Assembly: GCA_017654855.1 (NCBI GenBank)
Contig: CM030334.1
Coordinates: 806,001-870,000, forward strand
Direction of reading: 5' to 3'
DNA from: Podospora anserina
Taxonomy: Eukaryota
Length of the DNA stretch: 64,000 nt
Shown piece after piece: positions 1 through 64,000 of the stretch. The number at the start of each line of letters is the position of its first letter. Positions within the stretch are counted from its first letter, which is position 1. The notes beneath the pieces were generated by a model. It did no database searches and was not told the DNA's origin. It saw only the letters and a list, made by a program, of their open reading frames with translations. Made by a program: the position numbers and the translations under genes.

Positions 1-1847
1 GGCTCCATTACCTGCGCCGGTGATGTTGAAGACATCTTCGGTTTGGTTCCAGGGATGGTACTGGTATGCTGTAAAGGTGTCGTTTTCGAGGATTACTGGG
101 CCGAGAAGGGCATCGGAAGTGGTGAGGTTGAGGCCGGTTATAGGGGAGAAAAGATGGCCGGGGATGAGCTGTTCAACCATGCTGTTCTCGTGGAGGCTGC
201 TCAGGGCTTTGAAGCGGGCGGGCTCATCAGGGTTGGGTTCGTCGAACGTGTTGGCGTCAAAGTTTTTGATTTCCACTGCGTCGGCACTCGAGACGTTCGA
301 TATTTGGACGACGGACAGGGTTTCGCGTATGTTGTTGGCACTGAAGGCTGTGTGTTGGGGATAGCTGGAAGATGTGTTAACAGACGAAATGAGAGCGATC
401 ATTGCCGGGATACCAACCTGAGCAAAGAGCTCGTAGGCAGCTACAAGGCCACCCCCGTTCTCGCTAACGTCAATGATCAACTTTGTCTTATTCTGCTCTC
501 GAGACTTCGCAAGGAGGTTGGCGATGGTAGCTTGAAAATCCACCAAGTATGCCATAGGATCCATATCAGGCGGGGATAATTCCGAAAGGGCAAGCACAAC
601 TACATCGTCGTATCCCGTCCCATTCAGAAAGTAGCCGGAAGTTATGTTGGAACCATTGTCTCTAACAGCTGGCCAAGGATAGTTGCTAATTGTTGGGGAG
701 AGAGGCGGCAGGGTATTTGTACTGGACACATCGCTTGTGGAGGTATCGGTACTGGTCGAAGTTGGAAATTGTGGCGGCATTTCGGTTGTTGCTGGTGGTT
801 CAACATCTATCGAAGCGTCGGGATCACAGAAACTTGTGTAAAAGCCTTCGCCAGTTCGCACACCAGTGAAGTTTGCTCCCATTCGAACAATGGCACGGAC
901 TCTACCGTGACTTCCTGGCCATTTTCATAGGTCAAGGTTAGATTTTGTCCCTGGTAATCCATCGAGTTTGTAAGCAAAGTGCGATGATGAGGACCGGCGT
1001 AAGAGGGCATTCCGGCATTCCACATAGCATCAAGACTTTGGAAGTCTGAAAAACGAAGCTGCTGTTTCATCACATCTACAGCGTCCTTTTCATTGATTGA
1101 ACAATCGCGGGTGGGAGTTGGCTTCCAGCCAGCGTCCCATTTGAGCTAGTGCCAGATAGCTAAGCTAAGTGGGTGTTAGTCTCATACTTCAAGGCATCCA
1201 TGATGGGCGCGAAATACTCACATAAGTGGTAAAGTTTAGGAGTCGCAGTTCCGTTTACACTGATCGTGACAAGATCCTGCACTAGGATATTCGCAGAAGA
1301 AACCCCTGAAGACATCGGAAACAAACCTGAAGTGGCCGTCATGGGAAGCACCAATGAGTTCATAGATGGCCATGGCAAAGTCGTATTCGCTGGCATATTT
1401 CTCATCCCCAGATACTCTGCTGGCGATCTTGTCTAAACCACCCATGATGTCAACGGCTGCCAGATCGTACGACTCCGGTGGGCTTTTCAACCAAGGTAGA
1501 GTGCTTTGCCATTGCACAAAAGCGCGAAGGCTCTTGATCAACTTCAAAGCTGGTCGGGTTTGTTGGGCACTGTCATCAAACATGAGATGGCAACTGAAGC
1601 CGGCACGGAAGGCGTTGCTACTGTGGGTCAGTGTTTGTTTTCTGATGTATATAATTTTATCTGACAGCTCACCCATTGGGCTTGCTGAGAGCAGCGAATC
1701 TGTGATGGAGGCAATGGCTGCACAGGCCGTGGGAACTCCTGTCTGAGAGCCATCGACATCGGATGTACCTTGAGGAGCAAGTACAGCATTAGCGCTGTAG
1801 AATCTTGCAAAGCAAGAAGCTAATAGTGTCCAGTTTCTGAAGATCAT
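1..1847 (-). pseudogene. Secreted peptidase S41 (CPAF/tail-specific protease-like) gene with several frameshifts; the 3' part runs off the window edge
   Basis: Signal-peptide-like start MIFRNWTLL (ATG 1847). Intron GTGAGC...CTGAC.CCACAG at ~1621-1672. Family-like motifs lie in different frames: VPASVAISCLMTVP, FVQWQSTLPWLKSPP, YASEYDF...HDGHF, TSGYFLNGTGYDDVVVL and KLIIDVSENGGG (the S41 IIDLxxNGGG motif). Frame breaks near 1553, 1295, 893 and 355. Confidence 0.75.
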
Positions 1848-2299
1848 GTTGAGCTGCAACTACAAGCAAACAGAGTGGTATGTTCCCATAGCACCAACAT
1901 GGCTCCTCGACGCACCATTTTCTATATTTCAACCACAGCGGATCGATGAAAACGGCACAAGGGCAATGTCAACAAATGCCTCGGCGCTCCAAGTTGTTCT
2001 CATAAAGAACATGGTGCAGTCCCGAACAATGGGATTCATCGCGATGACGCAGAAGACCTTGACACAAAGGACTTCAACAATGGAGCTCTGCGGATTGAAA
2101 GTTGCCGATGGCCCGACATAGCTCAAGAGCCGGGATAGTTTTCTTCCTCGGTGATGTTTGGCCATTGCCAGTCAACAGTATACTGAGCTTGTGCTAAAAT
2201 GTAGCTGAGGTGCAGCTTCCCAACCAGGAAAGTGTCCCCTGATCCAGGGGACACAAAAGAGAAGACAATGCTCCACCAGAAAAATTTGGTGAAAAGCAA

Positions 2300-2371
2300 A
2301 GGTCGTACCCGGAATCGAACCGGGGTTACCAGAATCAGAATCTGGGGTGCTAACCGCTACACTATACAACC
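2300..2371 (-). tRNA. tRNA-Gln, anticodon CUG, intronless
   Basis: Reverse complement reads GGTTGTATAGTGTAGCGGTTAGCACCCCAGATTCTGATTCTGGTAACCCCGGTTCGATTCCGGGTACGACCT. Acceptor stem GGTTGTA/TACGACC, anticodon arm CCAGA-TTCTGAT-TCTGG, T-loop GTTCGAT, downstream T-tracts (Pol III terminator). Confidence 0.96.
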
Positions 2372-2913
2372 ATAGGATGTCTTGTTGAAGTTGAGGTGCG
2401 AATTAACCATACATAACAGGAACGTACTGGTGTGATTACCACTGTTCAGGGCCCATCAGCGCTGGGGCTGATGCTAGAGTTCGAGGGTGTTTGCCTGTAG
2501 GCTGCATCTAAAAATGAGTTAGATCTAGACCAAGCGTTTGTAATCGTTCTGGAGGGCTCCCAGAGTGGTATTTTGGGCAAATTGCCGAATGGTCAGCAGG
2601 AAAACAACAGCGAAGAGTGAACTGGAATGTCGATGGTTGAAGTTGGCAGTGTTGGATGCTGCAAGGGACCAGCCAGTGAGCGAAAAGAAAGAGCAGGGAT
2701 AAGCTCGCCCGCCAAGCTTTGTGACATGCATGAAGTGGAAACCTATCCGGAAAGGGTAGGCCGGGTAGACCGCAGATGCGCGGGGCAGCGTCGTGACTGC
2801 ACTCGCCGCTGGCGCTGTGTACTGTACCTGAAGAATTCTATGACACCAGCAGCATCTTCAGTTGCTTGACAACAGCACAACACCAAACCAATTTCCCCGT
2901 CATCTCCGACAAA

Positions 2914-4560
2914 ATGTCGAAAGAACAGCTTTTCCAACTGCTGCCGATGCCAGACGATGGCCTGCAACAAGTCCTCGAATATGCCGCCACCCTCTCCAAG
3001 CAAGAAGCTGCTGAACATTTCTCCAACATGCTCGGCGACTCGCCCCAAGTCATCGAGTTCATTTCGACATTCAACGCACGACGAAGCGATCCAAAAGCAC
3101 CACCGCCACCAATAAACGCACCCACGTCCACGCCCACGTACTCTTCCGCATCGACCGCCCAAAACTCAGCACAAAACTCTGAAGCTGACTGCGTCCCAAA
3201 GCCCCGTCGAGGTCCCAAGAAGAAGAAAGCAAATATCCATACCCCGCCCCCTAGACAAGTCGCCTCGTTTGCGCTTGGGCCAGGAACTGTCTACAGCAAG
3301 AAGGACTCGCAAGATGAATACATCTCAGCACGATCAGGCGCTTCGACACCCTCACACGCCACCAGTGGTCCCAGCAAACCACCACCCACCAAGACTGCCA
3401 CACCTCCTGCGACCCAGACCTCGAAGCCTCCTCCCTCCGCGTTAGGATCCCTAGTGTCGGACCTCGGGCAACCCAAATCCAAAAACAAATCCAACCCTAC
3501 CTCACGGACTTCGACACCCGGACCATCGTCATCGAAGAATAACAATGGGAATACGGCCAAGGTCACCATCACAGGAGGCGTGGCGATGCATGGCTCGTCT
3601 ACGGTCCTGAGCGACCTCGACCAAGCCATTCGGTCTCTCGAGATCACCACCAATCCCTCACACTCAACAAATAGCGCCGAAGGTGTGGCGGCACGACGGT
3701 GTAATTGCGTTGGAACAAGACATCCTCCCCTGGCAGCAGCCCCGAACTGCCTTCATTGCGGCAAAGTCATCTGCATCAAGGAAGGGCCCGGACCATGTAC
3801 ATTTTGCGGGCAACCATTGTTGAGCTCGGCTGAGATACAAGGCATGATCAAGGAGCTTAGGGCAGACAGAGGACGTGAGAAGATGGCAGCGGATCGGGAA
3901 GCGCATAAGAAGGCCGAGGTTGCAGGGACCCCACGGCCGTATACCAAAACCAGAGATCCCACCATCGCCGAAGCGCAAGCTCTAGCTCACCGGGACAAGC
4001 TGCTAGCATTCCAAGCTCAAAATGCCCAACGGACGACGATACGGGACGAGGCAGCTGACTTTGATGCCACTGTGGGAGGAAGCATGTGGGCCACCCCAGA
4101 AGAAAGGGCGTTGGCGTTGAAGAAGCAACAAAAGCTCCTTCGAGAAATGGAATGGAACGCTAAGCCTGAATACGAGAAGCGCCAGCAAGTCGTGAGCATT
4201 GATCTCGCAGGGCGTAAAGTATTCAAAAAGATGGCCAAAATTGAGAGACCCCCAACGCCTGTTGATGATGTCGAAGATGACTATGGCTATGAAGCTCCCA
4301 TCTTGCAAGGCACCCACGTGAGCAAGGGGCAAGGCGGCGCTTTCAGCAAGAACCCACTACTGAGTGGAGTAATACGGCCGGTCTACGATTTGAAGGGCAA
4401 GGCGGAGGAGCTTGAAGGTAGGAAAGACAGGGCCATTAAATGGCGAAGAGTCCAAGATGATTTCGAGAACAACGAGGAAGTCATTCTCGGTGGCGGCATT
4501 TACGGTGGGGGTCAAGGCGCCAGAGTGGGAGCAGTTGGCGATGAGCCAGAGTGTGGTTAG
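2914..4560 (+). CDS. RQT4: C2HC5 zinc-finger protein, ASC-1/TRIP4/Rqt4 family (ribosome quality-control trigger subunit)
   Basis: Intronless ORF from MSKEQL. Motif CNCVGTRH...NCLHCGKVIC...CTFC, followed by ALAHRDKLLAFQAQNAQRTTIRDEAADF typical of this family. Confidence 0.88.
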   Translation: MSKEQLFQLLPMPDDGLQQVLEYAATLSKQEAAEHFSNMLGDSPQVIEFISTFNARRSDPKAPPPPINAPTSTPTYSSASTAQNSAQNSEADCVPKPRRGPKKKKANIHTPPPRQVASFALGPGTVYSKKDSQDEYISARSGASTPSHATSGPSKPPPTKTATPPATQTSKPPPSALGSLVSDLGQPKSKNKSNPTSRTSTPGPSSSKNNNGNTAKVTITGGVAMHGSSTVLSDLDQAIRSLEITTNPSHSTNSAEGVAARRCNCVGTRHPPLAAAPNCLHCGKVICIKEGPGPCTFCGQPLLSSAEIQGMIKELRADRGREKMAADREAHKKAEVAGTPRPYTKTRDPTIAEAQALAHRDKLLAFQAQNAQRTTIRDEAADFDATVGGSMWATPEERALALKKQQKLLREMEWNAKPEYEKRQQVVSIDLAGRKVFKKMAKIERPPTPVDDVEDDYGYEAPILQGTHVSKGQGGAFSKNPLLSGVIRPVYDLKGKAEELEGRKDRAIKWRRVQDDFENNEEVILGGGIYGGGQGARVGAVGDEPECG

Positions 4561-4814
4561 CCGTATCAATGACAGGAATATTTGAGTGCTAATCTTTAAT
4601 GATGGCTGCTTAAACGGGTCTTGGGGAAGGATGGGGATCACTGCTTTCACATTGGCTTTGGGGGTATCGATGACGTAGCACACCAATCCTAGGCGTCACC
4701 ACCATCTTCCCAGGGGCAACAAAGTCAACGGCTGCACTGGTAAATAGACCATGTCCGCCCGTGTTGTCTCTGACTTTGGTGTAATGCTATCTTACTATCC
4801 CATGCTTTTGCAAG

Positions 4815-5621
4815 ATGCCTTCAGACAACCTCAATTTCCAATGCGCGCTCATCACAGGGGGTGGTGGTGGCCTTGGTAAAGCGCTGGCCTCCTATTTTAT
4901 ATCCAAGGGCAAGAAAGTCATCCTCGCCGGCAGGACAAAATCCAATCTCGAGTCTACAGCGAAAGAAATCGGAGCGACCGACTACTACGTGCTCGATACG
5001 GGGAAAACATCAGCGTTTCCAGAATTCGTCTCCCTCGTCACGCAGAAGCATCCGGAACTCGACTGTCTTGTGAACAATGCTGGTGTTCAGAAACCTTTGG
5101 AGGTCTCCAAACTGGACCCGAGCGAATTCCTGTACAAGGCAGATGAAGAAATCAATGTCAACATCCGCGGTCCCATGCACCTCACCTTGCAGCTGCTTCC
5201 GCATTTCCGACTCAAGCCGGCAGCCATGATTATCAACGTCAGCAGTGTGCTGGGGTTTGTGCCGTTCAGCATCATCAACCCGGTGTACAACGGGACGAAG
5301 GCATGGCTTCACTTCTGGAGCATGAACCTGAGGACTCAGCTGCGGGACGAGCCGCAGGCCAAGATCAGGGTGGTTGAGATTGCGCCACCAATGGTTGGGA
5401 CGGATTTGCATCGTGACAGGGAGGACCCGGATGATAACAAGAAGGAAAAGAACCCGATTTCATTGACGGTGGAAGAGTTTATGCAGGAGGTGGCAGAGAA
5501 GATGGAGAGAGGGGACGGTATGATTACTGCTGGGCCGATGGGCAGGGAGATTGTGGGTGCTTGGTATGAGAGTGACAAGTTGGGGAAGGGGTATAAGAAG
5601 ATTGAGGAGGGGGGCATGTGA
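4815..5621 (+). CDS. Short-chain dehydrogenase/reductase (DltE-like)
   Basis: 268-aa intronless ORF with ITGGGGGLG (Rossmann), VNNAG, NVSS, the catalytic YNGTK motif and EIAPPMVGTDL. Confidence 0.92.
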   Translation: MPSDNLNFQCALITGGGGGLGKALASYFISKGKKVILAGRTKSNLESTAKEIGATDYYVLDTGKTSAFPEFVSLVTQKHPELDCLVNNAGVQKPLEVSKLDPSEFLYKADEEINVNIRGPMHLTLQLLPHFRLKPAAMIINVSSVLGFVPFSIINPVYNGTKAWLHFWSMNLRTQLRDEPQAKIRVVEIAPPMVGTDLHRDREDPDDNKKEKNPISLTVEEFMQEVAEKMERGDGMITAGPMGREIVGAWYESDKLGKGYKKIEEGGM

Positions 5622-6638
5622 GATTTCGGCTTGTGTACCACTGTGCCTGTAGATCAAGCTGATATCTCTGCCGGCGAATAAAATTAGCGTACATAGACAT
5701 GTGTGATGACAAGGAGAAGGATCTACCAGATCTTGTGCAACCACCAGAGCTGGGCAGTGAGTGGCTGCCCGCTTGGCCCCCATTGTTCCGACAGTCTTCC
5801 AGAAACCAAGCCAACGGTAATGCTGGTCTGTGCGCTCGGCACTAGTGGGCCGGGGAAGATCCACTTGACGAGTTGAAGGCTTGGCAGAATTCAGGGTCCC
5901 GTCGAGGACGTTGTGAGGGAAGTGCGTTGCTTGTGGGACATGGACTGACAATGGGGACAGTGTGCTTGTGAAAGACAAAGTATCAATGATTGCTCAGGGG
6001 GATGTTCAATCCGTACGTACAGCTCCCTTTGCCGGTCTGTCAGTCCTGACAAGGTTTCTCTTTACAGTGTCCTCGAGCTCTGCTTGGCAGATATCTGGCA
6101 GGGAAGTCATTTTTGTCGGCTCGTGGCTCATGGCTCGTGCTCCTTGCAGAGTTAGGTCTCCGGCGCGCCGTGTATCCACCTGCCCACTTCTTTCCAGCGG
6201 CCGACAACAAAACGTTGATTCTGGACGCCAAAGACTGGCGCGGCTTTCCATTTTGCGGACGGGCACTGCTGTTCTCGCTCCAAGCTATCGTTACCCACGA
6301 CTCCTCGATCCTTACCACTCCGAGCCAGCTCTGTGTCGCGCTCCTCTACCCCGCAATCCTCCCATTGGGGACGCGTTTAGCCAGCTCCGAATCGCTGCGA
6401 ATACCGCCCACGGCACAACCCTCGAGTCGAGTTCGCGATTGCCCGTCACCTGCACCGAAATCGAAGACTCCGCGCGCCGAGGTCACACACTCGCTACCGC
6501 CAACGCAATACTCTTGTTTCTTCAATAGCCTTTGTTCAGATATGAATCTTTAACTTGACCGCATTCCTGCATGTACCATCACCGCGTTCCCAGCTGGGCG
6601 CCTTCTTTGTGGTGGAATCAATTGCACACAACCAAAAG

Positions 6639-9600
6639 ATGCCAACAACACACGTTGAGCCGGGGTCGGAAGCCCTGCTCGAGGAGATAGCCAATTCGTT
6701 ATGGAAATCCAAGAAAGTTGTCGTTATCACGGGCGCCGGCATCAGTACAAACTCGGGCATTCCGGTATGCAAAACGGGACGCGTTCCGCCCGACCTACAC
6801 TTCGCTGACAGCCTTTCTAGGATTTCCGCTCAGAGAACGGTCTGTATTCTTTGATCCAAGCACAGTTCGATGCTGCCGAAAAGCAACAAGATCACCCCTC
6901 GAGCGCTAGCGACGCGTCAGATTCTTCATCAGAAGAGCGTCCGACGAAACGACGAAGGGCTTCACACGATCTCTCCCGACCGATCGACGGTACCGAGTTA
7001 CCAGGCCAATGGCCTCATAACACTGCTCAAAACACAATAAAATCAGAAAAAGGTCATGGAGCTGTTTCCGTCAACCCGGAATCGTCAGATCCCACCGATG
7101 ATGACCCGTTAGCACAGCCTGCAACACCGCGAGACACATCGGGACCACAGGAGGATGTCACATTGAGAGACGTGGAAAATTCGGAGCATGCGCCAGGGCC
7201 GCCCACAGTGGAATCGGCAAACGCTTCGTTTGGCGCTGAGAAACCGGTCGAGCCTCCGCTATCTAGAGGCCTGACGCCGTTGCCGAGTCCTAGACTCAAA
7301 GTGCCCGAAGGTCGCCCCGAGATCACGCCTGGCCGCATAATGATGGGACCTGGCCCATCGTTCACGTCATCTCCTCCTAGTATGCCCGTTGATGCGCCGC
7401 GTCTTCGTTCTAGACCAGACATGCTGGCACACACAAGAAGCTCCTCGCCGCTCTCGTCACCGCCTCCCATTTCTTATGACCCTTATCAGGAGTCACCAGA
7501 GGGGTCGTCATGCTCGTCGAGCGGATCATCATCTCGGTCAGAGAGTGAGGAGCCCTCTTCCGTGTCCACGCCACTCCTCACATCGCAAACGTGGTACGCC
7601 TCCTCTGGTCGAACGTCGCTACCACACATGAAAGGCAAAGATCTTTTTGACGCGCAAATCTGGTCTTGCCCACTCAAGACGTCTGTCTTCTACACATTTG
7701 CGACCACGTTGAGAAACAAGGTCCGCACCGCTCAGCCTACGAACAGTCATCGGTTTGTCAGTGTCTTGCGGGATAGCAGAAAACTGGTCCGGTGCTACAC
7801 CCAAAATATTGATCAGCTTGAAGAGCGCGTCGGTCTTTCAACATCGCTCACGTTGGGCGCTGGAAGCCGCTATCGTTTTTCCGCCAGAGCAGGACGCAGC
7901 TCTGCTGTGAGCCGGAGCTTGCCGAAAGGCCCCGAGGTCTCGGATCTATCAGGGGATGGATGCTCTCAGCAGGACTTGGGGCAGCCTCCCGCATCACAGA
8001 CCGAACCTGAATCACAGGAATTGAAAGATGAATCTGGCAATGGAGAGCCTGAGGGCAAGCAGGAATATGATGGGTCTGGGTCAGACTCCTCGCAAGCGGT
8101 TCCTAGCTCATCACAGCCCCCATCTTCACAACCTGTGCCATCAGGACCAAAGCGTGGTGTCGAGTGTGTTTTCCTACACGGTTCCTTGGCAGAACTGCGA
8201 TGCTTTGTGTGTGCGAAAACGGCAACCTGGGAAGACGAAGAACGGCAAGCTGAGACTCTGGCTGGTCGCCAACCCACCTGCCCACATTGTGCAGGAGCAA
8301 CAGCAGCTCGGGAAGAAAAAGGAAAACGTGCCCTTGGCGTTGGCAAACTCCGACCTGACATTGTGCTCTACGGCGAAGAGCATCCCCATGCTCACCTCAT
8401 TAGCCCTTTGGTGCAACATGACTTATCGTTGGGTCCAGACATGCTGCTCATCCTTGGCACCAGCATGCGTGTCCATGGGCTAAAGGTTCTCGTCCGGGAA
8501 TTTGCCAAGGCGGTACACGATCGGGGAGGAAAGGTTGTGTTTGTGAACTTTACAAAGCCACCGGAGAGTGTGTGGGCTGATGTCCTCGATTTTTGGGTGC
8601 AATGGGACTGCGACGCTTGGGTCGAGGATCTCCAACATCGAAAACCCGCCCTGTGGCTTCCTCCCGGTACTGTCCTCCCAGATCAAGTCAAGGTCAAAGG
8701 GGCTAAGGGTCCACGGAAGCAGAGCGGCGGTGAAACAGGCAAGCGAAAGGAGCCAGCCGACACGGCGTCTAAGAAGCGCAAAGAGGTGAATGGACCAAGT
8801 CGCAAGAAGCAGAAGCGCGAGATCGATGAGGTGGCGGACTCGGTCATTGTAGCACTTGATCCGGCAGATGTGCGAGAGCCCTCTCCTCCGCCAGCTTTGG
8901 AGGTGCCAGTCATACCCGTCACACCACCAGTACCATCGCCGCCGGCAGCACCTCCTGTTCGACCTGAGGTGGTTCGCGAAATCCCACGTCTTCGGCCAGA
9001 AGCTCCTCCTCGGCCGAGAGAAATGGCCATGACGACCGATAGGCTTCCTCCGCCAATACCTCTGCCAGGCCCGTCGCCGTTATCCATGTCAATGACCATA
9101 TCGCCGCCTCCTAAGCCAACACGATCAGCTCCACCATTACCTCCCGCAGCCCCAGTTATCCCCGAACTCAAGCCTATTCCACGACGGCCGGCCAACAGGG
9201 TCGTCGCACGCGAGCCCAAACTGAACCCCGATGCAAAACGACCTGCTTCGATACGAGACCACAAGCTGAATGGGGCCTATCTTACCTTTAAGATACTGGG
9301 TGATCTGAAAAGGATTACTGGCGAACCACCAGTTGCGTTCTACACACCTTCCCCTAGTCCGGTTGCTTCGAGGCCAAAGCCAAAACGGGCTCGCAAGTCA
9401 GCGCCTAGTGCTCTTCAGGGCGTTGGCCTAGAATCTGCAGACTCCACTTTGATGATGGAGGATGACGTCGAAGCTAATGACTCGAGGGGTCTAGCTCACG
9501 AAAGTTCAGAGGTTAAGGATGAACGGGTCACCAACCCCATGGATGGAGCGGTTGGCGTCCCCGACATCCCTGTCAGCCAAGTAGTGTCCTCGATATCCGC

Positions 9601-10303
9601 CATGGTCAAGAGCCGGAGGCGGAAGCGAACAGCATGGCGGATGATACGGGGTGTGGAGACGCAGGTCTCACTGGATGACAACGGCGAGGTGGTGCTGCCT
9701 TTGCCGCTTCCTCACACCGCCGCTACATTCAGACCTTTACCTAGCCCTTCGTTCCGGGCTCTCCCCGAACCTAGACCAACACCAGTGGCTTCTCCCGTGA
9801 CATGTCAACCAAGCTCTAACCCTTTTGCAAGCATTGAAAATGGGTTCCAGGACACGGATAGACTTATCGACAAGCTGCGGGAACAGTCACGGCCGAGCAC
9901 GCCTTTGCGCTTCCAGTTTCCGCCGCTGAACATCCCCGCCCCCACCGAGCAATCCCCACCAAAGCTCGAGACTTTGGAGCCCAAGGTGACCTCACCTGGC
10001 CCGCTCACAACCAACAATGTGATGTCGCCCATCTTTGCCAAGCCAAGGAACCCATTCTTCTTTGCAGACCCTCTGGCTGGCGGCCTGGCCTTTCCACCAA
10101 CATGGCATCAGCATCAGTTCCATCACCATCAAGCAACGACTTCGATGGAACGGACCACCTCGCAGCAGAGCGCCACATCCCACCAGAGGAGAGGGTCTTG
10201 GAATCCAGAGGACCAATTGCGGCAAGAGGAGCGGGAGCGGGAAGTCGCGATGATGCTAACAATGATGAGCAATTCACGTGGCATGGGGTACGCGGGAGTA
10301 TAA
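6639..10303 (+). CDS. HST3: NAD-dependent deacetylase, sirtuin of Hst3/Hst4 class; 2 exons (intron 6765-6820)
   Basis: VVVITGAGISTNSGIP|DFRSENGLY joined across a GTATGC...CTGAC...TAG intron. Also YTQNID, LHGSL, CFVC/CPHC zinc pairs, LRPDIVLYGEEHP and GTSMRVHG. Confidence 0.88.
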
Positions 10304-11204
10304 CTGGGGGGTTTTGGAATGTTGCGAGTTTGTCGGGAAAGACAACAGCGCATTATGAGTATCTGACTGAGGCTGCGGCGTGTGTAGCGGGTCGGTGTTT
10401 GTTTTTCTGTTTTATCACATATACCCGTGGTGTTGCTCGTTCATGTTATAGGTTTGAGCATGATCAAGACCGAGTCAGCGAGTCAGCGAGTAACTGGCAT
10501 GATACATAGGGGGCATATACTTGGGGAGTTTAACGTGTTGGCTTTTTGTTATTGGGATGGGTGTACGGTCTTATTGCGGGTTTGGCTTGAGGGTTGGAAA
10601 CGGGATAGTATTAACATGTTAACATCGCCCAATACGTGTTTTACATCTCACGTCTCGTGTGCGTTTGTTGAGTCCCTTAACTAGGTCTGTCTACCTATCG
10701 GGGGGGCATGTATACTTGCGTCCCGAACATGATCAGGGCTCTGTCAAGCATGTCGATATCACCTTCGCCTGATATCAACATGTCACCTACACCTTGATAT
10801 CATTATGGTCGCGGGAAAGCAGGCAACCTGGATAAAGTGAAAGGGTGGAATCGATGTTGATTGTGAAAAACTAATGCAAATGATGCTTTCTCTGTTGTTA
10901 ATAAATGTAAACCAGTAAGCGATGATGGTGTATGAATGCCTCCTTTTGTCTTCCCCCAAATTGCTCTGACTGAAGTAAATGCCAGATGACGCCCAAATTC
11001 CTCGCGCCTTGGGAGCGTCTTGATATCCATGATACTCGTGAAAAGATGTAACAGGAAAAGATGCCATGAATGATGCATATCCCAAAGATGATAGCCCTCC
11101 CGTTTTGCAGATCTCTCAGAACGAGTTGCATGATGTCGGTAACTAAAAAAAGAGTAAGCAAAGCAGAAACATGATGAGATGCGAAGAGCTTTTTGTGTGG
11201 TTTC

Positions 11205-12438
11205 TCACTGCTCCTGAGCACCAGTGATGCTCCCCGCCGCCACCGCCGGTCCGACAGCAGTGGTGTCACCCCCATCTTCACTCGCAGAGAGAGCACCGTT
11301 CAGCTTCCTGATCTTCCCCTTGTTTCTCCTCCTCCTGGCCTTTATCTCGTCAAGGATTCCCAAAGCCTTGATCCTCTCCATCTCTTTCTTTTCCCACTCT
11401 TCCCCCTCTTCCCCCCCCCCTCTCTCTCTTGTTCTTCAGACACTCCCGAAGCTCAAGGTTTTTCTTGTCCATTGCTTTTCTTATCTTAATCGCTGTTGCA
11501 GACAAATCGGGCAAGTCCGTCTGCACCTCCTTCAAAGGCATGGTGCGGACGATTGCCTCCTCCCGGGATGGAGTTCTCGACGAAGTACTCGTTCCTGTGC
11601 CATTCTTTCCACCTCGGACGGAGGCGCGCGATGACCACGTGGGAGGTAAAGAGTTTGGACTTGTCGTGGTCCCAAGATGGGTGGGTACTGTCAATGACCG
11701 AGATTTTCGGGTTGATGAACGCGTGCTATTAAAAAGACGGCAGTCTGATGACAGCTGTTTTCACAGAGTTGGGCAGCGAAAGGAAGGGGCTCAGCTAGTG
11801 GCAAGCCCAGTGGAAGTGCTTCTGCATGAGGATCTGTCGGTTGATCGGGTTCGGACTGACAACACCATACCCGCGGGCTTTGGTGGTCGGAGCAGGACCA
11901 TCCATCACATGACCGTTGCTTTTCTTGCGGCCTTCGTGGACGACTCGCATGACGAAGCGAGGGCGACGCTCGCCGCCGCAGGTGGGGATGGTGGACTTGA
12001 CTAGGAGAATGGGACGACCACCGGGGGAAAGATGGGATCCGTCATCACCAACGGGGCTCCTCTTCTTGGTTACCGCCTTGAAAGGGACCGCGTAGGTGGC
12101 GGTGAGCTGCTCCGTGGTGGTGCTTCCCTCTTTTCCCCAGATGGATGGGCCTTCACGGAGGCCTTCGTTGTCGCTGTGGTTTACAAAGCAGGCGTCGTGT
12201 TTGAGCTCTTCGTACTGTCAACTTCTTTGGCACCGAGACGCATGACCACCACGTGCTCGATTGGGACCACAATTTTGATGCTCTCGTTGTCATCCTTGTC
12301 CTCAGACTCGGGAGATGCCATTGCCGCCTCGTCGTTCTTGGCTGGGCTTGGGGGAGCAAAGGCTCCAGCTGACAGCTCGATGTCTTCGGTTTGAGCCATA
12401 ACTACATCTTGACTGCCTTCGGCGGTGAGAGACGCCAT
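11205..12438 (-). pseudogene. Probable decayed gene for a low-complexity protein
   Basis: One frame from ATG 12438 (MASLTAEGSQD) continues in phase into ORF 11350-11694 through about six in-frame stops (e.g. TAA 12181, TAA ~12070, TAG ~12001). It then shifts frame at the C-run ~11411-11420 into EWEKKEMERIKALGILDEIKARRR. Confidence 0.4.
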
Positions 12439-13491
12439 GATGTAGGCTGGTTTCTTGTGTACCTGGCGTTGTTAGTCTCAAGAAACGAAATATCGAGCCC
12501 CTATATCCACGCTTCGACTCGAGCCTGAAAGACTTACTAGAACCAAGAGATTTGATCTCACGGAGTGCCAAGTAAGGTCCTAGGCTTGGGAAGATGAGCG
12601 ACTGAGACGAGACCGTTCGAAGGCAAGAAAACAGTCGTGGGCTGAGGCGTTGAAACAAAGATAAAAGCGAAGATGACTGATATGGATAGCCTCAGATCGT
12701 CTTCCTCGAGATGAACGTGTGGAAATCTATCCCGGAGAGTCCGTTGTAGGAGAGAAAGTCTGCAAGAGGGAAGAGGTTCAGCGCGAAAGAGAGACATCGT
12801 GAGATTCTGTTCATGCCTGACAGCGAATAGTCGCTAGGTATTCAGCTAGTTACAACAAGAGGAAGCCTGAAAACTAAGGCTGGACTTCATTAGCCCCCTA
12901 TCAACACGCGACTTCATATCGTAGAGCTCACAATCGCGTCATTCGACTTTCTACAAACTTGACCTGAGGGAAGGAACCATATAGATGGTAGGTGCCGTCC
13001 GAACGGTCAAAGGTCTTGTCAAGCTTACCTAGACAGCCACTCCGAGAGATCCCACCATAGGCAAGGGCAAGGGGAAGCTCCCCTACTCAGGCATCAGGCA
13101 GAGGCAACAATCAATCATGGGGCATCAGGGCAAGTATGGCGTAATCTCCTATTGTCTAACTTTACAGGCTGAAAGTCGCCTTGAAATAAGAGGAGAATAG
13201 CTTGAAACAGTTGCTGGACCCGAGATTTCAAGCTTGCGGAAGGCGCGGTGAGCATTCATGTGTATTCTTCACTCTGTGTATTTCATCATTCAGAGTTCCA
13301 AAGTAAAATTAAATGACGCCAAACATAATCCCTTTTAGTCACCAACAACCTGACAGTCTGCCCCAACAGTCCGTTGAAGAAAACCGCCACAATGCCATCA
13401 GCAAATGCCCAATTCAACTTCTATCATACAAGCTTTGCTCTCCTCTACTGTCCCAATTTCAACGCCCTGCATTCTCCTTCTCGTGGTAAAC

Positions 13492-13866
13492 TTATTTGGG
13501 GTTGTTAGGGTCAAGCTTCCCGCTCGCCTGGTTGGCTCTCGCGCTGGTGGGTGATGTTCCGCTGACGGGCTGCTTGGACGTGTCGTCGGGAACCACAGTT
13601 CTCGGGCTGCCCATCATCATGCCGTATGTACCCGCGACTCCGATGATGGCGGCGCCCAGCAGGACGAGTCTGGCCTTGGTGTCAGCAATTCGTATTCCAG
13701 TCATGTCTCCTTGTGTCAAAAGCACGTACGATCTGTTGGAGCCGGTAGCTGTCGAGGTGGTTCCATCTGGACCGTCCTTCTTGATAGCTTCGCGTCTGAA
13801 GGGTGTGCTGTGGAATTGGCGGGTGTTGCGCACGATGGCACGTCGGGCAAGGACTGTTCTGATCAT
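13492..13866 (-). CDS. Small single-pass membrane protein with a mitochondrial-targeting-like N-terminus; probable 60-nt intron 13670-13729
   Basis: Arg-rich, acid-free N-terminus MIRTVLARRAIVRNTRQFHSTPFRR. Hydrophobic segment LVLLGAAIIGVAGTYGMMM. Intron GTACGT...GCTGAC...CAG. Confidence 0.75.
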   Translation of the reverse strand: MIRTVLARRAIVRNTRQFHSTPFRREAIKKDGPDGTTSTATGSNRSYVLLTQGDMTGIRIADTKARLVLLGAAIIGVAGTYGMMMGSPRTVVPDDTSKQPVSGTSPTSARANQASGKLDPNNPK

Positions 13867-14214
13867 GGGGTAATTTGTGGTTTCAAGGGTGATTGTGTTG
13901 CGATAGGGTTAGGATTGGAGAATACGTCGAAGATGGTTGATGGGATTTGGTGTGCGGAAGGAAAGAAAGAGAACAGATTCTTCAATTGGTCAGTGATTTC
14001 GATCGTTGAAGTAGGTACAGAGACAAACAGTTGGGTGTTGAGGTCATACAAATCAATGACGCAATGACATCACCCCGAGTGGATCTCACACCCTTTGGGA
14101 CAGCGGGATGCTACACGATGGCTCGAGACAGCAGGCAGCATTCAATTTTGGGGGAGTCATAATAAACTGTTATTGCAGTTGGAAGGTAACTTCCCGTTTC
14201 TCATCGCCATCGTC

Positions 14215-15853
14215 CTAGACATGTGGGAAGTTCTGAAGCCACGGTGGCGACGAAAAGACCCCTATCGGCTCTGCCCTGAGATTGATGAAAGACTCTACCA
14301 CGATGAACACACGCACAAGAACGTATAATGAAAATAGCAAAAACGACCCGCCCCCCAATTTCTTGCTCACAGCTTACCAACAGACCTCCCGCCATCATCC
14401 CTGTCATGATCGTCATGCACGAAACCTTCCACAACATCATCTCATTGCTAGTCGCGAACGGAAAGTTCCATGCGAAGAGATGTATCCCGCCATACAGCAT
14501 GAGCAAAACAAAATAGCCGGCTACCATCAACCAATCGGGAGTGGAGCTTGATAGGAGATATTGAAGTGCTTCTCTGGGTGGAGGAAGGCGGTCTGGTAGT
14601 ATTGGTCTCTAAACCAGTCATGGATATAACATCCAGCATGGGTGTTCCCCTGCTCCATATCCCCAAGCAATGATTTGATTCCGTCCAACCTTTTCCATTG
14701 TGTTGAGCTTAGGCAGAGGGCTTGCCTGCGGGCCTTGAATCCTTCACCGGAAGGTAACACCTCGCCGACCTCCAAGCAGCCCCCTTCAGGAGGTAGTGCA
14801 ACCCATTTCACGTCATTGACCTGGTTCGTATTGAGATCAGCGAAATAGAAGCTCTGTAATCGTGTCTTGTTATCCACAAAAACTGGATCCTCCGTGGGAC
14901 AACGACGATACATATATAGGTCGCTGGGCCCATTGATCGTCATCTCGACCATTATCTTAAGGGCGTCCTCCCACGGTTTGGAATCGACAATTGGCCCCTC
15001 AGCAACATCGAGAGGTTTCTATTTTGGAAGATCAGCATCCACTCGCCATCTGGAGAGTAAAATGAAAAGCAATGGTGTGTTCTCGTACCTGAAGCCAACA
15101 CGCATACATCATCAACCCTGCAGCCACAATGTATACGGAGACGTGAATCTTCAACAACGCGAGTGGAAAGCCTTGAGCCATTCTGACAATACAGTGCAGA
15201 AAGAGCCAGAACACCTGTGTAAGAGCGACAAACTTCTGGACTATGCTAGCTTTGCTTCGGTCGTCGATCGCCGTGTCAGGAACCCTGACTAAATGCCCCA
15301 GTCGAGCAAGCTGGACCACCCCCTCGGGAGATAAAACGGCGGCGGAGTCTCGGAATAATTCTTTGAGTTTGGCAGACTTGTGCAATTCCGCTTCAGTTAT
15401 GAGATCCCCAACCAACACTCTCAGCCTCCCCCCATAACCACGAAAAAGCAATAGCTCAATTGAGACATCACCAGCTCCGGACTCTGAAGAGTTCAACGCT
15501 CGGAGTTCGCGCTGTAGCCATCGGGCCTTGAGAATTTCTCCGCAGGCTATGACGAGCACCACCTCTGGGGCGAAGAGAGCGGTGAACACCCACAGGGTTT
15601 TCTTCCAAAACACAGGCCAGTACCCCGTTCTGCCGGGAGCTGGAATGTTGAGGTACAAGGTTGAATACACACAAGCAGCCAGGGCCACCAGGCAGCTCCA
15701 GAGAATGCTACCGGTCCCGCGGTATGGGGCGTCCTCTACCCAAGCTGGCGCAATTTCTGTGCGGAGTGCCGTGAAATTTGTTCTTGTGAAGTTCCAAAAG
15801 GGGTGCAATGTCGGCCATGGCATTGGATGTCGTTGCGACTGTTGCAGCATCAA
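14215..15853 (-). pseudogene. Frameshifted copy of a common uncharacterised fungal multi-pass membrane protein family
   Basis: Motifs RGTGSILWSCL...LNIP, APEVV, IDDRSKAS, W..|KPLDV (across an intron ~15019-15088), LYGGIHLFAWNFPF and terminal YVLVRVFIVVESFINLR...PWLQNFPHV* (TAG 14215). Frame breaks at ~15425-15465, ~14530 and ~14350. Confidence 0.7.
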
Positions 15854-16147
15854 GATCGATAGAAGATGGGAAATGATGAGCAGGAATTACAACATCTCAA
15901 GCTGGTCGTATCGCTTCAAAATGTGAACACAGAAACCAACATCCCGATCAAAAAAGCGAACCGCAAGGCAGCTGAACACTAAAACCAAAAAGGAACCCAA
16001 TCGGAAGCTTGGTGTCAAAAACACGCATTTGCACCACAGCACTAACAAGGAATCCCAGACAAGCTCTCAGTTGATATTGGTCTTTTCTAATCCCCTACTC
16101 ATCTCAGCAACTATCCTCCAGTCTCATCACTTGACCCACGCCACCCC

Positions 16148-18012
16148 CTAAGCCCCCTCATAAACCCAAACCCCCGCCCACTCAACAACCCTCCTCAGCG
16201 AGCCCTCAAGCTCCTCCATGAAATCCTCCTCCGGCGGCCTGCTCGCACCAGCAGGCAACCCGGCCACCATCTTGGCAAACAAGCCCCCAATCGCCTTGGT
16301 ATACTCGCAATCACCCCCAAACACCTTCCCAGCCTCCTTGCAAGCCTTATAAAGGTACCAATACATAACATTACTGATGTCCACCCGCAAGGGAAACGAC
16401 GCGTCCTTGAGAACAGGAGAGTCAGGAGGTAGACAGCTCGCCGCGATGAGCACATGAATAATGTCAACCAGAATATTGACAGCATTGGGGCCAGTCCGGC
16501 CTCCGCCACGAGCAAAATACCCCCTGAGGCCGTTGCGCAAAGCCGGGGCTGGCTTGCCCTGCTCGAGGTAGAGGACGCTAAGGCAAAGGCGCACCATGGG
16601 GACAGGGTCGAGATCGTCACCCCACCCAAAGTTGGGAAAGGCGTTCTTCATGATGGTGTTCATTTTGCTTTCGACAACGGTGAGGTTCGCAAAATCGGGA
16701 TAGACACCGGGGTACTTGCAGGCGGTGATGGCGGCGCTCTTGATCAGGTCGAGCATGGAAATCTGGGCTTGACGGACAGTAGCCATGCTTGTCTCTCCAT
16801 CGGCAACCACCCTACGCTTTTGGGCCTCGATCTCGTCTTTGCAGCGGGCACCTATCCTCCTTGTTAGTATCCAACTCTCAGTCTTGTAATCTTTCAAAAC
16901 TTACAGTCACACTCAAAAAAGTGCTCATCCATCAGAATCTCCCGCCGACTCTTGACATCAATCGTAGGATCGATATAGCAAATGGTAATCTCCTCTCCAG
17001 CCGCAATCTTCCTCAGCGACCGGACGCGAATCTCGCCCTTTTCCAAAAAAGCAAAGGCGTTCGGCTCGCAAGAATGGTTGATCATGGCAGTGACAAGCTC
17101 CAGCGCAATAGCAACCGTTTCCCTGGAAGAAGAACCCCTCAGGCGGACACAGTTGGTCCAGAGCTATCCCTCACTCATTAGCTCCCTCCCTCCACCCAAC
17201 AGCCGGAGAGAATTTACCTGCGGCACCAACTTCCAAATCAACCCAACATCAATCTTCTTCTCCCTCCCCTCCCCAGTCACGTCCCTAATCGCCATCGCAA
17301 CATCATACACCTCGGTCGTCTTGCCCCCCTCCTCCCTAGTGTACTCATCAAAGTGAGCCTCCAACCCCTGAATCACAGTCCCCTGCTCGGTAGTGATATA
17401 CCCCTTCTGCTGGAACCACACCAGCCGATGAGCCAGCAAGTTCTGCGGCTTAATCCCGGGTGTGCTCTTCAAAACCTTGCACTCCTCCTTGTGAAATCTA
17501 TTCCAAGCCAACTTTTGGCATTCCTATTCCCAAGTCAGTCACCCCCTCCCAAACTCCATCTTGACTGAACCCACCTTCGAACAAAACCTCCCAAACCCAC
17601 ACCCGCTACAAACCCTCACCCCCCCCTTCTCCCCCCCAAAATGCCCCTCGAAATACCCCCCACAAAAATGACACCACCCATCATCACCCGCCCCATCAAA
17701 AGCCAGCATCAACGGCTTAGACCTGTAAATCTCCCTTCCAGCCTCAATCCCGTCCTGTTCACCCCGGGAAATAAACAGCCCCGACCCAGTCGAGCAACCC
17801 GACGGTCGAATCTCGAGCGGGACGGAAGCAGTGACGTTCCTGCGTGAGAGGATAAACTGGCAGAGTTTAGGTTCGGTGTTGAACCCCATTCGGGGAGGGG
17901 CGCGACCGAGGTCATCGTCATCGTTGTTGTCGTTGCTGAAGGCGGCTTGGAGGTCTGCCGGGGAGAGGGAGATGGTGAGGTTTTGGGCGAGGGAGGTGGT
18001 TAGATCGTCCAT
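16148..18012 (-). CDS. SET and MYND domain lysine methyltransferase (SMYD-like); 4 exons (introns 17524-17574, 17164-17217, 16852-16904)
   Basis: GSGLF pre-SET strand, MYND CHFC...CSGC...FCSK|ECQKLAW..FHKEEC, SET motifs INHSCEPN and GEEITICY, and post-SET FFECDC|ARC rebuilt in frame across canonical introns. Confidence 0.9.
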
Positions 18013-19112
18013 TTTGAATATCCCGATAGGCAGTTTTCTTGACGGCGCTGGGTTGTAGTAGTTTCTGATCGCGGATTGTAGATGGTGTTGGGGAAAAAAA
18101 AGTGGTGATGACTTGGGAGAAAATCAAACCGGTGAGATGGCGAGAGAAATAGAACTCTGAGAGCCCGGGGATGAGAGGCTTCAGGGAACTAGGTAATCCA
18201 TCATTAAGGCAGGTAGAGAAAAGTTTTAATTAGCAGGTCATAGATTGATTTAGGCAGCGCTGTCAGCGACTATCGCACGGGAAGGAAGGAGCAACCCACA
18301 AACACGCAGGTACCCGCTGTTTGCTAGCCACCTGAAGATCCCGAGTTGACAGAACCACCCTTTACTTTGGCGAGAAAGAGGACTTGCGTACAAACCACTG
18401 AGAGCCTATCCCTAGTTGTAGCTGTTGCGAACAAATTGCAACGAAATAGAACAACAGCATCATCATCCAGCATGAAGAGCCCAACAGGCAACATACGATG
18501 GCCAGGTTACCAACCAAGCCAGGTCAATCCAAAATACTTTGTCCTCCCCTTTCCCTGATCAAATCGATGGTACTCATATGCATCAGTGTCAACTCATACC
18601 ACACCTGTCACCAATCACCCACATGTCACGCGTCCACAACAATGCAAATTGTAAAGCTACTCGATTAAAGTACCTTAGCTACGAAAGTTCCTAACCCTAG
18701 TCATTCCCAGCCTCTCGGTGACCTGCTCACCGTGCGACTGGCCCAAATCAAAGCTGCCTGTGAGTTATGCCTCCTTGTAATTGAAGGTAACACATATGTT
18801 CAAAACACGACACCAAAAGTGTCCAGGTCATATTTTTCGTCGACGCCCCAGAAATTCCACCCGAACGCACCAAAAGATCCCTCAAGGGCCCCCAAAAGAC
18901 GGCTCAACATCCTCCTCCAAGATCGCTCCCCTTAAAGTCGAATGACCACCCAAAGCCATCCAGCGCCCCCCCCCCAAAAGATCTTCCAATCCATCTAGAC
19001 TGTTCTCCAGAGCACATATGTCAATGATATACCTGATCGATTAGCTACAAAACCTCCAAAATACCAACCAAAACGCCATCAAATCATGCTGGTAGAGATA
19101 TAGGAGGATAGA

Positions 19113-22100
19113 TCACCCTCCATAGCAGATGTTCCTCAACCAAAAGGCAGCGACATCCTTGGGAGCTGCCTCAATCTTGAAGAGCTCCACTTCCTCCTTT
19201 TTCTCACCGTCCTCCCTGGCAATCACGAGGTCCAACATCCGCGGCGCGGCTCGGTTGGAAGTGAAGTAGGCCAGGCTACAATCCACCATCCGAATCCACC
19301 GTTTTCCAAAGTCCAGCATCAAGAAGATCTGGCTGTTAGCGTCGTCCTCCATGCCGGTGCCGCACGAGAGCAGCCCAATTTCGCGTTCCTTGTTGTCTTC
19401 ATCCGCTTGGTAGAAGAATGAGAACTTGTCGCCGCACGTCTGAGCCAGTCGTTTGCGCGTCTCGAGAGGGTCCGACCGAGTGTCGTCCTCCGCCAGAATC
19501 GTGGCCAGTTTCCAGATGGTCGATGTCTCTGCCGCTTCATCCTCGGTCGTCCCGAGGATCTCCTTGATTCCCCAGTAATTTTTGGGTGCTGGGAGCATCT
19601 GTTGGAGGTGACGGCAGAGTTCGCAGATCAGAATTGCCATCAGCCCTTCAGTAGCCCTCACACGCTGTGGTTTGGCCTGGTTGCTCGCGACACACTCAAG
19701 GAATGCCATCCCTGCGAGGGGGAACCGAGAGTGATCAGCTGATACTAAACCGCGGGCAAGCTCACCAATCACTTGGCATGTGCTCATGTCATCATGGCCT
19801 TCCCGGACTGAAGACAACAACAGACACAGGTGGGTGAATCTTCCTGTCAGGGTCTCCGTCAGGTATGACTGCTGCTCAGTCTGTTCTGCACAATCCCGCC
19901 TCCAGACATCTTTGAGCGTCCAAGCATCGCTGATCGAAATCATCTCGGCCCTGGCGTTGTTCAGGGCAGTATTGCCGTCCTGGTCACAGCCCAGACAGCG
20001 AACAAACTTGACAATAGTATCAGTAGTCCACTTCTGGCTCGGAGTAATGCTGAACAGCTCCGAGACAAGCGAAACTATCCCCTTGCGCAGATCCTGGTCC
20101 TGTTCCGTCGTCGCCATGAGTTCACATCCGGGATCCGGGCGTTCTCTCTTAATGAAAACTGGGGGCTCCTGTTGTGCTGAAAGGCCCAGGCCAGTGCCGT
20201 TGTCCCCACGAATGCCATCATCAGAGCTCGCAGCCTGAGGCATTTGAATCTGGAAGCTTGCGGTGGAAACTGCCGACACTGGCGTGTCCGGCAATGAGCT
20301 GGTCGCTCTCAAAGTGCTGATCTCGGCCTCTTTGTGAGCAATAATCTGGCGAAGTTTCGTCGACTTGTCCGCCTCTTCGCAGAGCTGGGCTTCTGTCTCG
20401 GAGATCTTTCCTTCCAATGCTCGTATCTGGACGTCTCTTGCCTGGACGTCTCCCTGAAGCTGATTTCTCTCCTCTTCCAACCTCTCGACGATGCTTGTTT
20501 TTTCTTGGACCATGCTTTGCAGGGTAACGTTGACGGCATAAAGCTGTTTATACCTGTCATCCTTTTCTTCCACCAGGTGCTCCAACTTGAAATTGGCGTC
20601 CCGGAGCTGCTTGAGAGCAGTCTCCTTATCCTTGTCCTTGACAAGCAGTTTGTCGACCCGACTCTTAAGGATCGCATTGACGGTGTCACTACCCGGCTTG
20701 TCATCAAGTCCTTGGGCCTGTTGTTGAAGCCTCGCTTTGTTCGTTTGGAGGTCTTTCTCGATCTGGGCAATCTTCTCCCCAAATAGCTTCTGCAATTCGA
20801 TGTACTCAGCTGTCAGCTGCTTGATTCTCTCGTCTTTCTCGCGAACCATGGCTTGGTAGCGAAGGAGCTCTTGGCTCTCGTGATCTGCACTAAGCCGAAT
20901 AACACCCTGAGCCTGGCCTTCTTGAGGCTGGCTGATACCTGCCGGCTTTGGCATGGAGATAGTGTCTCCTCCTGAACTGGGTACAGAGACTTGTCGAACG
21001 ACTGGTGTCGTCGAGGAATCAACAGCTGAGCCGGTCGACATGATTTTACCGAGCAATTGATCGATATGCTGTTGGGCAGATTTTGGCAACTGCTCCGTTG
21101 ATCGCTTCGCTTCATCTGCAGGTGGCATCTTGGGCTCCATTCCACCCATTAACTGGTCGATATCAGGAGCTGCGAGTTCACGATCAGCCGGAGACCGCTG
21201 GTTGTTGCCGTTGTGAGCCTTCTGAATCTCCACTATCTGGCGTTCCAGATCTTGTTTCTCGGCTTTGATCTTGTCGATGCTGCGCTGGTGTTCAACTCGA
21301 ATGGTGGTGAACTTCTTCTTTTGCTCTGCCGCAACACGCTCCAGGTTCTGAAACATGACAAGTTGGTTGTCGTAACTGGCCTTCAAGGCATCGTAATCAT
21401 TCGAAAGCTTCTCGTTCTCTTCCCGCACCCGGAAGAGTTCCGCACGAGGGTCCTTTTTAGCAGCCATTCGGGCAAGCTTAGCCTCGAGATGGCGAATAGT
21501 ATCACCCCGCCTGTTCTTGTGAGCGACAACACTGTCGAGTTCCTTTTCAAGCCTCCCAAGGTCTTGCCGAAGATGTCCCATGTCCACCTTGTATCGTTCC
21601 TTCTCTGCACTCCAGTTGTGAGAGTCCTGTCGCCACCTCTCAAGTTCCATTCTACAGCCTTTGATTTGAGCGACCTGTTGCTTGCAGGTCTCTTCCAGCT
21701 TCCCAATCTGCGTTTTGTAGTCCTCGATCTCCCCGGTTCTGTCCTTGGCAGGGCTTCTTGACGTTCGGTCATCATTCTTCTTGGCCCAGTGTTTGGGGCC
21801 CCTTGGCGCCGTCGGCGGGTAGTCTTCCTGTGTCACGACCGGAATCCTTCCTAGTTCCGGCTTGCAGACCTGAGCTTGACCACCTTCGGATCCCACACCA
21901 GGACTCTTCTTGTCCGTTTCTCCCTCGCCGATCTGCTTCTTGTAGCCCTCAACCTCGGCAGCCAGTCTACTCTTATCCTCCTCCAATTTGACGATTTCCT
22001 TCTTGTAGGAGGCCTCGATGTCTGCGGCTTGCTTGGCGCAGTCCTCCTCAAGCTTGTCCGCTTTCTTCTTGCAGATCTCCGTTTCCGTGATCTGTCTGCT

Positions 22101-22937
22101 GAGGCGCTGGTCCAGCTTACTGATCTTCTTGTTCTGACCATCCACCTCGGCCGCCTGCTGGCTGTTGTCACTTTCCAACTTGGCAATCTGCTTCCTGTAG
22201 ACCTCCGCCTCATTCTCCAGCTTGGTGACCTGTCTCCTGAACTTGTCCGTCTCCTTCTTGAACCCTTCCATCTCCTCCGATTGCGCCTTGTAGTCCCTCT
22301 CAAACTTGTTCAGCTGCCTCTTAAAGTCCATCGTCTGGCCGTGGAGCTCCCGCCTCCTGGCATTGATAAAGTCGCAAAAGCTCTCCACACGCCCTAGCTC
22401 GCTCAAGGTGGCCGTCACAAGAGGATGCCACGTCGCCGTCACAGGTCGCAGGTTGGGCAGCTCGAGGAACTCCCAAAGCTTGCGGAACTCGTGCCTGACA
22501 CGATCCATGACCCAAGGCGTGGCCTCTGGAAAGTAGTCCGGGAACGGCATATCACCCCGGAAATCGACATCGGCCACGCCCCTTCCACCACCAGTGGCCC
22601 TCTCCTCCACTCCAGCCGAAGACTGACGACGCACTTGGTAATCTCCCAGCTGTGCTGGAGGGCCTCTATTATCCTCCTCCTCCCTAGCGGACGAATAGTG
22701 GCGATTGCCAGCCGAGCCCTTGATGGCGATCCCATTGCCGGAGGGAGGCTCGGGCTTGTGCCGCTTCGGCGACGGAGAGCGCGCTGGCCTGTACGACTGA
22801 GATTCGGGCCTCACCCAGGGTTCCGAGCTGTCAGTAGTAGCGTGGGCTTCGGCACGCCGCTTCTTGTTTGGGGGTCGGGCCTTCGGTCCAGTAGGCGGAG
22901 GCCTGTCGCCCCATTCGTGAGCTCCTTGTCTACTCAT
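19113..22937 (-). CDS. Large intronless coiled-coil protein of unknown function (~1274 aa)
   Basis: Uninterrupted 3.8-kb ORF with strong codon bias, long heptad stretches and a globular-looking C-terminal ~320 aa. Probable ATG at 22937 (MSRQGAHEW). Confidence 0.85.
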   Translation of the reverse strand: MSRQGAHEWGDRPPPTGPKARPPNKKRRAEAHATTDSSEPWVRPESQSYRPARSPSPKRHKPEPPSGNGIAIKGSAGNRHYSSAREEEDNRGPPAQLGDYQVRRQSSAGVEERATGGGRGVADVDFRGDMPFPDYFPEATPWVMDRVRHEFRKLWEFLELPNLRPVTATWHPLVTATLSELGRVESFCDFINARRRELHGQTMDFKRQLNKFERDYKAQSEEMEGFKKETDKFRRQVTKLENEAEVYRKQIAKLESDNSQQAAEVDGQNKKISKLDQRLSRQITETEICKKKADKLEEDCAKQAADIEASYKKEIVKLEEDKSRLAAEVEGYKKQIGEGETDKKSPGVGSEGGQAQVCKPELGRIPVVTQEDYPPTAPRGPKHWAKKNDDRTSRSPAKDRTGEIEDYKTQIGKLEETCKQQVAQIKGCRMELERWRQDSHNWSAEKERYKVDMGHLRQDLGRLEKELDSVVAHKNRRGDTIRHLEAKLARMAAKKDPRAELFRVREENEKLSNDYDALKASYDNQLVMFQNLERVAAEQKKKFTTIRVEHQRSIDKIKAEKQDLERQIVEIQKAHNGNNQRSPADRELAAPDIDQLMGGMEPKMPPADEAKRSTEQLPKSAQQHIDQLLGKIMSTGSAVDSSTTPVVRQVSVPSSGGDTISMPKPAGISQPQEGQAQGVIRLSADHESQELLRYQAMVREKDERIKQLTAEYIELQKLFGEKIAQIEKDLQTNKARLQQQAQGLDDKPGSDTVNAILKSRVDKLLVKDKDKETALKQLRDANFKLEHLVEEKDDRYKQLYAVNVTLQSMVQEKTSIVERLEEERNQLQGDVQARDVQIRALEGKISETEAQLCEEADKSTKLRQIIAHKEAEISTLRATSSLPDTPVSAVSTASFQIQMPQAASSDDGIRGDNGTGLGLSAQQEPPVFIKRERPDPGCELMATTEQDQDLRKGIVSLVSELFSITPSQKWTTDTIVKFVRCLGCDQDGNTALNNARAEMISISDAWTLKDVWRRDCAEQTEQQSYLTETLTGRFTHLCLLLSSVREGHDDMSTCQVIGELARGLVSADHSRFPLAGMAFLECVASNQAKPQRVRATEGLMAILICELCRHLQQMLPAPKNYWGIKEILGTTEDEAAETSTIWKLATILAEDDTRSDPLETRKRLAQTCGDKFSFFYQADEDNKEREIGLLSCGTGMEDDANSQIFLMLDFGKRWIRMVDCSLAYFTSNRAAPRMLDLVIAREDGEKKEEVELFKIEAAPKDVAAFWLRNICYGG

Positions 22938-23946
22938 CGCATGGAGTAGGGCGTATCTTATCTCCAGGCGTGTGTCCAAGGGGAAAAAAACAAGGTAAGG
23001 TCAAGATAAAGTTGTGTGTCGGACAGACACCATGTGGGCCTAAATAACGTTTGGAAGGGACCCCCCCAAAGAAGGTGGAGATGATGTCTCCAATTATTGT
23101 TAGCACGGGACTTGGGCCTCCACACCACCAAGACTTAAAGCCTCTAATATACGATGTACCTGAAGTGGTCTGCTTGATGAATGCAGAGGGGGGTTTTCCT
23201 GGTGAAGTCAGCAGTTAGCTGGCCTGTTGAGAGACTGGGTACATCAGTTCGGGTATCTTGGAAGTTATCTCAGACGCTCAGGATGCATTTTGGGGATTGT
23301 ACTCACCTGCGGGTAGCGCACTAACAATCCTCCAAACCTCCAACTCAGAAAGCGGAGATGGGAATCTGGCGCCGCTGATAGGGTGCTCCCTGCAGGAAAA
23401 GCCCGACAACGTGTCGTTCTTGCGAGATGTTCACGTTCGATAGCAGGAATCTGTGTTTGGTTGAGAAAGTCAACTAACTCGCTCTGACTAGGCAAAGCAA
23501 GGCAAACAGACTCAATTGTTGCTCTTCCCCGGCTAGTGAAAAGGGTCTGTGGTCTGGACTCCACCACACACGCCCACAAATGCTGCAGAAGAAAACACAG
23601 AATCTGAGATGTCACCAAACGACACGGCTAAAAACACACCCTTTCTTGGCACTCTGGGTTGATCTGGGTTGATCTGGATTTCTTCGCATAGCTACCTGCA
23701 CGAATCCACCAAACCAAACGAAACAAGTCCAGTCCTAAATCCTCTCTTTCTCGGAGCTACCGTCTCCCTCAAGATGCGAACGACCGCCCAGAAAAAACCA
23801 AACCTCGCATGGGGTGGGTATCTTGAACATATCCCATTACTCCAGCTGTTGCCCGCGATGATGTGTAGTCGACAAAAGAAAACCCTTTCCCGAAAGACCC
23901 TGTTGTTTCTTTTTTTTTGCAACCAACTCCCCCCATGTTGTCATCG

Positions 23947-24882
23947 TCATGTTCGGCAAGCATAAGCCGTCACCGCCCCGACGGGCAGTGTCGTCGTGGT
24001 TGTAAACACTCCTGGTGGACCGTACCCCGCCAGCGCCGTCGAAACCACCAAGCTGGTACACCCACTGCAGTTCACCGATAACGTTGTGGTGGTATACCTG
24101 GAGTACTTGGTCGACGTCTTCCCTGCTGACTGCGGAGGCTGAAGAACCAAGGTCGTTTGGCAAACGTCAGGCTGTAAATGTCCACCCTCCCCATGTCCAT
24201 CACTCGGGCTTCGAAGCTCTACCACCGGCTTGGGGAAGGGCGTGATCTGAGCAGCAGCCGGAATAGGGACCTGGTCCTGACTACCGCCAATGTTGTGGAT
24301 GTTTGGAGTCTGAACAGCGGGGATATCATCGACGGCCGTTCGCTTCGCAAAAAGGGCGGTTGGCTTGCAGATGGTGCTCCAGTACGTGCTGGCCGTGTTG
24401 ACCCTCTCGGTCTTGTTGATCACCATGTTTGGGCACGAGGAATAGTCCTTCCAAATGATGATATTCTCGCAACCATTGCAATTCACTTCCTTATAGAGAG
24501 TCGTGGTGGTTGGATAGATCGTCTGCGTCCCAGACCAGGAGCAAGGATAGACCCAGGACTCATACGAGGTGGTTGTGCATCCCTTCTGTGGGTTGGCTTT
24601 GATGGGCGGTTCGATATCGATAGCTCGTCTTGTTGGTACTGGCGCCGGTGTCGACTCCAAGGGTATGGGCGTCAGTACGGGCCTGGTCGGTCTGACGGGT
24701 GGTGTTGTCCAGGTGGGCAGAGGAGCCAGGACCAACTCGTTGTCGCCAGCAAGAGCACCTGCTTCGCGGGCTTTGACTTGCCCGTCTCTCGGTGAGTCTG
24801 GGGAGGAAATAGGAGAACCAAGAACAAATGCGAAAAGGACAAACGACAGAAGACCAAGAAGAAGTCTGGGAAAGGCGGCCAT
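23947..24882 (-). CDS. Secreted Thr/Pro-rich protein with two Cys-containing modules
   Basis: Signal peptide MAAFPRLLLGLLSFVLFAFVLG. Two modules centred on VNCNGC and VNCSGC. Dibasic sites (TRR, AKR). Confidence 0.82.
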   Translation of the reverse strand: MAAFPRLLLGLLSFVLFAFVLGSPISSPDSPRDGQVKAREAGALAGDNELVLAPLPTWTTPPVRPTRPVLTPIPLESTPAPVPTRRAIDIEPPIKANPQKGCTTTSYESWVYPCSWSGTQTIYPTTTTLYKEVNCNGCENIIIWKDYSSCPNMVINKTERVNTASTYWSTICKPTALFAKRTAVDDIPAVQTPNIHNIGGSQDQVPIPAAAQITPFPKPVVELRSPSDGHGEGGHLQPDVCQTTLVLQPPQSAGKTSTKYSRYTTTTLSVNCSGCTSLVVSTALAGYGPPGVFTTTTTLPVGAVTAYACRT

Positions 24883-27643
24883 GGTTCCGTCACGGCAGCT
24901 GTGATGTTGACTTGTCCCCGAAGCCGAATATGCAAATGAGCCGCTTCCGGTCCAGGCCACGGGAATCGAGAAGTCAACAAGGTTGCCCAGAGCTTTATAT
25001 GACTCTGATGGACCGGCCCAAACGTGGCGCGGACATGTGCTCCCGGGTCAGCAGACTGTTAAGTTAGTGTAGTCCAGGAACGAGATGGCAGGGCAGGGAG
25101 GCGGCGGATGTCAGCGTGGAAGTCTGGACCGTTTGCAAAAACCGGTCCCCGGGAGTGTTGCAATCGCCTATGCAGTGCATCTCAGTTTGACCGCAATATT
25201 GCGCCGCGACGTGACGTCGTTCCTTCTCCCCATCGGCTTGTGGGGCTTGGGTTTTTCTGATGAAGAACCCCGGGCAGTGGAATCACGGGCGCGGAGGAAT
25301 GGGAAAGAGCCCACCTCACCCACGTTCACGGTCAAGCTGGAAGCTCCCAGCTGAAAAGGGATGAGAAAAGTACTATCCGCGTCTGGCCGAGGGTGGGCTC
25401 CAAAGAAAAGTGGCCTGAAGAAGGCAATATGAGTAGATGAGCAAGAACGACACGCCGTCAATTTTTGGAAACAAAAGCAGGGGGGTTGTATTCGGAGCCG
25501 AGACCACGAGTCCGCTATATTGCCCGCCATGCTATCTTTTTTACTTTTTCTTTTTCGCTCGGTGTATCCTCGCCGTGAAGATGGTGGGCAGGCCTAGCAC
25601 CCATTGGGATTCGGTACCTCAGAGAGAGGGTTGCGCTGGCCCGTTGTTCCCGGATAGCGGAGAGCACCTCTGCTTGGCTTCCCCCAGCGGGTGCCCACAT
25701 GAAGAGAAAAGGGCTATGGAAGCAAAGCAAGCAAGGCTGGGCAAATCAAGAGCCATACTAACACTGAATTGGTGTTCTGTCCGGTCATTGGGCGGGTAAA
25801 TGAGAAAATGTACGAATTCCGTCCGGGTGCCCCATTCTATCCACGGTTAATAAACGAGATAGTGGCACTTAGCTGCTTGCCCACGCTTATAATCATGGCT
25901 CATATTGCCACCAGCACCCAGAGAACGGGAATAGAATTGACTGTTCTTTTCTGAGCTCGACGTCGCACTGGGACAATTGGCTGAGAGCAGCAAATATGAG
26001 AGATATGAGAGGCCAGATATTTGGCATCGAAAATAGAGCCTGTCAGGGTCTCGGGGTTTGGAAGCGGAGAAGGGCGGAGCGCGAACTGCTCCATGGATAC
26101 TCTCTGTCAGGTAAGAGCAGCCGAGCACCATCCGCTGACCAGACATGGCTCAGGACTGGAGTACCGACCATATTGACGCCATCGCCGTTCTTCGGTGTCC
26201 AAAAAGATGCAAGTCTTGTTCGGACGAGAAGCGACGAAGGAGGGTAGAAAAGGAGCGGAAAACCTCCCGAGATGGACGAGGTTGCACTGTCTGCCAAGAC
26301 GGGAGTCGATTGCGGGGACAGCACCCCAGCAAGAAGCCAAAAATAGACGGGCAAGGATTCTGCTTCTTCTTCTGGGGTGTCCACTACTAGCAAATATTCA
26401 ACTTGAACATTCCGCCATTCTCAGAGAGAGCCGAGCAGACGGAGTATCTAGGGAAAATCAGACCTTAGTCAGACCGGAGATACACTTTGAATAGGTACCC
26501 AGGTAGGCACTTCCATTACCACCACTTGAGCCAGGAGGTGACCTATCAACCACCGAACATTCTCCATATCCAGCAAACCCCCAAGTCCGGTCGCCGGTCA
26601 AAACTATCCACAACCTTCCCTGGTTCAACCGCCATCCGATTTCTCCTTCTGACCAGACCTACATAACACTGAAGTCCTGCCGTCACCTTCCTCTCTAGTC
26701 AACGGGCCTTGACCAAACATTGCTCCCACCACCCCACTGGATCTACAGTTCCATGGCAGTGAGTGACGTTTTCCCAGAAAATCAAGCACGCTTCAATTGC
26801 ATGGCGGCCGCGGCACGCGGAATATGCCATGCCGCCTGCATCCCCCTGTTATTTCTGCATTGCACCGCATTGCACATCGCCGTGGCATGCATTCGACAGC
26901 CCGTCGTTCCGGTGCGGGCTGCTGGCTTACATGTAGATCTCCACCACCACAAACCGGGATCAAAGGACCCCGAAAAGGGGGAACACCACTTACACATTGA
27001 GTGGTAGTTCATGGAACATGATCACGAGTAAACTTTCAGTCAGACTAAGGGATACACCCCGTCAAACCCCCACCCATGGCGTTAAACAAGGTTCACCCAC
27101 ATCTCAAACCATGTTTCTACAACTCACACCATGTTTCTACTCCTCTCGGGCCACTAGACAACCCCCCGCCAACAAGCCCTTACAATCACACAGTAACACG
27201 TCCCCATACAACACTAGCCCAGATCCTTTCCTCCGCCTTACCATCCATCACCACTGCAACTATCACCGTATCATCATCACCTTCACCATCGTCTCAACCG
27301 TGACCTAACCCTGTTATCAACAAGACTCCACTCGCACATCACAGACATATAAAATTTGATCAGCACAATCTTCCTGCTAGGAACTGAGGTGGATACAACA
27401 AGGTTGCGTGAGGAAGATAAGAGAGGGAAAAGAGCTGGCTAGATATAGGAAGAAGACCAAGACCATGGCACCGACCCTGCCCGGCTCAAAGCAACACTGG
27501 TTCAACCAGACTGGTAGAGCCCTAACCCTAGGCATGAGAGACCATGACACTTCCCCAACAACATCTTAATCTCGAATTGACATTTCCACTAAAGATCTCG
27601 TGCAAATCCATCCCATTTGGACCCCACCCCTCTCCCCTTCAAT

Positions 27644-29041
27644 CTATCTACCTCTTAGACCCCCCTTAACCCCCGTAAAACACTCCAACCCCGTCTCAGT
27701 CCTCACCTCACCAACCGTAACGGTCGTCCTCGCCTCAATCACAACCCCCGGCCCGCCCACAAGCACAACCTTGATGTTGGGACACTCACACGCAACAACC
27801 CTCGTAGCCCTCACCGTCGCAGCAAACACCGTCGCCGTCTGAAAGCCTGTCATCTTGCTAAAGATCGTCTCTGTTTGCGTGCAGCCCCCCGGCGGATCCG
27901 CAGAGCGGAACCACGATATGGATGGAAACGGCCTGTAGCCGGTCCATCCTGGGCGGTTCGTTGCCGATGGGAGAACAGCGGTGGGCAGCTCGGGTTCAAA
28001 TCCGGCTGTTGGTGTTGTTGGAGCGGTATCGACTTCTAGGGTAGGTGAACAAGATGAAACAAACTGAACCGATGCCGGTGGTAGTGGTGCATCGTCCTCG
28101 TCATCGTTCAGTAGCTCAGTGTCAATGGTCTTGATTCTGGTGAATCTGATCCTTGTTCGCAACAGGGTTGTCGTTCGGGTGGGCTCCTCCATCGTGGTCA
28201 CCGGCGCGCCGTTGCGGGGAAAGGACAGGACAGGTCCTGTAACGGTGATGAGCGTAGATATGGGGAGGTGGTGGTGGATAGTGGTGACCGAGCAGAGCGC
28301 TTTGGTCTCACCGTTCTCGCCCTCAGCTGAGGAGGAGTAAGGGCATTCCACCATCTCTGCAGGAGGTGCTGTGAGGTGGAATCTGTAAATGGACCGAGTG
28401 ACAGTAAGCTCTAGTGTAGAGGGCGATGATGTGATGGTGAAAGCAGCAACCGAGACCGAAGTTGGTACCACAGGTGCGATTAACCTCGTCGCCGCCACGA
28501 CTGAGAGTTCTGAATCTGCAGGCGAGGTGCTGGAACTAGCCGTTGCAGTTGATGAATCGAGGCTGCTGGTTGGCAATGCAAGTGAGGAGGTTGGGATTGG
28601 CGGTGAAGAGGTGGGTATTGGCAGCGAGGACGTGGTCGTTGGCACCGACAAGGTTGGCTTCGCTGCAATGGAGGAGCTTTGGGGTGTTGATATGTAACTC
28701 AGTATGCTCGGGCTGGTAGATGGCACTGCGGTTGGCCACCACAGCTCTTCACCACCGAGGTACTCGCAAATCTCAGGATACTTGTGTGCATAGGGCCCAG
28801 CACACAGCTCTCGAAGCTTCTCCAGGACCTTTGGGACATCTTCCTCTGCCGCTGCCAGCACATCGATTGGATTGGAGTTGACCGTCACGACGGTCCTAAT
28901 CGGATTCGCGGTCCATGCAGCGAGTTCCTGAACGTCGGGGCCCGTGGTTAGTGGGAAAGATGTCGGTGTCGACAACAAACTGCTGGCAGCGACAGAGGTA
29001 GCCGCCACAGTCGCGGCCACCGCGAATATGGCCGTGATCAT
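27644..29041 (-). CDS. Secreted Ser/Thr/Pro-rich protein with a C-terminal Cys module
   Basis: 465-aa ORF with signal peptide MITAIFAVAATVAATSVAA, a mucin-like S/T/P middle, and C-terminal CTQT...VACEC...GGPG...EC. Confidence 0.82.
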   Translation of the reverse strand: MITAIFAVAATVAATSVAASSLLSTPTSFPLTTGPDVQELAAWTANPIRTVVTVNSNPIDVLAAAEEDVPKVLEKLRELCAGPYAHKYPEICEYLGGEELWWPTAVPSTSPSILSYISTPQSSSIAAKPTLSVPTTTSSLPIPTSSPPIPTSSLALPTSSLDSSTATASSSTSPADSELSVVAATRLIAPVVPTSVSVAAFTITSSPSTLELTVTRSIYRFHLTAPPAEMVECPYSSSAEGENGETKALCSVTTIHHHLPISTLITVTGPVLSFPRNGAPVTTMEEPTRTTTLLRTRIRFTRIKTIDTELLNDDEDDAPLPPASVQFVSSCSPTLEVDTAPTTPTAGFEPELPTAVLPSATNRPGWTGYRPFPSISWFRSADPPGGCTQTETIFSKMTGFQTATVFAATVRATRVVACECPNIKVVLVGGPGVVIEARTTVTVGEVRTETGLECFTGVKGGLRGR

Positions 29042-29530
29042 GGACGTTTCATGAGCGACAAGGCCGTGCCTGGACAGAGAAGAGGTCGGGGGATGGCGAC
29101 ACGCATCGCAGGTTGCGGTATCGTGGTGGACACCCCCTAGTGAACCCCGTATTTACTCGTATATAGAGTGAGTCTTGTCCGGAAATCGACATCCTCAAGA
29201 CGCCACGGCTGTCGTTGACGCCTCCCATCCCATCCACCGCTAGAGGAGGTGGACACGAGCTTTTCTGTCGTGGCGTGAGGGGTAAAAGCCCGAACCGGAC
29301 TTCAGTGGCACTTTTACAGCTGGTCGACTGCCCACCGAATGTGTTCTAACGGAATGTATCAGTAATTGCACACGCCAAAGCTGGATGACCGGAAACCATA
29401 CTGGGGCTCTGGTGGAAAAGGACTGCTGGCATGGATCCATCACCACATGGTGGCGTCCTCGTGGCTCTTCAGAGGCGTCGTGATGCATGGCATGGACAGA
29501 TAAAAAGGCGCTTTCATCTGGCCGGTCTCA

Positions 29531-32423
29531 TCACGTCCCTATAAAAAAGTCGGCGTTGTGAAAGTTAAAGATGGAGTCGAAGCCTTGATCACAGAGCTGA
29601 AAAACTCCACGTTAGCAACAGTCCCCTTGACAGTCTTGCATTCACCACTTACCGAGCCTTCGCTATCCCACCCGTAGCTGTAATCCATCTTGGAGTCTTC
29701 GAATGGGCTTCTCCCGGGTCCGTATCCACCATTCAATGCAGCCCCGATCATGGAAAGAGGTAGCTTTCCGCCAGCAGCCTCCTGCAGCAGGTGCCAGCAC
29801 TGGCCCAGCTCATCTGCGATGGAAGCCAGCACCTGCTCCTCCACCTCAGCATCAGAAGCGCCATTCTGCAGAGCCTGGACCTGACTCCAGAGAGCAGAGT
29901 ACATGAGATATCCCTTGATATTTGTCTCTCCCATTCGGATACGGCGCACTGTCCACCCGATGGAGTACTTGACAGCGTCGAGCAGATCCTGGCGCGGGGC
30001 AGCGCCACTCCCAATGCTAAGGGGACCCGTTGTGCCCAAATCCGCCTCGGAACCCGGCCTTTCAAGCACATGGTCGAGGTTCATACTCTGGCGGAATAAC
30101 CGGTCCTCCTGCACCTGCCACAACAGCTCCAAACAAATGGTCAAAACAGCGAGCGTGGGGACTGACCGGAATGCCCCATACCCGCAGGTGGACAACCTCG
30201 TAAAGTCATCAGTTTCCCGGGCGGTCCCCGAGTCCCCAGCCGGTGACCCGGTAGCAAAGGCCCGATACAGTTTCAACGATGTCTCTACACACATCTTGCG
30301 TGCAAAGTAGTAGGCTGGATTATGCTGCGCGGACCACAGCCATGGGTGATTCAGAGCCAGAAAGAAACGATGCACCATATGCTCGGCCACTCGAAGCTGA
30401 AACAAAGACAGACGCCTCGGGAGGATGCCAGCAGGATCGTACGACTGCTGGAGTGTGGCCGATAGTGCTCGACAGGCGGCGGTGAGTTCCGTGTTCCATT
30501 TCAGAGTCTCCTCGTACGTGGCTGGCGCTTTGAAGTGGTTAACATACTGCGCAATCGCCAGTCTAGTCGGAAACGACCGTAGGAGAGCGAGCTGGACTGA
30601 AGTTTGTGTAAAGGTCCCAGGAGATCTGGGGTTTGGAGGAGGTTTATCGTCCTCGCACAGCTGGTCGTCGTCGTAATTACTTGGCGGCCGAGTATCATAA
30701 TCAGACACCGATATCAGGGGCGGACCACCAGAGTCCAAGCTCGACTGCAGCGTCATTTCCAACACGGTCGCCCACAGCCGTCTCCTCATCTCTGCCCGAA
30801 ACACCGACATGACAGGCAAGCTATCCGGGTCACGGTGGAGTCCCATGTACATTGCCGTCCGCAACAGAGGCCCGGCGCTGATCCAGGTCAGGTCACACTC
30901 GACACCGCATGTCTCTCTGGCAATGTGCAGCAGACACATGGTCTGAAGGCCCGACATGTTCAACCTGACCTTCTCACAGGGCGAGGCGAGCCAGGCCTGG
31001 GCCTCGTATATCCACTGGGCAGCAGACGGTCGGAGAGCAGCCACATCATCCTGGAAGCACGTGCCAATGGCCATACACAACTGAAACTGAGCAATGAAGG
31101 CCGGGCTTGCTGCCGTGCGGTTCTCCCAGAAGTGGTTGTACTCTCGCCAGAAGCTTGGCTGGTGCAGGATTCGGTAGACGCTTTCAAAGGTTCGGAAATA
31201 CGCCTCCACCAACCGACGGGCTACGCTCTCATGTGGAACGTCGCTGCCGAGCTGGAAGCCAACATGAGGAAGGACCTTTTGAGATTTAATCACCCTACAG
31301 AGATCTTTGCACTTCTTTAAGAGAAAGTAGATGTCTGATTCTCTGTCCGATTCAATCCTCTTGGCAAGATTGATGATCAGGGGGAACTGCAGCAAAAACA
31401 TCAGACCAACCAGTCAGCCAACCAGCAAATGTTCACGTCATCGAACTTGGAGTGGAGACAGGACCCCCGGGGAACCAAAGGAACAGAAACAACGGAACAG
31501 CTACTCACAAATTTATCCCCATTTGCTAGGCAGGTCTTGGAACCAGAACCCTGCGGACAATGCAGAGGTACGTGTGCATTTTGAGAAGTGTGTTGAGGGC
31601 GATCTGGATTCCTGAGGGCCTCGGCGAGTTGTTGCTCAAGTTGTTGGACCCTCTCGGCAAGTGCAGCCGTGCTGTTTCCGAATCCTGATGCCGAGTGGCT
31701 GGGGGTCAGTTCAAGGTGCCGAATGGCCGGGGTCGGGGCAGACACGGGCTCTGCCGTCCGGGCTGTTAGGATGGTATTGGTGGAGGTGGTGGTTGTTGCT
31801 GAGCTGCTCCTTGGTCCTGGGTCTCGGTATGATGTTGGGTGGGAGGGAGGACTGAGGGCAGCGATTGTTGCTGTGGTCGTGCTGGTGCTGGTGCTGGTGC
31901 TGGTGTTGGTGCTGGTGCTGGTGGTAGAGGCACTGGATGATGTGGTAGCGGTACCTGCGGCAACGGCTGTGGTGGTGTTGGCGGTGGCGGCACTGGTAGC
32001 GACAGGTCCAGGAACAGGCGCAGGGGCTAGTGACACTTCTTTGTACGTGTAACCGGAGTCGGCGGCCAGCCGTTGTTCGGCAGTTGGGGAGTTGTCGGAC
32101 TGAGCCGCAGCTGGCGCCGGGGAAAGCCTCCAGAGCCGGGGCTTCGGGCGCCGGGCTTCCTCATACGTGCAATTGACTATTTTGGACTTGAGGCAGCTGG
32201 CGCATGGCTCATTGCGATCGCAGCGAATCTTGCGTGTTCGGCACTGGATGCACGAGAGGGCCGGACGGTTGCGCCGTCTGGGCTCGGTGAGCTTCCCGTG
32301 CCCGCCACCACCACCACCGCCAGCAGCGAGGGCACCACCGGTGGGCGTGGATGGCGCAGGTCCAGGCGGCGTCGTTGCGGCTTCCCGGTCTCTGTCCGTA
32401 TCCACGTCCATGTCCATATCCAT
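29531..32423 (-). CDS. Zn(II)2Cys6 transcription factor with fungal-specific TF middle homology domain; 3 exons (introns 31387-31508, 29597-29652)
   Basis: RRRNRPALSCIQCRTRKIRCDRNEPCASCLKSKIVNCTY. Middle region LRTAMYMGLHRDP...EMRRRLWATV. The last exon ends NADFFIGT* (TGA 29531). Start codon uncertain. Confidence 0.9.
31879..31923. repeat. (GTGCTG)n hexamer microsatellite inside the TF coding region, encoding a Thr-Ser run
   Basis: About 7 imperfect GTGCTG units; translates on the minus strand as TSTSTNTSTSTSTST. Confidence 0.9.
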
Positions 32424-32680
32424 CCTGTCAACTAACTGCTCGGCGTGGAGCCCGCACAAATGCGCGTAGGTAACCTGGAAGGTAGGTGGGAGGTGAGATG
32501 TCAGAAAGTTGTTCGGTTAGGAGCACCTCAAGGCAGGACAGGACCTATGTCAGGTTGGTATCGGTCGTCGGCGTTGGTGCCCTGTGTCGGGGTTGAGGAA
32601 GAATGGGAACCGAGCGGGCGGTTTGCCGAGGGAATGACACCAAAGCCAAAAGAAACAAAACGGTAAAAATGATCGAGGTG

Positions 32681-32730
32681 GACTGGACAGGACAAGACAA
32701 GACAAGACAAGACAGGACAGGACAGGACTG
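32681..32730. repeat. Compound pentamer microsatellite (GACTG/GACAG/GACAA) x10 upstream of the TF
   Basis: GACTG GACAG GACAA GACAA GACAA GACAA GACAG GACAG GACAG GACTG, read directly. Confidence 0.92.
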
Positions 32731-35463
32731 GGCAGAAGCAAGAGGATCCTCGACAAGCAAGCAACACGCTCGCCCCGGCCCTTCGAAACTCCAATGAGCC
32801 TCACAGGGTCAAGCACAGGTAGGAAAACTCACGGGCATGCGACTGGCAGTGGGCAGGTCCGAGGTTTTTCGTCGCAAAGAGCCTGGCTTGGCTGCACTCC
32901 CACGCCCACGAGGATGGACTGCGTCAGATCGGCATCTCGGACAGAATGCGGGGGGCTGGAGCTAATCACCGATACTTGCCTGTTATGGGCTAACGTCGGG
33001 CACGAAATTCCGGGTATTGGGAGGGGGGAAAGGCGCCATTCTTTTACTCTCTTTCCTTCAAAGGTACGGATACTCCGCGCGTGCGATATTACCCAGCTTC
33101 TCCGGACCTAGCACCCAGCCCTGCCGTTGGAATGGACCAGGTAGGTAGGTAAGGCATGTAAGTACCTGCATGGCCGGCCAGTTGCACCCTGACTGCCTGA
33201 CCTGAGCCACCTGCTTACAAACTTTAAACTTGTCAGCGGGAGCACGTTCTGTCCGTTTCCCTAGAAGACGCTTTCTTTTGCTTCCATGTGATTGGAGACC
33301 GAGCTTGTCCCTTTCCCGAGCACACGGAAACACCCGCCATCGCGCCCCCCAAACCGGTAAAACGGGGGGCTCGTCCACTGCCAAGAGTCCCTTGAATTCC
33401 TGCAAATCCCCAGTTTTCAGTGGGGCCATTTATCTCCGTTGCCGACCGGTTGGGTAGCACGGGAACAGGGGATCCGAGCCGAAGCCCAGTATCGGCTCGA
33501 CGGCTGAGAATTTGTCGTTTTTCTCTCTGAAAGACATGTAGGTAACGGCCTCCGAACCACGACGAAGAGATTTCCGCCCTGCTCACATCAGCAGGGCAGC
33601 CACACACACACTCGACACACCGCCATGCCCATCATGGAACTCACGGTCTATCGTCTGTATCGATATGCACATAGCTGTACAAAGCAGGCACAGCACCACT
33701 TGATAATCCTCACCCGTTTCTTCTACTCAGATTCCAGCTACCTTATATTACAACCCAACCGATACCATCCAATCTCATATGCAAACGACCTTGTTGATAT
33801 TTACTGGCAGCAAGTGAGGGAATTCCGGCATCGCAACCACCCAGCGCAGCAGTTCCCCCACCTGTCACATCGTGGACATCCGGAGTTACTTTGCACATAC
33901 CGGCCGGAAATGTATACTTACCATCCAGACACTCATTCATTTCATCATGCCAACTACAAACCCCAAAATATCCTCTCTCCTTCTCACACAATCCCATCCG
34001 ACATACCTACTACCTAGCATGAGGACTAGGTAGATACAAACATTCTAACCAACCCCCCCGTATACACCCTCCCCCTCCCCCCAAAAGGCACATAATCCCA
34101 TCCACCGGCACCATCGGACTCTCCAGTGGGGAAATCTTAACCCGTCTGCAAGAAAATAAATAAATAAACACACTCACTCCCACCCCGGGACGCGCGGGAG
34201 TTTTGTCCATGTCACACACACCCATCCACCAGTCGGCTCGCCCGATTTCCTTATTGTCATCAGCCCCCCCAAAAAAATGTTATCTCCGCCCCGGCCGGTA
34301 CCCCCCAGCCAAATGCAAAACGTACCTTGCAAATGGCCGGTCGGATACGGGTCAATGGCATAGTGTATATATGAGAGAGATCCGGTGGATCCGCTGGTCG
34401 GATCTTTTGGGTTGGGGGTCTTTTTTTTCTTGGTCAGTGTATGCGTAAGTGTAAGCTTGGTAGATCTGGTACTGTGAGAAACATGCCGCCAAGAAAAGGT
34501 CAAGCTTTTGCCTAGATGGGTGATGGTTGCTTGGTGGTGTTTAGTCAGGGACTTGGGTTAATCATCATCTCCATGATGGTCCTGTTCGGAATGATGAGGT
34601 TGGTTGGTTGGTTATATCTAGATGAGACGGAACCGTTTGATAGCAGTGATGGTGGTGATATATCACGGCACGGGCAACCAAATTGGGTTCATCTGGCGGG
34701 GAGTGACTGCAGCTTGGAATGCTGAACTGCATCTCCCTTCATGTGAACTGACAGTGTAAATGAAGCCCATCTGAAGGTGAAGATATCTGAACGGTAGGAA
34801 ATGCACACATTCTGTCTGAAATGGTCTGCAAGTAGACGGGTTAACGCTACCAACACCAATGGGTGAAACTCCTCAAGTGAACTACAGCAATAGAGCAAAC
34901 CGGCACGAGGGGAGAATGTTAATATATGTATGCATTGGTACTCTAATAACAGCAAAGAAACATGCCAACGGGCTATGAAACAGTATGGGCTGGCAGATTG
35001 CTCCGAACAGTGCTCACGTTCCTGTGTTTTTATATGCTTCCTCCTCTGGTATTTGGTGTGTTGTGAGGTTGGTGCTGTCCTGGGCTTTGCTTCATGACAT
35101 ATTTCGAGCAGCGGCCAAACTCCATGCTCGATTAAACAACCTCTACGCAATTATGGTAGACCAATGTACATAAAACGATAAAAAAAGACCTGTATTCCCG
35201 ACACCGAGACGAAGCAAGCATTGCCCTTCGGTGTTCATTATACACGTGTTGGCCGGAGGTATCCGGGAGACTCTAACCAGTTGACCGTGACCACCGGTGG
35301 ACGAATATGCACCCACTACCGTGCTCCTGATGCCAGCTCCAGAGTGCCCCTTTTCCCTCCCCGACCCGCCCAATGTTTCGTATCCTTCTTCTATAAGCTG
35401 CGCCTGCCCGATTCTGTTTTTCATCCGAATGTCATTTTACCGCCACCGACCGTTTCGCCCGAG

Positions 35464-36928
35464 TTAAAGAAGAAGCTCAAGAGGGTTCTCAATGACCTTC
35501 TTGAACTCGCGCATCCACTCGGCACCGACGGCACCGTCAACGACCTTGTGGTCGAAGCTGCCAGTGACGACGATCCGCTCCTCCCACTCGACGCCCGTGG
35601 TGCCATCCTCATTCTCGACTGGGACGGCAACCTTCTGGGTGCTGCCGACAGCAAGGATGGCAGCCTGAGGGGGGTTGATGATGGCGGTGAAACGTTCGAC
35701 AGCGGCGTTCATGCCCATGTTGGAGATGGTGATGGTGCCGCCCTGGTACTCCTCGGGCTTGAGCTTGTTATCACGAGCCTTCTTGGCAAGCTCCTTGACG
35801 GAAGCCGAGATGGTCTCCAGACCCTTAGACTCGACGTTGGTGACGATGGGGGTGATCAGGCCGGTGGGGGTGGCGACGGCGACGGAAACGTCGACGTTGT
35901 TGAACTGGCGAATGACGCCATCACGCCACGAGCTGTTGACGGCGGGGACCTTCTTGGAGGCAACGGCAATGGCCTTGATCAAGAAGTCGTTGACGGAAAG
36001 CTTGTACCGGCCCTCGGCAGAGCTGTTGAGAGCCTGGCGGAGCTTGAGGAGCTTGCCGACGGAGAGGCTGGAAGAGACAAAGTAGTGGGGGTTGTCAACA
36101 ATAGAGGACTGGAGACGCGAAGCGATGGACTTGCGCATGCCGCTGATAGGGGTGTCCTGGTAAGAGGCAGCAGATGCAGCACCGGCGGCGGCAGGGGAGG
36201 ACTGGGCCTTCTTGACATCCTCCTCGGTGATCTTGCCACCCGGGCCAGTACCCTTGAGGCCCTTGATCGAGATACCATTCTCAATAGCAAGCCTCTTGGC
36301 GGCGGCAGAGATGTTGGGCTCGCGATCGAGGGCAGGCTCGAGCCTGCCGCTGGGTCCGGTCGATTCGGGCTCGGGGGCCGGAGTGGGCGCCGGGGTAGGG
36401 GCGGAAGACTCGGACTCGGACTTCTGCTCCTTCTTGGGAGCCGGGGCCGAAGCATCACCACCGGCATCCTCGAGCGAGAAGCTCTCAAAGGCACTGATGT
36501 CGGTTCCCTCGTCGACCAAGATGGCAATTGGCTGTGGGTGGGGAGCATGAGTTAGTCGTCATGTGTCAAGTGGATTCGGGATTCGGGACGGTGGGGAATG
36601 ACGAGATATAGCTTACATTGCCAACAGCGACATCCTTCGCGCCCGTGTCCTTGAGGACCTTGGCCAAAACACCCTCCTCCTGGAACTCAAAGTCCATCTG
36701 GGCCTTGTCGGTCTCGATCTCGACGAGGACCTCGCCGGGGGCGATGCTGTCACCGGGCTTCTTGTTCCAGGCGCCGATATTTCCCGCCGTCATGGTAGGA
36801 GATAAGGCGGGCATCTTGACAACGGTGTGCGGGGGGTACGAAGCGTACCATCTTGTCAGGCTGGGAAGGGCGACGCGGGCAAGGCGGACATGCTGAACAG
36901 CTTGCCTTCTGAGGACGGGAACAAGCAT
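35464..36928 (-). CDS. LAT1: Pyruvate dehydrogenase E2, dihydrolipoamide acetyltransferase; 2 exons (intron 36532-36616)
   Basis: Mitochondrial presequence, MPALSPTM, lipoyl motif EIETDKA, E3-binding GTGPGGKIT and catalytic [10 protein letters not shown]. Confidence 0.97.
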
Positions 36929-38268
36929 CTTGAACGTGTGGCTGTGGAAGAAAAAGGCGGGAAAAAAAAGGTTGGGGCAGCAGCGAGCTGAGGGATAACC
37001 AGGTAGGGACCCTATGCGCCTAACAGAGGGGCAGAAAAGTCGACGTCGTCTCGCGGAGGGGAGGGGGCGTCGCGGCGGGGGGTGGGAGTCAATTGATGCC
37101 GGGCGGAAGGCAGATCAGAGCGAGAGGAGATGCAGGAGAAGGGAGGTGAAATCCGGACCCGGATCGGACGTTGATGATGGTGGTGGTGGTGATGCACAAG
37201 CTGGGGCCAGTTTTTTTACGTGGGATTTCCTCAACTTCGTTGGGAAGCTTAGCTCGCGCGTTCACCAAAACGGGACGGGCTGTCTAGGCGGACCCGCATG
37301 TCAGTCAGCAGTCAATCGCACTAGGCCTTTTTGGTCCACGGGGGTCCGATAAACGCCACGCATTGGCACAGCATTCGCGAGATTCAGAGCATTGTTTGAC
37401 ATCTTTTTTTCCCGCAACCTAATCAGCTCAACTACCCTCGGGGAGTTCTCGGTCAGAATTAGACAGCTTGACCTTGTTTACTTTTTAATGGGGGTTTCCA
37501 GACATATATAGAGCCCAACATCCACCCATTTCCATTTGATCATATCGGACACTTGAATCTCACTTGACCCCGATCATCAGCCACACTTTATCTCCGTGAG
37601 TCTCGGTTGAGTCGGGATTCCATCTCCAGCTTCACAGTCGGGTGGGGTGCCGCTGGAATCTCCTTGTTCGATGAGGTGAACAGTGGATATCTGCTGCAAA
37701 AGGCTGCTGGGAGGCCCTGGGGGCGACAAGGCCACAGAGAAGTGCACGGGGCACGCTGCTCACCAGCTGGCGGTGCGGCGCCGTCCGCTTCCTGAGCCTT
37801 GGGCTGGTGTCGCAGGGGACGGGAGGCAGCTCCACATGCTGCGCGATGGTTTGCTGTCATCTTTTGCCTACAGTCCACCTCTACACAGTAAGGGACGGAG
37901 AGTAACAGCATACCGGTACCTGGGACCTAGCAGCAAAGCATACGCAACGCTCGCAGGCAGCACTTCCAACTTTAATAAGCTACCATCCATATTCTTCTTC
38001 CGCCAGAATCAAATTGCATTGTCCAACTCGTCTGAAGATCTCGCTGAGCGAACCTGAAGCCTTCAATCCCACCAAATCTCGAGGGCCGCGTCCCCCTCCC
38101 CCCTGACAAAGACGACATTGAAACCAACGGCTGCATCCGCACTTATTCACCCAAAAAAAGTATCCGGCTTCGTCGATAAACAACCTCGAACCCTCCCTCG
38201 GCCGATTCCCATGCGCTAGCATCCCTCTGCGAATGGGCATCGTCTCCTAGAGCTACGCCTAACGCGCC

Positions 38269-41200
38269 ATGAGCTCTTTCGCATTTGTGGTGTCCGCCTT
38301 GGACAGAATCGCCCAACATGCCGGCCGCAACAAGCAACTGACCGAGCTTGCCGAAAAGGCACTTGCTGCCCTCAAAGAGAACGACCAGGACCTCCCGGAC
38401 CCCGAAGTTGTCTTTGCGCCCCTGCAACTGGCCACCAAAACAGGCACCGTCCCTCTCACGACAACCGCGCTCGACTGCATTGGCAAGCTCATCTCGTATT
38501 CCTACTTCACAGCGCCCTCCGCCCGCGCCCCATCACAAGATGGCTCCGAACAGGCGCCGCTCATTGAGCGTGCCATTGATACAATCTGCGATTGCTTCCA
38601 GGGAGAGGGAACCCCGGGCGAGATCCAGGTGCAGATTGTCAAGTCTCTGCTTGCGGCGGTGCTCAACGACAAGATCATTGTGCACGGCGCAGGGCTGTTG
38701 AAGGCGGTGCGACAGGTCTACAATATCTTCTTGCTCTCCAGGATTACCTCCAACCAGCAAATTGCCCAGGGGACGCTCACACAAATGGTTGGCACTGTCT
38801 TTGAGAGAGTCAAGACCCGGATACACATGAGAGAGGCACGGGCACAACTGGGACAAAAGCCCAGCCACAGCAGCCTGACCATTGATCGATCAGACGACCA
38901 GGACACACAGACGGAGAAGGGCGATAACGATGAGGGAGCCACACCGCTGGACGAAAAGAGCGAGGCTGGCGCGAAGCTCACGCTCAAGGATCTTGAACAC
39001 CGCAAGAGTTTCGACGACTCTCACATGGGCGACGGGCCTACCATGGTGTCCCAGGTCAAGCCGGCAAAGAAATCAACAAGATCAGTTTCGGAGCAGAGTT
39101 TGGCAGAGGCGGCGCACGAGGACACGCCCGAGGCGCTGGATGCCGAGGACGAGGCCTACATCAGGGATGCCTACCTCATCTTCCGATCCTTCTGCAACCT
39201 GTCCACCAAGGTCCTGACCCCAGAACAGCTCTACGACATGCGCGGTCAAGGAATGCGCTCCAAACTGATCTCTCTCCATATTGTTCACACGTTGCTGAAT
39301 AACAACATCGGCGTCTTTACCTCTCCGTTCTGTACCATCACCAACACAAAGAGCAACGAGCCCACGAGCTTCTTACAGGCCATTAAATACTACCTTTGTC
39401 TCAGTATCACCCGCAACGGCGCAAGCTCTGTGGATAGGGTGTTTGATGTGTGCTGTGAGATTTTCTGGCTCATGATCAAGTACCTCCGAGCTCCCTTCAA
39501 GGTTAGTACCCTGCCTATACCAACCTCCTCTGCTGTGCAACTCTGACCTGGTATTCGGCTGTAGAAAGAGATTGAGGTATTCCTTAATGAAATTTATCTT
39601 GCTCTCCTGGCCCGGAAGAACGCCCCTCTTTCTCAAAAGCTCGCCTTTGTTGGCATCCTGAGGAGGTTGTGTGATGACCCTCGGGCCTTGGTGGAAATGT
39701 ACCTCAACTATGACTGTGACAGAAATGTGGACAACATTCTCCAAAGGATAGTGGAGGACCTGTCCAAGTTCGCAACAGCCACGATACCGATAACGCCGAT
39801 GCAAGAACAGCAATATGAGGACAACCATGCTAAGAACGGGGCTGGCGAGTGGCAGCTCAAGAGTGTCTTACCCCCTCCCCTTACTGCCGCCATGATCACA
39901 AACCCACACGATACGGATGGCGATGTTCCCAAGGAATATGCGATCAAGCGAGTGGCCATTGACTCGTTGGTTGAAACGTTGCGGTCACTGCTTCATTGGT
40001 CAGAGCCTGGCCGACCTGAGCTCAATGGTGGCGGTGGGGAGGTAGAAAGAAGAGCGTCCAGCGATGAGATCAGGGAATCGATTGATCCCTCCATGAGCGA
40101 GAACGTACCCCGCATCGACACACCAATCCCGCCATCGACCCCGGTGATTGACGACGACCCAGACCAGCTGGAGAAGGAAAAGGCAAGAAAGACTGCGTTG
40201 AGCAACGCCATCAAGATCTTCAATTATAAGCCCAAAAATGGCATCAAGCTTCTGCTCAGGGATGGCTTCATCCCAAGCGACAAGCCTGAAGACATCGCCC
40301 AGTTCTTGCTGCGCGAGGATAGGCTGGACAAGGCGCAAATCGGAGAATACCTGGGAGAAGGCGACCAAAAGAACATCGACATCATGCACGCCTTTGTTGA
40401 CCTGATGGATTTCCGAAAGAAGCGCTTCGTCGAGGCTCTGAGGGAGTTTTTGCAGTCTTTCCGTCTGCCTGGTGAAGCCCAGAAGATTGATCGCTTCATG
40501 TTGAAGTTTGCCAACAGATACATGACCGGCAACCCCAATGCTTTTGCCAACGCCGACACTCCTTACGTGCTTGCTTACTCGGTCATCATGCTAAATACCG
40601 ATTTGCACAGCTCCCAAGTCGTCAAGCGGATGACCAAGGCTGACTTTATCAAAAACAATCGGGGTATCAACGACAATGCTGATTTGCCGGACGAGTATCT
40701 CTTGGGCATCTACGACGACATCCAAAGCAACGAGATCGTTTTGAAGAGTGAGCGAGAAGCCGCAGCCCTTGCAGGTACTCTTCCTGCGCAGTCGACCGGT
40801 ATCGCGGCTGGATTCGGCCAGGCCTTCTCGAATGTTGGGAGAGACCTGCAGCGCGAGGCGTACGTCCAGCAGTCGGAGGAGATTGCGCTGCGCTCAGAAC
40901 AGCTATTCAGGGACCTCTACCGCAGCCAGCGGAAGAATGCCTCCAAGGCTGGCACAAAGTTCATCCCAGCAACGTCTTTCAAGCATGTTGGGCCAATCTT
41001 TGATGTCACTTGGATGTCCTTCTTCTCTGCTCTTTCCGGCTTGATGCAGGGGACACACAATCTTACTGTCAACAAGCTGTGCTTGGAAGGCATGAAGCTG
41101 GCCACCAGGATCGCTTGTTTCTTTGATCTGGCCACTCCCCGGGAGGCCTTCATCTCGGTGCTCAAGAATATCGCCAATCTCAACAATCCACAAGAGATGC

Positions 41201-43893
41201 AGGCCAAGAACGTTGAGGCTCTCAAGGTCATCTTGGAGCTTGGCCAGACAGAAGGAAACCGGCTCAGGGAGTCCTGGAAGGATGTTCTGCTCTGTATCAG
41301 CCAACTTGATCGGCTGCAGCTCATCTCTGGTGGCGTGGACGAAAGTGCTGTTCCAGACGTTTCCAAGGCACGATTTGTCCCACAACCAGCTGGACGACCA
41401 GACACGGCCGACTCTCGAAAGTCTACATCCTCTTCCAAGAAGAACAGGCCACGAGCCCACACCGGCCCACAAGGAGTATCGCTCGAGATTGCACTCGAAA
41501 GCCGATCTGATGAGGTGATCAAGAGCGTCGACAGGATATTTACAAACAGCGCCAACCTGTCGAGAGAAGCCATCGTTCACTTTGCCCGCGCCTTGACCGA
41601 AGTCAGCTGGGATGAGATCAGAGTGTCTGGGTCAAATGAGTCTCCTCGCACTTATAGTCTGCAAAAGATTGTAGAGATTAGTTCTTACAACATGACGCGT
41701 GTCAGGTTTGAGTGGACTCACATTTGGGACGTTCTTGGTGAACACTTCAACCGAGTAGGATGCCACGCCAACTACACGATTGTCGTTTTTGCCCTGGATG
41801 CTCTCCGTCAGCTTTCGATGCGTTTCATGGATATCGAGGAACTTGCTGGTTTCAAGTTCCAAAAAGACTTCCTCAAGCCCTTTGAGCACGTCATGTCCAA
41901 CTCAAGCGACAACAGAGTCAAGGACATGATCCTTCACTGCCTGGTTCAAATGATCCAGGCTCGGGGAGAGAACATCCGCTCCGGTTGGAGGACGATGTTT
42001 GGGGTCTTTACCGTGGCCGCAAGGGACCCATCAGAGAATATTGTCAACCTCGCCTACGAGCACGTCATTCAGGTCTACAAGACCAGGTTTGGCGTCATCA
42101 TTTCTCAGGGCGCCTTCACCGATCTTATTGTATGCTTGACGGAATTCTCCAAGAACATGAAGTTCCAGAAGAAGAGTCTCCAGGCAATGGAGACGCTCAA
42201 GTCAATCATTCCGGCCATGCTCAGGGCGCCTGAATGCCCGCTCTCTCACAGGACTAAGAAGGTCGAGTCCGATGCTTTGGTCATGGAACAGCAGAGAGGA
42301 ACCTCGGTCGAGGAAGGGTTCTGGTTCCCGGTCCTGTTTGCTTTCCATGATGTCTTGATGACAGGTGAAGACCTCGAGGTCCGGTCCAATGCATTGAACT
42401 ACTTTTTTGAATCGCTTCTGCGGTATGGTGGGGACTTCCCCTCGGAGTTTTGGGATATTCTTTGGAGACAGCAGCTTTATCCCATTTTTATGGTTCTCCG
42501 CTCGAGGCCAGAGATGACCAATGCGCTCAACCACGAGGAGCTGTCGGTGTGGCTCTCAACAACCATGATCCAAGCCCTTCGCAACATGATCACGCTCTTC
42601 ACTCACTACTTTGACGCCCTCGAGTACATGTTGGACCGGTTTTTGGAGCTCCTGGCTCTCTGCATTTGCCAGGAGAACGACACCATTGCTCGAATTGGCA
42701 GCAACTGTCTGCAGCAGCTCATTCTCCAGAACGTCACCAAGTTCACTCCCGAGCACTGGTCCAAGATCGTCGGTGCCTTTTGCGAGCTGTTTGAGAGGAC
42801 GACAGCATACCAGCTCTTTTCCGCCACCACCATCAACTCAACCGCTTCGTTGTCGCCACCTCCCAACGGGCTGGACTTTGGTGCTGCCCTGAGCCCAACC
42901 TCGGAGGCTCACCCAGTCGACGAGAAGTCTCTCAAGATCAACGGCACAGAGTCCAACGGCCACGTTTCCGACACCGAAGTGCCACCCATCGTGGTGGAAA
43001 GCAGCCCAGAAACAGACGCCTCACCCGCCTCCGCCAACCCCTCGGCCATGGCAGCCACCCCAATCACCCCCCAACTGGAAGAATTCAAGCCCACCAACAC
43101 GCTCCAGCAGCAGCCGGTAGTCGTCACAGCCGCCCGGCGCAAGTTTTTTAACCGTATCATCTCCCGCTGCGTCCTCCAGCTCCTCATGATTGAAACGGTC
43201 AACGAGCTCTTCTCCAACGACGCCGTCTACGCGCAGATTCCCTCCGCCGAACTCTTGCGCCTGATGGCCCTCCTCAAGAAATCCTTCCTCTTCGCCAAGC
43301 GCTTCAACGCGGATAAGGAGCTGCGGATGAGGCTCTGGAGGGAAGGGTTCATGAAGCAGCCTCCCAACCTGCTCAAGCAAGAATCCGGCAGCGCGGCAAC
43401 ATACGTGGCGATTTTGTTTAGGATGTTTGGGGACAAGTCGCCTCAGCGACAGGACAGCAAGGGGGATGTGGAGGCTGCGCTTGTACCGCTTTGCCAGGAT
43501 ATTATACGGGGGTATATCACGCTGGATGAGGAGTCTCAGCACAGGAACATTGTGGCGTGGAGGCCGGTGGTGGTGGATGTGCTGGAGGGGTTTGCCGGGT
43601 TCCCGGAGGAGAGTTTCAAGGAGCATATCAAGAACTTTTACCCCTTGGTTGTGGAGTTGTTGGGGAAGGAGTTGGGGAGTGAGCTGAGGGGGGCGTTGCT
43701 TGGGGTTTTGAGACGGGTGGGGGAGGTTGGGTTGGGGATTGAGAATATGGGGCTTTGTACTGCTGGGTTGAATGGGGAGGGTGGGCAAGTGGGGGGACAC
43801 CATGGGAGGAGTCATAGTGTTTTTAGTGTGCAGGCTGGTCATCAGGGGGATGGGGGGGAGGATCCGTCTAGTAGGTTTATGGGACGGGGGTGA
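38269..43893 (+). CDS. SEC7: Large Arf guanine-nucleotide exchange factor, Sec7/BIG family; 2 exons (intron 39502-39564)
   Basis: DCB region ALDCIGKLISY, HUS box YLNYDCD, Sec7 domain FRLPGEAQKIDRFM and IMLNTDLHS, followed by HDS domains. The intron joins RAPFK|KEIEVFLNE in frame. Confidence 0.97.
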
Positions 43894-44253
43894 GGTGTTT
43901 GTAATGAGAGGTTGGGTGATCAAAAAAGATGTTCTTGATAGGGGTGGTTTCAGTATAGATTCTAGAGCACAAGCTTTAGCTTTTGGGTGGTGGGATTTAC
44001 AAAGACGTTTCATTTCTTTTATTTTATTTTTGGCTTTTTTTTTCTAGCATAGGATGTGTGTGTGTATTACATATATTTTACTTGCCGTTTCACATTAAAG
44101 TTTAGTGGTTAAGCTTTCTGTAGCACCAAAATCTTTTCTTGTTTCTTTTCTGCATCGTACATATTTTGTTATTGTAGCACAGAAAGCAGCTGGCATTGTA
44201 CATGAATCAAAACTCTGTGGCCTGCTTAAATTCCATCACCAAGAAGCAACATA

Positions 44254-45441
44254 TCAACGCAACGGCACCTCCGCAACCGGAGGCATAACAACCCTCAACC
44301 ACGCCCTCAAGTCATCCGCCTCCTCCGCCACCGTCCGATCCGGCAACGTGTCCAGCGCACCCCTGAGCATATCATCATGCGGCACCGCATCCCTCAGCAA
44401 ACCCTTGACAATCGCCTCCTTGACAGCCGAATACTCGGTTATCCGCATCAAACTGACAAACGCCTCGAAAAAGTCCACCAGGTTGAGGTGCATCAGCGCG
44501 TCCCTGTTGTCAACCATCCTCAACGCTGCGTACTGCAGCAACCCCTCTCCTTGCTGGGGAGGGTTAGTGGCCGCATTTTCATTTCTTGTTGTGCCGTTGA
44601 TTTCCATGTCGGAGTCATCATCCGTTAGATGGCCATTGGTGAGGTGGATGGGTGTTGGGGCCAGGATGTTAGATGAAGCGATGGCGTCAATGTTCAAGGC
44701 TGCCAAGCGGGGTAGGATACGGAGGGTCCTCCCTTGGGCGAGGGAGAGCTGGGAGGTGTTGTTTGCTGTTCCTGGATGGCGGCCTGAGATGAGGTCGAGG
44801 AGGAGGTTGTAGGTGGATGGTTGGTGGAAGATGAGTTTCCAGAGTTCACCCTTGCCGGGGACGCGGCGGAGGACGAGTTCGTGATGAGAAGGGGTGGTTC
44901 CGGTGGTGATTGCTGGGGGTGCTGGGGGTGGTGGGGGTGGTGGACGGGGGCAGTCGATGTCTAGGAGGTCTCCTAGGACTTTGGAGGCTTTTTGGCCGAC
45001 TTCTACTTTTGGGGAGGAGAGCCAGGCTGTGAGGAGGGAGGTGACGAGGGAGGGCATGACGGAGAGGATGGCGGCATCGGTGGGGGTTTTGGCGGCTTTG
45101 TGGAGGATGGTCAGGCCTAGGAGTTGGGCTGCTGGGGCGGGGGAGGTGAGGGCTTGGTTGAGGGAGTCTTCGGAGGCGAGCTGGAGGACTTGGGTGAAGG
45201 ATATAGGGCGGAGGAGCTTGATGGTCAGGGAGACGATCACGGCTGGGTCGTCGTTGTATTGTTGGAGGATTTGAGTGAGCTTGGGGAGGAGTGAGGGGAT
45301 GAGAGGCGGGATGTTGGAGTCTGTGAGCTGAAGCTCAACATCATCGAAGAGCTTGGGGATGATGGCGAGGTTTGGATCTTGAATGAGGTCGTCAAGATGG
45401 TTGTTGAGCTCGTCGAGCCCAGAGATGGGGACGTTATCCAT
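44254..45441 (-). CDS. Helical-repeat protein, probable Hsm3-like proteasome assembly chaperone
   Basis: 395-aa intronless Leu-rich ORF (LFDDVELQL, SLAQGRTLRILP, DALMHLNLVDFF) resembling filamentous-fungal proteins annotated as HSM3 N-terminal domain. The family assignment is from memory. Confidence 0.65.
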   Translation of the reverse strand: MDNVPISGLDELNNHLDDLIQDPNLAIIPKLFDDVELQLTDSNIPPLIPSLLPKLTQILQQYNDDPAVIVSLTIKLLRPISFTQVLQLASEDSLNQALTSPAPAAQLLGLTILHKAAKTPTDAAILSVMPSLVTSLLTAWLSSPKVEVGQKASKVLGDLLDIDCPRPPPPPPPAPPAITTGTTPSHHELVLRRVPGKGELWKLIFHQPSTYNLLLDLISGRHPGTANNTSQLSLAQGRTLRILPRLAALNIDAIASSNILAPTPIHLTNGHLTDDDSDMEINGTTRNENAATNPPQQGEGLLQYAALRMVDNRDALMHLNLVDFFEAFVSLMRITEYSAVKEAIVKGLLRDAVPHDDMLRGALDTLPDRTVAEEADDLRAWLRVVMPPVAEVPLR

Positions 45442-45752
45442 TGTGATGGGTGTGTGAACTTGCGGGTGAAGAGAGTGATTATTGCTGAGCTGTGAGTGAC
45501 AAAAATGAGGCTATGAGACGACAAGGTGGTGATGATCAAGGCAGCACTTATGATGACCAAGCTGAGTGGAGGGGTCCAGGCCTTCTGGTATTGAAGGTGC
45601 GGGGCGCTGGGAGATTCCATGCAGGGGGTCATATTTTAGTGGATCTCGGGTGGTACCTGACACCCACCCAGGTGTCTTGGCGAGGCCTGCAGCTTGTCGA
45701 TGCCCCGCAGGAACTTTTTTGAAGCTCAATGTTGGCGCTGGACATGCGACCG

Positions 45753-45780
45753 ACTCACTCACTCACTCACTCACTCACTC
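45753..45780. repeat. (ACTC)7 microsatellite in the divergent promoter region
   Basis: Perfect 28-nt tetranucleotide run. Confidence 0.92.
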
Positions 45781-45914
45781 GGCCAACCCATTCATCAACC
45801 CAACAATACCCATTAATTCGCTTATTATACAGCCTCAGACAACAGCAGCGATTACCAGCCCGAAACCACACTCTTTAACCCCCCCAAAGCCACTCTCACA
45901 ACACCAATCCCAAC

Positions 45915-46846
45915 ATGTTCAGAGGCGGGCGAGGAGGTCGTGGCCGTGGCCGCGGCGGTCCCATGATGGGCAACAGGCGCGAGATCGCACAAAACAGCGT
46001 TCCATGGGCCATTGACCCAAAAGACGGCATCTTCATCGACGGAAAACCCAGTGATACCTACCCAGTATGTTCCACACCTCGTCCCTCCTCACCTGGATGG
46101 TGTGTCACCCAAAAAAAAAAAACTAACCTTGTAACCCCCTCCAGGTCTGGAACGTCCCAAAACCACCAACCCTCACCAAAAAAGAAGAGAAACAGCTCGA
46201 CTACTTCCTCATCTTCCGCGAGCAAGCCCACGACAGCCCTCTCTACACAGAACCCCCTCCGCGATCAAAAGACTCGCGGAAGCGCGCCTACGGCCAGGCC
46301 CAGATCAACTCCCGCTACGCCGACGAGAGCAAAGCGACGATAGACCCCTTCACAGCCATCGAGACGTACAGCAAGCGGTTCGAGCGCAAGAAGCGCACCC
46401 TCCCCGATTTCAGCAACCTCCCTTTTGCCAAGGAGTTCTTCCCAACCGAGCTACACGCGACATTGGACGGTCTTGACGATCCGAGTGCCGATAGAAAGAG
46501 GCGCAGGACAGGGCCCAAGAAGTTGGCCGTGTCCAACATTACGAGCTACGGTGCGGGGGATTTGGATGAGGATGGTGACGAGGTCAATGGGGAGCCGGAC
46601 TTCCGTAAGGCTCTGGAGCTGCTCGATAATGTCGAGAAGCTGGATGGAGAGGATGCGTTCTTGTCGGGCGAGGAGGATGAATGGGGTAATGAAGATGAGG
46701 ATAATGAGGATGCGGCGGATGCCGAGGCTGCGGATCAGTACGAGGACGAGTCGGAAGATGATTACAACGCGGAGCAGTACTTTGAGAATGACGATGATGA
46801 TTATGGGGATGACGGGGGCGATGATGGTGGCGAGGGTGTGTTTTAG
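45915..46846 (+). CDS. RPC31: RNA polymerase III subunit Rpc31 (RPC7); 2 exons (intron 46065-46144)
   Basis: RGG-rich N-terminus, FREQAHDSPLYT, DPFTAIETYSKRF, FFPTELHATL and a highly acidic tail ending DYNAEQYFENDDDD. Exons of 150 and 702 nt are in frame. Confidence 0.88.
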
Positions 46847-47295
46847 GCTGGAGGTTTGTGGGTGAGTCTGGGATGAGGGAGGGGGGACTGGTTTGTTGGT
46901 TTTAGGGCGAATGGGAACATTAGGAGTAGGTCATGGTTATCAAAATTATACCCGGTTCTTGTTTCACAGTTTTGACTCGATGCATTTGTGATGCGGAGGA
47001 GATCTCAGAGGAGATATCATGAAAATCTCTGCCATCTTCATCTGATATACTACTATTAATGGAGCAAAATCGCGGTTTCCTGTTTGATATAGCAAATTGA
47101 TGATAATACAGTCAGATAACCTAACCACCACACATCCACAACTCACATACACCCTTTTTCGGCAACAAAAGCTTTTTTATCTTTGTACAAGAATATTGCT
47201 TTCCCCAAATAGAGTATCTTAACTAATAAACCACCGTAACGCCTGCCCCCTTTCCTATGCTCTTACAACCCTTCCCCCTGCCAAAAACTCCAGAT

Positions 47296-48858
47296 CTAAC
47301 TCCCATGCCCCATAAAATCCTTAAGCTGCAGCTCCGTAATCCCCTCCTTCAACCCCCCAACCTTGCCAGCCACCTTGAGAATGCCCTCCTCGAATTCCCT
47401 AAGAACCGCCGCCAGCTCGAGCACATTCTCATCCACCCCGTTCTGCCCAGGGCGGTTCCCAGCCGCGGCCCTCTGCAGCGCCTCCATCATGTTGCCCTGC
47501 ACGCCGTGAAGATGAACCTCGATCTCGCCCAGGTTCTTCTCAAACCTATTCATCATCGTGTCCATCTCATCCGCCGTCTTGCTGAAGAACGTGATCAAAT
47601 CCGAGTTACTCTCCGCATTGGCGTCGCCCGCTCCGGTAGATCCCCCCTTTGACCACAGCCCCGTCTGGTGGTACTGGACCGGAAGCTTGAGGTTGTCGAT
47701 AGCCTTAAAGGACAGCCTCGCGTTATCGGCGTCGGTCTTAATCAGCTCGTGGAGCTGGTTAATGGCGTCAATGTCGCTTTCTAGGGCGCGGTGGGCGCCC
47801 TCGGACTTGCGGCTGACGAAGCTGACGTCGGTGGGGATGGCAGAGAGAAGTTCGCCGTGGGAGGGCAAGAAAGCTTCCACGGCTTCGTAATCCCGGATGC
47901 ATTTCTGGATCCTATCATCAATGTCGGCGATTTCTTTCTGGAGGGTTTCTTGGAGGTCGTTGAAGCGGGTGGTGGAGCGGATGTTGGACAGGTCGATGCG
48001 GACGCCTGGGACGACGGATTGCTTGGCTGTCTGGCCCATGGTGAGGCCGGGGGCCTGTTGCTGGGCTGGTTGTTGCATCGTTGACTGGCCGAGGCTGCCG
48101 CCGCCGCTGGGGGGAGAGGTGTTAGTACATCTTCATGACTGAGGCGTAGGCTGGGGAGGAGGACTTACAAAAGTGAGGTGGCTGCGGGAGCATCTGGCTT
48201 GGTTCCAAACATACTGGTACCTGTGGTGGTAGATGTGCCTCCAAAAAGGCCTCCTTGCTGCTGCTGAGGTTGCTGTGGTGTCGCGCCAAAGAGACCACCA
48301 GATTGCTGAGGCTGGGTCTGCTGCGTCGTCGCTCCTCCAAACAGGCTCATGGTCTGAGGCTGTTGCGCAGTCGTCGCGGTGCCACCGCCAAAGAGACCAC
48401 CAGTTTGTTGCTGCTGTTGAGGTTGAGCTGGCTGTGTTGTGCCTAGCTTGTTCCCAAATAGACCTCCGGTCTGAGCCTGTGGTGTTGTCGTTGTTTGACC
48501 AAGAAGACCTCCGCTCTGCTGAGGCTGCGAAGTTGCTGTCGTGCCGAACAGGGAGCCGGTTGGCTGCTGTGGTTGAGTCGTCGTCGTGCTGGTACCGCCA
48601 AACAGAGATGTCCCTTGCTGGGCGGGCTGGGTCGTGGTTGTTGATCCAAAAAGTCCACCGCCTGCCGCGGGAGTTTGCTGTGTCGTGCCGCTGCCGCTAT
48701 GTGGGAACGAGTCAGTCTATCTGCATGTCTCGGCCGGGCAGCAATGCGCCCTGCAGTATGTAGTCGCAAACAAAGGAAGGGAGGAGAACCTACAAAAGAT
48801 TGGCGCCACCCGTGTTGATGCTGAGGCCCCCGGGGCCACTAGCTGATCTCCCAAACAT
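47296..48858 (-). CDS. NUP49: FG-repeat nucleoporin Nup49; 3 exons (introns 48697-48793, 48107-48168)
   Basis: Start MFGRSASGPGGLSINTGG, many GGLFG/SLFG repeats with Q/T spacers, and C-terminal coiled coil VRIDLSNIRSTTRFNDL... Confidence 0.87.
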
Positions 48859-49270
48859 GGCGACGACGGTTTCAACGATGGCAGCGATTGGATAATGGCT
48901 GGAATGTAGACTGTCGAGTTGGGTGGATCGAACTGCTCAGGAAGGAATGAATGTCGACTCGGTGGGCGTGTGTTTAATGTTTCTTCTGCCCCACGAAAAT
49001 AGAGAGCTCCAAAGGTCGGGTCGTCGCAAGTTGGTTGACCGTTGCACTGTGCGACTGTTGACCTCTGCCGCCGCGCAGCAACCAAAAAAAAGAAGCTTGG
49101 GCCCCGTCGCGCTTGAGCCGCGCCAGAAGCTCCATTCGCGCCTCACCGCCTGCCTAAAAAGGTGTACCTCACCGGCCCATTAGCTAATGCTCCAAACAAC
49201 CTTCTTTGGCCATCTCATGTTTCTGCTTCTTTGACAAAACTGCGACTTTGCTGAACACAACCTACCCAAC

Positions 49271-50380
49271 ATGTCTTCATCACAGCCCCCCATGGATATC
49301 GACGAGGACGAGGACTTTTATGGTGACTCCGATCAGGAGGCCACCCCCGCGACCACCACCACTGCCCAACCTGCTGCGACTGCTACTGCTCCCCCAGCCG
49401 CCCCCAAGAACGACAGCAACTCCGATCTAGAGGAAGGCGAAGAGGAAGACGAAGGCGGCGAGATGGACGAGGACGAGGATAGTGTTTGTACACCTTACAT
49501 CTTCAGGCTCGGTCCCCAATTGCTAACATTTCCTTCCAGGACATCGACATTATCACCGAGAGAAAAGACAACTTCCAGCCCGCCCCTCCACCGTGAGTTC
49601 TACCTCCTACCCACCGCTTGCGCCAAAACTGACAATCATCCCAGACAATCCAAATACAGCGAGATCCGAAATATTCCCCAACGATCAACAACCGCCCCCG
49701 AAGGCGCCCCCCCAAAACAATCCCCCTCCGTCCCCCGCGAGGAGCCCCGCCAGCAACAACAAACCGAGCTACCCCCGGTGTCAACCTCCAAGATCGATGT
49801 CAACGCCATCCCGATCCACAAGCCCACCGGCAAGCCCCTCACACAAGTAAACATCGACGAAGACCTCCCAGACAACGACAAGCCCTGGCGCAAACCGGGC
49901 ACCGATCTGTCGGATTACTTCAACTACGGCTTTGACGAGTTCACCTGGGCTCTCTATGCCCAAAAGCAGGAGGCCATGCGGGGGGAGTATAACCAGGATG
50001 CTATCGCTCAGAACAACACAAAGATGATGGAGGAGATGACCAAGATGATGATGATGGGCGGCATGATACCTGGTGCTGGTGGGCCAGGCGGACCGGGGAT
50101 GGGTGTTCCTGGCGGTGGTCCTCAAATGCAGGGGATGGATGGTATGGCACCAGAGATGCAGGCGATGATGCAGCAGATGATGGCGAGTGGGATGGATCCG
50201 AGCCAGATGGGCGATATGAGTGGCATGTTCCAGGGTGGGCAGCAACCTGGTGGTCCTGGTGGGCAGCAAGGTCAAGGAGGGTTTGGTCAGGGTGGGTTTG
50301 GGGGGAATCAAGGGCAGGGTTATGGATATGACCAGCAGATGGGTGGTGGGAGAGGGAGGGGAAGAAGGGGGAGGTGGTAA
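49271..50380 (+). CDS. FIP1: Polyadenylation factor Fip1; 3 exons (introns 49484-49539, 49593-49644)
   Basis: Acidic N-terminus, spliced DS|DIDIITE, Fip1 motif [23 protein letters not shown] and RGG tail. Confidence 0.95.
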
Positions 50381-51916
50381 ATGTGTGTGTGGTGTGAGTG
50401 TACGATACCCTTAAAATGGGTTACTGGATCAGGATAATGTTATGTCAAGGCAAGGAGTTATATTGGTACACGTTGTTTCTACATTCAGACTGTGACACAT
50501 GTTACTATTCGGTGGGACAAGCATTCGGTGGTCTGATGAACCCCTTTACATCTGATCGATCCATCATTTTAGCTCTCGAATTCAGTGATGCTCACCTTTG
50601 AGCCCATGTCTCTGCACCCCCTATGGCAGCTCAGCTTTGTGATCCCGTTTCATGCAACATGGTGTTTTATCACAGTGCCGTTGTTTCTTGGCCCCTAGAC
50701 AAGAGAGCTGATGCACAAATGTGCGTCTTCGCTCCCTCGTCTTGGTGGTCGCGCTTTATCCACCCCTGATGGAAGACGTCCTACCTACCCAATAATGGAA
50801 CGGGTTGAGGATGGCAATTCTGGGGTGGAGGAGGGTGATGAAAGAACTGGGGCTATTGATATGAATGAGGAAAGGTTGGAAGAAGTGGTGGTGTGAGTCG
50901 GGGCTGGCGCTGTGGAGAGATGTGCATGGAGAGAAAAGAAGAAAGAAATAGGAGGAAAATAAGGAAAATAAGAATAGATCAAGAAAGGAATCCTGGGCAT
51001 ATTTATTGAGCTCATGATTGTAATACTTCTGCGGAACCTTCAAGCTGAGACTATTTTGAGAAAGAAAACCTCAATTATTCGTGTGAAGCTCGGAATATAA
51101 ACCTAACCAAGACCCTTGATAAACCTCTCTTGCTCACGAATCAGTTTTCCCGAAAAACTCAAGTGCTCGTAGAGGTTTGGAGGGGCATTCGCGTGTTCTA
51201 TTTGCTCCCTGCTCCCTGCTCATGTAAGTGATGGATCCAGTAGTTGTGTAAGTGGTGTGTCTGAGCAACTGTATGAGCGGGCGGTGAATCCAGTAAAAGG
51301 GGTTGTGAATGGCGACGGTCTGTTCTGGTGCCAGACATACCGTGCCACCAAAGCATGTCCAAGACGGTCCGCATTCCTCATGCCACATCCTTTGTCCCTG
51401 AGATCAGAATACAAAACCACTCCCACAAGTCTAGCGAACTGCCCGCTCTCCCATCTCCGTATCTGCACTTTTAGCCTTCCCCCACCTAGCCAAAATCCTC
51501 CGCAACCTCCCGTGACGTTTCCCCTTCTGCTTAGTCGACGGTGCTTCTGACTCTATTCCACTTACTCTCTCACCGCCAGAAAAAGCTAAGGATATAGTCG
51601 ATCTCCTTCGCAAAGACCTCGTCCTCCGAGACCGCGCCTCAATCGACCACTCTTCTCCATCCTCTCGCTCGCTACCCCCAGCTGAATCAACATCAAACCA
51701 ACCCGGATAGTGGCGGTCCGAGTCTGACCCTCGGTGGCTTCTGCGACCTGCCGAGCGAGAGCGAGGTTCGGACCGGAAACGGCCCCTTCGTGGATGTTCA
51801 AAGGACGAGTCTGTATCGCTTTCCTCCTCAGACATGGACCAGTACGAGCTGCTGACGTCGCTCCTTGGTCGTCGTGGGCGGCGTGCTGATCTGTTTGCTT
51901 TCTTTCTGCCCATGAG

Positions 51917-54900
51917 TCAGAGCCCAATGGCCACCAACATTGGTAGTGCAATACACATGAAGAGTGTGTTGCCAATACGAGATAGAAAGCGGCGGATCCC
52001 AGTCAGAAAGTGGTGGAGCGGGTAGTCAGTGATGTATCTGTCATTCCAACGGCTACCACTGAAAGGACTCCGTCTGCTCCGTTGGAGATACTGTTGCCAC
52101 TTCCACAGGCGACGAAGCCCTGGGATATGGGTGTGAAAGGTGAACGTGCCAAATAGTTTGGCGTAACCGGGATCGTTGCTGCCGGCAGAGTGCCTAAGCG
52201 GTCCAAACCAATTTAACCATCTCCCATGTTGGACGGGTTTGTTCAAAGAGGCAGTCTTTCCTCGGGACTTTGGCGGTGGCAATTGATGATCAACAACTGT
52301 GGTTTCCTTGTCTGAGTCGTAATCGCCGGTACGTAGTATAACCCCAGGCTGACCGTCGACACCAGGAGCCTTGTTACCACCGCCTTGTGCGTCCTTCTTT
52401 TTTACAAGGCGACGATATGCCTTCCGAACAGCGTCAGACAGGTCGTTCACGTAAACCGCTATGATGACTAGTGGTGTGAAGATGGAAGCAGAGATGCCAA
52501 CTGTGACATGGTCCAATGTTAGCACTCAGTGATTTGTAGACGACAGTTTCTGCGAGCTTACACAGATAACCGCAAACTTGACCGAGCGGCCACGAGGTTT
52601 CTTCTGAGGCCTCATCTTTGGGGAAGATATCGACGTCCAAAGCAAAGAAACTGGCCATAAAAGATAGCGGCAGCTAGGGTTTCCCATGATTAGCATCAAA
52701 ATACCAGGAACAAAGCGCCGGACAACCTACAAAGATGGCTGTCACAATTGTGAAGAAGAGAATTGTCTGGGCGACTCGTCAGCAAGGACATCATAAGATG
52801 GGAACTTGGAACCTCACATTTCCCTGTCTCTGCGTTTCTTCCGACCCTTCACGTGAAAATCGCGCCTCCCAGCCGTTCGCGTGTTTCTGTTTCAAGTCAA
52901 GAAGACTTTCCAGCTGTCATTGAAGGTTAATAACGGCGAAGGCTCTCAGGGCCTTTTTGCGCCAAAACTCACCAAGGATTGGACTTTTTCGGCCACTTCC
53001 AACATGTTTGTGACGACTCGGATGTGACCTTGAACGATGCCGAGGGTCCCATACATCAGGTCAGGGTGGGTGAGGAGAGCTTTCTGCTTCTTCGTTTCTG
53101 GCTTGTTTAACCGATCTGACGAGGCCGTCGGTCTCCGTTCCTCCTGATCTCGCCTTTTCGCCTCTGGGCTTTTTGTCAGTTGTGGTGGGGGTCCTGCCGC
53201 CTGTTGTTCAGATTGTCCTTCCTTCCCCTTCCCCTTTAACTCTCCTTGGCTTGAACTTCGAGCGAGTTCTCCACCGTTGGAGTATTCACCACCTTGTATT
53301 GAACTGTCGGTTGGGAGAGTTCCAGTGGCCTGTTGATGGCACAGGACCTCTTGGAAGTGAACATGCCTAGGTGGCACATCTGACCCAACCTTCGAGGTAT
53401 CGTTTACTACCGGCCCCTGCCCAAAGGCTCGAAGCAAGTCCCTTACTAAACCTTCAATCTTACGGTTCCGCAGCGGCTTATCGGCGTCATCTTCCTCGTC
53501 GCTTTCGTCATCTCTCCCTTTCTTAGGGTAGAGTAGCAAAAGACTCTGAAGCACCGTCTCCTGTTGTGACAAAATAGGCTTGATAATGGTTAGCTCATCC
53601 TGGATGTCCATAATCTCAATGAGAAGCTTTGTCTCCTCGTCAAGGCGTAAGAGGGACTCGATTTCTTTCTTCTTCTTTTTTGGACTGAGGTTTCCCTTCT
53701 CTAATCGAGTGGTAATTCGACGAAACTCGTCAAAAAGGAGGTTCTGCTTCTCAGACACACTGTTGATGGAACCTCTGAAGCAATCCTCAAAACGAAACCC
53801 CGCAGGCCCCTTCCGCTTGCAAAAGTCAAGGCTTGTTCTGAGAATCAGGCGGAGCAGGTGTTCGGCCGAGCGGATGAGTGGTCTTTCTTTGTTGCCTCCA
53901 AGCTCGGCCATTAGGGCCTTCATGAGATCGTAAGACTCGTCTCCATTCCATGTGGTTGGAAAGCTCGTGATGACGGTCCCTTTGATCAGGGTCAGTAGGC
54001 TATACCATGTAGCGTGTTGGCAGACGTACCTTTATAGAGAATCCACACCCACAGCTGATCAACCATGATGATGGGTCTGTCCTTGGCCTTGTCGCATGCC
54101 TTTGTGTCCTTGGCCCATTTATAAGCAACCTGACTCTTGTCTCTTGTCTCAGTCGAGCTTAGCATGTAATAAGAAAACTGATCCAGCGTGCGGCGACAAT
54201 GCACAGGCTTGGGCGAACGTAAGTAGCCGTCTAACAGAAGCGATTGATTGCTAGCAGGCATGACATTCCGAAGCAGTTTGGCAGCATCCTTGAACGGGCT
54301 ACTGGACGTGGAATAATATGAAGAAGAGACTTCGCTTCTTCTCTTAGCATGCCTTGAAGGCGACGACTTGGATGCTGCAGCCTCTGAAATTACTTTGTCT
54401 TGCTGTGAGGTTTTCAATTCACCGGAAGCATTCGAGATGGCGTCGCTGAGATACTTGCGGTGCCGGTGACATTCGAAGCCGAAAATGGGTAGCTACCAAG
54501 AGTCAGCATGTCTGTTTCTCGCCCAAGACTCGATGGTCCACCAGACTTACAAAAATCACGATGGCATCAGACTCCTTTGACTCGGACACACTAGATTGGC
54601 TAGACCCCAATTTATCAACAGCGGCAACATCTCCAGGACCCAAGGTAAGCGTAATTCCACTTTCTGAAGAGCTTCCTCGTCGGACTGCGTTCGGCCTTTC
54701 AGTGGACTGCGTCTTTTCAGGGAGTCCATGGGAATGTTTATATCTCTTGGCTTGCGGCATCATGTAACGATCGATCACAGGAGAACCTGGAGTTGTCAGT
54801 AAGAGACTTCATGGTACACGTTTGGACAGCCATGACCGAGGGTGCGGGACTTTGAGAGCACTCTGTACAAGAACAAACTGACCTTGATGGCGCTGACCAC

Positions 54901-57370
54901 CCATGGAACCGTCCTGGATACCTGAACTGATCAATAGGTCCTAGTGAGAATAAGCCAACTGGTTGATCAACGCACAGGCTATGGAAAAACAGGTACGTAC
55001 ATGGACCCATTGCTCCTAATAGGTATGACAGTCAGCGTTTCTGCGACTTGGAATGTTGTGCAGGGACACTTACATTGTTGGCAGGTAAATGCACCCAACG
55101 ACACAATGCCTTCTCTCTCGCTAGGCTGTCTGGCCGCGACATGTCGAGCGTACGGGTTACCCCGAGATCCCCGCTGTAGATTACGTCTGTCACAGTTGCA
55201 AAGTCCCAATTGAACTTTTCAGACCACTTTGACCCACGGCGTTTCGTTTGCATGAATATCTCCAACAGGAACATGTCAAAGACATCGCATGCCGAGGCCT
55301 GTGTCGAGCCAGGCTCGGGATTGGTGACTCTCTCTAACACGTGATTCATCGTTAACGAGTTCCCTACGATCAAGTTTTTCCTCAACCGCTTGATCCATGC
55401 ATTCTCAAGTCCAGTTGCGTAGTGCCAGGGGGAGTTGCCGAGAATATCCTTGTCATCCACTTGCAAGCCCGTGTTAGCCTTCACAAGTAGCTTGATTATC
55501 TGCGTGAAGACGGCCTTCTTGGCGTCTTTTTCCTGGACTGCCTGGCGAATGGCCGTCGTCAGAGGGGATCTCCCGTTGTTGTCCTTTTCTGTAAGCGACG
55601 CCTTGCCTTTGTAGACAAGATTCTTGACAGCGCTTGAATTGCCTGCTTCCACCGCGAGGTGTAGCGGGGTCAAGCCTTTTTGGTCTTTGAGATTGACCGG
55701 AAATCGTTCCTTGGAAAGATCTGGATGACGCGCTCGCAGTACTGTGGATTGTGCGGTGCAGTGCTTGACGAGGATAGAACGCTTAATAATCTCGACCAGA
55801 GACTTGAAGTCCTCATCCTCATTCCCGTCGAATCTGCTAAGGCGGTGGGATGTTCTGGATCTTCTCTCTAGCAACATCACTGACGGGTGTTTGGGGACAA
55901 TTGCTTGTCGGTGGGTAGTTAGTAAGCGTGGTAATAATTGAAGTGAGCTCTGGTAAGGCACTACTGACCCTGTCACCCTCTTTCACTGGGAGGTAGTGCC
56001 ATGCTAGGCAAATCTGATTTGCCGAGGCGGTGCTTGAGAATGTGTTCCACAGATAAGAACCGTCGATCTTTCTGCTGTCTGAGGCCTTGATCAAGCCCAA
56101 ATCGCCGTTATCGCTGCTTCCAAACCAGTCGTCTGTCCAGGTTCTGTTTGATAATTGGCTACGACTGCGCGGGTACAGCTCGAGATCTGAGGATTTGCTA
56201 GGAGAAGGCGCATCCATCAGAAGCACGCCAGCAACTAAGCCGAGATGTATACTTGATTTGGTGTCATCCGTCTCCGCCAGTCGAAGTTTGACGACGGCCC
56301 GCTGAGCAATAAGCGCGCCAAACCCAAGGCCTATGAAGACGATAGGCACCTCTGCGAACCCAGTTTCACCCGGAGGTCGCAGTTGTGCGAGACGTTCGAG
56401 CAGGTCCGCCGCTTTCTCGTCGAGATATTTGAATGGTCCGTTGGAGGCGGTCTCTATGTCAGAGTACGTGTAGCACAGAACTCGGGCACGCTGAATCTCT
56501 GCTGGCAGCATGTGGGGGTCGGTCAGCCAGTTGACACGTCTTTCTGTCCCACGATCGGAAGATGGCCTATCTGTCGACGGTTTGTTTGGGGCACCAGCAT
56601 CAGTGACGTTTACCGGCCCTTGGTTCGAAGTATCTGGCTTGCTAACCGGCGCATCTTGTGGCTGCTCATCTTGGTCTCGCGGCGAGATCGGACGTTTGGA
56701 CATCTGTTGACTTTCCAACCTGGTCTCAGCTTCAGCATCATCAGTACCTCCAATGTCTGTCTCCGGAACCGTTGGGAGCCATGATAAGACAGTTGACTGG
56801 ACCATTTCATATCTCCCTCGCCGTTGACCAGGCGCAGGGCTACCATCGCTACCCAGTTTGCGGGCTTCATCAAGGCTTGTCTTGAGAATTGATGTCGTGT
56901 TCACCAAGCGCCGGGGGTCGTTCTGGCGTCGCTTAAGCTTTTTACGATGAACCCAGGCCGTTTCCAGTGCTTCGCCAATGTCGTGGATTGCAATGATGTC
57001 GACGCACGGCATATAATGGTTGCCTGTCGGGTAGGAGACATGAAGTTCCGAGAACGGCTATAGGCGTTAGTTAGTAATGCATTTCGCGTCTGATTTAGTC
57101 TCAGTTGCTCACCCTAAGAATACTGGTCACAGCATTCCCGAACTCCTGTGTCTTGTTGATGGCGCTGGGATTGGTTTGGTTTGCCTCTCCCTGAGTGGGT
57201 GCACCTGGATCCTGGGGGTTATCAGGAGTCTTTGGTGTTTTCTGCAGATTGAGGCGCTCGCGAATCCTTGCCGGTATGGATTGGTTAGCTGGCAGTGGCC
57301 TGGAGTCGTCAACGCTGCCTGATTCCAAGGGATTCGCGTTTTGCATGGGCCCCTCGCTTGTGGTCGTCAT
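51917..57370 (-). CDS. ~12-exon protein: SesB-like alpha/beta-hydrolase fold + ankyrin repeats + CorA-like transmembrane domain; may extend to 51431 past one in-frame TGA
   Basis: Hydrolase-like: CVDIIAIHDIG, NWLTDPHMLP...ARVLCYTY, PIVFIGLGFG. Ankyrin: DQKGLTPLHLAVEAG, DNNGRSPLTTA, DILGNSPWHYA. CorA-associated: RWVHLPANN|EQWVH|DL, HCRRTLDQFSY, IMVDQLWVWIL, TVITSFP, EIMDIQDEL, LLDLKQKHAN...RQGN|TILFFTIVTAIF|LPLSFMASFFALDV. Most junctions are canonical and in phase; the one at ~55900-55975 is not resolved. Confidence 0.8.
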
Positions 57371-57899
57371 CGCTGGACAGGCGGTTTAGCTGAACCCCAA
57401 CAACGCTGCGAAGAAATCAGCTTTCGTGCGACTACCATGACCGCTGGATGGCGAATATATGTTCTAATCTTGCCCTGAGCCGTTATGGACAGGACCCTGT
57501 CCTCATGGAATGAGCAGCAGGCGTTCGTGGCGTTCCATTGACGGCTTGGGGGTCATGAAATGGGCTGAAACGCGATTCAATTGGTCCAAGAAAAACGTCA
57601 ATGAAACGCATATTGGGAACACTGCATTTGGTGTTGTCGAATTCAGCTATGATGAGCTGAAAACCGCGCAAAGGTTCGCAGAGCCTTGCTATCGGAGTGC
57701 TTTGATTTGTGTGCGCTTGATGCGGGTGGCATGACTCAAGGGGTCCCAGCTGCATGTTGCGTCTGCATGTTCGGCATGTTTTTGTGGTACGCTGTCATAC
57801 TTGTTGCTGGTTCGGGGCGGAAGAGTGAGGCTGGAGGGAAATCGCCCATGCTTTGAACTCGTTGATCATTTGGAAGTCAGCAAAAGTATAATGAGGGAA

Positions 57900-60170
57900 C
57901 CCACCCTAAGAGAAAGGCGGCGGGCCGCAATGGAGAATAAGGTTCTCATCCTGGTGGGACACGATATCCCACCCACCACCCTCTCGTTTCCGTTTCTTGA
58001 TTACGTTATTACGTTGCTCGACCCGAGCTTCTGGGCAGCTGTTCTCTGCACCCCTGCGCAGGTTGTTCCGGGAAAAGGTGCCCTTCGCCTGCATTGATCA
58101 AGACATCAATCGACGTTAGTTGGGTTCCATGTTTTTGGGTGACCGATTGAACACAGATTTCAGCTTATGGCCCTCTCTGAGTTCGGATTCGCCGCAAATA
58201 TCTCCATAATGCCTAGCTTAGTTAGGAGCTCAAACCGAGTAGCATTGGACCCCTACGAAGAATGCATCGGGTATGTATTCACGATGATGGACTTGCCAAA
58301 CGGAGCAGACTTACCTGAAGAAGCTCAATCAGCGCTTGCCATCTCTCGGTGAAAGAAGTCATAGACCTGGTAGTGCAACCCTCTGTGGGCCTTCAGCACC
58401 CCGATCCCACCGCGAGACATCCTGATCACAGCCAGCTAAAAAACAGTGTCAACATTTCGCCGCCTTGAAAGGGACCTCGACGACGGTTCTCTTCTTTTTC
58501 TACGTACCAAAGTACCATAGGCTGCAAACTCGACTTGGTCCGGATGACGCTCACAGATCCCCTTGCTCGGAAAGCTTTCTTCGCCAGGATACAGGCAGTG
58601 GTGAGAACTCCCCAGAGAAGCTTCTTCTTCTCCTCCTTCGCTTGGTCCGCGGAAGGGATAGCGGTCCTGTTTGATAACCAATGGAATGATCCAGGCCTTT
58701 GGAACCGAACGGGCTGTAGACTCTCAACCCACTTGGCTTGGTAATTCTTCTTGGATTCGGGGTAATCAGCTGCAATGATATCGTAGAGCTGTTTTTTGAG
58801 AGCTTACTTTTCGGCATCCGATGTTGCGATATTGTCCTTGTTCCGGTCACCGTTGTAGATGTTGGACGCTTCGATCATGAGAGACCAGAATCGTCCTCGT
58901 TCTTGATGAAGCCGCCGCGCTCTCGGTCGGTCGGCAAAAGCAATACTCAGAAGTCACATCATTTTGAATTCATTGATAGAATACAGCAACCTCTTCCAGC
59001 TCCCTCCTATCTATATGTCTCCTGTTTTCGGCTAACAATTGGTAAATACGAGACCCTTAAACCCGGGAAGGACCAGTTTATCTACTGCCTCAGACACATC
59101 ACTTAAAACTCCACGAAGTAAAAGAAGAAAGACCAAAGAAAAGCAATGCCAACGTCTTATTGGGTTGTTTCCCCAAGCAACTAGGCACCTACGCGACCAT
59201 TAGATGGGGAGAATCCCGCAAGACAAGGTATCGCCTTTCAGAGAGAAAAACTGTCCAAACCTCGGGAGCTTCTTGAGATACGATAGAGGAATATAATCAA
59301 GGTACTTGGGCCCACCAGTTGCCATAGTCCAAATCTTGTGAACCATCGTGCCGATCGCTGTCCTCGGCGGGGTCTTCGTAGATGGGATCAGCTCTAGGGT
59401 CTGAATTCAAATCAGGATCCAAGATGTTGAAATCAATGACGTTGAGGCCAAAGGGATTCGGGATATCATCAACGGAGAACCTGGTCCCAAACATATCGAG
59501 GTTGGCGGGATCGAAACCGGCAGGATTGTAGTCGATGTTGCCGGACACTGAGATTGATTGTTGATCAAATCGGGCTGTTGCGAGTGGGATACAGTGCCAT
59601 CGGCCGTAGCTGTATCAAGTGGAGTGTCATTAGTTGGCAGCAACATAATGGTTGACGGGGGCACCGAAACGACCAGGAGAGTTGGCAGCGATGTTATTGT
59701 CAACATGCGCGGCCAAATGATTAAGCGGGTTGGCACCAGATTGGACAGTACCACTCGCAGCGAATTGGTTAGAGATACCAGGAAGAGAATTGGTATCGAT
59801 GGTTCTGTCGTGAGCGTTTTCCGGACCAGAATGAGGATGCTGATTGAACCTCGCATGGCGGCTAGGACGTGGATTGTACCCACAGAATCCTGGTGGTTGA
59901 AGTTACCTCCGGGAATTGAGCGATCGACGGAATTCAGGCCAAAGCTTTGCTGATGGTTGATGACCATACGCAAGTTGTTCAAAAGGTCACTGATCGTTTC
60001 CAAAGTATTCATCCAACCCGGTGAACTGGTCACCACGAGATATGTAGTTTAGATTGTAATAATTGTAGTTTAGATCATCTTAATCGGCGACAGGTGGTCC
60101 CAAATGGTCCGTAGGGTTAGGAGTTGACATCGCAACCTGATCCGTGAAATCCGAAGACACCTGTTCATCA
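57900..60170 (-). pseudogene. Possible heavily decayed gene remnant(s)
   Basis: Protein-like fragments in shifting frames: N/D-rich NQFAASGTVQSGANPLNHL and SGNIDYNPAGFDPANLDMF, then DQVEFAAYGTL, TSFTERWQALIELLQ followed by a GTAAGT donor, and GIMEIFAANPNSE. There is no continuous ORF. Confidence 0.3.
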
Positions 60171-63100
60171 ATGGTCAGGTTCTTTGAGTGTGTGATTTGT
60201 GTAATCGAATGCCATTATCAGTGAGGTCGTGCGATGAAGTCGCTGTCCTGCGAAGAAGATGGTGCCTTGGGAGAGAGAGAAGTGTTCAGAGAAAGCTTAA
60301 CAGAAAGGCAGCGGGAGTGAGAGAAGACGACCTGGGAGTGAGGGCTCTGAGAGAAAATAGATCTTACAAAAGTGGCCCTTCGACGCCGACAGTGCTGTTC
60401 ATACTGTCCGACCAATGTGGGTTAGGTACGTCTTATTAAGAGCAAAAGTAACCACTCTGCGCTTGAGTGACCTACTGTTGAGAAGAAAAATACCAATGAA
60501 GGAGTTGGAGCAGAAAACTCTCCCGAATTAAATTGCAAAAGGACCGTAGCCTTGTGATAAATCCGAGAATGACCAAAGGAATAACATCAATTTTCAATAG
60601 CAAAACTACCATCAGATAAATTGCAATATATACTGTCGCTCAAGGTTTGGAACATAAAATTAAGTGAACCACAATAACGCAGGTAAAGCATTGAGCATAT
60701 ACCCAATGGAGCAAGACCGCAACTTGAACTGGAGGTGGAATGGCAAGAAACCTTGGTACCTTGTCTGAAGACCTCATGCATGGCAAGTGTCCTGTTTGAA
60801 CATCACGGCACTAGTCATAAGCATGATTATCTACTGTAATCACGCAAGTAATGGGGTATATGAGCCATAGTACAGTGAGACACTCAAACACGGAGGAATA
60901 TAGCCCTGCTCATCAGGCGTGCCATCGAGCAACCGGATGATCACCCTGAACACAGCAGTAGATGACATACTCAAACAGTATTCTGCTAGATCCTCCAGAA
61001 GATCTTGATCTATGACCCATATAGCTGTTATTTTGGCAAACGTGTTTTGGGAGGTTGCTTATCTAGCAAAGGCAAACTAGTTGGTTGTTACCCCTATCAC
61101 CCCTGAGTGCGTTGTTGTCCAGCGCAACACCCCGAGGTCCAACCGGAAACAACCACATCTCCCCCACCTTTGCCAAACTTTAATTCAACCACAACTGTCA
61201 TTCCTCAACCAGCCATGACACAGAAATGGTGTCTGACCTCCCAGGCGCACTCCATAGTCTCCCAGTTGCGCCAAAGTGAGCACACCACTGGCATAACCGC
61301 CAAGCGCAACCCAGCATCTACACCCCAGGTGAGGTGAAGCTCATCAATTGTGGCGCCGCCACTCCGTTTCCTCCACATCAGAGCTGCACAAATGGCCGCG
61401 AATACGTCTCTCCCCCTGCTCCCTCTCAACGCCCGAGATCATGTCAGCGTTCGTGGTCCTTGTATCTTAGCCGGCCGAGTATCTGTGTCTCTCATCGTTG
61501 CGTTCGAACCAGGCTGCTGGGGTTGGAAGGACTGACCAATCAGATCATGGACTGCCTCCCAATCGGGCAGGCGATAGTGGGGTACGCTGAGACATGGCTC
61601 TTGGCCTCGAACTACCTCACCATCGTCAATGCTCTGTGGAGATCTCCATGAGAGAGAGATGTGTCAAGCTGGGTATCCAGGATTGTCGCACTTTGTTCCC
61701 ATCGTGTGCGGAGGATTTGCGATATTGTTTGCCCTTGATGATCCCGGCGCCTGCACAGGGACTTGTTTGTCCTATGCCCTCTGGATGCAGATACCAATGA
61801 CTAGTGGCCGCTTTACGTTGAAGCCTTCATTGTTTGATCGAACTTCAGGGTACTTTGATCTCTGAAATCCATCCCAGACTCGTTCGAGTTCGTTTCGGTT
61901 GTTTAGGCATTAACGCCTTTTGACATGTCATTGAATTGTCAGTATTGCTCCTAATACTGTTTGGTTTACTCTGGTGTTGACCGCGCTTTTGAACAGTATC
62001 CCACTCCCCCATAAAAGGCTATCAGACGTGGCACACATGCTCCCCGTGCGATACCAGATCTGAGATGACAGACGGTTGTTCCGCGATAGAAGTGGGCAAT
62101 GCTGTTAGGGTTGATACTATTCTGGAGTTAAGTTAGAGACGGAATTATAAATTTTGGGTAAGCCAGTCAGTCTTACTAGAGGCTTTAGGGGCTTCCCGTT
62201 CCCAAATGCTGTACCCAGTGTTTCATGACACGGGTCGTGAACTTGGAAAGGGTCGACAAGAAGTCGGACAACCCTAAAGGACCGCTCCGTTCAATTGGGT
62301 CATGATGTTCTTAAGATGTCAGCCACAAATATGACCTTGCAGGAGTGGATAGCTTACCTTGTGTAATGTCAAGAGTTCCAAATCAGGATCACGTTAGGGT
62401 TTGGAGGAAGATTTATCACTATTGCACTTGGTGCCCAACTTGTTTGATGCCTGGTCCGTTATATTACGTTAGGTGTAATTGCTCAAGAAAGAAGACTCCC
62501 TGTGTTCGGAGAGTTGGGATTGATTGTCAGTCGACCCCTCACAGGAAATGGCAAAATGTCGCGACTGAGCCGCCAAACGATTTTCTTTTGCACTCCGAGC
62601 ACCAGGACCGCACACAGCGCTGCCGCCTAGCAAGACGACAATTGGTTTCTTAGATGACATTGTCGTGTAGAGCCTGACTTTTAAGATAGCCGGTGTAATC
62701 GAGAAGTCGTAGGTGGGTTGGGAGGTAATGTCGACAAATACTCGAAGAAAAACCCAAACGGCGGAGAAGCCGCAGTGGCCTGCAATCTTCCCCTATTACT
62801 AGGCCGCACGTTTCAGGCATCATCGACCTTGCCGTTGTCTCCTGCCGCTTCTCTAGCCAAGGGTTTCCGCCGATCATGACCAGTTGGCCAATCTATCCCC
62901 ATGGCCTTTGACAGTTGCCGGGAAGGTGACGGACATGACTTGATGCCGGTGCCCAGTCAGGTCCTGATCTTCAAATTTCACTCCCTGTGATATATGATGC
63001 TGAAAAAGGTCTTGCAATTCCCATCCACATCGCGGATAGGTGGTCTCGGCTTCTCAACTGACATCAGTCTCATCTCGGACGCATTCTCCTCGACTTATTG

Positions 63101-64000
63101 CTTAATGCCAGGTTGCATCTTGTTTGTACAGCATCTAAATCAAACGCCATTACCTACTCAGCTCATTTCATCAACTTGATAACAACCCAGCTGGTTTACC
63201 AGACAAGGAACCACCCTCCATCAGGGTATTCATCTGTACCTCTGAGTCGTTGGCTGGATTCATCGCCATCACTCTGACTCTTGTTCCTTATACCGTCAGT
63301 TTCTCTGCCGTCCGAGTCAACCAAGTACACAGTCGGCATCTTAAGTCTCCGCCACCTCCATCTTCGTTTGTGTCTCTCCATAGGAAAAAAGTATTCCTGG
63401 CATCTGGAGCTTTTCTCCCATGGAAGGAGGCCAGCAGCAGGACAGGCCATCCCCCCACTCGTCAGGATGGGTATACCTCTTAATGCCCGATTCATTGAGA
63501 TTTGACGGGCTCTTTCTTACAGCTTACCTTGAACCTCCAGCATGCCACCAGGAACTGCTCCTAGCCTCCTCTTCCCCGAGTAATGTTGCGAGAGAAAAGC
63601 CGGGAATCAGCAATGACGAGAATTCGACCAAGATCCTACCATCGCAGCAGCAGCCGCCCTGTTTCAAGTTAGCGATGCCGAGTCCTCGTCGCAAAAAATC
63701 AACACCAAATCAATAGAAACAGTCGTCAACAAAGTGAAAAGCCAAACGCCAAGCAAGTAGACAAATAAAAAAAGGGTATCTTCGGGCTTCGCTGAAAAAT
63801 AGTAAAAATAAAGCAAAGGACAATAGGAGAAAGACCAAAGGAGAAGAAGAGAAAGGCCGGCTTTGGTGTCTTCTCCAGCTCTAGGGGAGAAAAAAGAGAT
63901 GGAATAGTTTGAGTGTCTTCCCCAACTCTGAGCCGACCTGACCATTCAGTTTGAAGAGCAGTGGAAGTATTCCCAACACCTCGAAGGGTTCATTCCGGAT

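Follow-up and report, generated by a model that had tools for sequence, protein, structure and literature searches.

The gene Pa_3_2370 of Podospora anserina raises the question of what protein is, or was, encoded where a lipase-like domain, ankyrin repeats and a CorA-type membrane module are joined in one transcription unit. The gene lies on the minus strand of the window, a stretch of 64,000 nucleotides (positions 806,001 to 870,000 of contig CM030334.1) to which all coordinates below refer. A first-pass annotation made from the sequence alone proposed about 12 exons, and spliced transcript contigs confirm exactly 12, with 11 GT-AG introns and one polyadenylated mRNA; the joints are present in contigs from four runs in four studies, whose RNA status was itself deduced from spliced joints and poly(A). 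The transcription unit (51098..57501) is defined by contigs X1 (5761 nt) and X8 (5630 nt), the latter a single transcript that spans 57389 to 51098, where it ends in poly(A). All 11 observed donors carry G at +5, and contig joints together with the exon model place a 15-nt micro-exon encoding EQWVH at 55001..55015. Intron 2 (55904..55968, 65 nt, with an AAG acceptor) is spliced in three of the four runs and retained in the fourth; the splice evidence consists of contigs, which drop rare isoforms.

The annotation had also read the gene as joining its three parts in a single fusion. The domains are real and share one mRNA, but the spliced mRNA of the P. anserina allele is not one open frame, and the annotation overlooked a frameshift and a nonsense codon that constitute the main fact about Pa_3_2370. 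ORF1 (55877..57370, 457 aa; called on its own as Logan gene P0166 on 8 contigs) encodes a disordered N-terminus and most of a SesB/DUF676-like pseudo-hydrolase before the frameshift cuts it short, with its stop at 55879-55877 when intron 2 is spliced and at 55837 when it is retained. It ends inside the hydrolase fold, as the SesB closing motif H..(K/R)F....D..(Y/F) aligns to sequence past the frameshift. ORF2 (51917..55877, Logan call P0164 on 14 contigs) lies in the -1 frame and is open for 1136 aa from its first Met, comprising the last hydrolase motif and helix, the ankyrin repeats, the CorA fold with both transmembrane helices, and a shortened tail.

Comparison with sister species locates both lesions. 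At the first (55903..55904) exon 3 starts one base short relative to the sister species, in which DR is followed directly by TIVPKH across the junction (P0157, P0158, P0159 and P0160; all four of the junction-covering sister records are in frame); read-through of the intron in P0001 is offset from the window by one base as well. The second is a premature TGA (51917..51919) where sister proteins have Cys: P0157, P0278, P0279 and P0280 read through position 51919 with Cys and P0275 and P0276 stop there; the TGA occurs in two alleles, present on 18 Logan contigs, and the read-through forms are on 4. Coding sequence was thus not found to end at 51431, as first proposed, since ORF2 already stops at 51919-51917. 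The former C-terminal tail, Arg/Ser-rich and in frame after the premature stop (51431..51916), amounts to 161-162 lost residues and is identical to residues 1596-1756 of P0157 at 154 of 161 positions. The intact sister-species orthologs are 97-98% identical to Pa_3_2370, and that of P. bellae-mahoneyi is a single ORF of 1756 aa. Over 1327 sites the P. anserina copy has 16 private amino-acid changes, compared with 16, 22 and 8 in three sisters, from which we conclude that the breakage is recent. The Logan cluster containing Pa_3_2370 was covered for the 15 of its 29 members that are listed.

Several other causes were discarded. Four runs have no extra or missing letters relative to the window, which dismisses assembly error as the source of the frameshift; there is neither a duplicate copy nor a dinucleotide shift of the kind left by RIP; and designed read-through of the stop at 51919 is dismissed by the Cys found there in sisters. 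Pa_3_2370 is best explained as a recently disabled allele whose transcription continues; in sister species the gene encodes one 1756-aa protein. The main mRNA would give a 457-aa fragment lacking the last hydrolase motif and helix, with little or no channel, and the allele is quite probably null or nearly so. Its mRNA is present in many runs despite the early stop, an observation that counts against the null reading.

An alternative is that the break is bypassed, giving a low-output or two-piece allele, whether by -1 frameshifting, by re-initiation or by use of a minor upstream donor; we consider this improbable. The sequence C CCA AAC (55889..55895), a canonical -1 slippery heptamer in the phase of ORF1, falls within the 9-codon overlap of the two ORFs; the chance of this is about 1.6%, computed after the fact, and the heptamer is probably incidental. 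The shift is not conserved: in the four in-frame sister records the same heptamer codes for V-P-K-H, and in more distant relatives the frame from hydrolase to ankyrin is continuous at nine metagenome loci. The RNA downstream folds at -16.6 kcal/mol (z -0.83), with 38 of 200 shuffles equally stable in a test confined to structures other than pseudoknots, and its hairpin begins 1 nt past the heptamer, against the 5-9 nt taken as the criterion for a stimulatory structure. For re-initiation, the first ATG of ORF2 overlaps the stop of ORF1 in the sequence TGATG (55875..55879), with ORF2 intact beyond it, but UGGGA, a re-initiation motif, is absent from the 90 nt ahead of that stop. A weak donor 8 nt upstream, GTGACA, would give an in-frame splice, and two alternative donors and two alternative acceptors are on record for Pa_3_2370, tabulated with coordinates absent (PMC9801653); GTGACA lacks the G at +5 of all the observed donors. 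The second, independent nonsense lesion also speaks against a bypass. Frameshifting in the -1 direction is proven in P. anserina for PaYIP3, whose single mRNA, like the present one, has two ORFs that overlap in a -1 arrangement (PMC3777964); there, however, the shift and its structure are conserved across Pezizomycotina, whereas at Pa_3_2370 the sisters are in frame and no notable structure is seen. The heptamer and TGATG look like coincidences, and a programmed frameshift was dropped as the main account given the in-frame sister sequences.

The two ORFs on one mRNA, together with the many database matches to the hydrolase that are short proteins, could also be taken to mean two adjacent genes, a lipase-like one and an ANK-CorA one, linked only by read-through transcription. 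The short matches, however, end where gene callers meet the junction intron, the hydrolase fold requires sequence from ORF2, and a single ORF encodes the P. bellae-mahoneyi ortholog. Moreover, of 24 metagenome loci in which both flanking domains occur, 9, representing about six independent taxa, continue from the hydrolase into the ankyrin region with no intron and no stop. For the family these loci refute separate hydrolase and ANK-CorA genes, and it is extremely unlikely that Pa_3_2370 is such a pair.

The fusion forms a multi-copy ascomycete family. Three hydrolase-ANK-CorA copies are present in the P. anserina genome, two of them visibly broken and one paralog apparently intact; besides Pa_3_2370 the only copy classed as broken is L013, in which stops and a change of frame can be seen directly. 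A splice-path test found no path in L053, L059 and L065, but is too crude for counting intact copies, as it bypasses the window lesions if weak donors are allowed. Remersonia thermophila and Echria macrotheca have three paralogs each. Of 13 pairs compared, 11 have dN/dS ratios of 0.20-0.30 and two closely related ones have 0.07 and 0.11, with no diversifying selection on average; in the pore-loop segment the ratio is 0.00-0.18 where computable. Judged from these comparisons the family is under purifying selection, strongest at the pore, and the gene appears dispensable, with copies turning over.

The N-terminal domain appears to be a dead relative of lipases carried by fungal NLRs. As the first-pass annotation noted, GLGFGA (56314..56331) replaces the GHSxGG nucleophile elbow, with Gly for the catalytic Ser when aligned to the GHS/GHC elbows of NLR-type relatives, and this holds across the family: Gly occupies the position in 59 of 64 relatives, Asp in 3, Ala in 1 and Ser in 1. 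The Pfam hydrolase match (19.5 bits) is under the 26.3-bit cut-off, and the evidence of kinship to SesB comes from direct matches to the N-termini of NLRs, not from a SesB profile; the domain matches NACHT-ANK and NB-ARC-TPR proteins with E about 1e-7 to 1e-4, and its elbow and closing motif align with the SesB domains of NLRs. Atlas look-alikes (scores 0.91-0.93) carry DUF676 on 23-49% of their members, and the hydrolase profile matched no PDB sequence. His469, near the C-terminal motif, is present in the nearest clade, not family-wide, and in the window lies past the frameshift. We regard the domain as related to SesB/DUF676 and, without a nucleophilic Ser, predict it to be inactive. It thus shares sequence matches, elbow and closing motif with the SesB-like (DUF676/PGAP1/SERAC1-type) N-terminal domains of fungal NLRs, but differs in having Gly for Ser/Cys and no NACHT or NB-ARC domain, and in being followed by a channel.

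The ankyrin repeats and their surroundings set the family further apart from NLRs. About three repeats are recognisable, as proposed (approximate limits 55370..55700, from Pfam, model and fold matches; Ank_2 at 43.3 bits, above cut-off), and these are few, degenerate and mid-protein, as opposed to the C-terminal array of the NLR type, in which internal conservation is often high. The reported lack of NACHT/NB-ARC also stands: in the intact ortholog the families identified by Pfam are limited to CorA and ankyrin, and the region past the repeats folds as CorA. Among 73 neighbour ORFs of 14 family loci there is no NLR-type ORF and one HET, the neighbours being mostly CAZymes, peptidases and transporters. 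Elsewhere in the P. anserina genome there are four further hydrolase matches, three of which are followed downstream by TPR, NACHT-WD40 or P-loop-TPR ORFs. Pseudogenised and polymorphic NLR genes of the P. anserina complex, as described in the accessible part of PMC13449251, are comparable in having stops or frameshifts in some strains or species and being intact elsewhere, whereas Pa_3_2370 is not an NLR and has no RIP signature or duplicate copy. The suggested decayed accessory region next to the gene is upheld in so far as 57.5-64 kb is gene-poor (one ORF of at least 150 aa), but the region is single-copy with no RIP-type dinucleotide shift, and housekeeping genes (XAP5, Methyltransf_10) resume 2-5 kb past the window end, which counts against that claim.

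The C-terminal part had been described as a CorA-type two-helix module. Two membrane helices are present (hydropathy peaks in P0157 at 1352 and 1400), but the similarity extends to the whole CorA fold rather than the helices alone (approximate limits 52440..55290), with a cytoplasmic alpha/beta domain, stalk helix, TM1, loop, TM2 and disordered insertions. PF01544 scores 42.1 bits in the intact ortholog against a 27-bit cut-off, and 16 with a single window exon. A model with pLDDT 74.8 matches six CorA-family entries (VIA-align Z 14.6-17.5), including T. maritima CorA 5jrw (Z 17.5, 316 aligned, rmsd 11.8) and the ZntB cytoplasmic domain 3ck6 (Z 16.8, 241 aligned, rmsd 3.1); a single-sequence AlphaFold model of pLDDT 37 was left out. 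Foldseek with the full model gave only ankyrin among the matches listed, and ankyrins likewise dominated the results when PDB sequences were searched with the family profile. In the Atlas the CorA cytoplasmic part matched unnamed clusters (0.88-0.91) and one PF26616 'CorA-like' cluster at 0.82, which we treat only as a lead.

The pore differs from that of known CorA channels. FFALDV stands in place of GMN at 52649-52632, as first noted, placing ALD (52635..52643) at the filter position in both the sequence and the family loop comparison. A GMN/GxN filter after TM1 is termed essential in the accessible text of PMC4945025, but GxN is absent from all 57 hydrolase-bearing and all 62 hydrolase-less relatives with a readable loop (119 in total). 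The 57 hydrolase-bearing members have 16 different loop triplets; the sister clade without the hydrolase, which spans Aspergillus, Alternaria and Blumeria, retains Asn in the loop in 48 of 62, mostly as TIN or AIN. The family resembles the 2-TM-GxN proteins (CorA/ZntB/CmaX/Alr1/Mnr2/Mrs2, PF01544) in its whole fold from cytoplasmic domain to TM2, but differs in ALD for GxN, long insertions, an N-terminal pseudo-hydrolase with ankyrin repeats and a long C-terminal tail, and in being multi-copy and often decayed. With GxN in none of the 57, at least seven other CorA-like loci with GMN in the P. anserina genome and Pa_3_2370 itself broken, the view that this is not a housekeeping Mg2+ transporter is supported.

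We favour, with some confidence, an account in two layers, in which a disabled P. anserina allele belongs to a family of sensor-gated, non-Mg-selective CorA-fold channels. The intact protein would be a membrane channel with a built-in sensor. CorA is a pentamer, and the channel would oligomerise in the same manner; its pore would pass cations without Mg2+ selectivity, and its gating may depend on the binding of a lipid or protein partner, either in the dead SesB-like pocket or by the ankyrin repeats.

A role for the intact protein in non-self defence or regulated cell death is plausible, if tentative. The relatedness to N-terminal domains of NLRs, the presence of more than one copy in a genome and the frequency of decay argue for it; purifying selection, the lack of an NLR among the scanned neighbours and the few degenerate ankyrin repeats argue against it. 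A function in ion or stress homeostasis is somewhat less probable, and other signalling takes the remaining share. It is rather unlikely that the intact family is a re-tuned metal-ion transporter, for other divalents or in organelles, in which the dead lipase and ankyrin repeats scaffold or localise the protein and have no defence role. The retention of the whole fold, purifying selection at the pore, the loop Asn of the sister clade and the character of the neighbouring genes are in its favour, as is the interpretation of CorA expansions as Mg2+ uptake in the accessible parts of two genome papers, where the motif was not tried (PMC3897900, PMC10694956). The variety of loop triplets, in contrast, is a poor fit to a single conserved filter for ions; the family gains and loses copies, the P. 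anserina genome has at least seven GMN loci, and the fused hydrolase is of the kind carried by NLRs.

Within the literature searched we found no paper on a fungal ankyrin-CorA fusion or on CorA with heterokaryon incompatibility or NLRs, and no mention of Pa_3_2370 in the main texts of papers, although supplementary lists may name it. A CorA-family membrane protein is described as a ligand-activated immune effector in type III CRISPR (accessible part of PMC12255297) and may serve as a model for the fungal family, but it is bacterial, SAM-AMP-gated and located in a CRISPR locus, so that the likeness is one of analogy, without sequence comparison. It is possible, though doubtful, that the family comprises undescribed ascomycete immune or cell-death channels in which the pore is non-selective and is gated, with no NTPase switch, by a dead SesB from the NLR toolkit, and that P. 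anserina retains a dampened version by slippage or re-initiation across the new frameshift.

Fungal genome papers count such proteins as Mg transporters, yet GxN occurs in none of the 119 relatives. If the dead SesB gates the pore, fungi would possess a counterpart, built on the CorA fold, of the bacterial CRISPR effector, and a means of bringing about cell death with no NLR switch involved. A transcribed pseudogene is by itself ordinary; Pa_3_2370, however, is a natural broken allele beside nearly identical intact sister orthologs and an apparently intact paralog, so that the question can be addressed experimentally in a standard laboratory fungus.

The gene of about 12 exons proposed in the first-pass annotation lies on the minus strand and corresponds to Podospora anserina Pa_3_2370 (identified via named records), for which the NCBI annotation covers only 532 aa. 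Contigs from four runs, belonging to four studies, reveal twelve exons and eleven GT-AG introns, and a single 5630-nt contig extends from 57389 to the poly(A) end at 51098. That these runs are RNA is a guess, made safe by the presence of spliced joints and a poly(A) tail. A 15-nt micro-exon (55001-55015) encodes a conserved EQWVH and is absent from two sister annotations (P0159 and P0160). The motifs GLGFGA (nucleophile elbow with Gly for Ser; 56331-56314) and FFALDV (at the position of the CorA filter motif GMN; 52649-52632) lie where the annotation had placed them. Ankyrin repeats score above the Pfam cut-off, the alpha/beta-hydrolase match is weak (19.5 bits versus a cut-off of 26.3) and the CorA match, also weak, falls on one exon.

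The suggestion that this gene encodes one fused protein is correct with respect to the single spliced transcript but not to the reading frame, as the mRNA is split over two frames. When intron 55904-55968 is spliced, as in three of the four runs, the hydrolase frame (ORF1) stops at 55879-55877 after 457 codons; in the remaining run the intron is retained and the stop is at 55837. The ankyrin-CorA part (ORF2) is in the -1 frame and comprises 1136 aa from the first Met to a TGA at 51919-51917, downstream of which 161 further codons are in frame. None of the runs has an inserted or deleted letter relative to the window, so the break belongs to the organism. The frameshift cuts the hydrolase internally, since the closing motif and helix of NLR SesB domains align with sequence past the break. 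Both pieces have separate gene calls in the protein collection, on transcript-sized contigs (P0166 on 8, P0164 on 14).

The P. bellae-mahoneyi ortholog (P0157) is a single 1756-aa protein, with identities of 440/453 to ORF1, 1110/1135 to ORF2 and 154/161 to the tail. The junction is in frame, as DR/TIVPKH, in all four sister records that cover it, and a comata-like genomic gene call that reads through the junction intron differs from the window in phase by one base. Four relatives have Cys at the site of the TGA. The window gene thus carries two lesions, a frameshift and a nonsense codon. The stop is common to two alleles on 18 Logan contigs, with read-through forms on 4, the species of these contigs being assigned from sequence only. 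Both lesions look recent: over 1327 sites the window gene has 16 private substitutions, and three sisters have 16, 22 and 8. We found no duplicate copy of the window gene and detected no RIP-type shift in it. Shorter annotations in P. pseudoanserina (1386 aa), P. pseudopauciseta (976+114 aa) and P. pseudocomata (584 aa) may represent further lesions or annotation errors. A third hydrophobic stretch followed by basic residues (51917-51965, corresponding to P0157 1580-1598) has the nonsense codon near its end; a late hydrophobic peak occurs in one of ten other relatives checked.

A programmed -1 frameshift was considered and rejected on the in-frame sister sequences; Pa_3_2370 is not a recoded gene of the type of PaYIP3, the proven -1 frameshift gene of P. 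anserina (PMC3777964). Some bypass of the break is suggested by the canonical slippery heptamer C CCA AAC, in ORF1 phase within the nine-codon ORF1/ORF2 overlap (chance in nine positions ~1.6%, calculated after the heptamer was noticed), and by the first ATG of ORF2, which overlaps the ORF1 stop. The genome paper lists 14 frameshift or read-through candidates (PMC2441463), and in a published table Pa_3_2370 is credited with two donors and two acceptors that are alternative, without coordinates (PMC9801653). A weak donor 8 nt upstream would bring the frame back, and rare isoforms get lost from contigs. However, this donor lacks the G at +5 found in 11/11 observed donors, the 74 nt downstream of the heptamer are not more stably folded than shuffled sequence (z -0.83), and the sister species are in frame at the junction. 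We consider useful rescue improbable; the window allele is probably null or nearly null in this strain.

A search with the hydrolase exon matched 159 representatives; among the 150 listed, many are short, their gene calls having continued into the junction intron. Both flanking domains are present in 24/34 metagenome loci, and nine of these 24, from about six taxa, are continuous from hydrolase to ankyrin without intron or stop, which bears out the joined architecture originally proposed. An in-frame junction intron is possible in most of the others, L047 and L052 having no clear path. L059 has a frame break near 8560 at this junction and no intron, either a lesion or an assembly error; the closely related L053 and L060 are continuous there. 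The fusion is a real family. The CorA-side search matched 250 proteins, and by their names the 120 listed span Sordariomycetes, Dothideomycetes, Eurotiomycetes and Leotiomycetes.

After removal of 23 Podospora-complex and near-duplicate records, the CorA cytoplasmic domain was present in 130 proteins, 64 of them with the hydrolase, where the nucleophile position is occupied by Gly (59), Asp (3), Ala (1) or Ser (1). GHSFG is retained in P0216 and P0068, two relatives of hydrolase-ankyrin-CorA type, so versions with an intact active site may exist. GxN was absent from the pore loop in all 57 proteins with hydrolase and all 62 without in which this loop could be read. The hydrolase-bearing group has 16 different loop triplets; 53 proteins that lack the hydrolase form a clade of their own, in which TIN or AIN is mostly retained (midpoint-rooted tree, from which we read no sequence of events). 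The conserved ankyrin-CorA clade without hydrolase (P0217-P0273, TIN/AIN loops), found in Aspergillus, Alternaria, Blumeria and others, is apparently also unstudied.

An ORF2 model built from 61 sequences (pLDDT 74.8, pTM 0.63) matches six CorA-family entries, among them Thermotoga maritima CorA (316 residues aligned at rmsd 11.8, Z 17.5) and the cytoplasmic domain of ZntB (241 residues aligned at rmsd 3.1, Z 16.8); residues 22-177 match ankyrin proteins. Since the CorA matches cover residues 197-960, the membrane part is a complete CorA fold; the CorA kinship proposed earlier stands, but the module exceeds the two helices described. The fold is like that of CorA channels, but GxN is absent. 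The hydrolase matches NACHT-ankyrin and NB-ARC-TPR proteins, whose elbows are GHS or GHC, three NLR-like loci of the same genome and DUF676-bearing Atlas clusters. It is kin to SesB domains, described as predicted lipases that often serve as effector domains of NLRs (PMC4986451), but has lost the nucleophile. The window gene is not an NLR.

Over 13 pairs of related metagenome loci, not mutually independent, simple counting gave dN/dS of 0.20-0.30 for 11; the other two, both close pairs, have 0.07 and 0.11. Intact copies are therefore maintained, and on average they carry no sign of an arms race. The pore-loop segment is most constrained (0.00-0.18 where computable), the hydrolase and ankyrin parts least. 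Copies turn over: of three hydrolase-ankyrin-CorA loci in this genome, the window gene and a paralog on C1 (6045500-6054500; frame change in the ankyrin part, stops further on) are broken. The third, on C5 (3400500-3409500), shares this architecture and looks intact; its junction intron is in frame, its loop reads AIG, and it probably has a GC-AG intron. At least seven GMN CorA-like loci cover canonical transport; other CorA-like loci of this genome (L019, L023, L024, L030) have altered loops GQN, SIT, SMS and GME.

Around the window gene, some 15 kb between Fip1 and XAP5 form a gene-poor island. Fip1 (49235-50616) is convergent, its poly(A) end at 50616 being ~480 nt from 51098. Low-depth contigs at 58269-58885, with two plus-strand GT-AG joints (58269/58323, 58599/58694) and no long ORF, represent a spliced transcript diverging from the Pa_3_2370 promoter, perhaps non-coding or from a decayed gene. 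Neighbourhoods of family loci vary among taxa, with no conservation. With redundant loci and overlapping frames excluded, 73/121 long neighbour ORFs scanned at 14 loci contained no NACHT or NB-ARC and one HET domain, in a minus-strand gene (L063, 3-1751) that lies ~6 kb upstream of a single relative and is the sole defence-type neighbour seen.

No published account of this family was found in the literature searched; two genome papers note CorA expansions, read as Mg2+ uptake (PMC3897900, PMC10694956). The intact protein would assemble as a CorA-like oligomer, whose pore may no longer be Mg2+-selective; GMN is reported to be essential (PMC4945025). The dead SesB-like pocket and ankyrin spacer could bind lipid or a partner protein and thereby gate the pore. 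Type III CRISPR uses a ligand-gated CorA effector (PMC12255297), a likeness that is analogy only. A role in defence or cell death is plausible but less likely than not, and one in homeostasis is slightly less likely still. The family would work like CorA-fold channels but lacks GxN, and the window holds a broken copy of it.
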